From assembly GCF_023055435.1 (NCBI RefSeq), contig NW_025964372.1, positions 35,836,001-35,900,000 of the forward strand: a DNA stretch of 64,000 bases, in the 5' to 3' direction. The position numbers were made by a program, and so were the translations under genes. The DNA comes from Haliotis rufescens (lineage: Eukaryota). The notes under the pieces were generated by a model. The model saw only the letters and a program-made list of their open reading frames with translations. It was not told the origin of the DNA and did not search any database. Shown piece after piece: positions 1 through 64,000 of this stretch; position 1 is the first letter of the stretch; every line of letters begins with the position of its first letter.

Positions 1-165
1 GTGAACAACATGTAAACAAGACTGCAGACTTTGTGATTTGCTGTTGGGAAGTATTGGCATGAGTGTGAACAACATGTAAACAAGACTGCAGATGTCTCAG
101 TTTGCTGTTGGAACATACTGGCATGAGTGCGTACAACTTGTAAACAAGACTGCAGACGTCTCGGT
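1..165. repeat. About 64-bp tandem repeat, about 2.5 copies visible, truncated by the window start
   Basis: gtgaacaacatgtaaacaagactgcaga recurs at 1, 65 and about 129. Confidence 0.85.
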
Positions 166-749
166 TAGCTCTATTTCCCATTATGCATCATGAGTCAGCC
201 TGAAATGATACTATAGAAAAGGTATTTTTCTCCACGATTTAAATGCCCATAATTAGGGGTGCATATTATACATGAGTGCATATTATGCACAAATATATGC
301 AGTATGAAGGCTCCAGTATATATGTACAGTGTATGTAAATCCAGCTGTGCTGGTCCCTGGGATCGGTCTACCTGTATCATCACGCCCTCAAACGAGGTGG
401 TGACCACCTGAAGATGTAGTGTACCTATTTCTTGTAGAGGTATAGCTGACATTGCCATAGCTGACAGTATCACTTGTAGACACGGGGTTGCATCTTATCA
501 GAGACCATATACCGGTATATGGTCTAAGATCTTATATACCTGTTTGCCACAATGCAGGTGTGAGGGTTTTTTTCTGAAAGGCTTAAAAATATATAAATGT
601 TTGGTCTTGTTTTGCTTTGCAGCCTTTTCATACAATTCAGCAAATTTATGATCAATATATTTCTGCACATTTACAGTTCATTGTTCATTATATTATCACA
701 TATACATTTAATTAATATCAGCACATTAATCACTCATCTATTTCGGAAC

Positions 750-1290
750 ATTTACAATTACATGTAATTTCAACACATACAATTCAATAATTTCAGCACA
801 TACAATTCAATAATTTCAGCACATATACAATACAATAATTTCAGCACATATAAAATTCAATGATTTCAGCACATACAATCCAATAATCTCAGCACACATA
901 CAATTCAATAATTTCAGCACATATACAATTCAATAATTTCAGCACATATACAATTCAGACATTTATGCACATATACAATTCAATAATTTCAGCACATATA
1001 CAATTCAGACATTAATGCACATATACAATGCATTATTTTTAGCACATATGCAATTCAATAATTTAAGCACATACAATCCAATAATTTAAGCACATGCAAT
1101 TCAATAATTTCAGCACATATACAATGCAATAATTTCAGCAGATACAATCCAATAATTTCAGCACATATACAATACAATAGTTTCAGCACATATACAATGC
1201 AATAATTTCAGCAGATACAATCCAATGATTTCAGCACATTTACAATTCAATAATTTCAGCACATATACAATTCAATAGTTTCAGCACTTT
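750..1290. repeat. 24-26 bp minisatellite (caattcaataatttcagcacata[ta])
   Basis: About 20 directly visible copies. Confidence 0.9.
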
Positions 1291-1549
1291 AATATGCAAA
1301 TCATGCAAGAAATGATTGTGACAAACACAGCACCAGTTTGTGGAGAACCAGTTCAGATTAAACTTCTTTGCTGGTTGTTATCTATGCTAGTGAGTTTGTA
1401 AACACAGGTGATAGTGGCAGCTTCAAGGCTGGCCAGCCAGGCATGTCAGCTCAGCGAGTCAGCTGGTCTCTCCTGGGAATTACACACCATAGTGACTCGG
1501 GGTTGTTCAGTGGATGCTCTACACTGACTTTAACAAGTTAAAGAGCAGC

Positions 1550-1790
1550 ATTTGTTGTTTGTTGTTAACACCGCACTCAGCAATATTCCAGCTATATGAC
1601 GCCGGTCTGTATATAATCGAGACTGGGCAAGACAATCCAGTGATTGACATCATGAGCATCAATCCTTGCTTTTGGGATACGATGACATGCATCAACCAAG
1701 TCAGCGAGCCTGACCACAAGATCCATTTGGTCACCTTACAACAAACACAGGTTGCTGAAGACCAATTTTAACCTGGATCTTCATGGGGTT
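1550..1790 (-). mobile_element. SINE-like family C (no visible tRNA head, (AAAC)n tail). Other copies about 8720-8950+, 13165-13380+, 35405-35633-, 36010-36120+, 46636-46820+
   Basis: Dispersed sequence ccatgaagatcc..gaattggtcttcagcaacccatg..ggtggtcaggctcgctgacttggttgatgcatg..tagctggaatattgctgagtgcgg..aaacaac. Confidence 0.75.
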
Positions 1791-1802
1791 TAACCAATAA
1801 GA

Positions 1803-1967
1803 ATGAGTGAGTGAGTATGGTTTATGCTGCTTTTAGCAATATACCAGCAATATCATGATGAGGGACACCGGAAAATGGGCTTCACACATTGTACCCATGT
1901 GAGGAATCAAACCTGGGTCTTCGGCATGACAAGCCAACACTTTAACCACAAAGCTACCCCACCACCC
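1803..1967 (-). mobile_element. tRNA-derived SINE family A
   Basis: Reverse complement of the family A consensus, with (ACTC)n tail. Confidence 0.85.
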
Positions 1968-2175
1968 TTTAGTTTCTGAAGCTGCACACAAAGTTCTGCA
2001 TATTTTGATTAATTTGTTTCCACCACACCTGACATTTTACTTTTATTTCAGATAAACATGCAGTCTCCATTGTTTTCTGAAATTCTGGTGAAGAAGATGG
2101 GTGGAAAAGATATGAAGGCAACTATGTTGTGATTGGACGACCTTCACCTTCCTGTCACGCAGAGCAGACGTCATC

Positions 2176-2227
2176 ATGGCAGGGTGGACGAGTTTAACTG
2201 GATACCTCAACTTTAAGCCAGGGGGAG
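2176..2227 (+). CDS. TBC1D2B: TBC1D2B-like Rab GAP, coding exon 1 (MAGWTSLTGYLNFKPGG, PH domain start)
   Basis: ATG at 2176 with in-frame stops upstream. LTGYL resembles PH strand beta1. Donor G|GTAGG, phase 1. Likely acceptor ccttcctgtcacgcag at 2162 (alternative at 2051). Confidence 0.8.
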
Positions 2228-2927
2228 GTAGGACATTTACAATGTTAAAGTCTCTATGAATCTCTGTACTTTACGAAGAAAGTGTTATCACAAATATAAC
2301 ATCAGTTACATTAAAGTCTCTAGTTTATCAATAAGGGCTCTTGTGGCCCAGCTGTCAACAGCTCTGTAAATGCCTGTGCAGAGTTGCTCCCCTCAGTCAT
2401 ATCAGAATCTGATGATCATTTTCTCAAATCCCAAACTCATGTTTGAATTTTGTATGCATAATGGTTTGGACCTAAACAACTTATTGATTAAAGTAGGATT
2501 AAATAAAAAACCTGACTGATGATCTAAAATAATGTCATACCTATAGAGCCTTAGCTATAATTGTAATTTAACCTACAGGTAGCATTTAGATTACATTCAA
2601 TGTTTGTATCTGTGTCAGTTGAGCACAACCTCACTCTGAGACACATCGTTTACTTATTTTTTGGGCCAGACTTTTATTATTTCTTCGGTTGTGGATTTAA
2701 AAAATATTTAATGAAAAACACATGGCAAAATAATTTTTTATTATGCAAAAAGGTAATCTACCGGTTTGTTGCCATCTGTGCAGGGTCAGCCAAGCTTGGC
2801 GCACTGTTATAACCTATTGTCTTGCAGTTTAAACTATTGAATGCAAAATCATTTTATTGTGAACAGATGTATATGCATTCAGCAACACTACAAAAAGAGA
2901 TATTTTTATTTGCACTCTTCATTTTTT

Positions 2928-3310
2928 AGGGTTCGATTTCGAGTTTGCTTGGCTTATGTTTCGAGGTTTGTCAGCACTATGCCCGTGTGGGTTTCACCAA
3001 AGTGGTAAATGTCTGAGACTTGCATCACTTCGGGCTTTCCTCCCACATGCTTACATGCCGTGATATAACTGGAATACTGTTGAAAGCAGCGTTAAACCAA
3101 ACTCCATTTTGCGTTAAGGCAAACTCACTCACTCACTCACTCACTCACTCACTCACTCACTCACTCACTCACCAACCCACCCATACACCCACTCACTCAC
3201 CCAAACCCAACCACCCACCCACCCACTCATTCACTCACTCACCCACCCACCCACCCACCCACCCAGTCACTCACTCACTCACCCAAACCCAACCACCCAC
3301 CCACCCACTC
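2928..3310 (+). mobile_element. SINE family B, 5'-truncated, with expanded (ACTC/ACCC)n tail
   Basis: Matches the body of 46948-47230 (ggtttgtcagcac...tcgggctttcctcccaca...gccgtgatataactggaat). Confidence 0.8.
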
Positions 3311-4516
3311 GGTCTGTGACATCCGCGAACCAATTTTAGAAAACCATCTTACCATAGATTTATTCCTGTTTCCATAAAAGCTTTTAGTGAATCATAATCC
3401 AAGTGAGCCAAGTGATGCATACGATTACATCCAACTGAATCATCACATAACATCACATCATTCTGTTCACCAGCCTGTATGCGTATTACATAAGTATTGA
3501 CTTTTATATCATTACAATACCTATATACCAGTAGGTATATGGCGTGTTGATTCAAACAATTTCAAAATTGCAATATTGACCGAAAGCAGTAGATCCACGA
3601 AGGGAAAGCTAATCACTCACAAGGTGCTGTATAGATCTATGGCCACCTGTTGGCAGGGGAATAGTATTTTGATAAAGACGACAGTGGTACGTTGTGACAC
3701 AAATACCGCCATCATGAAGCGAAGACATCGAAATAGGAGACTTGCTTTGGATATTTTTAAAGAATATTTTGAGACCCACATCCCAGTGAGGGCGAGGCAC
3801 CTCACAATTGAGTTTCCTCCCCTAGTGATACCTGTGTTTGGAGGTAAGATCGGAGAATCGTGACTGCGTATTGATCTGATACTGACTCATTTCTGACTGG
3901 AAAATATCCCGAATGTATGACGAACCATATGGATTCGATGGTTTCGATTAATAGAGTTCTCTTTTTAAGATTTAGGTGTGTCATAATTGTTAGAAATTAA
4001 ATATATATATATATATATGTTAAAATAAACAACACTTGTATGTTTAATCTCCTACATCTTCAGTGATCATTTTCAGATGTTAAATTTGATCAAAATAATA
4101 CTTTCAGTTTATTTTTCTTGATATTTATAATAAACAAATATTCTAGTCACATGTAGAGTTAGGCAAAGTCTGTCTGCTTGTTAATAAATAAAAGCGACCA
4201 TACCTTTTCCATGCTTTGACGATGGCCGCCATCTGTGACACAGGCCGGAATGTGTCAGGTGCACCCACTACACACGGACACCACAACATGAAGCTTATGT
4301 CGGACATGTACTAGGCATTGATATAAATATTTATTAAATTATTGTATGGAAAGGAATCCTGCATTGAGATTTCTGATACAACTGTAATTGCTCTGTATGC
4401 GGAGATGTAATCACGTCATCATGTGACCAGCCGCTGACAAATGTAACTCTACCTTTCCTGTCTGTGCTTAAGTCACCTCATTTAAGAAATAAACGATGAG
4501 TGGGAGTTGTTTATCA

Positions 4517-4597
4517 TACAATAAAACACTGCAGGGAGAATAAACCATGAGGGCTGCAGCCCCGAGTGGTTTATTCTCCCTGCAGTGTTTTATTGTA
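4517..4597. repeat. Perfect 31-bp-arm inverted repeat (hairpin)
   Basis: tacaataaaacactgcagggagaataaacca ... tggtttattctccctgcagtgttttattgta. Confidence 0.85.
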
Positions 4598-5156
4598 CAA
4601 AAGATGAGATGAGATGTCAATATTATGTACAGCCTCTTTATGAATGATGATAAGATGTACAAGCTTTAAACATTTTTACCCGTACTTAGATAATGATGAC
4701 TCCCTTAATACAATCCGTCCTGGGCAATGTCGGACAAATCCATTTTATCAATTTTATTCCATATTCTTACAATCCTCACGTCAGTTGCCTGTACACTTGC
4801 TCCCAAGACAGATTGTCATATCTCTACTGTTTTTGGATGCAATTATTTGGCCATTACGTTCATCTGCGTTTCCAGCTACATCTATAGGGAATAACTTACT
4901 AGATACTCCCCTCTAAAAAATAGCGTCATCCAATATACAACGTCTTCAAGTTGTGAGCACATGTTTGGATCTCCAGAAATGACGTGATGATAGAACAATG
5001 TTTTATCCTAAAATAAACCCCGCTTCATTCTTCATTGTTCTTTGCGATTATCTTATATTCGTGGATAACCCACACTGCATCGTCCAATATGTGAAAACAA
5101 AAAACAAATGAGGGAAAAATTATTTTATCTTATGTTTATCAACACTCTTGTCTTAA

Positions 5157-5446
5157 TGAGAAAATACGCAAGGTAATCTTAATCCCTGGATGTAAAACAA
5201 TGCCTAGCAGAACAAAAATACAATTTAAACGGTAGATCAACATATTTGGTGATTTTGTATCTCAAATTTCAAATTTGTACTGAACAAGTCTCTTATCACA
5301 CGTTCTTTTACCGGACTTCGCTTAAGGAGTACGGTGAATTTTTTTTACCGGCCTAATATTCAATTTGTTTTTTACAAAATGCTGAATCCGCTAGAGGGGG
5401 GTGCACATTATACTTGGGTGCGCACTATACTCAAGAAAATATGGTA
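5157..5446 (+). mobile_element. End fragment of a Tc1/mariner-like non-autonomous element, homologous to 10385-10677
   Basis: About 290-bp shared block ending in gggtgcgcactatac..aagaaaata(c/t)ggta. Confidence 0.7.
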
Positions 5447-6119
5447 ATGTTTACTCGAAAGGTGTAAGTTGGCCAGAAGGATTGGCATCAGCGTTAGCTC
5501 TCCGTAATCTGTCAACCTCAATGTTTCTGGTCTGCTATACAACATAAGAGCTGACATATTCTACTTTGTGTCGTCTGCCAACTGCAGAGCCTGAATAAAT
5601 CCATGATGACGGTAGTAAACAGGTCTGACGGAGATGTGTGTGTCATCTGTGTAGGCCATAAAGCAGGAAGGTGTGCATGGCCTCCAAGTGGGGCACTTGG
5701 CTGACTGTTTTTCCTGACCATGTGGATCATTGCCCATGTTATCAACCACACATTTAATTATCTGCCTACTGTAAAACTTTCAATCAATAAAATACGAAAA
5801 AGACCGAGAAATGAAGTCTTTTGGGTAAATGTTTCACCAATTCTATATCGCCTCGCAGCCAGTGTCTTTAAAATGCCCCAAGGGTTAGTGACACGTTCAG
5901 CTTCTGAGTAACCTCCATAGATGTCCATTGCACTGCCGAGAGTGCTTCAAAACAATGGTGAGGTCTGGTGAAATGGGGTTTAACGTCACGTTCAAGATTA
6001 TTGTACTTATATGGTGAAGTGCATGATTGCGTGGGCTACATAATCGTAATACATATTCAGGGAGATTCTAGATCAAACCCATGATTAGCATAGTCCACTG
6101 GGCCATCCAAGATAGAGTT

Positions 6120-6233
6120 CAGGGCCCACTTGCACAAAGCAATCTTAGCGCTAAGACATATTGTTATCCTATGTTAAAGTATGGGAGTTACAATCATCTT
6201 AGCGCTAAGATTGCTTTGTGCAAGTAGGCCCTG
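6120..6233. mobile_element. About 110-bp palindromic MITE, PIF/Harbinger-like. Other copies about 11842-11952, 15465-15575, 15760-16080 (three in tandem), 17165-17277; halves at about 7380, 63170, 63425
   Basis: ggcccacttgcacaaagcaatcttagcgctaaga...tcttagcgctaagattgctttgtgcaagtaggcc, flanked by CAG/CTG. Superfamily call is inference. Confidence 0.75.
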
Positions 6234-6377
6234 GAAAAGTCAGTCTATAAAATTTATTATAAGTCACAAAATGGCTGAAATACAGACAATTCATTCTTAA
6301 ACATAAACTTTACCTGGGTCATTCAGGATGATACATACTGCCAGCGAGTCATTAGAGGATTCTATGATGTGTTGCAG

Positions 6378-6555
6378 CTCTGAGTCGCCTCAAGTCCCGG
6401 AAGCGGATGTGGTGTGCCCTGGAAGAAAGTAAATGCCAGCTGTTGTACTACAAGTCGGAGGCTGATGCCCGGTCCAAGCCTCCCGCTGGGGAGGTCAACC
6501 TGAAGGGCGCCGCCATTACCCTTGACCTCGACAACCAGAACCAGTTTATTATCAT
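6378..6555 (+). CDS. TBC1D2B: TBC1D2B-like exon 2 (ALSRLKSRKRMWCALEESKCQLLYYKSEADARSKPPAGEVNLKGAAITLDLDNQNQFII, PH domain)
   Basis: gttgcag acceptor, gtaagt donor. Phase 1->2 fits both neighbours. PH-type LLYYK and GEVNL motifs. Confidence 0.92.
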
Positions 6556-6642
6556 GTAAGTATTCTATACCACCAGACCTTGATTATATCCTTGAACTCT
6601 GGAACTCTTAGACACTTCCCAAGTTGTGCTCTGTCAGCAATC

Positions 6643-6802
6643 GGGGCAGTCGGGTAGCCTGGTGGTTAAAGCGTTCGCTCATCACGCCGAAGACCCAGGT
6701 TTGATTCCCGACATGGGTACAATGTGAGAACCCATTTCTGGTGTACCCCGCCGTGATATTGCTGGAATATTGCTAAAAGTGGCGTAAAACCTTACTCACT
6801 CA
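6643..6802 (+). mobile_element. tRNA-derived SINE family A (tRNA-Asp-like head). Other + copies 7149-7316, 12994-13151, 15591-15757, 20398-20555, 48813-49005; degenerate about 20955 and 60325; partial - copy at 63965-64000
   Basis: A box TAGCCT(A/G)GTGG, B box GGTT(C/T)GATTCC, (ACTC)n tail, TSD ctct(g/c)tcagcaatc. Confidence 0.9.
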
Positions 6803-7811
6803 CTCTCTCAGCAATCTTAATCTACATATGCTGCATAGGAACAGCAGACTAATTAGGTGTAAAATTGTTCCCAAAGTTTTATATGTACTTCCTATGAAGC
6901 ATGTGACCCCGTGTCCTCAGTGTGACCTGTAGGTCGCTATGGAGATAAACACTATGTAAGCCAGTACTGGAACTATTGAGCACTATCTGGCAGATCTTCA
7001 CATGCAATGCCAGGTGAAACCGCTGGCTCTGGCAGATTTTATCAGGAGTTCATGGTATATTTGGGCTGTAGAAATTAAAACTATAGACATATATAGGTAA
7101 GTCATTCTTTGACAGATCTCTTTTAGACAATGTATTTCCAGTGTCTTAGGGGGCGGTCGGGTAGCTTAGTGGTTAAAGCGTTCACTCGTCACGATGAAGA
7201 CCCGGGTTTGATCCCCGACATGGGTATAATGTGTGAAGCCCATTTCTGGTGTCCCCCACCGTGATATTGCTGGAATATTGCTAGAAGCGGCATAAAACCA
7301 TACTCACTCACTCACTCTTCAGTGTCCTAGATGTCTGGGAAGGTTGTCAAGTTATGTTACAAGTTATGGAGTAATTGCCAGGCCCCGTTCCACAAAGTGA
7401 TCTTAGTGCTATCTCTGACTGTTGTAAGGCTAAGATAAATGCAAATCACAGCTAATTAATTCCCATATCAAGGGTGACTTGAATTTACACCAGGGCAACC
7501 AGCAAGCATGTTTAATCACAGTGCTTACATATTTCCTCTAATAGATGCTTCTGCTGTGTTATAATAAATATTTGGTATCTATTAGAGTCATTTTCATTTT
7601 CTATTAGAATCATTTTCGGTTTTACTACCCCCAGCATGTATAAGAGACTAGGTGTCTGTTTTTCCAAATTGGTTTTGACCCAGCATGTTTTAGACACCCA
7701 GTGTCACCACAAAAACTTCATTAGAGGAAGTAAGGTATTTTGGTCTGCTGTGCCTATCCATGCAGAGGATTTCTGTCTGTTATTAGTGGGTCTGTTACGT
7801 TGAACTTTGGA

Positions 7812-8092
7812 AGTGAGTGAGTGAGTTTGGTTTAATGCCGCTTTTAAGGGTATTCCAGTTATATCGCGGCGTGTCAGCTTAATGTGGGAGGAAAGCCCGA
7901 AGTGATGCAGGTCTCTGACGTTTACTACTTCAGTGAAACCCAAGAGCACGGGTATGGTGCTGACAAACCTAGAAACAGCATTGGGGCGAACCAGGATTCG
8001 AATCCACAATCATAGGTTTCTGGCATGCCCAAGGGATGCAACTCTGCACAGCAAATCGTGGGGCCTTAGACGACTGGGCCACCTGTGCCCCC
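7812..8092 (-). mobile_element. tRNA-derived SINE family B, full length
   Basis: Head ggtggcccagtcgtctaagg...ttcgaatcc, (ACTC)n tail, TSD aactt(t/c)ggaagt. Confidence 0.88.
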
Positions 8093-9539
8093 TAAACTTC
8101 GGAAGTAATCCGGTGTGGTATACATGATTACAAACATCAGACCACTGAAGTCCATGTGTGCATGTTCTGCCTGTATGATTCTACTCAAAGATTAATTTCA
8201 ACTGTTTACGAAGACCTTCGCTGTCAGATACATAATCCTTTGCTCCTGACAGATATAGGTATGTAGGTACACCACATGGGCTGACATAGAGGCTCAGCCA
8301 GGCAGCTGTCATAACGCCTACACCCAGCTCTCTGTCACCATGTACATTACCTGTCACGATCTTGATGACCTGTCAATCAAAGTAGAAATACGATATTCAT
8401 TTTGATTATGAAACTGACAAATGCAATAGAATGTTTTAAAGTCGGTGTAGGTGCTTGTCGTTTCATGTTTGCCACTGCGTTTCCAATTTATACAACTCAA
8501 AAGAAGTTAATGAACACCTGAGTCTATAAACAACAAATAAACAAACAAACAATAGGGTCAGGTGGTCGCTATGGCTACTGGCTACATTAATAATCTAATC
8601 ATTCATTTACTGGCGCTGTCTTACATAGACTGGAGTTAGGTCCCATGGTGTGTCTGGTGGCCCACATGGTCTGCAACTCGGAACGACAGAACGGTGGATT
8701 CTGAGTTTCAATAGGTCCCCAGCAACCGATGCTTGTTGTACAATGCGCCTTTATGGATCAGGTGGTCAGGCTTGTCATCACACCCAGTGTGCGGCATAAG
8801 ATCAATCACTGGTTCATCTGGTCCAGATGTGATTATTTACAGACTGATGTCATATAGTGGATTATTTGTTAAGAACGATCAAACGAACGAACGAACGAAC
8901 GAACGAACGAACGAACGAACGAACGAACGAACAAACAAACAAACAAACGAAGTTTTGGAAGTACAAGACAGCATGCATTTTTCTAGAGTGGCACGAATAT
9001 CATGTATCTTTGTGAAATGTCAACAATAGAATTCACATTGCACTTTTGCTAAAGTTTGAATTGCTCCTATGTTAAACTTTTTATTGTATCTAATCTTTCT
9101 TATGTTAAGAAGTGTGATGATTGAAGAGTATTTATTGATCTTGAAAGAGACACTGTAAAATGCACCATTCAATAGTGCTGAGTGGTCTGTATTGTGCAGT
9201 AGGTGTTATGAGGTTATCAGCCCAGTTGGTAGCTATGAGTGTGTAGTACCGGATGCCATCACACACTGGTGACAGCCTAGCTGGGCTGGGATGTCCACAG
9301 TGAAGGGCAGACTGCAGTAATGAGGTCCTGGACTGTGTCAACATGGGCTTACCGCTCCGGTAAAAACACAGGCCATATCTCTAGGAACGTGTAGTATTCG
9401 CTGATTGGACAAATAGTGTGCTTGGCCAGGTGGTGGCAATCAACTTGTAAGGATAATGATTACGTGAATAAATAAATTCTCATCGGCCCATCAAACCATT
9501 AATTCCTGCAATTCGATTCAGGAAAAAAATATCTTAGTT

Positions 9540-10677
9540 TTACCTAGATTATTTTTAGAATATATATATATGAGTATAGTGCGCACTTTTTTTTCGAAAA
9601 AACACAGCTGTGTAGAAGGGGGTGCGCATTATACACGAATTATGAGTTTGGATGTTTTTTTCCCCCATGGAAAGACATTGCCGTGAGCACGAAACACCGG
9701 GAATACCATGTCAACAAATCCATACTGAAGTACGCAAAATAATTATGTAATTACACTGTCTGGCTATAAAAAGTGTTCTTTGTATATCTGGACTTATGTT
9801 TGTAACTTATTTCATTGATTTTATTCAAAATTCCTTATAATATTGTTTTTATTAATTTCGGCGAAATCGTGTGTGAAGCGATCGGAAGATCGCACAACTC
9901 ACCGTTATTAACAGCAACCACGGTCAGAATACCGCTATTGACGCCTTGAAACAAACTTTAGTTGGCAGAGAATGGATACATATATCATAAATGACATACT
10001 TTGACTCGTTAAAAGTCATATTTGTTTTTGTTTGACGATTCTATGTCAACATGAAATTCTCGCGATCACGTGATCACGTGCGCGTGAGCCTTGACGGTGA
10101 CTGGTCAGACATGTTCCATGTAAAAAATAATATCCGGGAATAGCGATCAGCTGCTTCGCTTAGGGTTATTATTATTTTAAATATGTTTAGTAAAGGTTGC
10201 ATATAATTAAGAAAATAATGGAATATATTTTTCCTGATAAATAAAATAGTTTCAGATACAATTGTTGCCGATCCTTGCATTAAAAATCTTATAAAGTTAT
10301 ATCATTGGGTGTGTCTTGACCGAATCACCGGTCGATTCCAAGAAAACGTGTGTACAGCTGATTGCTGTTTCCAGCTTAGTTTACGAGAAAATACGCAAGG
10401 TAATCTTAATCCCTAAATATAAAACAATGCCTAGCAGAACAATAAATACTATTTAAACGGTAAATAAACATGTCTGGTGATTTTTTATCTCAAATTTCGA
10501 ATTTGTACTGACGAAGTTTCTCAGCACCCGTTCGTTTGCCGGACTTCGCTGAAAGGGTACGGTGTAAACAATTTCTGCGCATAATATTCAAATTTCTTTT
10601 TTTCCAAAATATTGAACCCGCTAGAGGGGGGTGCGCATTATACATGGGTGCGCACTATACACAAGAAAATACGGTAA
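9540..10677 (+). mobile_element. Non-autonomous Tc1/mariner(pogo)-like element, about 1.1 kb; left end uncertain
   Basis: Right end ...aaaatacgg|ta. Subterminal gggtgcgcattatac motifs near both ends. No transposase ORF. Confidence 0.6.
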
Positions 10678-11999
10678 TTGTTTTGTATTGAGCACCAAAC
10701 TTTGAATTATGTCAATGTATTACTTATTAATAAAAATTAAAAAACAAATAGTTATGTCCTCTAATTGTGATTAAAATGATACAACTTATTATCATACTTC
10801 CATGTATGAGATCTGATAAAGTCTACATGATCCTGATAAAATACTATGTATCCCACCTTGGAGGGAAATAAATTACTCAACAGGTGAATAAATCTGTTAT
10901 ACCCCACCAAGAACAGGAACAGGCAGCACGTGGATTTCTCAGAGGCAGAATAAATCCCTTATACTCTATTTCGATGCAAAAAGCTTTTTCCAAGTCAATG
11001 AAAGTCAAATAACATAGCACAAGTTAACCTCAGCTCAATCAAACAGCTATTTTCTATCAATTTTGAATTTGTTTGAATTCTTTTACAATGTCATTTTAAA
11101 ACATCTCGGTAAAATAAATTTGTTGTAGCAGGATCATGAGGGGTACATGGGGTACTTACATTGTAGCAGGAGAAACAAGTCTGAGGACGAGCTGCCTTAT
11201 ACAACAGAAGGTATTCAGTACAGTGTCATTGAGGAAAACAAGAAATAGCTTTCATTCTGAATAGATGTAAAAATATTATTTTAAACAGCCAAGAGGAAAA
11301 GATATGTAATTTCTGCATAATTATGCAATAATCACCACAAATCCAGACTGAGCTGAGGAAATCATTAAATTCCCACCGCTAGAGAATGTAAGGAAATTAG
11401 TAAAGACCTAGACATCAGGCGGAAAGTCCTACCACAAGGATTAGGGAGGATTAGACCAGCTGTAGTTTGTTTCTTGCAATGACTTTGTCGTATTGTTCCC
11501 AAAATGCATATTGTAGTGTTTCCTGTAGGGAAGGACAATGTGGTTGGAAATAATAAAAAAATACATTATTTCTGCATTACAACTTTTAATGATGGGATGT
11601 CACTATCAGTAACATTTTCAGATCCTAAAGTTAAATATATTATTTTATCCAAAACTGGCTTCCACAGGAGATGTTGCTTGGGTGAGATCAAGCTATATCT
11701 ACTAAGAGAGATCTCGCTACAATGAAATTGCATCAGAATGCTTTGTGACCATTGTGACATCATTGGTTAACGTGACATCGCAGTCGTCACTAATCTCTAT
11801 GCCACTGAAGATGGTTAGTTGTATCTTTGACACTAAGACAAAGGGCCCTGTTCTACAAAGTGATCATAGCACAACGACAGTCGTAAGTCTATGTTAAAGT
11901 ATGGGAGTTACGCTCACCTTAGTGCCATGATAGCTTTGTGAAACAGATCCCTGGTTATTACTGTTTACAAACTGAAAAAGTAGGAAGAAGGATCTTGGA

Positions 12000-12545
12000 C
12001 ATCTTCCCAAGGCAAGAGAGTTAACTGACTATAAAAGTCCAGTTTCCACTCTTGCCAAACTAGGCTTGAATTCCTGAGCTCAATGGTAGCGCCACCAGTG
12101 GTTATTACGAGTTATGTCCCTTTTAACCCTCTCCTATGGACCAATCATATTCCAGCTCCCGTATCACTTGCATTTGTTTCAAACAAAACGGCTGCGCCCA
12201 GTCAAGACGATCTGATCAATAATCAAGATCTATATTGTGATATGTAAGTCTTACATCGCAAAGTGCATCAAATCACGTGAGCACCTTGATTAAAAACACG
12301 AAAAGATTTAGAAAATATCTGTTGACAACGAGTTAGCGGTGCACATGCTTTGCAAATCCTGCATTCAACCGAAATCTGCATACCACTTTACGAACCGGAT
12401 TTCAATTTCGGTGCGCGATTTTGCTTGGACTACGCATAAACTCGTTAGTCCAGCCAAATTATTACTCCAAATGTATTCCTACCTAGTTCGGCAAGGGTGG
12501 AAACTGGACTTTTAAAGTCAGTGAACTCCTTGCCTCGGGAAGATG
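12000..12545. mobile_element. Non-autonomous Mutator(MULE)-like element
   Basis: About 65-bp TIRs (CATCTTCCC..GGCAAG...). Perfect 9-bp TSD gatcttgga at 11991-11999 and 12546-12554. Confidence 0.88.
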
Positions 12546-12814
12546 GATCTTGGATGATAAATAGAATCGCACCCAAGTCTCTTTTGATAACAAATATATT
12601 ATCATTCATCGAAAATGTTTTAAGATTTTAATACACTTGTGTTGACATATATGATATCAAGAGAGACTCGAGAAATGTCATGCGTATTGAAAGGGGAAAG
12701 AACATTATTCAAGTTGACACCAAATTGTGTTTGGTCTGGGTTGCACAGATATAAGGTACTGGTTCTATCGGGATGTTTGACTGTGAGGTTTAGCTGGTTT
12801 TTTATTTGTTGCAG

Positions 12815-12887
12815 GACAGAGGGAAAGGAGTTTGTACTGACAGCGGAGAATCATGAGTCCATGATGATCTGGCTGATGGCATTACAG
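12815..12887 (+). CDS. TBC1D2B: TBC1D2B-like exon 3 (TEGKEFVLTAENHESMMIWLMALQ, PH C-terminal helix)
   Basis: gttgcag / gtgagt. Conserved PH-helix Trp. Phase 2->0. Confidence 0.92.
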
Positions 12888-15800
12888 GTGAGTCATATCA
12901 TCAACATCGTCGCAACTCATCGGAAAATTTGGTACATAACTGAACATCGGATACTCACTAAGCCCCTACTCTTTCTTATTAGTGAATGGAGTCATGGGGT
13001 GAGCCTCATGGTTAAAGTGTTCGCTCATCATGCCGAAGACCCTCGTTCCATTCCCCTCATTGGTACAATGTGTGAATCCCTTTTCTGGTGTCCCTGCCTT
13101 GATATTGCTAGAATATTGCTAAAAGCAGCATAAAACAATACTCACTCACTCATTGTTATTGGTTAAACCCCTATGAACATCCGGATTAGAATTGGTCTTC
13201 AGCAACCCATGTTTGTTGTAAGGTGAATGGATCAGGTGGTCAGGCTCGCTGACTTGGTTGATGCATGTCATCGTATCCCAATTGCATGGATCGATGCTCA
13301 TGATGTCCATCACTGGATTGTATGGTCCAGATTCGAGTATTTATCACTGGAGGATTGATGAGTGAGACATTAACAAACAAATCTCATTGGTTAGATGATT
13401 AGAAAAAGAAAAGTATAGCTGACACTATTTTTTAAATTCTGTTGCAAGCAAACTTACATGTTCACAACAACCAAACTTGTGCTAAGATCTGTTAAACCGA
13501 CCAATGAGAATGTCCATACAGATACTGCTCACATGACAACATATTCATTTAATGTTTTAAAGAACAAAAGGGAATATGGAATGGTACCATGAAGTGTCCT
13601 GTCTTTATTAATTAGGCCTGATACCTGTCTATCTGGTGTCAGTCTTGAAGGTGGTGTTGTCGTGAAGTGTGCTAAGCAAAGGTGACACAGATATGGGACA
13701 TTTTGTTTGTTCAGTGTCTCAATAACTAAAACGTTCACTTAAAGTTTTATTTAATCACAACGTAAAAGAACATGTGTTTTTAGGGGGTTTGAACATATTA
13801 CACCTCTCGGTAATGCATGTGTAAATAAACCAGTCTGTCACAAGTGATGTCGGGTGTAGGAGCAAATAGTTACGAGGAAAATTAATATTTTTATGAGTCT
13901 GGTCGACATGAGTGAAAATATTTAACTTTCATCATTCACAAGATAGACAGAACATCCCCTGGGATTTCTATGACAGCCTCAGATGTTATACAAGAACAAT
14001 ATTACAGTGGAAATAGCTGGTGCATTCTTGATCTATTTTCATCTGCCACATCCTTAGGAGAAGCCTTGGCAAGCAAATCCTTTCAAGCCTAACCGTGAAC
14101 CGATCTATTGATTTACCAACATGGCAGACAGAGTTTTTTAGCATATACTAAATAGACCTGATGTATTTGAACAGGGTACAATGAACAAACCACTCTGTTA
14201 GGACTGACTTGATTTCTATAGTACACGTCTGAACACTCTTCAATGGATCCTGACCTCGAGGTCTGTGTTTGATCTCCAAGTATATATAGATTTTCTTTCT
14301 TCTATGCCGTGTATAAGGTCAATAGTGTAGGTGCAAAACGTGCATGCATTCATAGTCAATATGATGTTTACTTTCAATATTCCGTAATTAATGTTTAAAA
14401 ATAAGTCAGTTTGCAAAGTCTGGGAACGACAGTCTACTTTGTACGGAAATCAGACACCATGGCAGGAATCTGTGCCGACAGCTCTGTTTGTGTGACATGT
14501 GTGCAGAGATAAGATATTATGTATTCATAAAATCCTTTCAGACACACCCTCTTCTTAACAAACTGGTTATTATGAAGATGAATTAAAATTAAATTGGAGC
14601 AGTTCTTTGTGGTGTTGCTATAGTGTAATAGTTGCATGTCTACCAGTGGCCTATAATTCACATAATGTTCAAGCAGTGTGATTCAGTTGATTTTTTCTCA
14701 TGACTTGTTGAAATTGCTTCTGTCCTTAGTGCATTTATAAATCAATAATCATTTGAAAATTTCAACATTTTTAAATCTGTTTTTTTGTTACAAATATTTT
14801 TGAAACAACTATACCATTCATTATCATTCCTAAATTTTAATTACAGTAAACTATGGTTATAATTACTAAAAGGGACCAATAATTTGAGTTTGTTATAACT
14901 GTAGTTCATTTTAAGCATACATACAGCATATGGACGGGACAAAAACCAGTTCGTTATATACATCAGTTTATTATAAGAGTGTTCGTTATAAATGTAGTTT
15001 ATTTTATATTCCTCTGATGGTAGTGCATGGAAACTAGGATCTGACATCAACAAACTTGTTTACGTCTTGTGCTTCATTCACAGTGTGAAGTAATGAGGAT
15101 GATGTCTGACATGATTGTGTGTCTAATGGTTACTAAATACAACTTTAAATTACATTTTCCTGTAGATTGCCTGATTTCCTTTTGGTATACCACTCACAAT
15201 AGTTTGAAATTTACACTCGAGTCTGAGTCCAGATGAATATTTGACACACCTGGGAATACAATAAATCGCTTTCGTTTTTGTCAAGATTATGTGTGTGTTC
15301 ATCAATCCGTCACAAACATGTCGTGTCAAATTCATGAACATCGTGACAAAAGTTTCTTTAACATTTGGCTGCATAGAAATCTGCTTTTTATACTTCATGC
15401 ATGACTTGCTTTCTCCACTATAGATTCTGTATGTCATCTCTGTCAAGCTTCATGTTATAGCTTGGTCCCGATCCACAGAGTGTTTGCACTGTTACAACCT
15501 ATCATAACTGACATGATAGTTCATCACAGGCTTACATATGTTGTAGACCTGTGAATGCTTTGTGGATCTGCCCTGAGCCCTGTTCCACAAAGGGGGTGGT
15601 CGGGTAGCCTAGTGGTTAAAGCGTTCGCTCAACACGCCGAAGACCCGGGTTCGATTCTCCACATGGGTACAATGTGTAAAGCCCATTCCTGGTGTTCTCT
15701 GCCGTGATATTGCTGGAATATTGCTAAAAGCGGCGTTAAATCAAACTCACTCACTCACGGTTCCACTAAGCAATCAGAGTACTACGACTGTCGTAAGTCT

Positions 15801-16144
15801 GTCTAAAGTATGGGAGTTACGATCATCTTAGCGCTCTTATTGCTTTGTGGATCTGGGCTATGGGCCCTATTACACAAAGCAATCAGAGTACTACGACTGT
15901 CGTAAGTCTGTCTAAAGTATGGGAGTTACGATCATCTTAGCACTCTTATTGCTTTGTGGATCTGGGCCATAGGCCCTATTACACAAGGCAATCAGAGCAC
16001 TATGAATGTTGTAAGCCTATGTTACAATATGGGAGTTACGATCATCTCAGCGCTATATCGCTCCGTGGATCGGGGCCCTGGTCTGTATAGAGAGGTCGAC
16101 CTGAATGTTGTGTATGCCCTGACTCTCCTGCTCATGTTGTCCAG

Positions 16145-16222
16145 GCCAAGAGGGACCTCCACTCCAAGGCAAACATAGACAAGAAGAAGACCCCAAAGGA
16201 GGAACTGGACAAGAGAGAACGA
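16145..16222 (+). CDS. TBC1D2B: TBC1D2B-like exon 4 (AKRDLHSKANIDKKKTPKEELDKRER)
   Basis: ttgtccag / gtaaga, 78 nt, phase 0->0, open frame continuing the PH helix. Confidence 0.8.
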
Positions 16223-16339
16223 GTAAGACAATCATGCCACTCAATAAAACACTGCATAACCTTTACGACTCATGGATGAACAGACGGAGAGGCTGGGAGG
16301 AGGGGTGGGGGTGACAGATAAAAGAAAAGTATTTGAAGG

Positions 16340-16832
16340 AATAAAGGTTGAAGTGGTTGTTGGATGGATGGTTGAATGAGTGAATAGATGGATGGGTGAA
16401 TGAATGAATGGATGGATGGGTGAAGTGATGGATGGATGTTGAATGAATGGATGGGTGAAGTGGTTGTTGGATGGATGGTTGAATGAGTGGATAGATGGAT
16501 GGGTGAAGTGATGGATGGATGAATGAAGTAATGGTTGGATGGATTGATTGATGGGTGTTCTGTGTAATTGGGTGCTGGATTTGGTGATGAATGGTTGAAT
16601 GAATGTATGGATGAATAGATGGTTGAATGAAGTGATGGTTTGATGGACAAATGGATGGTTGAATGAATGGATGGTTAATAGATGGTTGAATGAAGTGATG
16701 GTTTGATGGACAAATGGATGGTTGAATGAGTGGATAGATGGATGGTTGAATGAGTGGATAGATGGATGGTTGAATGAAGTAATGGTTGGATGGATGGATT
16801 GATGGGTGTTCTGTGTAATTGGGTGCTGGATT
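16340..16832. repeat. Complex (GGAT/GAAT)n satellite with internal duplication
   Basis: Directly visible; gggtgttctgtgtaattgggtgctggatt occurs twice. Confidence 0.9.
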
Positions 16833-18507
16833 GGGCAACAGAGTTAGAAATAAACAACCAGTTCTGGATTAATGCAGCCCTTTTGAAAAATATACCCTCT
16901 TTTCTGCTTTGCTAACCTTCAACAATAGTCAAATAAAAGCCTCTTTGAAATGTGCGTCGGGCTATTTCAGGTACCTACAGTGTTGTGATTGATGTTGAGC
17001 AGAGTCTATGTCAACACGCTGACTGTGTACACAAAGCTGGTTTTAAATGTATACATGTATGATTATTTAGCAACTATTCGTAAAGTAAATCTGAAGTTGC
17101 ACCTCATCTTTTTTATTGAATACTTGTTGAGTGTATGAGATTTTGTGAAATGTATTATCTTTATCGGGTCGCACTTGCACAAAGTGATCTTTGTGCAACG
17201 ACTATTGTAAGAGTATGTAAGGGTATGGGAGTTATGATTGTCGTAGTACTGAGATCACTTTGTGCACGTGGACCCTGGTGCAATAACAATTGTCTTGAGT
17301 CTCGCACTGGAGGAACTTGTACTCTTTTGTGGAAAGCAGACGACGAAGATGTCTTTATGATGATGGCAGGTGGGGCAGTTGCTAAGGGTTGCGAAGGGTT
17401 GCTAGTGTCATGACAGCACAATTTGTGTTTTTCCTAGAGAAACCAGACAGCATTTATAAGAGAACATATTTGGTACCATGTGAGTATAAGGTGATCTGCA
17501 AGCTCCTCACAGCGATAGCCGTTCGTGGAGCTCTCTATACTATCGCTGCCACCAGTAAAAACTCCCCACTGTGATAGGTGGCCCCAACCATGCTTGGAGT
17601 TGAACTCGCAACCGAATGACCGTTATGTTAACAAACAAGTGACGACTGTTCTCACGCCGAATACACTTACCGCTGATAAATTACTTTCTTTGTTTGTCAA
17701 TTTGAATTTCTATTTCATTAAAAGCATCATCTTTAATTGATATAGTAAGAATGTAAGGGAGAAGTTGGTTGATTTTCCGTTAGTCTGCAATCTCGAACCA
17801 ATCTGATTATTAAAACAACAAAGAAAATTCATCTGGAATATGATAGCATTCCCAAAGACATAAACAAAAGTATAAACGTTACTACATATGGGGTTAGAGG
17901 GCAAATTTCAAGATTCTTGTAATGGCCGTGCCCACACTGGTGGCAGCGATGTTACCGAGAGTGTAACGAAGGTGTCACGCGCTGGGAAGGAGCTTGGTGA
18001 TCTGGTGTGGGATAACAGTACCAGGAGGTACCTCTGTCATCTCCAGGGAAATGTTTCCTTCAACTAGTCAACATTTTATTTGTTTACAGGCCACAGATCA
18101 ATTTCATAAAAGAAATTCCGTAATATTTTTTTAGAGCATTTTATGTGTTGGAACACACCAACTCACTCAAAAAAATAAATCAGTCTTATGTTCATTAAAT
18201 TTTTCTGTTGATGTGATTGTCAAATATCAGATATCCTTTTAATAAAATCTATTTCCCTAATCACCCTTGCTTCAAGTAAGAGATATCTCAAGATCACACA
18301 ACAGTTTGTAACAGTTCTGCTGTTTGAGGCTATGTATTTGACTGGTTAAGATATGGACATTGTGAGTTGGTTGTCTCCTGTAGAGGGATTCCTTACTAAA
18401 CCTTGCCATGTTGCCCTCCTCAAGGTCACACTCAGACATGGGGTGTATAGATCTAACACTTGGCAGGCAGCAGCGGGAGAGTCTCACCATCAGGTTGGGG
18501 AGGAGGT

Positions 18508-19083
18508 AGACTGTCTCCCAGTCCCTGAACCATATTATTTTTCCTTCTGCCCAGCTCTTACTGTAGTTATAGCCCTAAATGAAGCAAGTCTAGATTAGCA
18601 ACAGTCTGTCTCACAGTCCCTGAGCCATGTTATTTTCCCTTCTGACCCGCCCTTACTGTAGTTATAGCCCTAAATGAAGCAAGTCTAGATTAGCCACAGT
18701 CTGTCTCACAGTCCCTGAACCATGCTATTTTCCCTTCTGACCCGCCCTTACTGTAGTTATGGCCCTAAATGAAGCAAGTCTAGATTTGCCACAGTCTGTC
18801 TCACAGTCCCTGAACCATACTATGTTCCCTTCCACCCAGCCCTTACTGCAATGCTATAGCCCTAAATGAAGCAAGTCTAGATTTGCCACAGTCTGTCTCA
18901 CAGTCCCTGAACCATGTTATTTTTCCTTCCACCCAACCCTTACTGTAATGCTATAGCCCTAAAAAGAACCAAGTCTAGACTTTCCACAATCTGTCTCACA
19001 GTCCCAGAACCATTATATATATTTTCCCTTCTGCCCATACCGGTACTTTAGTTCTGAAAGAAGCAAGTCTAGATTTTCCACAG
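18508..19083. repeat. About 92-bp tandem repeat, about 6 copies
   Basis: cagtctgtctcacagtccctgaaccat...gccctaaatgaagcaagtctagatt recurs. Confidence 0.9.
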
Positions 19084-19692
19084 GTTCAGGTCTGAATCTC
19101 TAATCTCACTGGGGCTCCTTTTCAGTTTAAATGTACCTTCTTGTTTCTATCAAAAATATATTTTTTCAGAGACTAAGTGTTAGTCTAGGAAGAAGAAGAA
19201 CTTAACATGAAGATGCTTTTTTGGATAGGTTCTTAAACTGACATTAACCTTATTTTGGAGATATATGTCATGTTAATTTTAGTATACTGTCCTCAAACGG
19301 TATTTTTCTCTATGTATGATTTTGCATGAACAGAATTTTCAGTTTCCTTCAGTTCTGTTACCTATTCAGAATGTATCCTGCTGGCTTTCATATTTCTAAT
19401 GTCTACGTTTAGAAAGTGGTCAACCATTTATTTCTTTGTGCATCCCAGGCTGATATTGACCTATCTTTGACAAAAAGTCTTTTCTTTGGTTTCTAAGCAT
19501 GAATTTTGTTGTGAACTGGAATATCATTTTTCTATCTAATGGACACAAAAATGTTGAACTGTTGATCAGTATATAACACATGTTATTGATGTGACCTTGT
19601 AAATACCAAACCCAGGACACTTGCGGTGATGCTTCAGTGGAATTTCTAAATCTAATTCTTGTATAATTTGTGTCACTCTGTAAAAAGTAGTA

Positions 19693-20037
19693 CCGTATTC
19701 GACGTAATAAGCGCCCAGGGCCCTCTCAAAATTAGAAATAGGGGGCTCTTAATACAATATTATTTTGGTGAAAAACAACAGAGTTGAAAGATAAATTTCG
19801 TGGTTTATGCTGACAGCCTGAAATGTTTATATACGACATGTATATTTTTCCAGAATTTAATTGCCTATAATTAAGGGTGCATATAACACACGAGTGCGTA
19901 TTATACGCGAATAGATAAGTCTTGCGTACATTGATCAATCCGAAGGGGTGCTAATTGGGATTGTTCACTAGTCAATATATTAGCAAATATCGCCGTGGGT
20001 GCTTACTAGAGCGGGGCGCTTATTACGTCGAATACAG
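19693..20037. mobile_element. Tc1/mariner-type MITE; shorter derivative at about 47783-47896, internal fragment at about 195-295
   Basis: TIR CCGTATTCGACGTAATAAGCGCCC, TA on both sides. Confidence 0.85.
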
Positions 20038-20751
20038 TATATCTTCTATTCATTAAAGATTGTCAGTTATTCAAATTTGGTTTGAAAAGAAACTGTTTGT
20101 GTATTGTGTATAATGATGTTCATGTGAGGATAAGATACATGGAAGAACAACTTCTTTATAATAATTAGGAGCGACGGTTCGGTGTAGGTTCTAACACCGT
20201 TATCAAGCAAGTGGTGTTCTTTCTTATATCTTATCCTTACTTAGTACTCCAACTTCTAAATGCGTTTCGAGGAAGTTAGCATGATGTCAACTCTTTTATC
20301 AATTAAAATTTCTCTGTAAATCCAAGTTTCAAATCAGTGAATCAGTCAAAAAGTAGATCTGTCCACTGAATAATTTCCCACTTTACTACTTCCTTGAGGG
20401 CGGTGGGGTAGCCTAGTGGTTGAAGCGTTTGCTCCCCACACTGAAAACCTGGGTTTGATTCCCCACATGGGTACAATGTGTGCAGTCCATTTCTGGGATC
20501 CCTGATGATATAGCTGAAATATTGCTAAAAGCAGCGTAAACCAATACTCATTCACTATGTTGTCCTTATGATGATTCGTTAAGGTGAGAACAAATATGGT
20601 TCCACAATTGATTTATGAAAAGGTGTCTGAAGATTGCTAGCCTTGAAGCAGAAATAATGTACTTTCACTGTTCTGGTGACTGAGAACCATGCTCAGCCTC
20701 CTCTATTCCTATTGTAGATATATCACATGTCATGTTGCTTGTATTACCCAG

Positions 20752-20929
20752 AGTTCCTCCGACATCACGGCCATGAATCCCGAAGGTAGCCGTCACAAAG
20801 CCCTTGGCTACTCCCAGTCCCTTCACATGAACAACGGGCCAGCGTCGACGTTGAACTCCAAATTCCGACACTATCAACTTCAGAAGATCGGAGAATCATT
20901 CGACGTGAACAACATGCCATCTCGCAAAG
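20752..20929 (+). CDS. TBC1D2B: TBC1D2B-like exon 5 (SSSDITAMNPEGSRHK...NNMPSRK, linker)
   Basis: ttacccag / gtacat, GC-richer coding-like island, phase 0->1. Confidence 0.75.
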
Positions 20930-22194
20930 GTACATCAGTCTCTAATGCTTAGCATAGCCTAGTGGTTAAAGTGTTCACTCATTTCGCTGACTGATAGGTT
21001 TGATTCACAACATGGGTGCAATTTGTGGCTAGTTCCTGGTGTCCCTAGCTGGGGTCTTGTGCAGCGGCATTAAACCTTTCTCTCACACACTTGTGTCAGG
21101 CATGCAGTCTGGTTGATGAGATTCTTTGCAGTGTACCCTTCACCTTTAAGCACATGCTCGGAGCTTATTTTTGGGGTGTGGCTGTGTCAGATTCAAACTA
21201 GAATCGCTGGTACTAATTTCAGTCAAGATTTATGTTTCAGTTCCTTGTGGTGCTACGATGAAGATTGAGTATGATGTAATTAATTATGACAGATTACTTG
21301 TGCAGATGTGGTTATTGGCCGGACATTTCTCCATATTGCAAAAAATATTCCTGATTCTGATACAGTGATGAGCTTTTTGTTGAATAATGTTGCCAAGTGA
21401 CGGACATGTGTTCAGTACTCCCAGAAACAAACCAGTTGAGAAAGCTTAATATATGGTTAAAGTTTAAGTCCCTGTTTTGAAAAGTGAAATAAACTAAAGA
21501 TATTTTTGTGTTGCTTTAATGTTTCAGAAAGCTTTGATTCTTCCAGGAATATTACTTCAAGTTGAATGCTATCAATGTAGTTGTATCATAGCTGTGAGAT
21601 GTTCAATAAGATTTGTTATAATAGAACAGAAGGGCCCAGTCTTGCTGCGAGTTAGCTTAAATCTTCTAAAATTATGTCAAATTTTCATAATCTTTTGTGT
21701 ATGTGGATATTAGCAATTGTAAGATACATATCTCCTGTTGTAAGAGGATATTAACACATCGCTAAGATACATAATAAAAGTCAAGTGATGTACAGTTTTG
21801 CAAGAACATTCTCATCAATAAGTTCGATGTCAGTACAGTCATCTGTAATATACAAGGACAATACCCCAGAGTTAGTAGGCAATCTTATTGTGTTGAGGTC
21901 ATTTGGTAAATACATCAGGTTAGTTCTGTTCAAGTCGTGGTCCATGAGCTAAGCGTCGTTGTTCACCGTCAACCATCCATTATTCACCAGTTCAGGGCAT
22001 GTCATGGTCCCACATTGTGAACATCAATGGTTTCACTTCTAGTTTACTGAAGGCATCATCCAACTAATGGCACACTATTTTTCTCCAGAACAATATGAAA
22101 CTGTGAATATATTATGCAAAGGGACATCCTGGTTAAATTTGTCTGTGATTCCTTCTTGGGAAAGGGGGACATAAAAGGGTATGTCCTCATCAAT

Positions 22195-22360
22195 CTTAGT
22201 GAAGATGATCCTCAAGGAGTTGAGAGTGCGAGTATTCTCTTAGTGAAGATACTCCTCAAGGAATTGAGAGTGTGAGTATTCTCTTAGTGAAGATACTCCT
22301 CAAGGAGTTGAGAGTATGAGTATTCTCTTAGTGAAGATACTCCTCAAGGAGTTGAGAGTG
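22195..22360. repeat. 44-bp tandem repeat, about 3.7 copies, ending 30 bp before exon 6
   Basis: cttagtgaagatactcctcaaggagttgagagtgtgagtattct. Confidence 0.9.
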
Positions 22361-22390
22361 TAACATTTTGCCTGTTTTCTCCTCTACAAG

Positions 22391-22441
22391 CCTCTCATGA
22401 GAAGGTGGACCGATCTCGTTCCTTGCCTCCAGTGTTTGAAG
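22391..22441 (+). CDS. TBC1D2B: TBC1D2B-like exon 6 (ASHEKVDRSRSLPPVFE)
   Basis: Pyrimidine tract + aag acceptor, G|GTAACC donor, 51 nt, phase 1->1. Confidence 0.7.
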
Positions 22442-22859
22442 GTAACCAGTGCAGTGATAACGTGAATGTTGTCCTTTACGTTACTGGGAGACTTGGTAGT
22501 AAAGTTGTGGGACAAGTGATGATGGTGGAGGTGCACTTTTCCCCAAAACATTTTGTCCCCATTGCATGAAGATATATCAGAATGAAAGAAACATACTTTG
22601 CTGATTTTAAGTGAGGAATTAAAGTTTTTTTCCAGATTCTTAAAAAGTAGGTTTTCTCACCGCAGAGTGCAATCTGACTACTATTATGTGAAAAATACAT
22701 CATACAGCTTTGAAATTATCTCGACACTATCTTTCAGACATTTATTTATTTGGTACTCCAGAAACTCATGAATCGATGGTCATCAGACAGGAAATACTGG
22801 TTCATGTCGTAGTAGATACTTGACCCGCTACAAATAATACATGGTGGTCACTCTGTCAG

Positions 22860-24583
22860 GGTGTTAACTGATCGCGATGACTTAAGTCAGTGTATGCAAG
22901 GGTGATAGCTGATTGTGATGACCTCAGTTAGTCTATTCAAGGTGATAACTGATCACGATAACCTCAGTCTATGCAAGGGTGTAAACTGATTGTGATGACC
23001 TCAGTCAGTCTTTTTAAGGGTAATAACTAATCGCAATGACCTCAGTCAATCTATTCAAGGTGATATCTCACTCATCGTGATGACCTCACTCAGTGTATGC
23101 AAGGGTGTTAACTGAATGCAATGACTTCAGTCAGTGTATGCAAGGTGATAACTGATTGGAGTGACCTCATTCAGGCTATTCAAGGGTGATAACTGATTAT
23201 GATGACCTCAGTCAGTGTATGCAAGGTGATAACTGATTGCAGTGACCTCAAAACAGTCTATTTTTCAAGGGTGATAACTGATCATGATGACCTCAGTCAG
23301 TGTATGCAAGGTGATAACTGAATGAGTTGACCCCAGTAAGTCTAAGAAGGTTAACTGAACGCAATGACCCCAGTCAGTCTATGCAAGAAGGTCACCTGAG
23401 CGCAATGACCCCAGTCAGTCTATGCAAGGGTGTCCTCTATCATGGTAAGATGATGGCAATGACCCCAGTCAGTCTATGCAAGGGTGTCCTCTATCATGGT
23501 AAGATGATTGCAATGACCCAGTCAGTCTATGCAAGGGTGTCCTCTATCATGGTAAGATGATTGCAATGACCCAGTCAGTCTATGCAAGGGTGTCCTCTAT
23601 CATGGTAAGATGATTGCAATGACCCAGTCAGTCTATGCAAGGGTGTCCTCTATCATGGTAAGATGATTGCAATGACCCAGTCAGTCTATGCAAGGGTGTC
23701 CTCTATCATGGTAAGATGATTGCAATGACCCAGTCAGTCTATGCAAGGGTGTCCTCTATCATGGTAAGATGATTGCAATGACCCAGTCAGTCTATGCAAG
23801 GGTGTCCTCTATCATGGTAAGATGATTGCAATGACCCAGTCAGTCTATGCAAGGGTGTCCTCTATCATGGTAAGATGATTGCAATGACCCAGTCAGTCTA
23901 TGCAAGGGTGTCCTCTATCATGGTAAGATGATGGCAATGACCCAGTCAGTCTATGCAAGGGTGTCCTCTATCATGGTAAGATGATTGCAATGACCCAGTC
24001 AGTCTATGCAAGGGTGTCCTCTATCATGGTAAGCTGATGGCAATGACCCAGTCAGTCTATTCAAGGGTTTCCTCTATCATGGTAGGATGATGGCAATGAC
24101 CCAGTCAGTCTATGCAAGGGTGTCCTCTATCATGGTAAGATGATTGCAATGACCCAGTCAGTCTATGCAAGGGTGTCCTCTATCATGGTAAGCTGATGGC
24201 AATGACCCAGTCAGTCTATTCAAGGGTTTCCTCTATCATGGTAGGATGATGGCAATGACCCAGTCAGTCTATGCAAGGGTGTCCTCTATCATGGTAAGAT
24301 GATTGCAATGACCCAGTCAGTCTATGCAAGGGTGTCCTCTATCATGGTAAGATGATTACAATGACCCAGTCAGTCTATGCAAGGGTGTCCTCTATCATGG
24401 TAAGATGATTGCAATGACCCAGTCAGTCTATGCAAGGGTGTCCTCTATCATGGTAAGATGATGGCAATGACCCAGTCAGTCTATGCAAGGGTGTCCTCTA
24501 TCATGGTAGGATGATGGCAATGACCCAGTCAGTCTATGCAAGGGTGTCCTCTATCATGGTAAGATGATTGCAATGACCCAGTC
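22860..24583. repeat. Minisatellite: diverged about 40-bp units grading into homogeneous 53-bp units (about 22 copies)
   Basis: gacccagtcagtctatgcaagggtgtcctctatcatggtaagatgattgcaat. Confidence 0.95.
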
Positions 24584-25253
24584 AGGAGTAACGTGAAGGC
24601 AGCACCAGCTTCACTGTATATAAGTAGTCATCTAATATTAACTACTGTAGTCGATGCAGTGTGAATATAACCCACTTCTGTGTAAATCTTGTCTGCCTCA
24701 ACACCCTGTATGACTTCAGCTTGTACTATTGGACATAGTTCACACCTCATATCTAACTTGCAGTATTTCCACAATAAAAAAACCATATAAAACCATTTTT
24801 TTACGTACTTATTAACAAACAAGTCACCCGATAAATGACCCAGTTTGTATTTTTTGCACCTTTCTATACGTTTCTGTTTAACATTATAAGGATCTCATAT
24901 TCTAATCACCTAAATTGAAAGATGCCCCTTTGCCTGTTTTATGGAAGTTTTATTGATGATCCAATCAGTTTGAAAGATAATTTTGAATAATCTGAAAAGA
25001 AAGATTTAATAAGGGAGCTCTTTGGCTGTGGATGGTATATCTGACACCATCAGCAACATCACCATCAGCAACAACAGCAGCATCATCAGTGTAGTATTGT
25101 GTGGCGCCGTTGGCAGAGTAGAGCTTCATGTGATATCACTTTGTCTTGCATCACAGCTTCAAGCATTTACAAGAACACTCACGTATATACCTGACTTCTA
25201 CAATACTTTGTCAAAGTTACTGTCATCAACAGTGGCTCCGGCACCATGACATG

Positions 25254-25930
25254 CATCTTCCTGAGACAAGGGCGTTAACTGACTTTAGAAGTCCAGTTGG
25301 CACCCTTGCTAAACTAGAGGCGGTTGGGTAGCCTAATGGTTAAAGCGTTCGCTCGTCACGCCGAAGACCTGGGTTCGATTCCCGACATGGGTAAAATGTG
25401 TGAAGCCCATTTCTGGTGTCCCCCGCCGTGATATTGCTGGAATATTGCTAAAAGGGGCGTAAAACCATACTCACTCACTCACTTGCTAAACTAGGCTGGA
25501 ATTATGGAGTTATCAATCAAAATCCCGTAATCAAATCGACATCCGGTTCATAAACAACATGGCAACTGCCATGCAGAATTTGTACAATTACAGGATATGC
25601 AGAGCACGTGTTGGGTGTCGACAGATATTTTCCAAATTTTTTCATGCTTTTAACCCAGGGGCTCAAATGATTTGATGCTCTTTGCGAGGTTAAACCTGAT
25701 TTATAACAATAAAGAACTTATTATCAACGAAATTGTCTTGTCTAATTGAAGCAAGTGCAAGAGATATGAGAGAAGGAATCTGATTGGTCAGTATAGGGGG
25801 CTCATACAAGGGACGTAACTCATAATAGCCACTGTTGGTGCTACAATCAAGCCCAGAAATTTCAGCCCAGTTCAGCAAGGGTGGAAACTGGACTTTTAAA
25901 GTTGGTTAACTCCCTTGCCTCAAGAAGATG
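25254..25930. mobile_element. Second MULE-like copy, opposite orientation, with a SINE A nested in its left TIR (25318-25481)
   Basis: Same TIRs as 12000-12545. Degenerate 9-bp TSD catgacatg/cataagatg. SINE TSD cttgctaaactag. Confidence 0.85.
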
Positions 25931-26412
25931 CATAAGATGGAATCCTTGTACAGAGGAGCCTGCTGTGTGAATTAACATGTAGTTTTATGGTCAACATAAT
26001 TAACATCAATGTGTGATTTAGTTTCATGTAATTCCAAGGTGATTTTTCTAGATGTGAGAAAGCTTTGTTTATATTTGGCGACTAATTTTTGCAAATCGAA
26101 ATAACCCATAACTCCCATTAACAAAAATAAAATTGTATTTTTGTTTGTAAGTTTCAATAATCATTCAAACATAAAACACAAGCCAGATAACACAATGAGT
26201 AGAATGTAAACAATTATAATTAATGCTGTGTAAGTATTAAAAAATAGCTAATTTATTGGCAATAATTTATCCTTTTTATGAACCTTCCTTGCTTTGGACA
26301 AATAAAAAAGCTGAATCAATCTGCTTTGCATTTCGCAGGCTTGTAATATTTTGTTTTCAGGTGATTTGTGTTTTTTATTTGATGTATATACATGCTTGTC
26401 TCCTTCTCCCAG

Positions 26413-26457
26413 AGATGCCTCCCTTCAAAAAGAGGTTCAGCATATCCAATCCTCTAG
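26413..26457 (+). CDS. TBC1D2B: TBC1D2B-like exon 7 (EMPPFKKRFSISNPL)
   Basis: tctccttctcccag / G|GTAAAC, 45 nt, phase 1->1, in frame. Confidence 0.65.
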   Translation, partial: RCLPSKRGSAYPIL

Positions 26458-29011
26458 GTAAACCAACTGTCGTAGTGTCGTCGTATCACTTCCTGTACGT
26501 GCAGCACCTCCACACACGCTTCCTGTAGCCCCAACCTCACACACAAACTGCAGCAGTCCCTAGAACACACAAACTTCTCAAACACTCATTGAAAATAGCC
26601 ATCACTTCTCTTTTGACATCTGGATTTTCTGAAAATACAATAGGAGAAATCGCCTTTAACCATATACGATCCTTTAAATATTTCATATTTAACGTTTTTT
26701 ATAAAATAATTATATGAAAATATTTTGAATATATAGAAAAACGTACCTCTACAAAATGGCATTTTTTTCTGTGTTGACAAGTGTGTGTTTTCAAAGACTT
26801 AGCTCACCTGATCCTGTACAACATGCAGTGATTCATAGCTCACCTGAACTCAATACACCATACAGTGAGCAGCCTACATTCCACTTCAGAATCAGAATTG
26901 CTGAGTCTGCATTAATTCTTCAGCTGATAGTTTTGTCAGGTGTTTCTTCATGGCAACACTGGCTCACGTCAATGTCTTTATTTATAATTAAATATGATCT
27001 AGATTCTGTCGTTTTTTCACTTTTCTCTTGTGTTGTCGATGATTCTATATGTCGTTTGTGTGTTTATCCTATAAAGACATGTTTAAGAATTATATGTTAT
27101 AAGTTCATGGTGTTTATAAAATCAATGCGATATGGACTTGGTAACTTAAAAAAATTAAGCATTAGATGATGCTTATATGGCGGCTCCATTTCCACAATGC
27201 ATGATAATGCATAACCTTGAAATGCATATGAGTATTTATATAATGCATGTTGATAGAATGTTGCAAGATTCCTGCACCATGGCCTACCCATGCTTGGCAT
27301 ATTTTTTTTATTTTGCTTGTAACCCTCATTATCAGATTAGTACTTCCTGTTTCTGTACCTATTTGTGCGGTAAAATATTGATTGTATGTTGTATGTTTTC
27401 ATTTCCATATCCACTGCACATGCATGTCTGTTATTGAAATTACAAAATACAGTGTGATATGAAAATTAGATCTACAAATTTTAATAATTATGTCATGTAT
27501 CGTTAAATGCTTTTAGAAGCTTTTCTAACTTTGCAAGCAACACTGATAGTTTTGATAAGCTGCAATTTCGAATATCAGTTTCAAGATTGCACAATATTGA
27601 CACAATACACTACTGCACGGAAATATTGATTGATCTGGCCAGGGTTTGTTTAGTAGAAAATCATTATATAAGGGGTTACCTGCCCTTGTTTTCCTAGGTC
27701 AAGGCTGCCATCTGTTGAATATATTGTATACTATGCTTAATATTGATTTTATGTCATAGTCTGGTATAAATAATAGTGTACTAAATAATATTACTATAAA
27801 ACTGGCAAAATATGTGTGGTGGCCTATGATGTAGAATATTCACATAGAATTGTAATATGAGATGTATTTACTAATTATATATTAGTAGATATATATGTGT
27901 ATTTTTTTATTAACTGCAAGAACAGGTATTTGGGAGATAATCATCTTTAAAATTATTGGCTTGATGAAGGATTTATAAACATGTCATGGAAAGGATAAGG
28001 ATGAGGGGTGGCGAGGTGGACTGATATTCAGGTTAGATGTCAAAAGAAATATGTTAGTTTGGGAGGATTATCAATGAAATTGATAGTGATTTTACTGTCA
28101 AGATATTGATACTATTATGAAGATTTAAAAACAACAGCATATATCTAGTGAAGGTAGGGTCATGTATGAACAAATATTTGGAGCTTGTCACAAATAAAAA
28201 GTGATTATTATTAAAAAAATATCACCAGAGATTCAAAATGGCCTCCAATTTGGTTACTTACAAGTAGAACACTAACAAAATAGACATAATAGTCAGTCAT
28301 TATTCAATCTATGAAAAATTATTTGAACATGCAATAAATATATGAATATGCATTGGTAGCAATTTACATATTAGCATATAACCAGATATAATTCCTAGTG
28401 CAATAATAGTGAGTAATAACTGAATGATAAGTTTATGTATGCATGGTAGTACAGCACCACACAGCACAACACAGGATTGTGATTGGTTCAAACTTATATA
28501 TACTGCCTGTAGTTGTTATGTATTCTGTATCATATGAAATATTTTGATAAATTGATTTTCACTGTCACCATGAAATGTTATAAAAAGTCTTGCCTTGAGA
28601 TTGTCGTAGACCAGCCATGTTGAAGTATTTGTTGTTGGGACCCGGTAAGGTTTCTCAAGGCTGGACTACATATCAAACTGCTTTTCATTTTCAAATATGT
28701 TAAAATTCATTTTAGAAAATATGTTTTTTGTATACATGATTTTGATTGTAAAAAATCATATGTATGATCTGTGAGAGAATTGCAAAGATTAATAGATTGA
28801 AGATTGTAATTCATTTCAGAATTACTTTCTGAAGTGCTTTTGTTTAATTCGGACATGATTTTCAAAAAAGTTGTTTTGTGGACTTAATGTTTATGAAGAC
28901 AGAATTGACTGATTGATTTCAACAGGTGCTTCTGAAGTGAATTCTGTCTTCATCTTCCACCAGCAATGGCAGTAAATGATAAAGTCTGCATGTGTAACCT
29001 GCTCGTTTCAG

Positions 29012-29306
29012 AGATTCCGTCGTCCCTGTTTGCTCCGTATGCTCGACAGTTGTCCGTCAGCATGGACTCGTGTGAAACCAAGGCTAACGGCTACCGCCGA
29101 AGCTCCATGTACAATGGCGACTCTAGCAGCGGCAGCACCGCGGACAGCGATGAGTTGTATGGGGAGGAAGGACACACGAGGAGAAACAGATCAAAGGCTG
29201 ATGGGATGAAGAGGAAGATGAGACAGCAGACGTTTGATCAAGACAGCGACTGTGATCAGTATCAGAACTTTGATCTGTCTAGATCGGAGGAGAGGAACCG
29301 ACATAG
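29012..29306 (+). CDS. TBC1D2B: TBC1D2B-like exon 8 (EIPSSLFAPYARQLSVS...SEERNRH, Ser/Arg-rich linker)
   Basis: cgtttcag / AG|GTATGT, phase 1->2, lies within ORF 28966..29316. Confidence 0.85.
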
Positions 29307-29404
29307 GTATGTATGATGGTAGAGAAGTTTGTTCATAGTTCTGCTGTTGTGTGCTGTTTGCCAAAGGGGACGGGCCAGAGCTTTTGCTTAAGCTGCTTAA
29401 TGCT

Positions 29405-29680
29405 TTGGCCAAACTAGTGGGCAAAATGTCAATCTGGTGGACAAAATGGCCAAACTAGTGGGCAAAATGTCAGTCTGGTGGACAAAATGGCCAAACTAGT
29501 GGGCAAAATGTCAATCTGTCAGACAAATTGGCCAAACTAGTGGGCAAAATGTCAATCTGTCGGACATAATGACCAAACTAGTGGGCAAAATGTCAATCTG
29601 TCGGACAAAATGGCCAAACTAGTGGGCAAAATATCAATCTGTCGGACAAAATGGCCAATCTGATGGACAAAATGGTCAAA
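29405..29680. repeat. 41-bp tandem repeat, about 6.5 copies
   Basis: tggccaaactagtgggcaaaatgtcaatctgtcggacaaaa. Confidence 0.9.
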
Positions 29681-30227
29681 TGGTTTAATGAAGTTTGTCT
29701 TCTTGAACAATTACTGCTTTGACATTAGGACTTTCTTGAACTTTGTCTTCTGGTACAGTTACTGATATAACAGTCTGGACCTAAATCAAAATCACACAAA
29801 ATGCAGTGGCATCGATTTCACCTGTTTATTAATGGTAGCCTCAAAGTAGTTAGTTCTTTGAAAAATATTCAAAATACAATATGAAGCAGAGTTTACCATA
29901 TTGGACTTTGATGTTTGCAACTGTGTTAAATGTCATTGTATTTATGTAAACTTGATATATTGATATCCGATTTAATTCATTCATGTGTACACTCCATCAG
30001 GTCAGTCCTCTGTTGCCGTCATGCTTCAGGTTCAAATCAATGGCAACAATGGTATCATTCTGTTGCCAAGATCAAATATTTGATGTTCTACACATGGTTG
30101 TTGTATAAATCTGTATTGATTCAACAGAATTTCTGTCACATATCCTCTGGTATATGTATGTCATATGTGTAAAGTCCGAGATGAAGAAGTGGGTGATGTT
30201 TGTAAGACATGATCTGGTTTATGATAG

Positions 30228-30320
30228 TTCGATGTCTGCGTCCAGTGATTCTGCCATCGATAAAGGGGAGATGGGGTCACAAGAGCTAGGCAGAATCTCA
30301 GAGCTGGAGAAGGACTTGAT
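30228..30320 (+). CDS. TBC1D2B: TBC1D2B-like exon 9 (SMSASSDSAIDKGEMGSQELGRISELEKDL)
   Basis: tttatgatag / gtgagt, 93 nt, phase 2->2, leads into the coiled coil. Confidence 0.8.
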
Positions 30321-30745
30321 GTGAGTATAGCACTGCATGTTCACCTTATGAATAACTAACTCCCACATTGTGGTTTTGTGTGTGGATGGATTTTGGGCAA
30401 AAGGTTGAAGACTGGTGGGTGCTTGTCTCTCTGTAGACTTTGATGTGAGAATAAGGCAGTGAGTTCATCTTATGGATAATGAGCTCCCACATTGTGGTTT
30501 TGTGTGTGGATGGATATAGGGCAAAAGGTTGAAGACTGATGGGTGCTTGTCTCACTGTAGACTTTGATGTGAAAAATAAGGCAGTGAGTTCACCTTATGG
30601 ATAATTAGCTCCCACATTTGGATTTTGTGTATGGATGGATATAGGGCAAAAGGTTGAAGACTGGTGGGTGCTTGTCTCACTGTAGACTTTGATGTGAGAA
30701 TAAGGCAGTCAGTTCACCTTATTCATAATTAGTTCACACATTGTT
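30313..30745. repeat. About 124-bp tandem repeat, about 3.5 copies, containing the exon 9 donor junction; followed by a 41-bp repeat to about 30920
   Basis: gact(t)tgatgtgag recurs at about 30313, 30436, 30560 and 30685. Confidence 0.85.
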
Positions 30746-31769
30746 GCTGTTATTGTATGAAAGCTGTGGTGTTAAAAGGTTGAATGTTGCTGTTATTGTA
30801 TGAAAGCTGTGGTGTTTAATGTTGAATGTTGCTGTTGTTGTATGAAAGCTGTGGTGTTTAATGTTGAATGTTGCTGCTGTTGTATGAAAGCTGTTGCGTT
30901 TAATGTTGAATGTTGCTGAGATGTGGCAGGATGTGTGGTTGCTTATCTGACTATAAAGTTAGTTGTGAATAGCACAGTTAGTTCAATTATACATAATTAG
31001 TTCACGTATTATCATGGGTATAGTTTGGAGTTAGGGGTTGAAAATATTGTTTATGAGACATGGGGTAGTCTTTTGCATGTTCCATTCCCATTTGTGCCCC
31101 CATTGCAATCCTGTGTCTGTCAGCACTCTACTCATGATAATAATATAATGATGATGGTGGTGATGGTGATGGTGATGGTGGTTGTGGTGGGTGGTGATGA
31201 TTCTGAGAACAAACAGTTATTTCATGGCAAGAGGAAACAGGTGATCTTATACATTGTGTAAGAGTTATGTCCCTTATGCCATGACAGGATCTGCTTGCTG
31301 TTTGTTTTGACCCCAAAGCAGTACTATACTTATGGGTTCCACTTAAGTGGTAAATATCTAAAACTTGATCATTTAACACTTTTCTGCCATATAAAGCTAA
31401 CATTCAGAGATCTAAATGAAATACTGATGAAAAAAGCATGAATGTAACTGTCATTTCTTAACTGTAAATAACTTGCTAGGAAAGCCTCTCATATACCTGT
31501 AATCCTATTTTGAGCTGCAAGAGGCTTATGTGCATAAGTCATTGCATGAATGAAATATTAACAGGCATGGTAACTTTAATTATTCATTAACTTCATGGAG
31601 TATATTCATGAAATTAATACTGTCTGTGTTTGAGAGTGTAGTGTAGCTTATAGGTATGCATTGGCTGACATCTCGTGGAAAAGAAATTCATTTTGTCACA
31701 TCTTACTGGAAGCCATTATATAGCATATATTGTTTGATTCTTGATCTTAAGTGTATTTTGTATGGTGAT

Positions 31770-32235
31770 GGAGACGGTGATGATGATGATATATCTGAAT
31801 ACACAAGTTGTATACGGCACATATATCTATCCAGTGAGTGAGTGAGTGAGTTGGGTTTAACGCTGCTTTGAACAATATTCCAGTTATACCACAGCGTACT
31901 AGCTTAATGTGGGAGGAAAGCCCAAAGTGATCCAGGTCTCAGATGTTAACCTACATAAAAAGGTTGTATACGACACATATATCTGTCTAAAGTGAGTGAG
32001 ATGATGATGATGATGAGGAGGAGGAGGAGGAGGACAGGATATATCTGAATACACAAGTTGTATACGCACATATATCTATCTAGAGTGAGTGAGAGGCTAA
32101 GTTGGGTTTAACGCTACCTTGAACAATATTACAGTTATACCACAGCGTGTCAGCTTAATGTGGGAGGAAAGCCCGAAGTGATACAGGTCTCAGATGTTAA
32201 CCTACAGAAAAAAGTTGTATACGGCACATATATCA
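31770..32235 (-). mobile_element. Tandemly duplicated unit (about 250 bp) containing a SINE B 3' fragment and its flanking direct repeat
   Basis: Two copies of gatatatctgaatacacaagttgtatacg...SINE...cagatgttaacctaca..gttgtatacg. Confidence 0.8.
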
Positions 32236-33769
32236 GTATGAGTCACTCATGATAAATCCATGTCCAGGGTCCCCGCAACAGCTGCAGCAAGGAGAGGCCA
32301 TTGATCAGACACAGCATAACAATGCAAAGAAACTTTTCAGAATAATGATTAAAACCCTTGTAACCATGGAGGACATGGAGAGTACTTCGGCGCTTTCAGA
32401 GACGATGTCGGGAGTTGTTTGGGTGAACTTTATGTTGGACAATGCCACTGACTGGAACTATAGTTGATCCACCTTCTATACACAACCTAAACTGCAGGTG
32501 TCTCATGCATTACCTGTCTGTGGTGTACGGTGTTGAGAACATGGAGAAGTTACGTCTGTGGCACAGGTACACGTGGGCAAATGTCAGTCTGCAAGTAGCC
32601 AAGTAATGGCAGACAGGGCTGTTTCCCCTTAGCACAGCTGCATGGTCTCTCGAGACGACAACGAGATCGTAATTGGTTTTCAAACACCGGTACGTTGTTT
32701 TGAGAGAGCAACCCTTCTGGGATTAAACATAACAAATTTTCACTATGTTTTTCGCCAGTGTATATTTTTCATAATGATTTCCGTATTGTGTCATTATAGA
32801 CTTCCCGCATCATACTTTTTTCGGCCAACACGGTGAAAGGCTGCAAATATATAAGATACAGCTTTCTGGTTTAATGACACAATTCTGCCTTATTTACATG
32901 TAGAAGTTTTGAAGATATTAATGTATAAACATGACTAAAGGACTGAATGACACAATTGTCTTGAACTCATAGGAGGAAAAAGGTCCCATGATTTGAGAGC
33001 TAATATTTCATTACATTTAATCCCGGAATGGTTGTTCTCCTAAACAACAAACCTGCGTTTGGTAACCCAACACATCATTACATTTCAATACGTGTTAGCC
33101 ATAGATAGAATATATGCCATGTCTGACGTGCATGCTGAATCTTGATCAGTTAAATAAAGCAAAACTGCTGTTGACGTGGGTTGAGATAAACATATTTCTT
33201 TTTTTGTCATTGACTCCACTTCAAAGTCACAATGCTTTTATTGATCCTGTTGAAATCAGGTGAACAGTCTCACACATGACTGATTCTGTGTAGTGCTCCT
33301 TTGTGGCCCCATTGTGCCCCATCGTATCCCATCATGCCTCACCATATCCCATCATGCCCCATTATTCGCCAATGTCATGGGTTGGTGCCTAGTCACTGTT
33401 TTGCCTGTTCCATGCTTGAATACTTACAGGTTCTGATAATATTTCTGCCGTGACACAAAACAACATACAATGAAATATAAGCAGGATTCTGAGTGTGTTG
33501 CTGTGATATGCCACTCACCTGTTACCTAGATTCAGTGTTAGCTGTAGAGCATGCCTGACATATCAGATGGATTGTGAGTGTGTCCCTGTGGTGCCACTCA
33601 TCTATATTCTGTTATCGGTCAATCTTTCAGCTGACTCTGCAAAACAGCTTGTCTTTGTATACAGTAACATATGGCTTCAGGTGACCTCGGTATTGCCGAT
33701 TTAGGAAACATATCTGTTTTATATCTCATCAGGCTAAGGAACTTTTTAGGTGTCAGTTTTCCTGTTTCC

Positions 33770-34110
33770 AACAGATGAAGTTTGTTAATATTAAATGTCA
33801 TTTCCTATTTAAATATTAAATATCCAAATTTAATTTTGTTTAATATTTTAATAGAAATTTGAGAATTAAATCTTTCGTAAAAATATATATGAAATTTGCT
33901 AATATTAAATGCCATTTCTTATTTAAATATTAAATATCAAAATTTAATTTTTTAAATATTTTAATTGAAATTTGAGAATTAAAAACTTTCATAAAAGATA
34001 GATGAAATTTGTTAATATTAAATGCCATTTCTATATGAAATTAAATTTCCGAATTTAATTTGGTTTAATATTTTTATGGCAATTTGAGTATTAAATTCTT
34101 TTGTAAAAAA
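33770..34110. repeat. AT-rich about 117-bp tandem repeat, about 3 copies
   Basis: gaaatttgttaatattaaatgccattt...aaatttgagaattaaa recurs. Confidence 0.85.
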
Positions 34111-34732
34111 TAAGAACATCTTATGGCTGTTGCATGACAGTAGAGGGATGCATGGTCTTATATGCCTCATGGTATGACGCTGAGAGATGCTGATTGAAAT
34201 AAAGTACCGGTAGTTGTCTGATATCGTTTGTGTGGGACGTACAGGTGGCAGGTGCAGGATGAGTGAGCTAGTGTTAATATCTGATAAAGCTTTAACGTAA
34301 GACCTTGTGTTATCCTATAAGCCCCAAGTTGTAAGGTTGCAATATGCTGTATCGATTATAGTCAGGCCACTGTCAGGGCAATACTTGCTTATCTTATCTG
34401 TGTCTGTTGGTGCATATGGCTGGTTGCTACAGGAGTGGTGGGGATTGTTTTAGAGTGAGTGTGTTGGGTCCAATCCTGCTTTGGACAGTGGTCAAGTTAT
34501 GTCTGTTCCACGACATGGTTCGACTGTCCTAAGGATATTTTGGTGACATTCATGATTGCATTTATACAGTATACAGCAAAAGGCAGCCGCTGTTCATACT
34601 AAATTGAATGATATAAAAGTAGCTAGCGTGGTCGTGTCATCTATCAGTTTGACATACATGTTTTATAGTCATATTGATGTGCGGGAAGGATTTATCTACG
34701 ATAATTATTGATAAGTTTTGTAACTTTGAACA

Positions 34733-35070
34733 AGGTGAGGTGAAATGGGTTTAACACCACGTTCTAGATGATTGCACTTGTAAAGCGACGTGCATACATG
34801 TGTGTGTGGCTGCGTGTATTAGTCTAGGTTTATGCTGGTTTTATAGTGCTAGCCCACTGAGATTACGTGCCACAGGTTAACATGGATACCCCTCTCAGAC
34901 ACATAGCATTTACTCTGAGCCAACCAGCCCTTGTGTTATCCATTTAATGCTTGAACATCAGGCAGGGTAACAACAAGTATCATCATTTAATGTCAGATGT
35001 GGTCAGGAGATTGAACCACCGACCTTCTACTCTCAGGGCAGATGTTCTAACCTCTAGACCACAGAGGCAG
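34733..35070 (-). mobile_element. tRNA-derived SINE family D, (TCACC)n tail; fragments at about 5958-6030, 47990-48205, 59845-59900
   Basis: Minus strand reads gtggtctagaggttagaa...ggttcaatc (A/B-box-like) and ends ...gtgttaaacccatttcacctcacc. Confidence 0.65.
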
Positions 35071-35222
35071 TCCTTTATACAAGGGACACATAATATTTGG
35101 CATAATATCAACATGTTTATAGCAGCCTCCCGTTTGTAAAAACATTTGCCATGAACTCCTCCTCTGTATGTGAATGTTACCTTGCGATGACCTTGGGATG
35201 ACCTTGGGATGCTGTGTTTCAG

Positions 35223-35369
35223 AGCCACCAAGTGTGAGCTGGCCAAGGTGATGAACCGACAGACTTGTTACCAGGACATCCTCAAACAGAAGGATGAAAT
35301 CATCCTGGACCTTGACGAGAAGCTGGGGCAGCTGGGCCACGGGGACCAGGCCTATGACAGCAAGAAGAG
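35223..35369 (+). CDS. TBC1D2B: TBC1D2B-like exon 10 (ATKCELAKVMNRQTCYQDILKQKDEIILDLDEKL..., coiled coil)
   Basis: gtttcag / AG|GTACAG, phase 2->2. Confidence 0.88.
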
Positions 35370-36357
35370 GTACAGTACTCCTCAAAGTGAAGATGTTTTT
35401 TTTTGTTTTTTTGGGGTTTTACTCCGCACTCAGCAATATTCCAGCTATATGACGGCAGTCTGGAGTCTGGACCAGACAATCGAGTGATTGACATCATGAA
35501 CATCAATCCACGCAATTGGGAATGATGACATGCATCAACCAAGTCAGCGAGCCTGACCACCTGATCCCGTTAGTCGCCTTTTACGACAAGCATGGGTTGC
35601 TGAAGACCTATTCTACCCCGGATCTTCACGGGTCTCGAAGTGAAGAAATTGCAAGCAATGCCATGGCATTTGATTGGCTAACCAAGCACTTTTTTTGGCG
35701 TTTATGTTCCCGTAAGCCAAAAAATATATTAGACCACACCCTTGAACAGACTATTATTTCCTGATTGCTTGATAATATTAGTCTGGGATGTTATTATTGT
35801 TGACATATTTATTTATAAGAATTAGCTTCAATATGTTTCTGTCTTTATGGAGTTATAAACGTAAAAAAATGGTGTGAATGCTTTGGGTTATTCCACTACA
35901 TGGATTTAGTCAGTATGTGCACAGTTTTTTACCTCCATAAATGAGAACAAAAATACGTCAATTCTTAATTATTCTGGTATTTTTCACATCATGGACACAA
36001 GCTAACAATTATGATCACTGGATTGTCTGGTCCAGACTCGATTAGTTACAGGCTGCCGTCATGTAGCTGTAATATTGCTGACTATGGCTTTAAACAAACA
36101 AACAAACAAACAAACAAACAAAAGTTAAGGTAGCCTAGAGATTGAACATTAACTTTAAATTCCAAAATGCCAGGTTCAAAATTCTCCTTGTTGGTATTTT
36201 CCAACCAAAGTGACTGGAACTTCGTCCTGAGCGGCGGAACATAATACTCCCCCCCCCCCCCCCACTGCACCGCTCCCATGATGTTGTCTTGCTGTATGTT
36301 TTGTTGTGTAGCTGTTGATGACATGATGCTATCCTCATCAATATATCTGGCTTGCAG

Positions 36358-36492
36358 AACAACCAAAGTATCAAAAGAGTTTCAGGAGAGAGTTCGAGTC
36401 TTACAAAACCAGAACCGTTTCCTGAATGAGGAGGTGAAACGCCTGGCCAAACTGCGGAGTAGCGATCAGGTGGTCTTCACAGAGCAAGACAG
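36358..36492 (+). CDS. TBC1D2B: TBC1D2B-like exon 11 (TTKVSKEFQERVRVLQNQNRFLNEEVKRLAKL...)
   Basis: cttgcag / AG|GTAGGA. QNRFLNEEV resembles the QNxFLNxE coiled-coil motif of the TBC1D2 family (from memory). Confidence 0.92.
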
Positions 36493-37033
36493 GTAGGACT
36501 ACAGGAGACACATGTGTTGTGTATAGTATGATGAGAAAGTGTAGAATAATTACACGTTGTGATTCCAGGAAAGAATATAGGCGAATGTGGCTGAGGTCAG
36601 ACTTTTTGTTTTGATTTACAGGTTTTAGTCCAAAACTTCAGGTTGTCAGGTCAAAAATATCATAATTTCAATTTCAAATATATTTTTGAAATTTCCTCTC
36701 ATGATTCGTCGTAATTCATTGTTTTTTTAAGTTGTTATGATAAATATTGAACAGGTTTCAATTATAGTATTTCAAATAAAGTATTTATAGCGACAGTAAA
36801 TGAGGTGTAAATGAGGTGTTTTTCTAAAGTTAACTTATTTTTGTAAAACACTGCTTTTCATTCATTTCACATTTCAAATTTTGTGAATCAGCATATTTGT
36901 AAAGCAAGTTTTGAAAAGGTTCTGGCCAGAGTTGGGTAACAAAATCATAACATAATGTTATTCTGATAATTTGTGTAAATTGTGGAAGCCAATTTGAATG
37001 ATAAATCTTGACCATCCCTCCCTATTTGTGCAG

Positions 37034-37166
37034 CAAGCTCCATGTCCTGGAGGCGGACATCGAGAAGTGGAAGTTCGACTACGTCTCCCTCATACAGTCC
37101 AGCATCCGCTTCACTGGGACTGACACCATGGACGACGCAGAGTTGTCACTCTTTGGTGGGGACAGG
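37034..37166 (+). CDS. TBC1D2B: TBC1D2B-like exon 12 (KLHVLEADIEKWKFDYVSLIQSS...GGDR)
   Basis: ttgtgcag / gtgagt, phase 2->0. Confidence 0.9.
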
Positions 37167-37522
37167 GTGAGTGAGGGATGCTGGGTAATTCAGCTGGGGT
37201 ATGAGTGTAGAACTGCTTCAAGAAAGGGCAGCCATGACTATTAATGACCATTTTGCTTATAGATAGTTAGATTGATGCGAATGTAAAGTTGTCTCCCTTA
37301 ACAGTGCTGCAAATCAGTTCAAATCTCTAATTTGCAACTTTTGGCCAATTTATGAACATTTTTATCCTTTGGGGTTGATAACAATAAAAATATTGTTGAC
37401 ACTCTATTCTGTATATTTGATTTCTGAGAAAAATATTATTAATTGATATTGTAGTGTTTTTGATATAAAGTACTGATGTTTGTAGGTTCTGACTATCATG
37501 TTTGAACTTCATTCTTTTCTAG

Positions 37523-37593
37523 CACAAGATCAGAGTTCAAAAGCTTCTCGATGATGCCAGGAAGATCAACCCAAGTTTGCCCACATATGAAAG
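37523..37593 (+). CDS. TBC1D2B: TBC1D2B-like exon 13 (HKIRVQKLLDDARKINPSLPTYE)
   Basis: ttcttttctag / AG|GTATTT, phase 0->2. Confidence 0.88.
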
Positions 37594-38596
37594 GTATTTT
37601 ATAGCAGCTTCATAACAGGCAGGGAAATTGTTTTGGACAGGAGTTGCCTCCCTTAGAATATAGCCTGTTTCCAGCACCTCGCTGATGAATCTAAATATTC
37701 ATAATCATGATCTTTATGAATGGTCATAGTTTTACAGAAACCTTGATTACCCTTCAAAAATTAATAATGATTAGGCTGCACAACATGAATTGAATCACCA
37801 TGTTTGGAAAATGTATCATCCTTATCTAATTTAATGCCACAATAAATTAATTTTTAGACTTTCCAAATTTTTCAAAGATCTTAGGCATCAGCCATTTTTA
37901 TTTTTTTAAACAAAACTGTTCAAGGCATCTGTGTTAATTAACAGTCAATGTTTTTTATTCGCATGAATATTTGGTTGGACTACGATACTGTAATCAAGTA
38001 AAGAATATGGGGACACATGCAGCAATGTACTTTGTCTGTAGGCGCTTGAGGATAATAGAATATTATATCCGGGTCAAGATTTTCAAAATGATCTTATTTA
38101 AGATTCATCAAAAAGGTATGTTGTTTCACACTTCTGTAAGAATAGACTGGGATAGAAATTATTTTCTGTTGACTCGATAGTTAAGAGAATCGCTGTCACT
38201 AGTAACAACATTTCCGACGTGAAATCTTTGATGCGTTCTTTGTGTATAAGAAGGGTCGATTTGAATCACACAGCTTAACAAAATGAAATGTCAATGTTTC
38301 AGCAAATGCAGGTTATTTGTTTAAAAAGTATCTGCAGCAAAGTATGCCACCATCTTGAATTAAATTCAATAAACTTACGACAGGTATGGACCTATCTTAG
38401 ATTTACGACATTCTTGCGATGTCTTAGGGCTACGATAGTTTTGAAAATAGGCTATGACAGTGTATGTTTGCCTTACGATGACTTTACAGTAACCTCAAGG
38501 CTAAGATTGTTATGAAGATCTAGATCCATCAGGGTTCGTAGTTAAGACAAGCATGAATGAAAGTGTAACAACTGATTGATGACAACATATGTGATA

Positions 38597-39771
38597 CGTG
38601 TCCTGCTCCAGTGCGTCAGTGTTGTGTGTGTTGTAGACTGGCGAATCACGACGTCCACGTGTCCTGCTCCAGTGTGTCAGTGTTGTGTGTGTTGTAGACT
38701 GGCGAATCATGACGTCCACGTGTCCTGCTCCAGTGTGTCAGTGTTGTGTGTGTTGTAGACTGGCGAATCATGACGTCCACGTGTCCTGCTCCAGTGCGTC
38801 AGTGTTGTGTGTGTTGTAGACTGGCGAATCATGACGTCCACGTGTCCTGCTCCAGTGTGTCAGTGTTGTGTGTGTTGTAGACTGGCGAATCATGACGTCC
38901 ACGTGGACTGCTCCAGTGTGTCAGTGTTGTGTGTGTTGTAGACTGGCGAATCATGACGTCCACGTGGACTGCTCCAGTGTGTCAGTGTTGTGTGTGTTGT
39001 AGACTGGCGAATCACGACGTCCTGGTGTCCTGCTCCATTGTGTCAGTGTTGTGTGTGTTGTAGACTGGCGAATCACGACGTCCTGGTGTCCTGCTCCATT
39101 GTGTCAGTGTTGTGTGTGTTGTAGACTGGCGAATCACGACATCCTGGTGTCCTGCTCCAGTGTGTCAGTGTTGTGTGTGTTGTAGACTGGCGAATCACGA
39201 CGTCCACGTGTCCTGCTCCAGTGTGTCAGTGTTGTGTGTGTTGTAGACTGGCGAATCATGACGTCCACGTGTCCTGCTCCAGTGTGTCAGTGTTGTGTGT
39301 GTTGTAGACTGGCGAATCACGACGTCCACGTGTCCTGCTCTAGTGTGTCAGTGTTGTGTGTGTTGTAGACTGGCGAATCACGACGTCCACGTGTCCTGCT
39401 CCATTGTGTCAGTGTTGTGTGTGTTGTAGACTGGCGAATCACGACGTCCACGTGTTCGGCTGCAGTGCGTCTGTGTTGTGTGTGTTGTAGACTGGCGAAT
39501 CATGACGTCCACATGTCCTGCTCCAGTGTGTCAGTGTTGTGTGTGTTGTAGACTGGCAAATCACGACGTCCACGTGTCCTGCTCCAGTGTGTCAGTGTTG
39601 TGTGTGTTGTAGACTGGCGAATCATGACGTCCACGTGGACTGCTCCAGTGTGTCAGTGTTGTGTGTGTTGTAGACTGGCGAATCATGACGTCCACGTGTC
39701 CTGCTCTAGTGTGTCAGTGTTGTGTGTGTTGTAGACTGGCGAATCACGACGTTCTGTTGTGTGTGTTGTAG
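38597..39771. repeat. 61-bp minisatellite, about 19 copies, built from the exon 14 acceptor and exon start
   Basis: Unit gtgtcctgctccagtgtgtcagtgttgtgtgtgttgtag|actggcgaatcaygacgtccac. Confidence 0.95.
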
Positions 39772-39961
39772 GCTGGCGAATCACGACGTCCACGTGGACT
39801 GCTATGGGTTCAAGCACCAGTTTGATGACCCCGGCCTGCTGCTCCACTACCTGTGTCAGGAGCTGAGCGTCCACTACCTGACTCAGGCCGGCGCCTACGA
39901 GGAACATCAGCGTCGGTGGAACAACTACCTCAGGCAGCACGCCAAGAACATCGTCAAAAAT
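39772..39961 (+). CDS. TBC1D2B: TBC1D2B-like exon 14 (LANHDVHVDCYGFKHQF...RRWNNYLRQHAKNIVKN)
   Basis: gtgttgtag / gtaagc. DxYGF motif and WxxYL helix typical just upstream of TBC domains. Phase 2->0. Confidence 0.92.
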
Positions 39962-40479
39962 GTAAGCAGATATTTTGTAGCCGAGTTTATCACATAATGG
40001 ATAGTGGTATGGATGCAGAAACAAATCCAATTAACTTTGGATCATGATGTGATAAATATTCAAATGAGGTAACCTAGCAGGAACTACTTTTAATAAATCT
40101 GTGAACAGATGTGATTATGATGTGCAAGTGCAAGTTTTTCAAGTTTGACAGCAAAATGTGCCACCTTAGATTACTGGGACACAACCCCCACACGCCCACA
40201 CCCCCACACCCCCACACCCCCATGCCCCAAAGGTTAGAAGGATATGTATAAATGAATTTGTGCTTTGGTATCTGAGTCTATGACGTACTGGCAAATTATG
40301 GTGCGAAATGCTGACAGCAAACTAGCAGTCTTTTCCAAACAGATTAACTTTTCTATTCTTTGGTGATAGAAATATATATGACCTCAAGAAGAATTATGAA
40401 AACACTCTTGTACAAGATGACATTAAATTTTGCATGTCAAAATGATAGGATCTATATTCCAGTGATCATTCCACAAACC

Positions 40480-40885
40480 GTATTGTCCATGATGTGAATG
40501 TATTGTCCGTGATGTGGATGTATTGTCTGTGATGTGGATGTATTGTCTATGATGTGGATGTATTGTCCGTGATGTGGATGTATTGTCTATGATGTGGATG
40601 TATTGTCCGTGATGTGGATGTATTGTCCGTGATGTGGATGTATTGTCTATGATGTGGATGTATTGTCCGTGATGTGGATGTATTGTCCGTGATGTGGATG
40701 TATTGTCTATGATGTGGATGTATTGTCTGTGATGTGGATGTATTGTCTATGATGTGGATGTATTGTCTGTGATGTGGATGTATTGTCTGTGATGTGGATG
40801 TATTGTCTATGATGTGGATGTATTGTCCGTGATGTGGATGTATTGTCTGTGATGTGGATGTATTGTCTATGATGTGAATGTATTT
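40480..40885. repeat. 20-bp minisatellite, about 20 copies, running into the exon 15 pyrimidine tract
   Basis: (gatgtggatgtattgtcyrt)n. Confidence 0.95.
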
Positions 40886-40897
40886 TGTGTTTTGCAG

Positions 40898-41053
40898 AAG
40901 AAGGGTTTGAAGCATCTGTGTCGTGGCGGAATTCCGGACCAGTTTCGGAAACAGGTGTGGCGGCAGCTAGTCCACGACCAAGTTCAGGATGTCATCACAG
41001 AGAAGGGTCCGCACTACTTCCGCAATCTCTGCAACCTTGTTCCGGACTCACCG
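40898..41053 (+). CDS. TBC1D2B: TBC1D2B-like exon 15 (KKGLKHLCRGGIPDQFRKQVWRQL..., TBC domain start)
   Basis: ttttgcag / G|GTAGGC. GIPxxxRxxVW is TBC motif A. Confidence 0.95.
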
Positions 41054-44000
41054 GTAGGCTACAGCATCAGTAATCTGTGGGGTGTTCAAGTCTTGCCTGA
41101 ATACAGGATCCGTAATCTGAGTGTGTTCAAGTCTTGGTTGGCTACAGGATCGGTAATCTGTGGGGTGTTCAAGTCTGGCCTGAATACAGGATCTGTAATC
41201 TGAGTGTGTTCAAGTCTTGGTTGGCTACAGGATCGGTAATCTGTGGGTGTTCAAGTCTTGGTAGGCTACAGGATCAGTAATCTATAGGGTGTTCAAGTCT
41301 TGGTAGTCTACAGGATCTGTAATCTGAGGGTGTTCAAGTCTTGGTAAGCTACAGGATCAGTAATCTGTAGGGTGTTCAAGTCTTGGTAGGTTACAGGATC
41401 AGTAATCTGAGGGTTTTCAAGTCTTGGTTAGCTACAGGATCAGTAATCTGAGGGTTTTCAAGTCTTGGTTAGCTACAGGGTCAGTAATCTGTAGGGTGTT
41501 CAAGTCTTGGTTGGCTACAGGATCAGTAATCTGAGGGTGTTCAAGTCTTGGTAGGCTACAGGGTCAGTAATCTGTAGGGTTTTCAAGTCTTGGTAGTCTA
41601 CAGGATCGGTAATCTTTGGGTGTTCAAGTCTTGGTAGGCTACAGGATCAGTAATCTGTAGGGTGTTCAAGTCTTGGTAGTCTACAGGATCAGTAATCTGT
41701 AGGGTGTTCAAGTCTTGGTAGTCTACAGGATCTGTAATCTGTAGGGTGTTCAAGTCTTGGTAGTCTACAGGATCTGTAATCTGAGGGTGTTCAAGTCTTG
41801 GTAGGCTACAGGATCAGTAATCTGTAGGGTGTTCAAGTCTTGGTAGTCTACAGGATCTGTAATCTGTAGGGTGTTCAAGTCTTGGTAGGCTACAGGATCA
41901 GTAATCTGTAGGGTGTTCAAGTCTTGGTAGTCTACAGGATCTGTAATCTGTAGGGTGTTCAAGTCTTGGTAGTCTACAGGATCTGTAATCTGAGGGTGTT
42001 CAAGTCTTGGTAGGCTACAGGATCAGTAATCTGTAGGGTGTTCAAGTCTTGGTAGTCTACAGGATCTGTAATCTGTAGGGTGTTCAAGTCTTGGTAGGCT
42101 ACAGGATCAGTAATCTGTAGGGTGTTCAAGTCTTGGTAGTCTACAGGATCTGTAATCTGAGGGTGTTCAAGTCTTGGTAAGCTACAGGATCAGTTATCTG
42201 TAGGGTGTTCAAGTCTTGGTAGGCTACAGGATCTGTAATCTGTAGGGTGTTCAAGTCTTGGTAGGCTACAGGATCTGTAATCTGTAGGGTGTTCAAGTCT
42301 TGGTAAGCTACAGGATCTGTAATCTGTAGGGTGTTCAAGTCTTGGTAGGCTACAGGATCTGTAATCTGAGGGTGTTCAAGTCTTGGTAAGCTACAGGATC
42401 AGTAATCTGTAGGGAGTTCAAGTCTTGGTAGGCTACAGGATCTGTAATCTGAGGGTGTTCAAGTCTTGGTAGGCTGCAGCATCAGTAATCTGTAGGGTGT
42501 TCAAGTCTTGCCTGAATACAGGATCAGTAATCTGAGGGTGTTCAAGTCTTGGTTAGCTACAGGATCAGTAATCTGTAGGGTGTTCAAGTCTTGGTAGGCT
42601 ACAGGGTCAGTAATCTGTAGGGTGTTCAAGTCTTGGTTGGCTACAGGATCAGTAATCTGAGGGTGTTCAAGTCTTGGTTAGCTACAGGGTCAGTAATCTG
42701 AGGGTGTTCAAGTCTTGGTAGGCTACAGGATCTGTAATCTGAGGGTGTTCAAGTCTTGGTAGGCTACAGGGTCAGTAATCTGAGGGTTTTCAAGTCTTGG
42801 TAGGCTACAGGATCAGTAATCTGTAGGGTGTTCAAGTCTTGGTTAGCTACAGGATCAGTAATCTGAGGGTGTTCAAGTCTTGGTAGGCTACAGGGTCAGT
42901 AATCTGTAGGGTGTTCAAGTCTTGGTAGGTTACAGGATCAGTAATCTGAGGGTTTTCAAGTCTTGGTTAGCTACAGGGTCAGTAATCTGTAGGGTGTTCA
43001 AGTCTTGGTAGGCTACAGGATCAGTAATCTGAGGGTGTTCAAGTCTTGGTAGGCTACAGGATCAGTAATCTGTAGGGTTTTCAAGTCTTGGTTGGCTACA
43101 GGATCAGTAATCTGAGGGTCTTCAAGTCTTGGTTAGCTACAGGGTCAGTAATCTGAGGGTTTTCAAGTCTTGGTTGGCTACAGGATCAGTAATCTGAGGG
43201 TGTTCAAGTCTTGGTAGGTTACAGGATCAGTAATCTGTAGGGTTTTCAAGTCTTGGTTGGCTACAGGATCAGTAATCTGAGGGTGTTCAAGTCTTGGTAA
43301 GCTACAGGATCAGTAATCTGTAGGGTGTTCAAGTCTTGGTAGGCTACAGGATCAGTAATCTGAGGGTGTTCAAGTCTTAGTAGGCTACAGGATCAGTAAT
43401 CTGAGGGTTTTCAAGTCTTGGTTAGCTACAGGATCAGTAATCTGTAGGGTGTTCAAGTCTTGGTAGGCTACAGGGTCAGTAATCTGTAGGGTGTTCAAGT
43501 CTTGGTTGGCTACAGGATCAGTAATCTGTAGGGTGTTCAAGTCTTGGTTAGCTACAGGGTCAGTAATCTGAGGGTGTTCAAGTCTTGGTAGGCTACAGGA
43601 TCTGTAATCTGAGGGTGTTCAAGTCTTGGTAGGCTACAGGATCTGTAATCTGTAGGGTGTTCAAGTCTTGGTAGGCTACAGGGTCAGTAATCTGAGGGTG
43701 TTCAAGTCTTGGTAAGCTACAGGATCAGTAATCTGTAGGGTGTTCAAGTCTTGGTAGGCTACAGGATCTGTAATCTGTAGGGTGTTCAAGTCTTGGTAGT
43801 CTACAGGATCTGTAATCTGTAGGGTGTTCAAGTCTTGGTAAGCTACAGGATCAGTAATCTGTAGGGTGTTCAAGTCTTAGTAGGCTACAGGATCAGTAAT
43901 CTGAGGGTGTTCAAGTCTTAGTAGGCTACAGGATCAGTAATCTGAGGGTTTTCAAGTCTTGGTTAGCTACAGGATCAGTAATCTGTAGGGTGTTCAAGTC

Positions 44001-45875
44001 TTGGTAGGCTACAGGGTCAGTAATCTGTAGGGTGTTCAAGTCTTGGTTGGCTACATGATCAGTAATCTGTAGGGTGTTCAAGTCTTGGTTAGCTACAGGG
44101 TCAGTAATCTGAGGGTGTTCAAGTCTTGGTAGGCTACAGGATCTGTAATCTGAGGGTGTTCAAGTCTTGGTAGGCTACAGGATCTGTAATCTGTAGGGTG
44201 TTCAAGTCTTGGTAGGCTACAGGGTCAGTAATCTGAGGGTGTTCAAGTCTTGGTAAGCTACAGGATCTGTAATCTGTAGGGTGTTCAAGTCTTGGTAGGC
44301 TACAGGATCTGTAATCTGTAGGGTGTTCAAGTCTTGGTAGTCTACAGGATCTGTAATCTGTAGGGTGTTCAAGTCTTGGTAAGCTACAGGATCAGTAATC
44401 TGTAGGGTGTTCAAGTCTTGGTAAGCTACAGGATCAGTAATCTGTAGGGAGTTCAAGTCTTGGTAAGCTACAGGATCAGTAATCTGTAGGGTGTTCAAGT
44501 CTTGGTAAGCTACAGGATCAGTAATCTGTAGGGAGTTCAAGTCTTGGTAGGCTACAGGATCAGTAATCTGAGGGTGTTCAAGTCTTGGTAGGCTGCAGCA
44601 TCAGTAATCTGTAGGGTGTTCAAGTCTTGCCTGAATACAGGATCTGTAATCTGAGGGTTTTCAAGTCTTGGTTAGCTACAGGATCAGTAATCTGTAGGGT
44701 GTTCAAGTCTTGGTAGGCTACAGGGTCAGTAATCTGTAGGGTGTTCATGTCTTGGTTAGCTACAGGGTCAGTAATCTGAGGGTGTTCAAGTCTTGGTAGG
44801 CTACAGGATCTGTAATCTGAGGGTGTTCAAGTCTTGGTTAGCTACAGGGTCAGTAATCTGAGGGTGTTCAAGTCTTGGTAGGCTACAGGATCAGTAATCT
44901 GTAGGGTGTTCAAGTCTTGGTTAGCTACAGGATCAGTAATCTGAGGGTGTTCAAGTCTTGGTAGGCTACAGGGTCAGTAATCTGTAGGGTGTTCAAGTCT
45001 TGGTAGGTTACAGGATCAGTAATCTGAGGGTTTTCAAGTCTTGGTTAGCTACAGGGTCAATAATCTGTAGGGTGTTCAAGTCTTGGTTGGCTACAGGATC
45101 TGTAATCTGAGGGTGTTCAAGTCTTGGTTAGCTACAGGATCAGTAATCTGAGGGTGTTCAAGTCTTGGTAGGCTACAGGGTCAGTAATCTGTAGGGTGTT
45201 CAAGTCTTGGTAGGTTACAGGATCAGTAATCTGAGGGTTTTCAAGTCTTGGTTAGCTACAGGGTCAGTAATCTGAGGGTGTTCAAGTCTTGGTCTGCTAC
45301 AGGATCAGTAATCTGAGGGTTTTCAAGCCTTGGTAGGTTACAGGATCAGTAATCTGTAGGGTTTTCAAGTCTTGGTAGGCTACAGGATCAGTAATCTGAG
45401 GGTGTTCAAGTCTTGGTAAGCTACAGGATCAGTAATCTGTAGGGTGTTCAAGTCTTGGTAGGCTACAGGATCAGTAATCTGAGGGTGTTCAAGTCTTAGT
45501 AGGCTACAGGATCTGTAATCTGAGGGTTTTCAAGTCTTGGTTAGCTACAGGATCAGTAATCTGTAGGGTGTTCAAGTCTTGGTAGGCTACAGGGTCAGTA
45601 ATCTGTAGGGTGTTCAAGTCTTGGTTGGCTACAGGATCAGTAATCTGTAGGGTGTTCAAGTCTTGGTTAGCTACAGGGTCAGTAATCTGTAGGGTGTTCA
45701 AGTCTTGGTAGGCTACAGGATCTGTAATCTGTAGGGTGTTCAAGTCTTGGTAGGCTACAGGGTCAGTAATCTGAGGGTGTTCAAGTCTTGGTAGGCTACA
45801 GGATCAGTAATCTGAGGGTTTTCAAGTCTTGGTATCCTGCAGGATCAGTAATCTATAGGGCGCTCAAGCCTTGGT
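41054..45875. repeat. 41/42-bp minisatellite, about 115 copies, filling almost all of intron 15
   Basis: ggtaggctacaggatcagtaatctg(t)agggtgttcaagtctt; first unit begins at the donor GT. Confidence 0.97.
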
Positions 45876-46034
45876 TGGCGGATTAACTAGGCCATAGAAA
45901 TAGGTGCTTGTTTCAGAAATCATGGAAAGTCTGCCATAATGTGTAATAATTCATCTTTGATTGATCCATGTTGTGAGTGTACATAGATGTGTTTCAAGAA
46001 GGTAGTGAGAGTTTGTGTACTTGTTCTTCCTCAG

Positions 46035-46124
46035 CTGGCTGCTCGCTACAGGAAGCAGGTCTCCCTGGACCTGATGCGGACAATGCCGAGTAATGTCAAG
46101 TTCGCCACGGCAGGATCCAGAGGG
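46035..46124 (+). CDS. TBC1D2B: TBC1D2B-like exon 16 (LAARYRKQVSLDLMRTMPSNVKF..., Arg finger)
   Basis: cttcctcag / gtgagt. (I/V)xxDxxR catalytic motif. Confidence 0.95.
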
Positions 46125-46475
46125 GTGAGTTGTCATGGTGACCACAGACAGACACACAGACAGACACACAGACAACAACTGTTAAGTACAGGATCATTAA
46201 TGTCCTAACCTGCACACATAGGTGTTATGGAAGCTGGTATGGTTATTCAAAGTATCAGAAGTTCATGCATGTATGGTTCAATCCAGCCAATGTATGAAAG
46301 AGTTAGTTAGAGACTCCCAGGATTATGAAAATCACACCTATATACAGATTACAGAATAGTTAGTCTGATGTTTAGTCAAGTGATACATGTGCAAGGAATT
46401 AAAGAAGTGATGTGGTTGTTGAGATTGTGTAAAGTATACTGCTGGTGTGTAGACGCGTGTGACCTTCACCTTCAG

Positions 46476-46600
46476 ATCATGGACATGCAGGACATCCTCC
46501 TGGCCTTCTGCATCCACAGCCCCTCCATCGGATACTGCCAGGGCATGAACTTCATTGTTGGCATGGCGCTGCTCTTCATGGATGCACAGGATGCTTTCTG
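46476..46600 (+). CDS. TBC1D2B: TBC1D2B-like exon 17 (IMDMQDILLAFCIHSPSIGYCQGMNF...DAFW, Gln finger)
   Basis: caccttcag / gtcagt. YxQ motif (GYCQGMN). Phase 0->2. Confidence 0.95.
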
Positions 46601-46947
46601 GTCAGTTTAACCCTACTCTGGAAATATCTTTGATAGGCCCCATGAAGATCCTGTTAAGAATTGGTCTACAGCAACTGTAGGAGGCAACTAACAGGATCTG
46701 GTTGCGCAGATCGATGCTCATGATGTCAATCACTGGATTTTCTGGCCCTGACTTGATTACTAACAGACAGACGTCAAATAGCTGGAATATTGCTAAGTGT
46801 GTCTTTAAACAACAAACAAATATCTTGTTAGTAGGAAGTTGACAAAATTTGATTTCAAGAAAAACGAAGATTATAGAATAATATGGAAGTTATTTCTGCT
46901 GGGAACTTGGGCCATGTTCCACCTCGCTATCTACTTCAAGGCTGTAA

Positions 46948-47230
46948 TGAGTGAGTGAGTGAGTTGGGTTTAACGCCGCTTTTGACATTATTCCAGTTTT
47001 ATCACGGCGTGTCAGCTTAATGTGGGAGGAAAGCCCGAAGTGATGCAGGTATCACACGTTTACCACTTCGGTGAAACCCACGAGAATGGGTATGGTGCTG
47101 ACAAACCTAGAAACATAATTAGGGCGAACCAGGATTCGAACCCACAATCTTAGGTTTCTGGCATGCCCAAGGGACGCAACTCTGCACAGCGAATCGCGGC
47201 GCCTTAGACGACTGGGCCACCCGTGCCCCC
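46948..47230 (-). mobile_element. tRNA-derived SINE family B, full length (tRNA-Leu-like head)
   Basis: ggtggcccagtcgtctaaggcgc...gtgggttcgaatcc, (ACTC)n tail, TSD ggct(g/a)taatga. Confidence 0.9.
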
Positions 47231-48211
47231 TATGGCTATAATGACTTCCACACTTTTTGTTTCGTGTATTTTAATCCAAGACCTTGTCACTCTTTGGATC
47301 TGAGCACTGAGGTTGTAAACTCCATTTTTTAGTCATTTTAGTATAATACGGGTACTTGGTTTACATATCCACAGCCCCTAAAATCAGGAATGTAGCGGAA
47401 AGTTCATTTCTGCTTTTTTTGTTACCACCAAAATGACAAATAATTACACTTACAAAAAAATTAATTCACAAATATTTAGCCCTGTCTGATTCCGACATAT
47501 GTTGCATGCTCCAGGATGTGTAAACGTTCACTCACACTGTAAATCATAGCTACAACAAATACTTTAACTCCAAGCAGTGTGTGGCTTGTTCTCATTTAAA
47601 CACTATAAATCTTTACATATATTCACATTTCACAAAAATGCGAAACAAAAAGAATAATTCAAGTTGTATTGGTCATCCTACCGACCTTTTATATCTACAG
47701 AAAAAGGGTAGAATATTATTTCTATTTTAATTTCGACCAGCAAGCCAAGATATGAGACAAAAATTCTGTAAACAAGCTAATACCGTATTCGACGATCTTT
47801 TAACTGTGTTTTTTTTCTTACCAAAATTATATTCTAATAAGAGCCCCCTATTTCTAATTTTTAGAGCGCCCTAGGCGCTTATTGCGTCAAATACGGTAAT
47901 AAAAAGTCAGCACAAACAAAGAAAAATACTTGAGAGAGCTGTTCTGGTGTCACCTGTTTTCCACTAAAGGACATAAATGGAGGGATAGGTCAGAGGAATA
48001 GCCTCACAGTTATACAATATGTTCCCCTCCCAACTTTCTCTGTGGTCTGGTTGATACAGCCTCTGTCCTGATAGTGGAGGGCCGGTGGCTCGTTCCTTGG
48101 ATGTGTCTAGTACAAGCAGCCACACACAGACACTTGCATGCATGTCGCTATTGTAAGTGTGACAATCTTGAACATGACCATGTTAAACCCCTTTTCACCT
48201 CACCCTGTCTC

Positions 48212-48610
48212 ACCCCCACCCACACATTGCTGCAGTGCACTAACCCCCTGTGACTGTGTACAGGACCCTGGTGGCCATCACAGAGAGTTACTTTACGCCC
48301 CCCTAACCACCCCCACCCCCACCCACACATTCCTGCAATGCACTAACTCCCTGTGACTGATACAGGACCCTGGCTTGCCATCACAGAGAGTTACTTTACG
48401 CCCCCCTAACCACCCCCACCCCCACCCACACATTGCTGCAGTGCACTAACCCCCTGTGACTGATACAGGACCCTGGTGGCCATCACAGAGAGTTACTTTA
48501 CACCCCCCTAACCACCCCCACCCCACCCACACATTGCTGCAGTGCACTAACCCCCTGTGACTGTGTACAGGACCCTGGTGGCCATCACGGAGAGGTACTT
48601 CACCCCCAGC
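48212..48610. repeat. About 102-bp tandem repeat, 4 copies; the last copy is the real exon 18 acceptor and start
   Basis: cactaaccccctgtgactg(tg/a)tacag|gaccctggtggccatcac with AG at 48263, 48365, 48468 and 48570. Confidence 0.95.
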
Positions 48611-48781
48611 TACTTCGACCACAACCTGGTGGGTGCCCAGGCTGACCAGCTGGTCCTGAAAGACCTCATCAAGGAGAAGCTGCCCACGCTCTCCAGCCAC
48701 CTGATGGACATTGACATCGAGGTGTCCACCGTCACCCTCAACTGGTTCCTAGCTATCTTCTTTGATGCAGTTCCATTCCAG
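48571..48781 (+). CDS. TBC1D2B: TBC1D2B-like exon 18 (TLVAITERYF...LNWFLAIFFDAVPFQ); gene incomplete at 3' end
   Basis: ctgtgtacag / CAG|GTAAGT. TBC C-subdomain motifs DQxVxxDLxxEKLP and NWFL. The expected next exon (xxxIWD..EG.KV) was not found in the window. Confidence 0.95.
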
Positions 48782-51386
48782 GTAAGTCACTTCATTATCT
48801 TCATATCAGGTCGGGGGGCGGTCGGGAAGCGGTCGGGAAGCCTAGTGGTTAAAGCGTTCACTCGTCGTGGGTTTGATTCCTGACATGGGTACAATGGGTG
48901 AAGCCCATTTCTGGTGTCCCCCTGCTGTGATATTGCTGGAATATTCCTCAAAGCAGCGTAAAACCATACTCACTCACTCACTCACTCACTCACTCACTCA
49001 CTCACTGACACCAGGGCAGGTGGCCCAGTGGGTAAAGTGTTAGCTCATTATTGTCCATACACAACAGTCATTGCAGCCACCATATCCCCTGTAGATGCAA
49101 TTCTACACTAGATTCAGATATATTTGTAGTATGTGTATACCCGTTACACTGTTGTGCAGAGTTGTGCCCCTTAGGCATGTCAGGAGCCTGTATGATAAAG
49201 GGTTCACATCCATGATTTTCCCTTGTTATGATCCAGGGTTGTCGACCGCCTCCGTAGTCTAGTGGTAGAGTGTCCACCCAGAGAGTGGAAGGTCCATGTT
49301 GGTTCATGTTGTTGCCGTTTGAACAATTAGGCCGTACTGTCTGTAGATAACTACAGCAAGACATGCAGGCGGCTGCATGTGTTCTGTCTATTCAATCTCA
49401 TGTACATTTGTGTCTGTGCTTTAAAGACTGGATCAGATTATGTGAGTATGTGAGTGAGTGAGTGAGGGAGGGAGAGAGCAAGTGGCAATTTGAGCGTGAG
49501 TGAGTGAGAGAACGAGTGAGAATTTGAGCGTGTGTGAGTGAGTGGGTGGGTGGGTGGGTGAGTGAGTGAGTGAGCGAGTGAGAATTTGAACGTGAGTGAG
49601 TGAGTGAGTGAGTGCCAGCTTCATGTGGAAGCTAAGTGATGCAGGTCATAGACGGGTACTGACAGACCAAGGATGATAATCAGGGTGAATCTGAGATTCA
49701 AACACCAAACATGTAGATCCTGGCAGGGCAGGAGAGTACCTCCACATCCTGACCCCCTTATACCATTGAATGTATTTTAAGTTTTGACTCTGATTTAAAG
49801 TCTCTGCCTTTAAGCAACAAGTGATACTGATTTGACAATCCCCAAAAACATGTCAAGTAAAAAAGACAAATCTGAAATACACTATTTTATTATATGCCTA
49901 AGGCAAACGTAACTTTTAAACAAATTTTACAAAATGTTAATCTGCTCACTGAGCAAGACTGGTGACACTGGCTTAACAAACATGGCAATATATTCTGCTC
50001 ATGCTATCAACCACCGGTTTGCCAGCACAGTTATGGTCATATACAGGCCACCATGATATACCAGGAACATCTCTACCTCATTCACTCACTCACTCTCTGA
50101 GCGTAACACATATCATGGGACATCATTTAGTCGTACACCCCACCTCGTCCATCACCTTTGTGCTCTAGAAGTCACTGTGATGATCTTACTCACCAATCAC
50201 TCCTGAAGTTAGAGCTTATATCTTGGTTTAGATTTCATTATTGGGATCAACATCCTCAAACCTTGAAGGTTTATCATGCAAGGTCTTTACTGATTGCACT
50301 TAAACCCAGTGCCACACAAACCTCGCCATTGTCCCGTGTAAGACATGATATTGCTGTAACTCACACATCAAATTTATAGCCCTCGGCACTGTAGAACAAT
50401 TGGAGGGGTGCCTCAGGGGCAAGGGGTGACCCACATGGGTAATATTACGGCCCTGGTGTCCCACGGGATGTGTGGTCGTGGACGGACCACCGTTGTAATT
50501 TCTTGTGAGTGACTGCCTCAGTTTCATCGTGGATGTAATCGCGTTGATACTTTAGAGGGAATGTCAAGGGGCTGCCCCGAAACAGTGATAGCTATTGCTA
50601 TTGTTCTGTCCCTAGTCTGTCTTACAGACCCTGATACATTTATATCAACTACAGCCCATGCAAGTCTATAATGTTTGGCAAGTCTAAATTACTGCAGTAT
50701 CTGAAAATAAAGAGAATCACTGGGCTCCCTTTTTATTAGATTTTTTTTAAGATAACTGAACCAACTGTTTTTTTCTGTACGATATGTTCATTTCAGAGAC
50801 TATATGTTAGTCTATTCTGTCCCATTCATGCCACAGATATATTTACCCTTTCAACATTTGCTGTTTATAGCCGCATTCTCTAATGCTGCTACACTTAACT
50901 TTCTCACTTTTTGTAAAATTGTTGTATATGGTTTCTGCTTCAATGGGGTCAATACTTTCACGAATATCTGGGTTTTATTCTCATTTATATTCATTTCATA
51001 TTAACCTGTAAATAGGGTAGAGATTTTTCAAGTTTTAGGGAGGTGAGGGGGGTTTGACTTTAATTTGAGATCTGCCTTTTTTTATCTGTTTAGGAACTCA
51101 ATTATTTTTACCAACACACACATGTGCTAAATTAATATTTTCTTGAAAAAATACTTACTCATACTCATAAAAGCAGTCGTGAATCAAGATTTGACTTCTG
51201 GGTATGTCAATACAACCATCTTTGAGAAAAGGGCACATTATTTTTTTCACTAACATGCAAGGAATATGTCAAGGATGAAGTAAACAAGGGACTTACCTAT
51301 TTAGATGTATTTTGGGAATCTTTTATTATTTCGAATTTAATTTAACAAACTATTCAAGATTCTTGTAATTTACTATAAATGAAGAC

Positions 51387-51794
51387 TAGGGCTGGGACGG
51401 GTAACTCAGGTACTCGGGTCAGGTGGGTACTGAGTAGGACCCGGGTACCCACAGGACTACCCGGACCCGTGGTTAGTCACGTGATATATTGTTTAATGAC
51501 AAAAAGTATCTAAAACTCTATGTTTAAAGTCACTAATGTTCCCAGTTCTTCCTGACTACTACTTCCTTCTGACTTTCATATGTTTGAATAAAAATAAACC
51601 TTCATTCAACTTCAGTGTATACACCAGATCGTTTCATACATGTATCTAAACACATTTTACCAGAGCTACGGTCAAACTTTCCCCAATCAGACAGTTTGTA
51701 CCTACCTCTTGAGACCTACAGCGGGTACCCGGGTAGGGTCGGGTAATAGGGGGTAGGGTACCTTGGTAGTAAATTTGGACTCGTCCCAGCCCTA
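51387..51794. mobile_element. hAT-type MITE
   Basis: TIR TAGGGCTGGGACG. 8-bp TSD atgaagac/atgaaggc. Subterminal (A)CCCG/CGGGT repeats. Confidence 0.85.
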
Positions 51795-52900
51795 ATGAAG
51801 GCAATTGTTTGATAATATATATAGCGTATTTCATCAAGTAAAGATTGAAGACAACACACACGTTTCTTCATCTGTGTACTGGTCAACAGCAAAATGATGC
51901 AAATCAGGGTTTGGGTAGTGAATGGCTGAAAATCTAACATTTAATTGATCCTGGCCTGAAGGCATGTGTTTTGGCAGCTGTACAATTGCCGAGAAGCTGT
52001 TACCTCCCCTGGGATTCCCCGGTTGATAACACTGTAACGCCTGCTCCACATTCAGATACAATGTTAAACATTATTGCACCAGCCACACAGAGCTCATCCC
52101 TGTGCTTAACCCATGTGTTACACTGTAGTAATACATATCTCTGGCTAGCAAGGTAACCTGGGATATATCTCCATTTTAAACGTATGGGAAATACCCAGTG
52201 TAGAATGGATGTTAGAACATATCAGAATGGCTGTTGATGTAAAATTTTGCAATATGCTGAACGGTTTTAGAATTTTATCGTGTCTGAATAGAACTTGGCA
52301 ACATTTATTGTTTCAAGCTGAAGAGAAGTAGAGAACTAGACTATCACAGGTGAATCTGGAATTGTGTAACTATATTCGCCACCCATGTGAACAGTGACCC
52401 AGGGTTATCTCCCCTTGAGGAGGGCCTCCCATAACGAGGTAATAAGAACACGAGGATCAAAGCCCCCAGGGAAAGGTCAGCAGTGTCTGTTTATGTTTAG
52501 ATTGGAAGTCTTTGTTTATCACTTTGCCATCCTGGGGGTCTGTAGTAGATTGACTGCCTCTTGTCTCATGGTTGACAGTCGGAGGTTTCTAGAGAAAGCC
52601 CTATTACAACTTTTGAGAAAAAGGAGTGCATAGTGTTTTAGAAAGGAGGAGCAATTAGAAATGTAAAAAGTTAATAAAAATAATTTATGAAACAATTTAA
52701 CCTCAAAATAGGCAATTAATTGAAAAAAATATACCATGTCGATAAATGATTATTTCATGATGTAGTAATGTGCTTTTTTCATAATCATTTCCTGCAATAA
52801 AACAGTTTGAATGTGTGTTGGGGGGAACTGTGGAGAAGTATCTTGCAAGATGTTCACACCTGGTATTAGCTAGGTCGGTGGTGATACTGAGCAATCAGGA

Positions 52901-53075
52901 GTGAGTGAGTGAGTGAGTGAGTGAGTATGGATTTACGCCACTTCTAGCAATATTCCAGCATATCACAGCAGGGGACACCAGAAATGGTTTTCACACATTG
53001 TACCCATGTCGGGATTCGAACCCGGGTCTTCGGGGTGACGAGCGAACACTTTAACCACTAGGCTACCCGACCGTC
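52901..53075 (-). mobile_element. SINE family A, young copy
   Basis: Perfect 14-bp TSD ctgagcaatcagga; close to consensus. Confidence 0.92.
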
Positions 53076-55129
53076 CTGAGCAATCAGGAACAGATTCTCT
53101 GTGGCAGTGGTCTGTGAGTTCATGGCAACAGGTCTGATGAAGAAATGGCGTCTTACTAGATTCTCTGAAGTTGTATGATGAATTCTTTCTTGGAATCGTG
53201 TCGATATTACATTGTATGAGCATTAATGGAGTCTGTGACTCTAGTACTAGTCCAAAGCCTAGTGAAGTAAACTTAGCTGGTGATAGTCCTTTTGATGAAA
53301 ATGAAACGACTTAAAATGATGCTAAGAGACAAGTTTCGGCTTGGAGATTGAAAGTTTGGGGCACATGCTCACTCACTCACTCACTCACTCACTCACTCAC
53401 TCACTCACTCACTCAACCACTCAACCACTCAACCACTCAACCATCCACCCACCCACCCACTCACTCACCCAGCCACTCACTCACTCACTCACTCACTCAC
53501 TCAAGGTACACCCAAATCTTTCATATTTCTATAGTTAATCTGTGATGCCATAAACTACTCAAAAACATTAGGGACCACCAAATTCTTTCATATTACAATA
53601 CTTAATATGTTATGACATGAATATGGAAGAATTGTGTGGTCCTTTTTTTTTTTAGTGGTATATGTTCCTGCGCACATTAGAAAAGTATAAGCTGTAATGA
53701 ATTCTTAAAAAGAGTCAAAGAGCGGTTATACATATGTGAATATTTATTATGATTGCACTGATACTGAAGTGTATATACATATATACATAATGACATAAAG
53801 CAGGCACTGTGCTATGTGCTGCACTAGAGAAAAACACAAAATATCAACACATGTGGCATTAACAATTTAAGTGAAATAAATATTGCAGTTAATAAACATC
53901 TTACTGAATTAAAGTGAATGTTATGACAATCAAACAAATTCCTGCCATTTGAGTGACAGATTAATTTTTAAGGAAAATGTAAAGTTAATCGTTAATATCA
54001 CTTATTGCTGAGAAACCACTCACTCGTAGCAGTCTCTGAAACACAGTGCTTTATCTTTTTACTGTAATGCCACATCAAAAGAGAATTAATGTACTTAAAC
54101 CAGTATGTTGTTCTGAATAGATGTGAAAAACGTGTTTCACCTGATTTCCTTCACTGAGGGGGATTGTAACATTCGTTTGATGTCTTAGAAATAACAACAT
54201 GAAAGCTTGAGTTTGACCAACCTCGCATCTAAAGGGTGCATTCTATGATGGGAGGTAGGCAATGGAGGATAACATTCACGGGATATATAATCCCGGTTAT
54301 GTAATATGTAAGAATAATTTACCAAGGTCACATGTTCATTGACACTGAAATAATTAGTCACATTAGCTGTGTATTTTAACCTTGTTATTATCATATGAAC
54401 ATGCCAAATATGTTGTTGACAAGGTGTGAGTGGATCTCCATGTTAGTACACCTGCATGGCAATAGCTTCCCTTCCCAGACTCCCCTGAGATTAAGAAAAG
54501 TAACATCTTGATGGGGATGGATGATAGTGGGGGGTATTTCTCGAGGTAATAGGATATTTTTAGAAAGGGGTGACATTTTGAAATTAGCTTTGTCAAAACA
54601 GTCATAAATGTGTCTGCTGATGCATTGTGCAAAATGTGGGGAATGATAGCACAAAGTGACAGGTAGATTTCAAACTGTATGTACGGTCATGTAACATTTT
54701 GAGAACATGAATAAACGCCCACTTAAACATGACTGTTGGAGACGTCTGTGTTGTGTTGGTGACATCCTGTCTCTATAAGACTTTAGTTTAAACCTATAGG
54801 GTTTACGTTCTTTTTAATTTTGAAACTTACAAGGGAAGTTGTCATGAGTTTGTAAAAGAATTGATATCATTTTTTGCTTCACTGATGTACCCAAAAACTC
54901 TATTTGTGGACTTTTCATTCAATATTGACCTGTATTAAAGTGGTGTATTTTTATTATGAATTATTGTATTTCATTGCATTGAAGCATATGATATATTATG
55001 CTGAATCTGACACAGTCAGATGCCGAAGTGTGTGATAGTATGAGTTGGAGTGTTATAGTGGACATATTGACAGGGAAATGGACTATCAATGTGAAGACGA
55101 TGTGATGAGGTCAGTGTTGTAGAAGTTCA

Positions 55130-55710
55130 TGGAGTTGGTCCACTGGTGTTGTGACGTCTGCAGCAACGTCTGCAGCAACGTCCAGCAGAGCTGTAGAAGT
55201 TACAGCATATAGTACACGGTGTTGGTCCACTGGTGTTGTGACGTCTGCAGCAACGTCCAGCAGAGCTGTAGAAGTTACAGCATATAGTACACGGAGTTGG
55301 TCCACTGGTGTTGTGACGTCTGCAGCAACGTCCAGCAGAGCTGTAGAAGTTACAGCATATAGTACACGGAGTTGGTCCACTGGTGTTGTGACATCTGCTG
55401 CAACGTCCAGCAGAGCTGTAGAAGTTACAGCATATAGTACACGGTGTTGGTCCACTGGTGTTGTGACATCTGCAGCAACGTCCAGCAGAGCTGTAGAAGT
55501 TACAGCATATAGTACACGGTGTTGGTCCACTGGTGTTGTGACATCTGCTGCAACGTCCAGCAGAGCTGTAGAAGTTACAGCATATAGTACACGGAGTTGG
55601 TCCACTGGTGTTGTGACGTCTGCTGCAACGTCCAGCAGAGCTGTAGAAGTTACAGCATATTATACACGGAGTTGGTCCACTGGTGTTGTGACGTCTGCTG
55701 CAACGTCCAA
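55130..55710. repeat. 75-bp tandem repeat, about 7.5 copies
   Basis: gttggtccactggtgttgtgacgtctgcagcaacgtccagcagagctgtagaagttacagcatatagtacacgg. Confidence 0.95.
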
Positions 55711-56053
55711 CAGTGGAAGAATGTTTCAGAAACCACTGTTACTGTCATCAAGTTATAGTTAGTGTTTTGACAAGTGATATGTATAAATTCACTGCTGCAA
55801 ACTCTAAATGGACATGGCAGATCTCAGGGATGAGACTGTGTCCACATCAACACAAAACATCCAGCTAGAAATACCATGACGATACGCCATAATGCAAATC
55901 AGTGAATCCGTAGAAATACGACAGGGACATACTATGAATTAGGTCAACAATAAAACAATGTAAAATTGAGACATAAAAACATGTGCAACAAAGTGTCAAC
56001 ATTCATTTTAAAAATCCCTGATAATATCTATAGTGTTTATGCTACTTTCCTAA

Positions 56054-56664
56054 TCATAATCTAGGTTTAATTTTCATTACTGAAGTCTTCATCTGAATCC
56101 AGTCTTGCCAGTCACTGTTGAACCACACAATGCCGGTGTCGTAACGGCCGTTGAGGTTGCTGTATTGGCAATGGCGGTACCACCAGCCCGAGGTGAAGTA
56201 CAGAGCACAGTGGGTGCTGCTCAGGTCATTGTCCTTATCCTGTGTACTGAAGGCCATGTCATTAGAATAGTCCATTCCATCTGTAGCGTTGCCATGGAAA
56301 CCATGAACCCGTAGCTTATAATTTTCCTCTTTTGTTGAAATTGCAAACTCATCATATTCCACAAACCAGTATCCATCGAAGACATCCGTCATTTCGATCC
56401 TGAGAGAATAGTTATCATGCGTTGTCATCAAATGAATGAATTCATTGCCGACCCAGAATTCATCCTCAGCGGAACCAAATCCTATGGCATATTCCGCCCA
56501 AGATCGACTAAAGTTCTCCTTGCCATGCACACGTTTCTGAATCAGTGTCCAACCACCATCGGCCTCCATGCTGCAGTAGACGAACACTGACTGCAGCGCC
56601 CCCTTGGGGTATATGATGTACTTCCCGGAGTCCAGGAACCCACGCTTGTAGTAGCCATCACAAT
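56054..56664 (-). CDS. Fibrinogen C-terminal domain (FReD) terminal exon of the scabrous/angiopoietin-like gene
   Basis: DC...VYCSM..DGGWTLIQKR..G..NF.R.W.EY..GFG....EFWVGNE...FSTQDKDND....HCA....SGWWY..C...NLNG. Acceptor ttgttccag, TGA stop at 56054-56056. Confidence 0.95.
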
Positions 56665-57046
56665 CTGGAACAAATAGTGAAGGGTCATTACTTTCAAAAA
56701 ACAAAATCTTACAAATCGCTCTGTGTGTAAATCTGACAATCAGACTTTCTTGACATATCCTCTGAATATTGAATGTGATGTTAGCCCATAACCTGAATGT
56801 AATGTAGATACATCAGTACTCTGTTTTAACCATTAACCTTTTTTGGAAATGGGTCAGTGGTGGCCCAGTTGTCTAAGCTACTGCAATTGTTGTACAAGTA
56901 TGCACTAGTCATAGGTTGCCCTGATTGTCAGCCTCGATCTGTCATCACCATTGTCCTGGCTCGTGGGTTTCACCAAAGTGTCAAATACAATGTATCTATA
57001 AACTGAGCTGATGAGGCATTTCGCCACATTAAACTGACATATGTTA

Positions 57047-57402
57047 CAGTACTGAAATGTGGCATTGGACACCACTCATTCAGAATAGGTAACAGAATTT
57101 CACAACGGTTCTCAGATCTTTTTGACAGCTGTAAATCTCTACTGCAACTATTTGCCAACATCATATCCTTGTACTCAGTTATAAAAACTTTTTCGCTCTC
57201 ACTGACAAATACTATTAAATCATCAGTACTGAAATGTGGCATTGGACACCACTCATTCAGAATAGGTAACAGAATTTCACAACTGTTCTCAGATCTTTTT
57301 GACAGCTGTAAATCTCTACTGCAACTATTTGCCAACATCATATCCTTGTACTCAGTAAAAAAACTTTTTCGCTCTCACTGAGAAATACTTTTAAATCATC
57401 AG
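57047..57402. repeat. About 177-bp tandem duplication in the intron of the nested gene
   Basis: cagtactgaaatgtggcattggacacc... occurs at about 57047 and 57224, nearly identical. Confidence 0.9.
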
Positions 57403-57704
57403 AGCTCCAGATACTCAGATATGCTGATACTCAGAATATTTGCAAAACAATTGTGAAATTTTTCAAAATTTCAATAGTACAACAAGACTGTGTGTAATTT
57501 TCCAATGTAAATAACAAACTTATAGCCGGAGCCCTTATTCATTGGCTATGTGAAAACATTTCCACCCATAACCCCTTGCTTCCCCTCACACAAACTCAAA
57601 CCCTAACCCTAATCATTTTTAATTACTTCCAGCCAGGGTTTATGATTCATAAAAATTACGAGTCAGGGGTTGCGGGCAGAAGTTTTATGTCTCTATGTCC
57701 TCAC

Positions 57705-59338
57705 CTGTGGGTACAGTGGTGAGGAGGTTGGTGACCTCCTGCTGCACGAGGCTGATGATGGGCATGTACAGCTGCCATGTTGCTGCCTTCGACCACAGCT
57801 TGTGCAGGAACACTGTGTTGTTCTTGCAGTTACTGTGTACCCGGTACAGAGCCCGGTCAACTCTCTTGATCATCTCACTCAGCAGCAATCCCTGGCTGGT
57901 CATTGCCGACATCTCCTTCTCAAGGGTCAGCAGGCGGCCATCTTGGTACAGGTCCTTGCTGGACTTCTGACACTGGAACAAAGTCTGGTTGAGGACCTTG
58001 CTCTCCAAGTTGGCGATCCTGTTCTCGTTGTAGATGATCTGTAGGGCTAGGTCCTCCACGCGGGACATGACGTCCCCAGATGGTGGTGTGTACCCAGGTT
58101 GTTGATGGGCGGTGGTGGGACTTCCAGACTTGATGCTGCCAAGGTACTCTACATGTTCCCGAAGGTCCTGCACACTGTTGTTGAGGCGGATGATGTGCAT
58201 CCTGAGAACTCGGTACTGCTGGTCACTAAGGAGTCGCTGATCGGTCATCTTCCAGTCCATCTGACCGACTGCCCTGGAGTTGTTGAGGATCATGTTGGTC
58301 ATCTGTGCAATCTGCTGCTGGTTGAACTGGGTGGAGTTGATGATCTGATCGCTGGCCATCTTCCACTGATCCAGGGTGATGACATTCTGGGTGAAGTTGA
58401 TGAGAGACTCCTGCAGCTTCTGCATGAAGTCCCCAAGCTGGATGGACAGAACCCGACTCTCAACCCCATGGATCTTCTCGCCCATACGGACCATCTGCTG
58501 CTCCACGTTCTCAATGTCCGTGTCTCGCTTTAGAATCTCTTGTTCAAAGTAGGAGTCATGTGTCTTCAGAAGGTCCTTTATCCTGGCCTCTAGTTCTTCT
58601 CTGTCTGCGTTGTCAAGCTTGCCCTTGACTTGCTGCTCTAATACTTGAAGTCTGTCTTCCAGATCTACCACATTAACACCATTGACACTTGATGTGTTGA
58701 GTGTGGGAAGGAGAGTGTCAACATCCACACCATCTCCATCTCCACTACCTTCTTCTGCATCTGGAGGACCTGTATTGGGTCTTGACATCCGACTTTCAAA
58801 GCTCATATCCCCCGAGCCGTCACCGGAATCTAGGTCCTCATTGGTCCAAACAAGGGAATCATTTGTTTGATTCAGTTCTAACCTGTTCACATTTCGTCCA
58901 TGCCTTCTCTGATCTTTTACATGAACTTTTAATATTTTAACAACATTGCCATATCTATTTTGAAGTTTTGAAATTGAGTCACTATTTGTTTTTTCCTTTT
59001 TTCGCAAACCCTGCACGTCCTCCATCAAAGAAACATAACTTTGAAACAAATCTTCTTTCACACTCATCAGTTGTGACATATTATGCCGCACTTCAAACAC
59101 ATGATCATCCTCAAATGGCCTTGCATCCTTAACCAAGGTCATCTCGTGTTTGGTTTCGCGCTGTTGAAAGTCTAGTCGTGTAATGTCTAGCTTGATGTTT
59201 GTCGACTGCTCCTCAATGGCTCCAAAGCGCTCCCGAAGCTCCACAATGTGCTGGCGCAGCTGGACCACTTCAGCTTCAGCTTTGATCATCGTGTCGCGGT
59301 ATTGTCTTGTTCGTCTTTCCATTCGACGGAGACGGGTT
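57705..59338 (-). CDS. Scabrous/angiopoietin-like fibrinogen-related protein, large coiled-coil exon (5' exon with signal peptide not located)
   Basis: 556-aa ORF with heptad-like composition. Minus-strand acceptor tgtttacag|A at 59338, donor ACAG|GTGAGG at 57705. Phase 1 joins the next exon as ...VPT-D-CDG. Confidence 0.88.
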
Positions 59339-61557
59339 CTGTAAACATAGACCAAGATTAATCATTCGTTTCACATGGTTGAGTTTCTTTGTGAATAAAC
59401 ATCAGATATGATAAATGTTGTCAACAACATTCTAGTTAGCTATGTCCAACCTCGTTTTCAGGGTTTTTGTGTTAAATCATTAAGCTTTTTTCTTGAAACT
59501 GATTTCAATTGTTTTTCAGGGGTAAATTTGTGGGTTTGATAAATTTCTGCCATAAGCTGACGATTTTGGTATTCATAGATTACCAAGAATATTCCATTAT
59601 TTTCAAATTGCAAATTTTTCATATCAAACAAAGTGGACAATAATAAAGAAGTGGGAGGTTATAAAAGGATATATAGAAGATATTCACCATGGTAATTATG
59701 ACTGATATCTGCCAATAATGAAACCCTTGTACAGTGTTAAAGAAATGAAAGGATCACATCCATGAGTCGATCTATAACAGCGAATCAAATGTAAGATCAT
59801 ATACACAAATATTTATAGAATGAGAAATACTCTGTTCAAGTATGTTGAGGTGAGGTGAAATGAGGCATAACGTCGTTTTCAAGACTATTGCACTTATATG
59901 CGACTCAGATTACGATTTGAATAAAAATACACAAAAACTGAAAGTTTTGCTTTGATTAACAGCCTGAAAGCAATTGTATGACAGATTTGAGCAAGTTTCA
60001 CAATGTTCCTTCACAAAAAAGCCTACAGCTTACTTGAAATGCCCTTTCAGGGGTAACATGATGTGGCAACTCACAAACCTGTCTGATATTTTATATCCAT
60101 TTATTCAATTTTGTGAAGTTACATGTTCAAAGATGTAAGCACTGGGTGAACCTCTCTTTGTCTTGAGGAAAAGGGAACTGAAGTTGGGCATAAATGCATC
60201 ATTATTGAAAAGCACCTGATAATAAACTCCCTCATGGTCATGTTCAAAGGCTTGTATGTCTTTCTGCTCTCTCTCTTTGTTTAGTTATTTCTTTAAATTT
60301 TTCAATATTTTTATGATAATTTTAGGGGCATTGGGTTAGCCTAGTGGTTAAAGCATTTACTGGTCACACCAAAGGACTGGGTTGTATGTGAAGACGGGAG
60401 ACCTCCACCGTGATAGTGCTGCAATATTGTTGAAAGATGTGTAAAACCTCGCTCGTTAGCTTGCTTGCTTGCTTGCTCGCTCGCTCACTCACTCACTCAC
60501 TCACTCGTCCCCACTCGCCTCACTCACTCACTCACTCACTCCTATATTCTTGTCTTAATAACTTCAAGAAATTTGTTTTGTTTTATTAGTACTTGACATA
60601 TTGTCAACCCAATGTTTTTTGACAATGATTAATCACACTTTTTCCCTACTTTTGTGACAGGAAAAACAGACCAATTCTATTTCTCTGTCCTTTCTTCATT
60701 TGAAGAAAATAAAGTCAAGTGTAGCTCTCTGCTCTAGTTTTATACCCTAAGCTTACTGCTGGCTCAGAGACTGTTTATACCAATTATCAATAAATGCCCA
60801 TCAAACATACAGTATTGAAGTCAAGGTCATGACAAGACTACTTCACGAGCCTGAACCTCATATTAATGTTTGGTGAGACTTCTATCTTACTCAGACCCAT
60901 CAGTTGGCATTATCAAGTGGGACATCAGGCTTTGGCAGCTTACGATTTTTGTCATTTTAAATGTTTGAGTTTACACAACATGACAAGCAGTCTGACAAGG
61001 GACATCAGTTACACATCCACCAGTCAGTATAATGGGCATCCATTTTAACATTCCAAATCAGTATTTTATTGGGCAGCTTTTTAATCAATTAATCAACTCC
61101 GAAACCCCTTTCAAAGTGTATTTTATACATGTGTATGTATGCATACAGATCTTAAGGGTGTTGTTTGATGTTCTTCAAAGGGAAGGCTTAAAACACTAAT
61201 GTATTCCTACAGCTATAAATAACGTAATACACAGACCGTTCATCCTAGAATTTCTTAATCAAAGCAATGTTACTCCTACACAAATATTTACTATGTCTGT
61301 ATTCGCCTGCTGAATCATATAATCGATCATGTGTTCATACTCAAGAGTGGCTAACAAATCAGTCTAGCATATCGCACTGATGGGTCATGCCATGTCTTCC
61401 TTGGTAAGACAGTTAATATGGCTGCCTGCTGTACCAGGAGAGATCATATCTCGGCACGAAGATGAACTAAAGAGGTGATTAAACCAATATCCTTGCAGAT
61501 GGATGAGAAAATCTATAATAACGTTCCTACGTCAACTCAAATAATATTTCCCCCAAG

Positions 61558-61897
61558 TAAGGGACTGGTCATATATTATTGGGGGGGGGGGGCAAGGGAT
61601 TGGTCTTTGGACTAATTCATATTTTTCTGCCCCCCTTATTTTCTGTAACATTTTTTTCATAACCCCCCCCCCCCCCCCCCCCCCCCAAAAAAAACAACAA
61701 CAACAAAAAAACAACATGTGTAACATTCACTCATGACCCCCTCCCTATAATAAATTACCAGTCGCTAAGTAATATCAAATTTATATTTTTATTTTCAAAT
61801 AGAACTGTAATTTTTACCTCACACACACATACGCACATACTCACGTCCCCCTTAGTGTCACTGGCCTGCCTCCCCTATAATAAATGGCCAGTCCCTA
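61558..61897. mobile_element. Non-autonomous TIR element, possibly Kolobok-like
   Basis: Inverted ends agggactggtcatatattatt.gggg / cccctataataaatggccagtccct in a TAA context. Superfamily call is inference. Confidence 0.55.
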
Positions 61898-63570
61898 AAA
61901 TAGGAAGCCTGACACAAACTGTTGCCATCATCTTAAATTCCCTGTAGCCTGTGGCTAGGTTTCATGCCTGGCAGTGTTTGGTCTTACAATTTCCTTGATA
62001 TTGCTTTTTTAGAACATATTAACACAATTATGCCACTTCAAAGATGCTTCATTGATTGTTTCTGCATCGTTCTCCAGGGGGATTTCAATTTGTTCTTTTA
62101 TGACCTTGAAGTGTCTTAGATATTTTATTTAGACATTTCCCTGATTGATTTTGAAAGAATGAATGATGTACATTAAGTTTTCTGTGGTGTGTTAAATTTA
62201 CTGTTACTGTATAATCCAAGAAGCATAAAACATCACACGAATCACTCTGAGAAATATATACGTTTTTGTTATCAGTAAAACAATAATCACAACATGAATG
62301 TGGTCTTTACATTAAAATGATGTGGTTAAAAACTTATATCATTGTCTTCAAAAACGGTACTTGAAATTACAAGAAGAAAAAATAGTGTTGCTTATCTGTA
62401 AGTCTTTTGTTTGTCAACATTTTCAACAATAGCTAATGTCAGCGCTAAACAGAAACTTTGACTTTGCTCCACTGTGATAATATGGAAGATTTGAATGCAA
62501 TCTCGACAGAATGTTTCTCAGGGAGTTCAGCTTGTTCAGATCGGTAGGCGGACATATTTATGATGTCTTTGTATACTGAACCAATATATTTTGGAGAAGA
62601 ATAACCAATAGTCACTTAGATAGAATACAACGATAAATATGTTATTACCAGGACTGTGTTATATATTGCATAACCAACCCACAGGAGAATTTCCAAAATA
62701 AGGTACAAGGAGTGATATTTGCTGTCCAATTATATCCAAATCAGTTCCATATTGTCTGGTACCGTATCCCCCATGAGACCTGGCATCAAACATCTGATCT
62801 CGGACTCCTTGGCGCACTTAACCCCTGCCCTTATTCTGACTGGCTACGTTTATCACAACCATCTTAGAGAACAGTTGGATGGAATGGCAGAACATATCGA
62901 CTGAATGGCGAACACAGAGACGGGAATGCCAGAACGGAGAGACATGTTGGCAGCTACAGCTTTGGTCTCTCTGTCAGGAAACGGCACCGGAATGGTAAAT
63001 GAGTTGAAAGTATTGCGAGCATACCCTTGTGTGTTGGGGAAGCTGTGCCATCATACCAAGACATGTGGCCAGATGGACGTGGATTCCGGCAAAACTATCA
63101 ACTTCACTTTTGATAATCTGCTGGAGTAGTGTCCCTTTGGGCCTGCAAGTCATTTTGAATCATCACATCAGGGCCCTGTCCCTTATCCCTCAAAGTGATC
63201 GTAGCACTAATGTGATCGTAAATCCCTTAACCTAGACTAAGGAGAGTCCTATAGTCCTGCACCATGACTGTGGAATATATTTATTTTATGAAATGCATAC
63301 AAAAGCAAGTCTAGCAAGCTCAAGCTAGCTCTGAAATCAGCATAGGGAAAATAAATAAATTTTTAGAGTCAAGAAGCATATTGTGTAATATAAGATTTCA
63401 GAGACTAAATGTTAGTCTAAGAGTCCTAGCGCTACGATTACTTTGTGGAACGGTGCTCTGGGAGGGCCATTGAAGGTCTTGCTTCAGGGTGTTGATGGCA
63501 GACATGGCGTGTCATACTCCTGAGGGAGATTAGAAGTTAAGTGACTCAATACTAAACTGCACCCTTTTAT

Positions 63571-63883
63571 CAGGGTATGAAACTCCCAAAAATTTCAGCC
63601 AGACCACAGGACTGGCTAGCTGAAATACTTGCCAGCCCTGACCAAAACCTGCCTGCCCACTATAATCATATGTTTCTCAGGATAAGCTAACGGGGTTTCT
63701 TTTTGGTTACATTTTATCATTCATCTTTACATGTGAATTAATGCTTATCATCGGCAAATATTTTGAATATTTTTACATATGAAATATAACCCGACCGTCG
63801 GGCAGGGGGATTTGAAAATCTGGCAGCCTGAGTTGAAATCAACCCGTCTCGGACGGTCGGGCAGGCAGGTATTTCGAACACTG
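63571..63883. mobile_element. hAT-like MITE
   Basis: CAGGGT.TGAAA...TTTCGAACACTG ends, direct repeat cttttat on both sides. Confidence 0.6.
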
Positions 63884-64000
63884 CTTTTATCAAGTTCACA
63901 GATCCATTCACTGTTTGTTGTCTTTATGTACAGGAGAGTGATTATGAAGGGAAGTAATTCAGTAGTGAGTGAGTATTGTTTAACGCAGCTTTTAGCAATA

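What the first reader, a model, noticed from the sequence alone, without database searches (positions are those of the whole stretch)
41054..45875. Intron 15 is essentially an amplified 5' splice-site region: about 115 units starting at the donor
Seen: the array begins at the first intron base (CCG|GTAGGCTACAG). Most units regenerate G|GTAGGC, G|GTAAGC or G|GTAGTC, and some look as good as or better than the real donor. About 4.8 of the 5.0 kb of intron is repeat. Inference: the intron grew by amplifying its own donor region and offers a dense array of potential U1 sites and cryptic donors.
Basis: partly seen in the sequence, partly recalled or inferred. Interest (0 to 1): 0.7.

Follow-up and report, generated by a model that had tools for sequence, protein, structure and literature searches.

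The report
Abalone intron grown from splice-donor repeat
One intron of an abalone Rab-GAP-domain gene is 97% filled by 116 tandem copies of its own first 42 bases, likely made by local duplication, and the RNA seen shows one spliced form, likely from the true donor, much as with known splice-junction repeats of human and amphioxus genes.

Summary
The array is real: 116 units of 41-42 bp start at the donor base 41054 and fill 4826 of 4981 nt of an intron (16th by my count) in an abalone TBC1D2-like gene. Of 115 downstream units, 68 read G|GTAGGC/GTAAGC/GTAGTC, but none copies the true donor exactly (TTG| versus CCG|; one exonic base shared). Whether donor-like sites are unusually dense depends on the score. 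No cryptic use was seen: 3 of 3 RNA-like runs give one unbranched contig through the acceptor. Contigs drop rare forms, and a stop codon at +148 would send any use to decay. Units 2-5 lack a donor, so the first rival lies at +208. Best reading: a locally born minisatellite that splicing tolerates by choosing the exon-proximal donor, like human F7 intron 7 and amphioxus 'mirages'. This scan noted the same kind in chimaera and urchin DNA. New here: the size, the intron-only unit, and three more junction arrays in the same gene (4 of 11 arrays overlap a junction, 0.6 expected; post hoc). Local origin could not be tested genome-wide.

The parts
40898..41053 (+). Coding exon 16 (156 nt, phase 0) of a PH-TBC-WD40 (TBC1D2-like) Rab-GAP gene
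   Evidence: 19 exons read 775 of 775 identical to P0001; Pfam RabGAP-TBC, PH, WD40
41051..41059 (+). True donor CCG|GTAGGC, a middling site (matrix 4.1 bits; the gene's 19 donors score 0.5-12.5)
41054..45879 (+). Minisatellite: 116 complete 41/42-nt units (to 45873) plus a 6-nt partial unit; a majority-type unit is 41634-41675
41096..41260 (+). Units 2-5, a diverged two-unit block present twice, without GTA donors; no UAGGGU/A motif until +232
41201..41203 (+). First in-frame stop on read-through from exon 16, upstream of every strong rival donor
41258..41266 (+). First intact rival donor TTG|GTAGGC at +208
42469..42551 (+). Interior copy of the unit 1-2 signature (units 35-36); again at 44588-44670 (units 86-87)
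45880..46034 (+). Unique 3' end of the intron with the pyrimidine tract and AG
   Evidence: present with 5 differences over 45837-46139 in a DNA run of a second species label
46035..46124 (+). Coding exon 17, joined to exon 18 (46476-46600) in 3 of 3 RNA-like runs
30316..30744 (+). Sister array, 124 bp x 3.5, spanning the exon 10 donor (5 exonic bases)
38596..39789 (+). Sister array, 61 bp x about 20, repeating the exon 15 acceptor with the start of that exon; 20 AG copies, the last is the real one
40480..40884 (+). 20-bp array ending 13 nt before the exon 16 acceptor, so exon 16 is flanked by arrays on both sides
48211..48607 (+). Sister array, 103 bp x 3.9, repeating the exon 19 acceptor with the start of that exon; 4 copies, the last is the real one

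Best explanation
This is an intronic minisatellite that likely arose by tandem duplication of the intron's first 42 bases and likely grew by slippage and unequal exchange, while splicing likely keeps using only the donor next to the exon. Shown: the unit count, its start at the donor, diverged edge units, repeated multi-unit blocks, one unbranched RNA contig per run. Inferred: the spliceosome defines exon 16 and takes the first donor it meets. That donor also has a better exon side than most copies (C at -3, where the copies have T), and its nearest intact rival is 207 nt away. Any slip to a copy would include the stop at 41201 and be cleared by nonsense-mediated decay. The array is probably a tolerated passenger rather than a regulator.
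For: Edge units are more diverged (units 1-5 mean 5.2 differences from the majority, units 6-115 mean 2.1, unit 116 has 7), and identical runs of 4-5 units recur (shuffles: mean 2.1, maximum 3 in 300), as expected of unequal exchange. The donor unit's signature is copied into the interior twice. No copy outside the array in the 64-kb window. Three more arrays in this gene overlap junctions, two with exon sequence, and in all four the site next to the exon is the one that gives the 775/775 protein. In 3 of 3 RNA-like runs from 3 studies a single contig covers exon 17 from 46034 and runs on upstream for 1221, 1168 and 2156 letters; depth in the first bin equals that contig's share exactly; exons 1-16 hold 1899 coding bases. 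7 of 7 homologous proteins have no insertion at this junction. Human F7: only the most upstream of 5-9 identical donors is used, even when downstream ones are strengthened (PMC1557585, Introduction and Discussion read). Amphioxus mirages do not disturb splicing and have unhomogenised boundary units (PMC3087553, passages).
Against: The unit holds only one exonic base, so unlike the sister arrays its local origin cannot be read from sequence, and dispersed copies were not searchable. Contigs drop rare variants and decay would hide slips. 19 to 43 sites score at or above the real donor, and folding does not favour the real donor (unpaired 0.21, against a mean of 0.29 for 23 sampled copies). The upstream-donor rule was shown in mammalian cells, not in a mollusc.
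Confidence: 0.7

Rival explanations
1. Self-silencing array: it could grow so large because each unit carries a silencer beside its pseudo-donor. hnRNP A1-like proteins would coat UAGGGU motifs and mask the copies, while selection would keep the first 200 bases free of both motifs.
For: 61 TAGGG(T/A) motifs in the array, 12.6 per kb, against 7 (0.18 per kb) in the other 17 introns; the first is at +232 and the first intact rival donor at +208. UAGGGA/U is named as the optimal hnRNP A1 site in PMC9457596 (passage).
Against: Any motif in a unit is multiplied with it, so density proves nothing. Only 61 motifs for 116 units. Units 2-5 are one two-unit block present twice, so a donor-free start has a chance of about 0.10, and edge divergence is normal for such arrays. 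No binding data; mollusc hnRNP A1 specificity is assumed.
Confidence: 0.12
2. Regulatory array: pseudo-donors would be used at a low rate that scales with array length, sending part of the transcript to decay or sequestering U1, so that allele length tunes the Rab-GAP dose.
For: 86 sites lie within 0.5 kcal/mol of the real donor in U1 pairing; every such use would carry a stop. In human 6-16 and CBS two pseudo-sites are used besides the real one (PMC1557585 Introduction). An intronic VNTR affects ABCA7 splicing (PMC5954066, search listing only).
Against: No second contig at the acceptor in 3 of 3 RNA-like runs, one at depth 305. By the gene-trained matrix the donor density is ordinary. The known used pseudo-sites are the nearest ones, and here the nearest four units have no donor.
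Confidence: 0.09
3. Foreign satellite: a dispersed or transposon-borne 42-mer family would have inserted exactly at the exon end and now supplies the donor.
For: The unit has no recognisable exon sequence. Abalone introns here hold dispersed repeats (one at about 46700-46820 draws very high depth). Genome-wide absence is untested.
Against: It would have to land on the exact junction and bring a working donor. No other copy in the window. The sister arrays show that local junction duplication is common in this gene.
Confidence: 0.07
4. Assembly artefact: the array would be much shorter or absent in real chromosomes.
For: Long arrays are hard to assemble, and its length was not checked with reads.
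Against: 47 distinct units with no identical run above 5 units. 7 of 24 listed runs hold 0.51-0.58 of the words where non-array words make up only 0.39 (one may be the source sample). A DNA run of a second species label shows extra contigs on the last unit.
Confidence: 0.02

Closest known systems
Human F7 intron 7 37-bp VNTR, with 6-16 (25 pseudo-sites), CBS intron 13 (15-20 units), lamin B2 (10-15) and PDGF intron 4 (16-18) as listed in PMC1557585 (abstract, Introduction, Discussion read)
   Same: A minisatellite whose first unit holds the working donor; copies run into the intron; the most upstream donor is the one used.
   Different: F7 units include 4 exonic bases and repeat the donor exactly. 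Here one exonic base is shared and 0 of 115 copies match over -3..+6. 116 units against 5-25; 97% of the intron; the four nearest units have no donor; length polymorphism is untested.
Amphioxus 'mirage' minisatellites (Adh3, globins BflGb6/9: PMC3087553, passages; PGBD5 60- and 108-bp repeats: PMC3902484, passages)
   Same: Several junction-anchored arrays in an invertebrate gene, at donors and acceptors; many but not all units keep GT/AG; no disturbed splicing seen; boundary units escape homogenisation. The PGBD5 repeats are described as immediately abutting a 5' splice site.
   Different: Those globin and PGBD5 arrays have 2-7 units and carry clear exon sequence; the focal array has 116 and almost none. 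The 61-, 103- and 124-bp sister arrays fit the mirage pattern better than the focal one. A search for mirage + tandem repeat + exon-intron + mollusc found 0 papers.
Human splicing-associated tandem repeats (ABCA7 intron 18 VNTR, PMC5954066, listing only; spl-TR catalogue, PMC10078293, passages)
   Same: An intronic repeat close to a splice site that could shift splicing with its length.
   Different: Those have measured effects; none is shown here.

Membership tests
F7-type donor-spanning minisatellite | First unit contains the working donor | tested here: met
   Unit 1 starts at 41054 (41053 with the shared G)
F7-type donor-spanning minisatellite | The exact donor sequence is reiterated in the intron | tested here: not met
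   0 of 115 copies read CCG|GTAGGC; 43 read TTG|GTAGGC
F7-type donor-spanning minisatellite | Only the most upstream site(s) are used | tested here: inconclusive
   One unbranched contig in 3 of 3 runs, upstream letters not shown, rare forms dropped; 7 of 7 homologues without insertion
F7-type donor-spanning minisatellite | Copy number varies between alleles | not testable with these tools
   The read tool turns away long repeats and only contigs were on hand for DNA
Amphioxus-type mirage | Unit spans an exon-intron boundary | tested here: inconclusive
   One exonic base for the focal array; met for the 124-, 61- and 103-bp sister arrays
Amphioxus-type mirage | Many but not all units keep the splice signal | tested here: met
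   78 of 115 downstream units begin GTAG or GTAA, 37 do not
Amphioxus-type mirage | Interior homogenised, boundary units diverged | tested here: met
   Mean differences 5.2 (units 1-5), 2.1 (units 6-115), 7 (unit 116)
Amphioxus-type mirage | Normal splicing is undisturbed | tested here: inconclusive
   Consistent at contig level only
Dispersed satellite or mobile-element repeat | Copies at unrelated loci | tested here: inconclusive
   None in the 64-kb window; no genome held

The most novel reading that the evidence does not exclude
In abalone, minisatellites are born preferentially at splice junctions genome-wide, so introns grow outward from their own splice sites. This gene (4 of 11 arrays on a junction, about 7 times expectation, two donors and two acceptors, always with the exon-proximal copy in use) is a typical case, and the 116-unit array reached its size because a donor-free buffer and built-in UAGGGU silencers hide its copies.
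Probability: 0.25. Interest if true: 0.55.

Novelty: new variant of a known kind. Interest (0 to 1): 0.27.

Why it matters
On its own this is an unusually large case of a known oddity. It shows that a middling donor can hold against some 20-40 equal or better sites in a mollusc, extending the upstream-donor rule from mammalian cells. The wider lead is the cluster of four junction arrays in one gene. If the bias holds genome-wide it gives hundreds of natural tests of exon definition outside chordates, and points to a mutational link between splice junctions and repeat birth, whose mechanism the amphioxus paper calls unclear (PMC3087553). In practice such arrays can create false exon predictions: the 61-bp array gave 13 spurious tblastn hits to residues 518-528.

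Tried and rejected
No whole genome was held, so dispersed copies and a species-trained splice model were out of reach; I used a matrix from this gene's own donors and U1 duplex energy (U1 end and donor consensus recalled). The first matrix had exon 18 one base off; one search corrects it and supplies the numbers. A metagenome scan for a 27-nt unit stretch found 0 matches; that collection is not expected to hold abalone, so this is no evidence. No RNA holder on record was listed; the three RNA-like runs are guesses, though their GT..AG join shows spliced RNA. The loose-end table was crowded out by a dispersed repeat at about 46700-46820. The 6-of-7 match between the donor and the array's far end was rejected as proof of local origin: any array ending in a partial unit shows it, and a 6-of-7 match within 20-130 nt occurs at 3 of 19 donors. 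Masking by RNA structure: not supported. Pseudo-exons in the array: the best AG sites score 2.4-4.2 against 3.4 for the real acceptor on a weak 17-site matrix; undecided. New intron made by the duplication: rejected, since the unit is not exon-derived and the acceptor region is unique. Papers: 9 answered searches; searches found no mollusc or abalone report of junction arrays among the listed titles, but most subscription papers are not in the library and no supplements were read (PMC3087553 files 4-7 hold the mirage alignments). The scan's own notes had nothing on this genome or sequence.

Full report
Setting. The exon before the array finds 7 of 7 candidate proteins, all mollusc. Nineteen exons from 2176 to 48781 translate to 775 residues, 775 identical to P0001, which its source names as a Haliotis rufescens protein. 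P0001 has PH, RabGAP-TBC and WD40 domains; Mytilus relatives are named TBC1D2B. The intron in question is the 16th coding intron, 41054-46034, 4981 nt, phase 0.

Observation. TRF gives period 42, 116.2 copies, 91% matches. There are 116 complete units, 64 of 42 nt and 52 of 41 nt, 47 distinct, covering 96.9% of the intron. The copies are preceded by TTG (or TTA, TGG), not CCG, so only one exonic base is shared and no copy repeats the true donor over -3..+6. The amplified piece is the first 42 intron bases.

Donor strength. Two rough scores were used. By U1 duplex energy 19 sites equal or beat the real donor, and 86 lie within 0.5 kcal/mol (17.3 per kb; other 17 introns at most 5.8). By a matrix from the other 18 donors, 43 array sites reach the real donor's 4.1 bits, including 23 copies of a second site, AGG|GTCAGT, but the intron's density (8.8 per kb) is ordinary for this gene (2.3-24.6, median 8.4). 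The dense-decoy claim therefore depends on the measure. Units 2-5 have no GTA donor; the first intact rival is at +208; read-through meets a stop at 41201. Use of any strong copy would therefore give a premature stop and likely decay (inference from general knowledge). The donor-free start is a two-unit block present twice, with a chance of about 0.10.

How it grew. Edge units are more diverged than the interior (5.2, 2.1 and 7 differences), identical runs of 4-5 units recur beyond shuffles (maximum 3 in 300), and the unit 1-2 signature is copied at units 35-36 and 86-87. This is the pattern of unequal exchange with unhomogenised boundaries described for amphioxus mirages. The unit has no copy elsewhere in the window.

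Reads. 7 of 24 listed runs, from 3 studies, hold 0.51-0.58 of the sampled words of 40898-46610, where non-array words are 0.39 of the distinct words; one may be the source sample. I laid 4 of the 24 runs on 45832-46900. In 3 of 3 RNA-like runs (3 studies, 2 species labels) one contig covers exon 17 from 46034, joins it to exon 18 across a 351-nt GT..AG intron, and continues upstream for 1221, 1168 and 2156 letters. Depth at exon 17 is that single contig's (305, 8.75, 40.4), and the bin across the acceptor equals its share exactly. A contig that long cannot plausibly run through the array (inference), and exons 1-16 hold 1899 coding bases. The upstream letters were not displayed, and contigs drop rare forms, so this shows a dominant single form, not zero cryptic use. 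All 7 homologues lack an insertion at the junction. In the one DNA run laid (second species label) a 352-letter contig stops 16 letters upstream of 45837, and summed depth on the last unit is 113 against 16.8 beside it, which suggests the repeat is multi-copy there too; the tool warns that summed depth is no copy number.

Surroundings. Three more arrays overlap junctions of this gene: 124 bp x 3.5 at the exon 10 donor, 61 bp x about 20 at the exon 15 acceptor, 103 bp x 3.9 at the exon 19 acceptor. The last two repeat coding sequence and must be local. In all four the exon-proximal site gives the intact protein. With arrays collapsed to one unit and dropped at random on the gene 100,000 times, 4 of 11 arrays (period 20 or more, 3 or more copies) overlap a junction against 0.60 expected (p 0.002); 3 of 10 against 0.50 without the focal array (p 0.011); 4 of 20 against 0.91 for all periods of 10 or more (p 0.011). 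The 20 were picked by hand from TRF's 61 rows, dropping redundant rows, rows built on microsatellites and rows outside 2176-48781. The test is post hoc and from one gene. Against it, 0 of 2 arrays near a nested fibrinogen-domain gene (55166-55713, 57047-57402) touch the one intron of that gene that I located (about 57704-56665; read).

Mechanism. Most likely (0.7): a local duplication grew into a minisatellite that is tolerated because the spliceosome takes the donor next to the exon. Borensztajn et al. (PMC1557585; abstract, Introduction, Discussion read) showed this for human F7: pseudo-sites are functional but unused, even when strengthened to a consensus value of 91. Here the real donor also has a better exon side than most copies and a 207-nt head start. 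Rivals: self-silencing by UAGGGU motifs (61 in the array against 7 in 17 other introns; motif from PMC9457596, passage), 0.12; length-tuned unproductive splicing, 0.09; foreign satellite, 0.07; assembly artefact, 0.02.

Comparison. It works like the F7, CBS, 6-16, lamin B2 and PDGF repeats and like amphioxus mirages (PMC3087553 and PMC3902484, passages). It fails the F7 feature of an exactly repeated donor and only marginally spans the boundary, so I file it as a variant: intron-side donor duplication with 116 units, against 5-25 in the human cases listed. Earlier notes of this scan describe the same kind in chimaera and sea-urchin DNA (unchecked by me). My searches listed no mollusc report, within a library that lacks most subscription papers.

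Verdict. Observation confirmed; interpretation partly supported; no cryptic use seen; local origin likely but untested genome-wide. Interest 0.27. The lead worth following is the junction bias across the abalone genome.

Noticed in passing
window 38596-39789: 61-bp array repeats the exon 15 acceptor with the start of that exon: 20 AG copies upstream-to-real, the last one used. A cleaner mirage than the focal array; most copies read AG|A where the real one reads AG|G.
   Followed up: partly
window 48211-48607 and 30316-30744: 103-bp acceptor-spanning array (4 copies) and 124-bp donor-spanning array (4 copies) in the same gene.
   Followed up: partly
window 23402-24585: 53-bp array (22 copies, 97% alike) in mid-intron 7 whose unit holds a strong donor-like TG|GTAAGA; intron 7 has 20 sites with U1 pairing as good as the exon 16 donor, with no exon of P0001 nearby.
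   Followed up: no
window 40480-40884: 20-bp array whose last degenerate copy runs into the pyrimidine tract of the exon 16 acceptor; exon 16 is boxed in by repeats on both sides.
   Followed up: partly
window 56057-59361, minus strand: Nested gene in intron 19: a long coiled-coil-like exon and a fibrinogen C-terminal domain exon (Pfam PF00147, E 5e-57), angiopoietin-like in layout (label recalled); intron about 57704-56665.
   Followed up: partly
window 2176-48781: Eleven minisatellite regions make up about 10.8 of 44.3 kb (24%) of this gene's introns.
   Followed up: no
window about 46700-46820: Very high-copy dispersed repeat (SINE-like by guess) with summed depth in the hundreds of thousands in both RNA-like and DNA runs.
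   Followed up: no
   Followed up: no
window 22389-22390: Exon 7 uses a rare AAG acceptor, 29 nt after the end of a 44-bp array (22194-22361).
   Followed up: no

Follow-up and report, generated by a model that had tools for sequence, protein, structure and literature searches.

The intron before exon 19 of a TBC1D2B-like Rab-GAP gene of the abalone Haliotis rufescens carries, immediately ahead of the authentic acceptor, a tandem array with three complete decoy acceptors. We consider this array very probably a tolerated tandem duplication, a silent acceptor mirage that is most likely neutral; the class to which it belongs, mirages, has already been named. The analysis covered a window of 64,000 nucleotides, that is, the whole stretch of DNA at hand, and the features described below lie on its plus strand unless stated otherwise.

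Host Gene and Sequencing Runs

The best homologue of the host gene was H. rufescens LOC124141828 isoform X3 (100% identity), whose product is a PH + TBC + beta-propeller protein of the TBC1D2B type. In the window the gene has 19 exons with AG/GT ends throughout, the spliced product of which corresponds exactly to the first 775 residues of isoform X3, and, as expected of a TBC1D2/2B-like protein, a PH domain and a RabGAP-TBC domain with both its Arg finger and its Gln finger are present. Exon 18 (46476-46600) carries the YCQ Gln finger and ends at the donor TTCTG/GT at 46600 (here and in other motifs below, a slash marks the cut). The exon behind the array, exon 19 (48571-48781, 211 nt), encodes part of the RabGAP-TBC domain (Pfam match on 48572-48781) and ends at 48781 in the donor CAG/GTAAGT, which matches the U1 consensus at 9/9 positions. 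A first-pass annotation of this DNA had numbered the two array-bearing exons of the gene 18 and 14; under the isoform X3 count, which includes a 42-nt exon, they become 19 and 15. Since no further exon was found within the window after exon 19, the downstream intron must be longer than 15 kb. A probable antisense gene is nested in this intron (56057-56812 and 57688-59361, minus strand), in which a 558-codon open frame lacking a clear match in Pfam precedes a fibrinogen C-terminal domain (E 5e-57).

Four of the 24 listed runs were examined, all of them as assembled contigs, which lose rare forms. X6 and X12 are DNA runs from organism A and organism B, respectively, and X15 (organism A) and X18 (organism B) were treated as RNA, a label that is a guess backed by their exon-only coverage; each organism was represented by one individual. 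Contigs of all four runs were abundant over three high-copy dispersed elements of SINE-like appearance in the intron before exon 19 (46702-46820, 46948-47231 and approximately 47790-47898).

Structure of the Acceptor Array

TRF delimited the array at 48211-48607, with a period of 103, 3.9 copies, 93% matches and a score of 687. The unit of 102-103 bp consists of a C-rich linker, a CACTAAC branch-point-like motif, an AG and the head of the exon, and 3/3 decoys keep both CACTAAC and AG, much as the first-pass annotation had described, except that the exon part measures about 37 nt instead of the 40 nt or so then given. CACTAAC starts at 48238, 48341, 48444 and 48545, and the first exon base after the AG is 48264, 48366 and 48469 in the decoys and 48571 in the real acceptor. 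In decoy 1 (48238-48306) the motif at 48238-48244 and the AG at 48262-48263 are followed by an exon-like head from 48264 with an in-frame TAA at 48304-48306, and decoy 3 (48444-48511) is laid out likewise, with the motif at 48444-48450, the AG at 48467-48468, the head from 48469 and TAA at 48509-48511. Decoy 2 (48341-48459; motif 48341-48347, AG 48364-48365, head from 48366) is the most decayed copy, with a 1-nt insertion in its head, a first stop TGA at 48457-48459, and 4 mismatches and 2 gap columns relative to the real site over 48 intron nt. The authentic motif and AG (48545-48570) occupy 48545-48551 and 48569-48570. The C-rich junction linker at 48290-48336 recurs at 48393-48438 and 48494-48539; each copy is predicted to be G-quadruplex-prone on the minus strand, with a score of about -2.8 from a script of the G4Hunter type, which places it with the strongest of the window's 15 peaks. 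Both borders of the array fall on a 9-bp microhomology, TCACCCCCA, located at 48210-48218 on the left (intron position -54 from decoy 1, next to the TRF border at 48211) and at 48600-48608 on the right (exon +30). In a scan of exon heads at up to 3 mismatches, in which decoys 1 and 3 are detected and decoy 2, owing to its indel, is not, upstream copies were found at only 2/18 acceptors of the gene, those of exon 19 and exon 15, which argues that chance is no explanation for the array.

The earlier observation that the first decoy repeats the real acceptor was confirmed, the two agreeing at every base over 50 intron and 18 exon positions; counted by part, copy 1 differs from the real site at 0/48 intron positions and 4/36 exon positions. 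The changes at +19, +25 and +31 relative to the real exon are common to all three decoys, an altered acceptor end is common to decoys 2 and 3, and decoy 2 has extra private changes. The shared changes in the heads, together with the private ones of decoy 2, fit a single ancient duplication that later expanded and decayed. Within the real exon, at +24/+25, lies a donor-like GAG/GTACTT (48592-48600), the 6/9 U1 matches of which equal the score of several true donors of the host gene; in 3/3 decoys a T replaces the G of this GT at +25, giving GAG/TT.

The same pattern of changes could have been left by leaky, unselected decoys that claim a small noise share of splicing, such that the repeat would be mildly harmful and decoy-weakening changes, namely the GT loss and the decay of copy 2, would be favored. 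The three changes common to the decoys, of which +25 abolishes GAG/GT, point in this direction, as does the excess of exon over intron changes in copy 1; however, four changes are insufficient for a selection test, the exon/intron contrast is accounted for by gene conversion among the intron parts, and the decoy of organism B (X12) retains the exon's G at +19. We rate this explanation as very unlikely.

Use of the Acceptors in RNA and Proteins

Translation across the possible junctions showed that splicing from donor 46600 to decoy 1 or 3 would read W-TLVAITESYFTPP-stop and end at 718 aa, and that splicing to decoy 2 would shift the frame and stop at 735 aa. Both the Arg finger (VSLDLMR) and the Gln finger (YCQ) are encoded upstream of all three decoy stops, and the truncations predicted by the first-pass annotation, in frame to TAA for decoys 1 and 3, frameshifted for decoy 2, and past the catalytic fingers in every case, were thus reproduced. 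By the usual rule, a transcript is an NMD target when its stop precedes a later junction by more than 50 nt, and since the decoy stops lie 270-475 nt upstream of the junction at 48781, decoy products would be expected to be such targets.

In the RNA run X15 a 2699-nt contig with a depth of 69.9, and in X18 a 6137-nt contig with a depth of 12, each included a piece at 48570-48781. The same two depths recur on exon 18 up to 46600 and also on exon 17, and given the matching depths and piece coordinates the 46600-48571 junction is probably present in both runs; the row for this junction was not among the joints listed, in a table dominated by the dispersed intronic repeats. The decoy-specific bases 48281-48282 had a depth of 0 in 2/2 RNA runs (contig coverage, a weak form of evidence), and in X15 the depth was 0 across 48256-48537, though an intronic contig at 47921-48207 was present at a depth of 3.1. 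A depth of 42 at 48256-48349 in X18 was considered as decoy use and rejected, given the depth of 0 at 48281-48282 and in the next two bins; it probably stems from C-rich sequence of other loci. At the protein level, all full-length Haliotis isoforms (13/13, from 3 species) contain FWTLVAITERYF, that is, they use the last acceptor, and they do likewise at exon 15 (the 14th member of the cluster, a fragment without the exon 19 region, was left out of this count). SYFTPP occurred in 0/123 fetched proteins, none of which ends as the decoys predict, and a search using the upstream exon yielded no truncated form among its 27 matches. Folding lent no support to an RNA structure masking the decoys (z = 0.20). 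Together, these data show that the decoys are silent in the dominant form, and low-level or conditional use is compatible with the losses caused by contig assembly and NMD. Exclusive use of 48571 in all conditions, which the first-pass annotation had named as a mark of neutral duplication, was seen in part, namely for the dominant contigs in 2/2 runs.

Two observations speak against silence, namely the full identity of copy 1 with the real acceptor across 50 + 18 nt and the persistence of one decoy in both species. Regulated unproductive splicing, in which conditional use of the decoys would lead to NMD or to a 718-aa protein with PH and half a TBC domain and would thereby tune the Rab-GAP dose, draws on both, as well as on the CACTAAC and AG retained in each decoy, on the placement of all decoy stops past the catalytic fingers, and on the appearance of the same design twice in the gene, at exons 15 and 19. 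Against this, no decoy-containing contig was present in 2/2 RNA runs (weak, as these are contigs), the truncated protein was absent among the 123 proteins and in the upstream-exon search, neither the copy number nor the sequence of the decoys is conserved, and such stops arise from any junction-spanning duplication without selection, so that we judge this explanation very unlikely. Any suggestion of a functional decoy or truncating switch finds no support, given the use of 48571 in the main contig of 2/2 RNA runs and in 13/13 proteins, and the change of copy number in a close relative, which has 1 decoy instead of 3.

Copy Number in Individuals and a Relative

In the DNA run X12 of organism B, a single 802-nt contig covered 47843-48319 and then 48530-48810, which corresponds to one decoy plus the real exon and, compared with the 3 decoys of the window, to a length difference between species. 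This contig has private changes at 48281, 48282 and 48563, and organism B is approximately 2-3% diverged, with 10 differences in 473 nt, 21 in 655 and 11 in 477 in X12. In the DNA run X6 of organism A, contigs end at 48244 and restart at 48565, and decoy-type letters at 48281-48282 have a depth of 27.8 compared to 14.7-20.3 in the flanks, a pattern expected if an array of several copies has collapsed. The proposal that the extra copies are an assembly artefact, absent from the animal, is extremely unlikely, since although no contig examined spans the whole four-copy array, the copies bear private differences, X6 has both these raised decoy-type letters and breaks at both array ends, and the decoy of organism B lies within one contig.

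Because a decoy is present in both organisms and the number differs, the first duplication is likely older than the species split, with the number having changed since. The absence in relatives that the first-pass annotation had associated with neutrality was accordingly found in part: the relative has fewer copies, and its one decoy speaks against full absence. Conservation beyond that of the flanking intron, by which AS-NMD would be recognized, was not seen in this one relative, where copy number differs and the decoy head is changed. A metagenome scan for orthologous introns gave two matches, both GC-rich and unrelated, which were discarded. Exon variants at 46559 and 46583 were found in the RNA run X15 of organism A and in organism B and were absent in the DNA run X6 of organism A; a polymorphism common to both or a hybrid origin are possible alternatives for these.

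Other Boundary Repeats in the Gene

A second, unrelated acceptor mirage precedes exon 15 at 38596-39789, with a 61-bp unit in 19 decoy copies and the real acceptor at 39772; its last unit is shortened to 37 bp, and the real exon begins with G, the decoys with A. The unit of each of the two arrays copies its own junction only, with lengths of 61 bp and 102-103 bp, in support of the independent origin claimed for them at the outset. Elsewhere in the gene, a donor-side mirage at 30316-30741 has a 124-bp unit repeated 3.5 times; it begins 5 nt inside exon 10 and includes donor-like copies at 30444 and 30693. A 42-bp unit present 116 times (41053-45879) extends from the donor of exon 16 and nearly fills the intron; it contains 49 GGTAGG copies, of which 0 match the donor plus 5 exon bases when up to 2 mismatches are allowed. 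Four further arrays (22194-22361, 35179-35211, 40480-40884 and 46143-46174) approach a splice site, with ends 12-30 nt away, and none of them spans it.

To place these arrays in context, 23 TRF arrays with a period of at least 10 were taken from the gene, 4 were dropped (three on 4-nt microsatellites and one exonic) and 2 compound arrays were split, leaving 21. In the null model each array was collapsed to one unit and placed randomly, ignoring base composition, within this one preselected gene. On these terms, 8/21 arrays lay within 30 nt of a splice site, with 1.6 expected (P about 1e-4), and when the two flagged arrays were removed the count was 6/19, with 1.4 expected (P 0.002). For arrays that span a site the counts were 4/21 with 0.95 expected (P 0.012) and, without the two flagged arrays, 2/19 with 0.8 expected (P 0.19, not significant). 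For plants and algae, repeats biased toward the ends of introns have been reported before (PMC3887541).

Comparison With Known Splice-Site Repeats

The mirages of lancelets are described as minisatellite-like tandem duplications of the 3′ end of an intron together with the 5′ portion of the exon that follows (PMC3087553, PMC3902484), in Adh3 and the globins BflGb6 and BflGb9 (PMC3087553) and in troponin C and PGBD5 (PMC3902484). In these reports the AG is kept, the mRNA is normal, several cases occur per gene, and BflGb6 has 6 vs. 3 units; somatic instability has been reported for the Adh3 mirage. The abalone array is likewise a head-to-tail repeat across the intron/exon boundary whose splice signals are kept in 3/3 decoys, and its last, exon-adjacent copy is the one used in the dominant form, by the main contigs of 2/2 RNA runs and by 13/13 proteins; its copy number differs between the window and organism B. 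Unlike the lancelet cases it is found in a mollusc instead of a cephalochordate, and its unit of 102-103 bp compares with 10-72 and 150-160 bp. Our literature search, which was of incomplete coverage, found no mirages in molluscs.

Among human genes, CBS 844ins68 has two duplicated junctions of which the distal acceptor is strongly favored (PMC2630376). There, too, an intron/exon junction is duplicated, two acceptors result and splicing removes the upstream exon fragment, but it is a single 68-bp duplication that is polymorphic in humans, whereas the abalone array has three decoys and a C-rich linker. In the 37-bp VNTR of F7 IVS7, donor pseudo-sites are intact and normally silent, yet competent in minigenes (PMC1557585); the unit again spans a splice site and the exon-proximal site wins, on the donor side in this case, with silence and competence based on minigenes, whereas silence in abalone is read from contigs and proteins. 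A harmful counter-example is the donor duplication of human FGG, which leads to aberrant transcripts (PMC9052919). Finally, in the Rogers model introns are gained by tandem duplication across AG/GT (PMC3087553). The GAG/GTACTT of the exon head could have closed a 24-nt micro-exon and created a new short intron in this way, but with the GT lost in 3/3 abalone decoys no usable GT is left, and neither a new intron nor a new exon results.

Proposed Origin of the Array

Microhomology-mediated slippage is the likely source of the junction tandem duplication, a mirage minisatellite, the 9-bp microhomology at both borders being a signature that suggests slippage or unequal exchange. A duplication between exon +30 and intron -54 would have produced a single decoy before the divergence of organisms A and B, and two more decoys would have been added in the lineage of the window by unequal exchange or slippage. 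The G-rich minus strand of the linker perhaps helped this expansion, although its role in instability is a guess. Exon definition would then favor 48571, the acceptor closest to the donor at 48781, and the spare acceptors would leave with the intron. The exon measured from 48571 is 211 nt long; from the decoys it would be 313, 416 and 518 nt, all of which exceed the longest other internal exon of the gene in the window (295 nt). Given the 211-nt exon, its perfect donor and the long flanking introns, exon definition is likely the rule here. The decoys, having lost the internal GT, would be unable to close the 24-nt in-frame micro-exon, and any decoy product that leaked would fall to NMD. We infer the exon definition and NMD steps from these lengths, signals and stops, and an origin of this kind would need no function for the array.

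Boundary Duplications in Other Gastropods

Exact internal repeats of at least 9 aa were present in 5/123 proteins, and 3 of these begin or end at an orthologous exon junction (two were unmapped). In the predicted protein P0005 of Nucella the head of the exon 19 orthologue is present twice, in P0047 of Batillaria the head of exon 18 occurs three times and is absent from P0048, and in P0013 of Elysia the tail of exon 11 is duplicated. Boundary-anchored duplications were hence seen in the predicted proteins of 3/11 non-Haliotis gastropod species, and they are probably mirages that were absorbed by gene predictors. Their recurrence at varying exons suggests that a general mutational product would fit better than a site-specific switch. 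A wider reading is that a mutational process in gastropods aims tandem duplication at exon-intron boundaries, for example through coupling to transcription, splicing or exon-focused recombination, which would make mirages animal-wide, mechanistically driven and a source of introns or micro-exons. The argument for it is that under purifying selection alone repeats should be scarce at splice sites, whereas 8/21 arrays (6/19 without the two flagged ones) lay within 30 nt of one, and that the predicted orthologues of whelk, Batillaria and Elysia have duplications anchored at exon junctions; we put it forward as a tentative idea that we rather doubt.

Taken alone, this locus is of little weight, being a tolerated repeat. 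It does provide a natural test of 3′ splice-site choice, in that an acceptor identical over 68 nt and situated 307 nt upstream is skipped, an indication of exon definition in a mollusc. It is, in addition, apt to mislead gene predictors, to judge from the duplicated exon heads in the models of whelk and Batillaria. Should this concentration of repeats near splice sites extend to the whole genome, a connection through mutation between duplication and exon boundaries would be indicated, with a bearing on the origin of introns.
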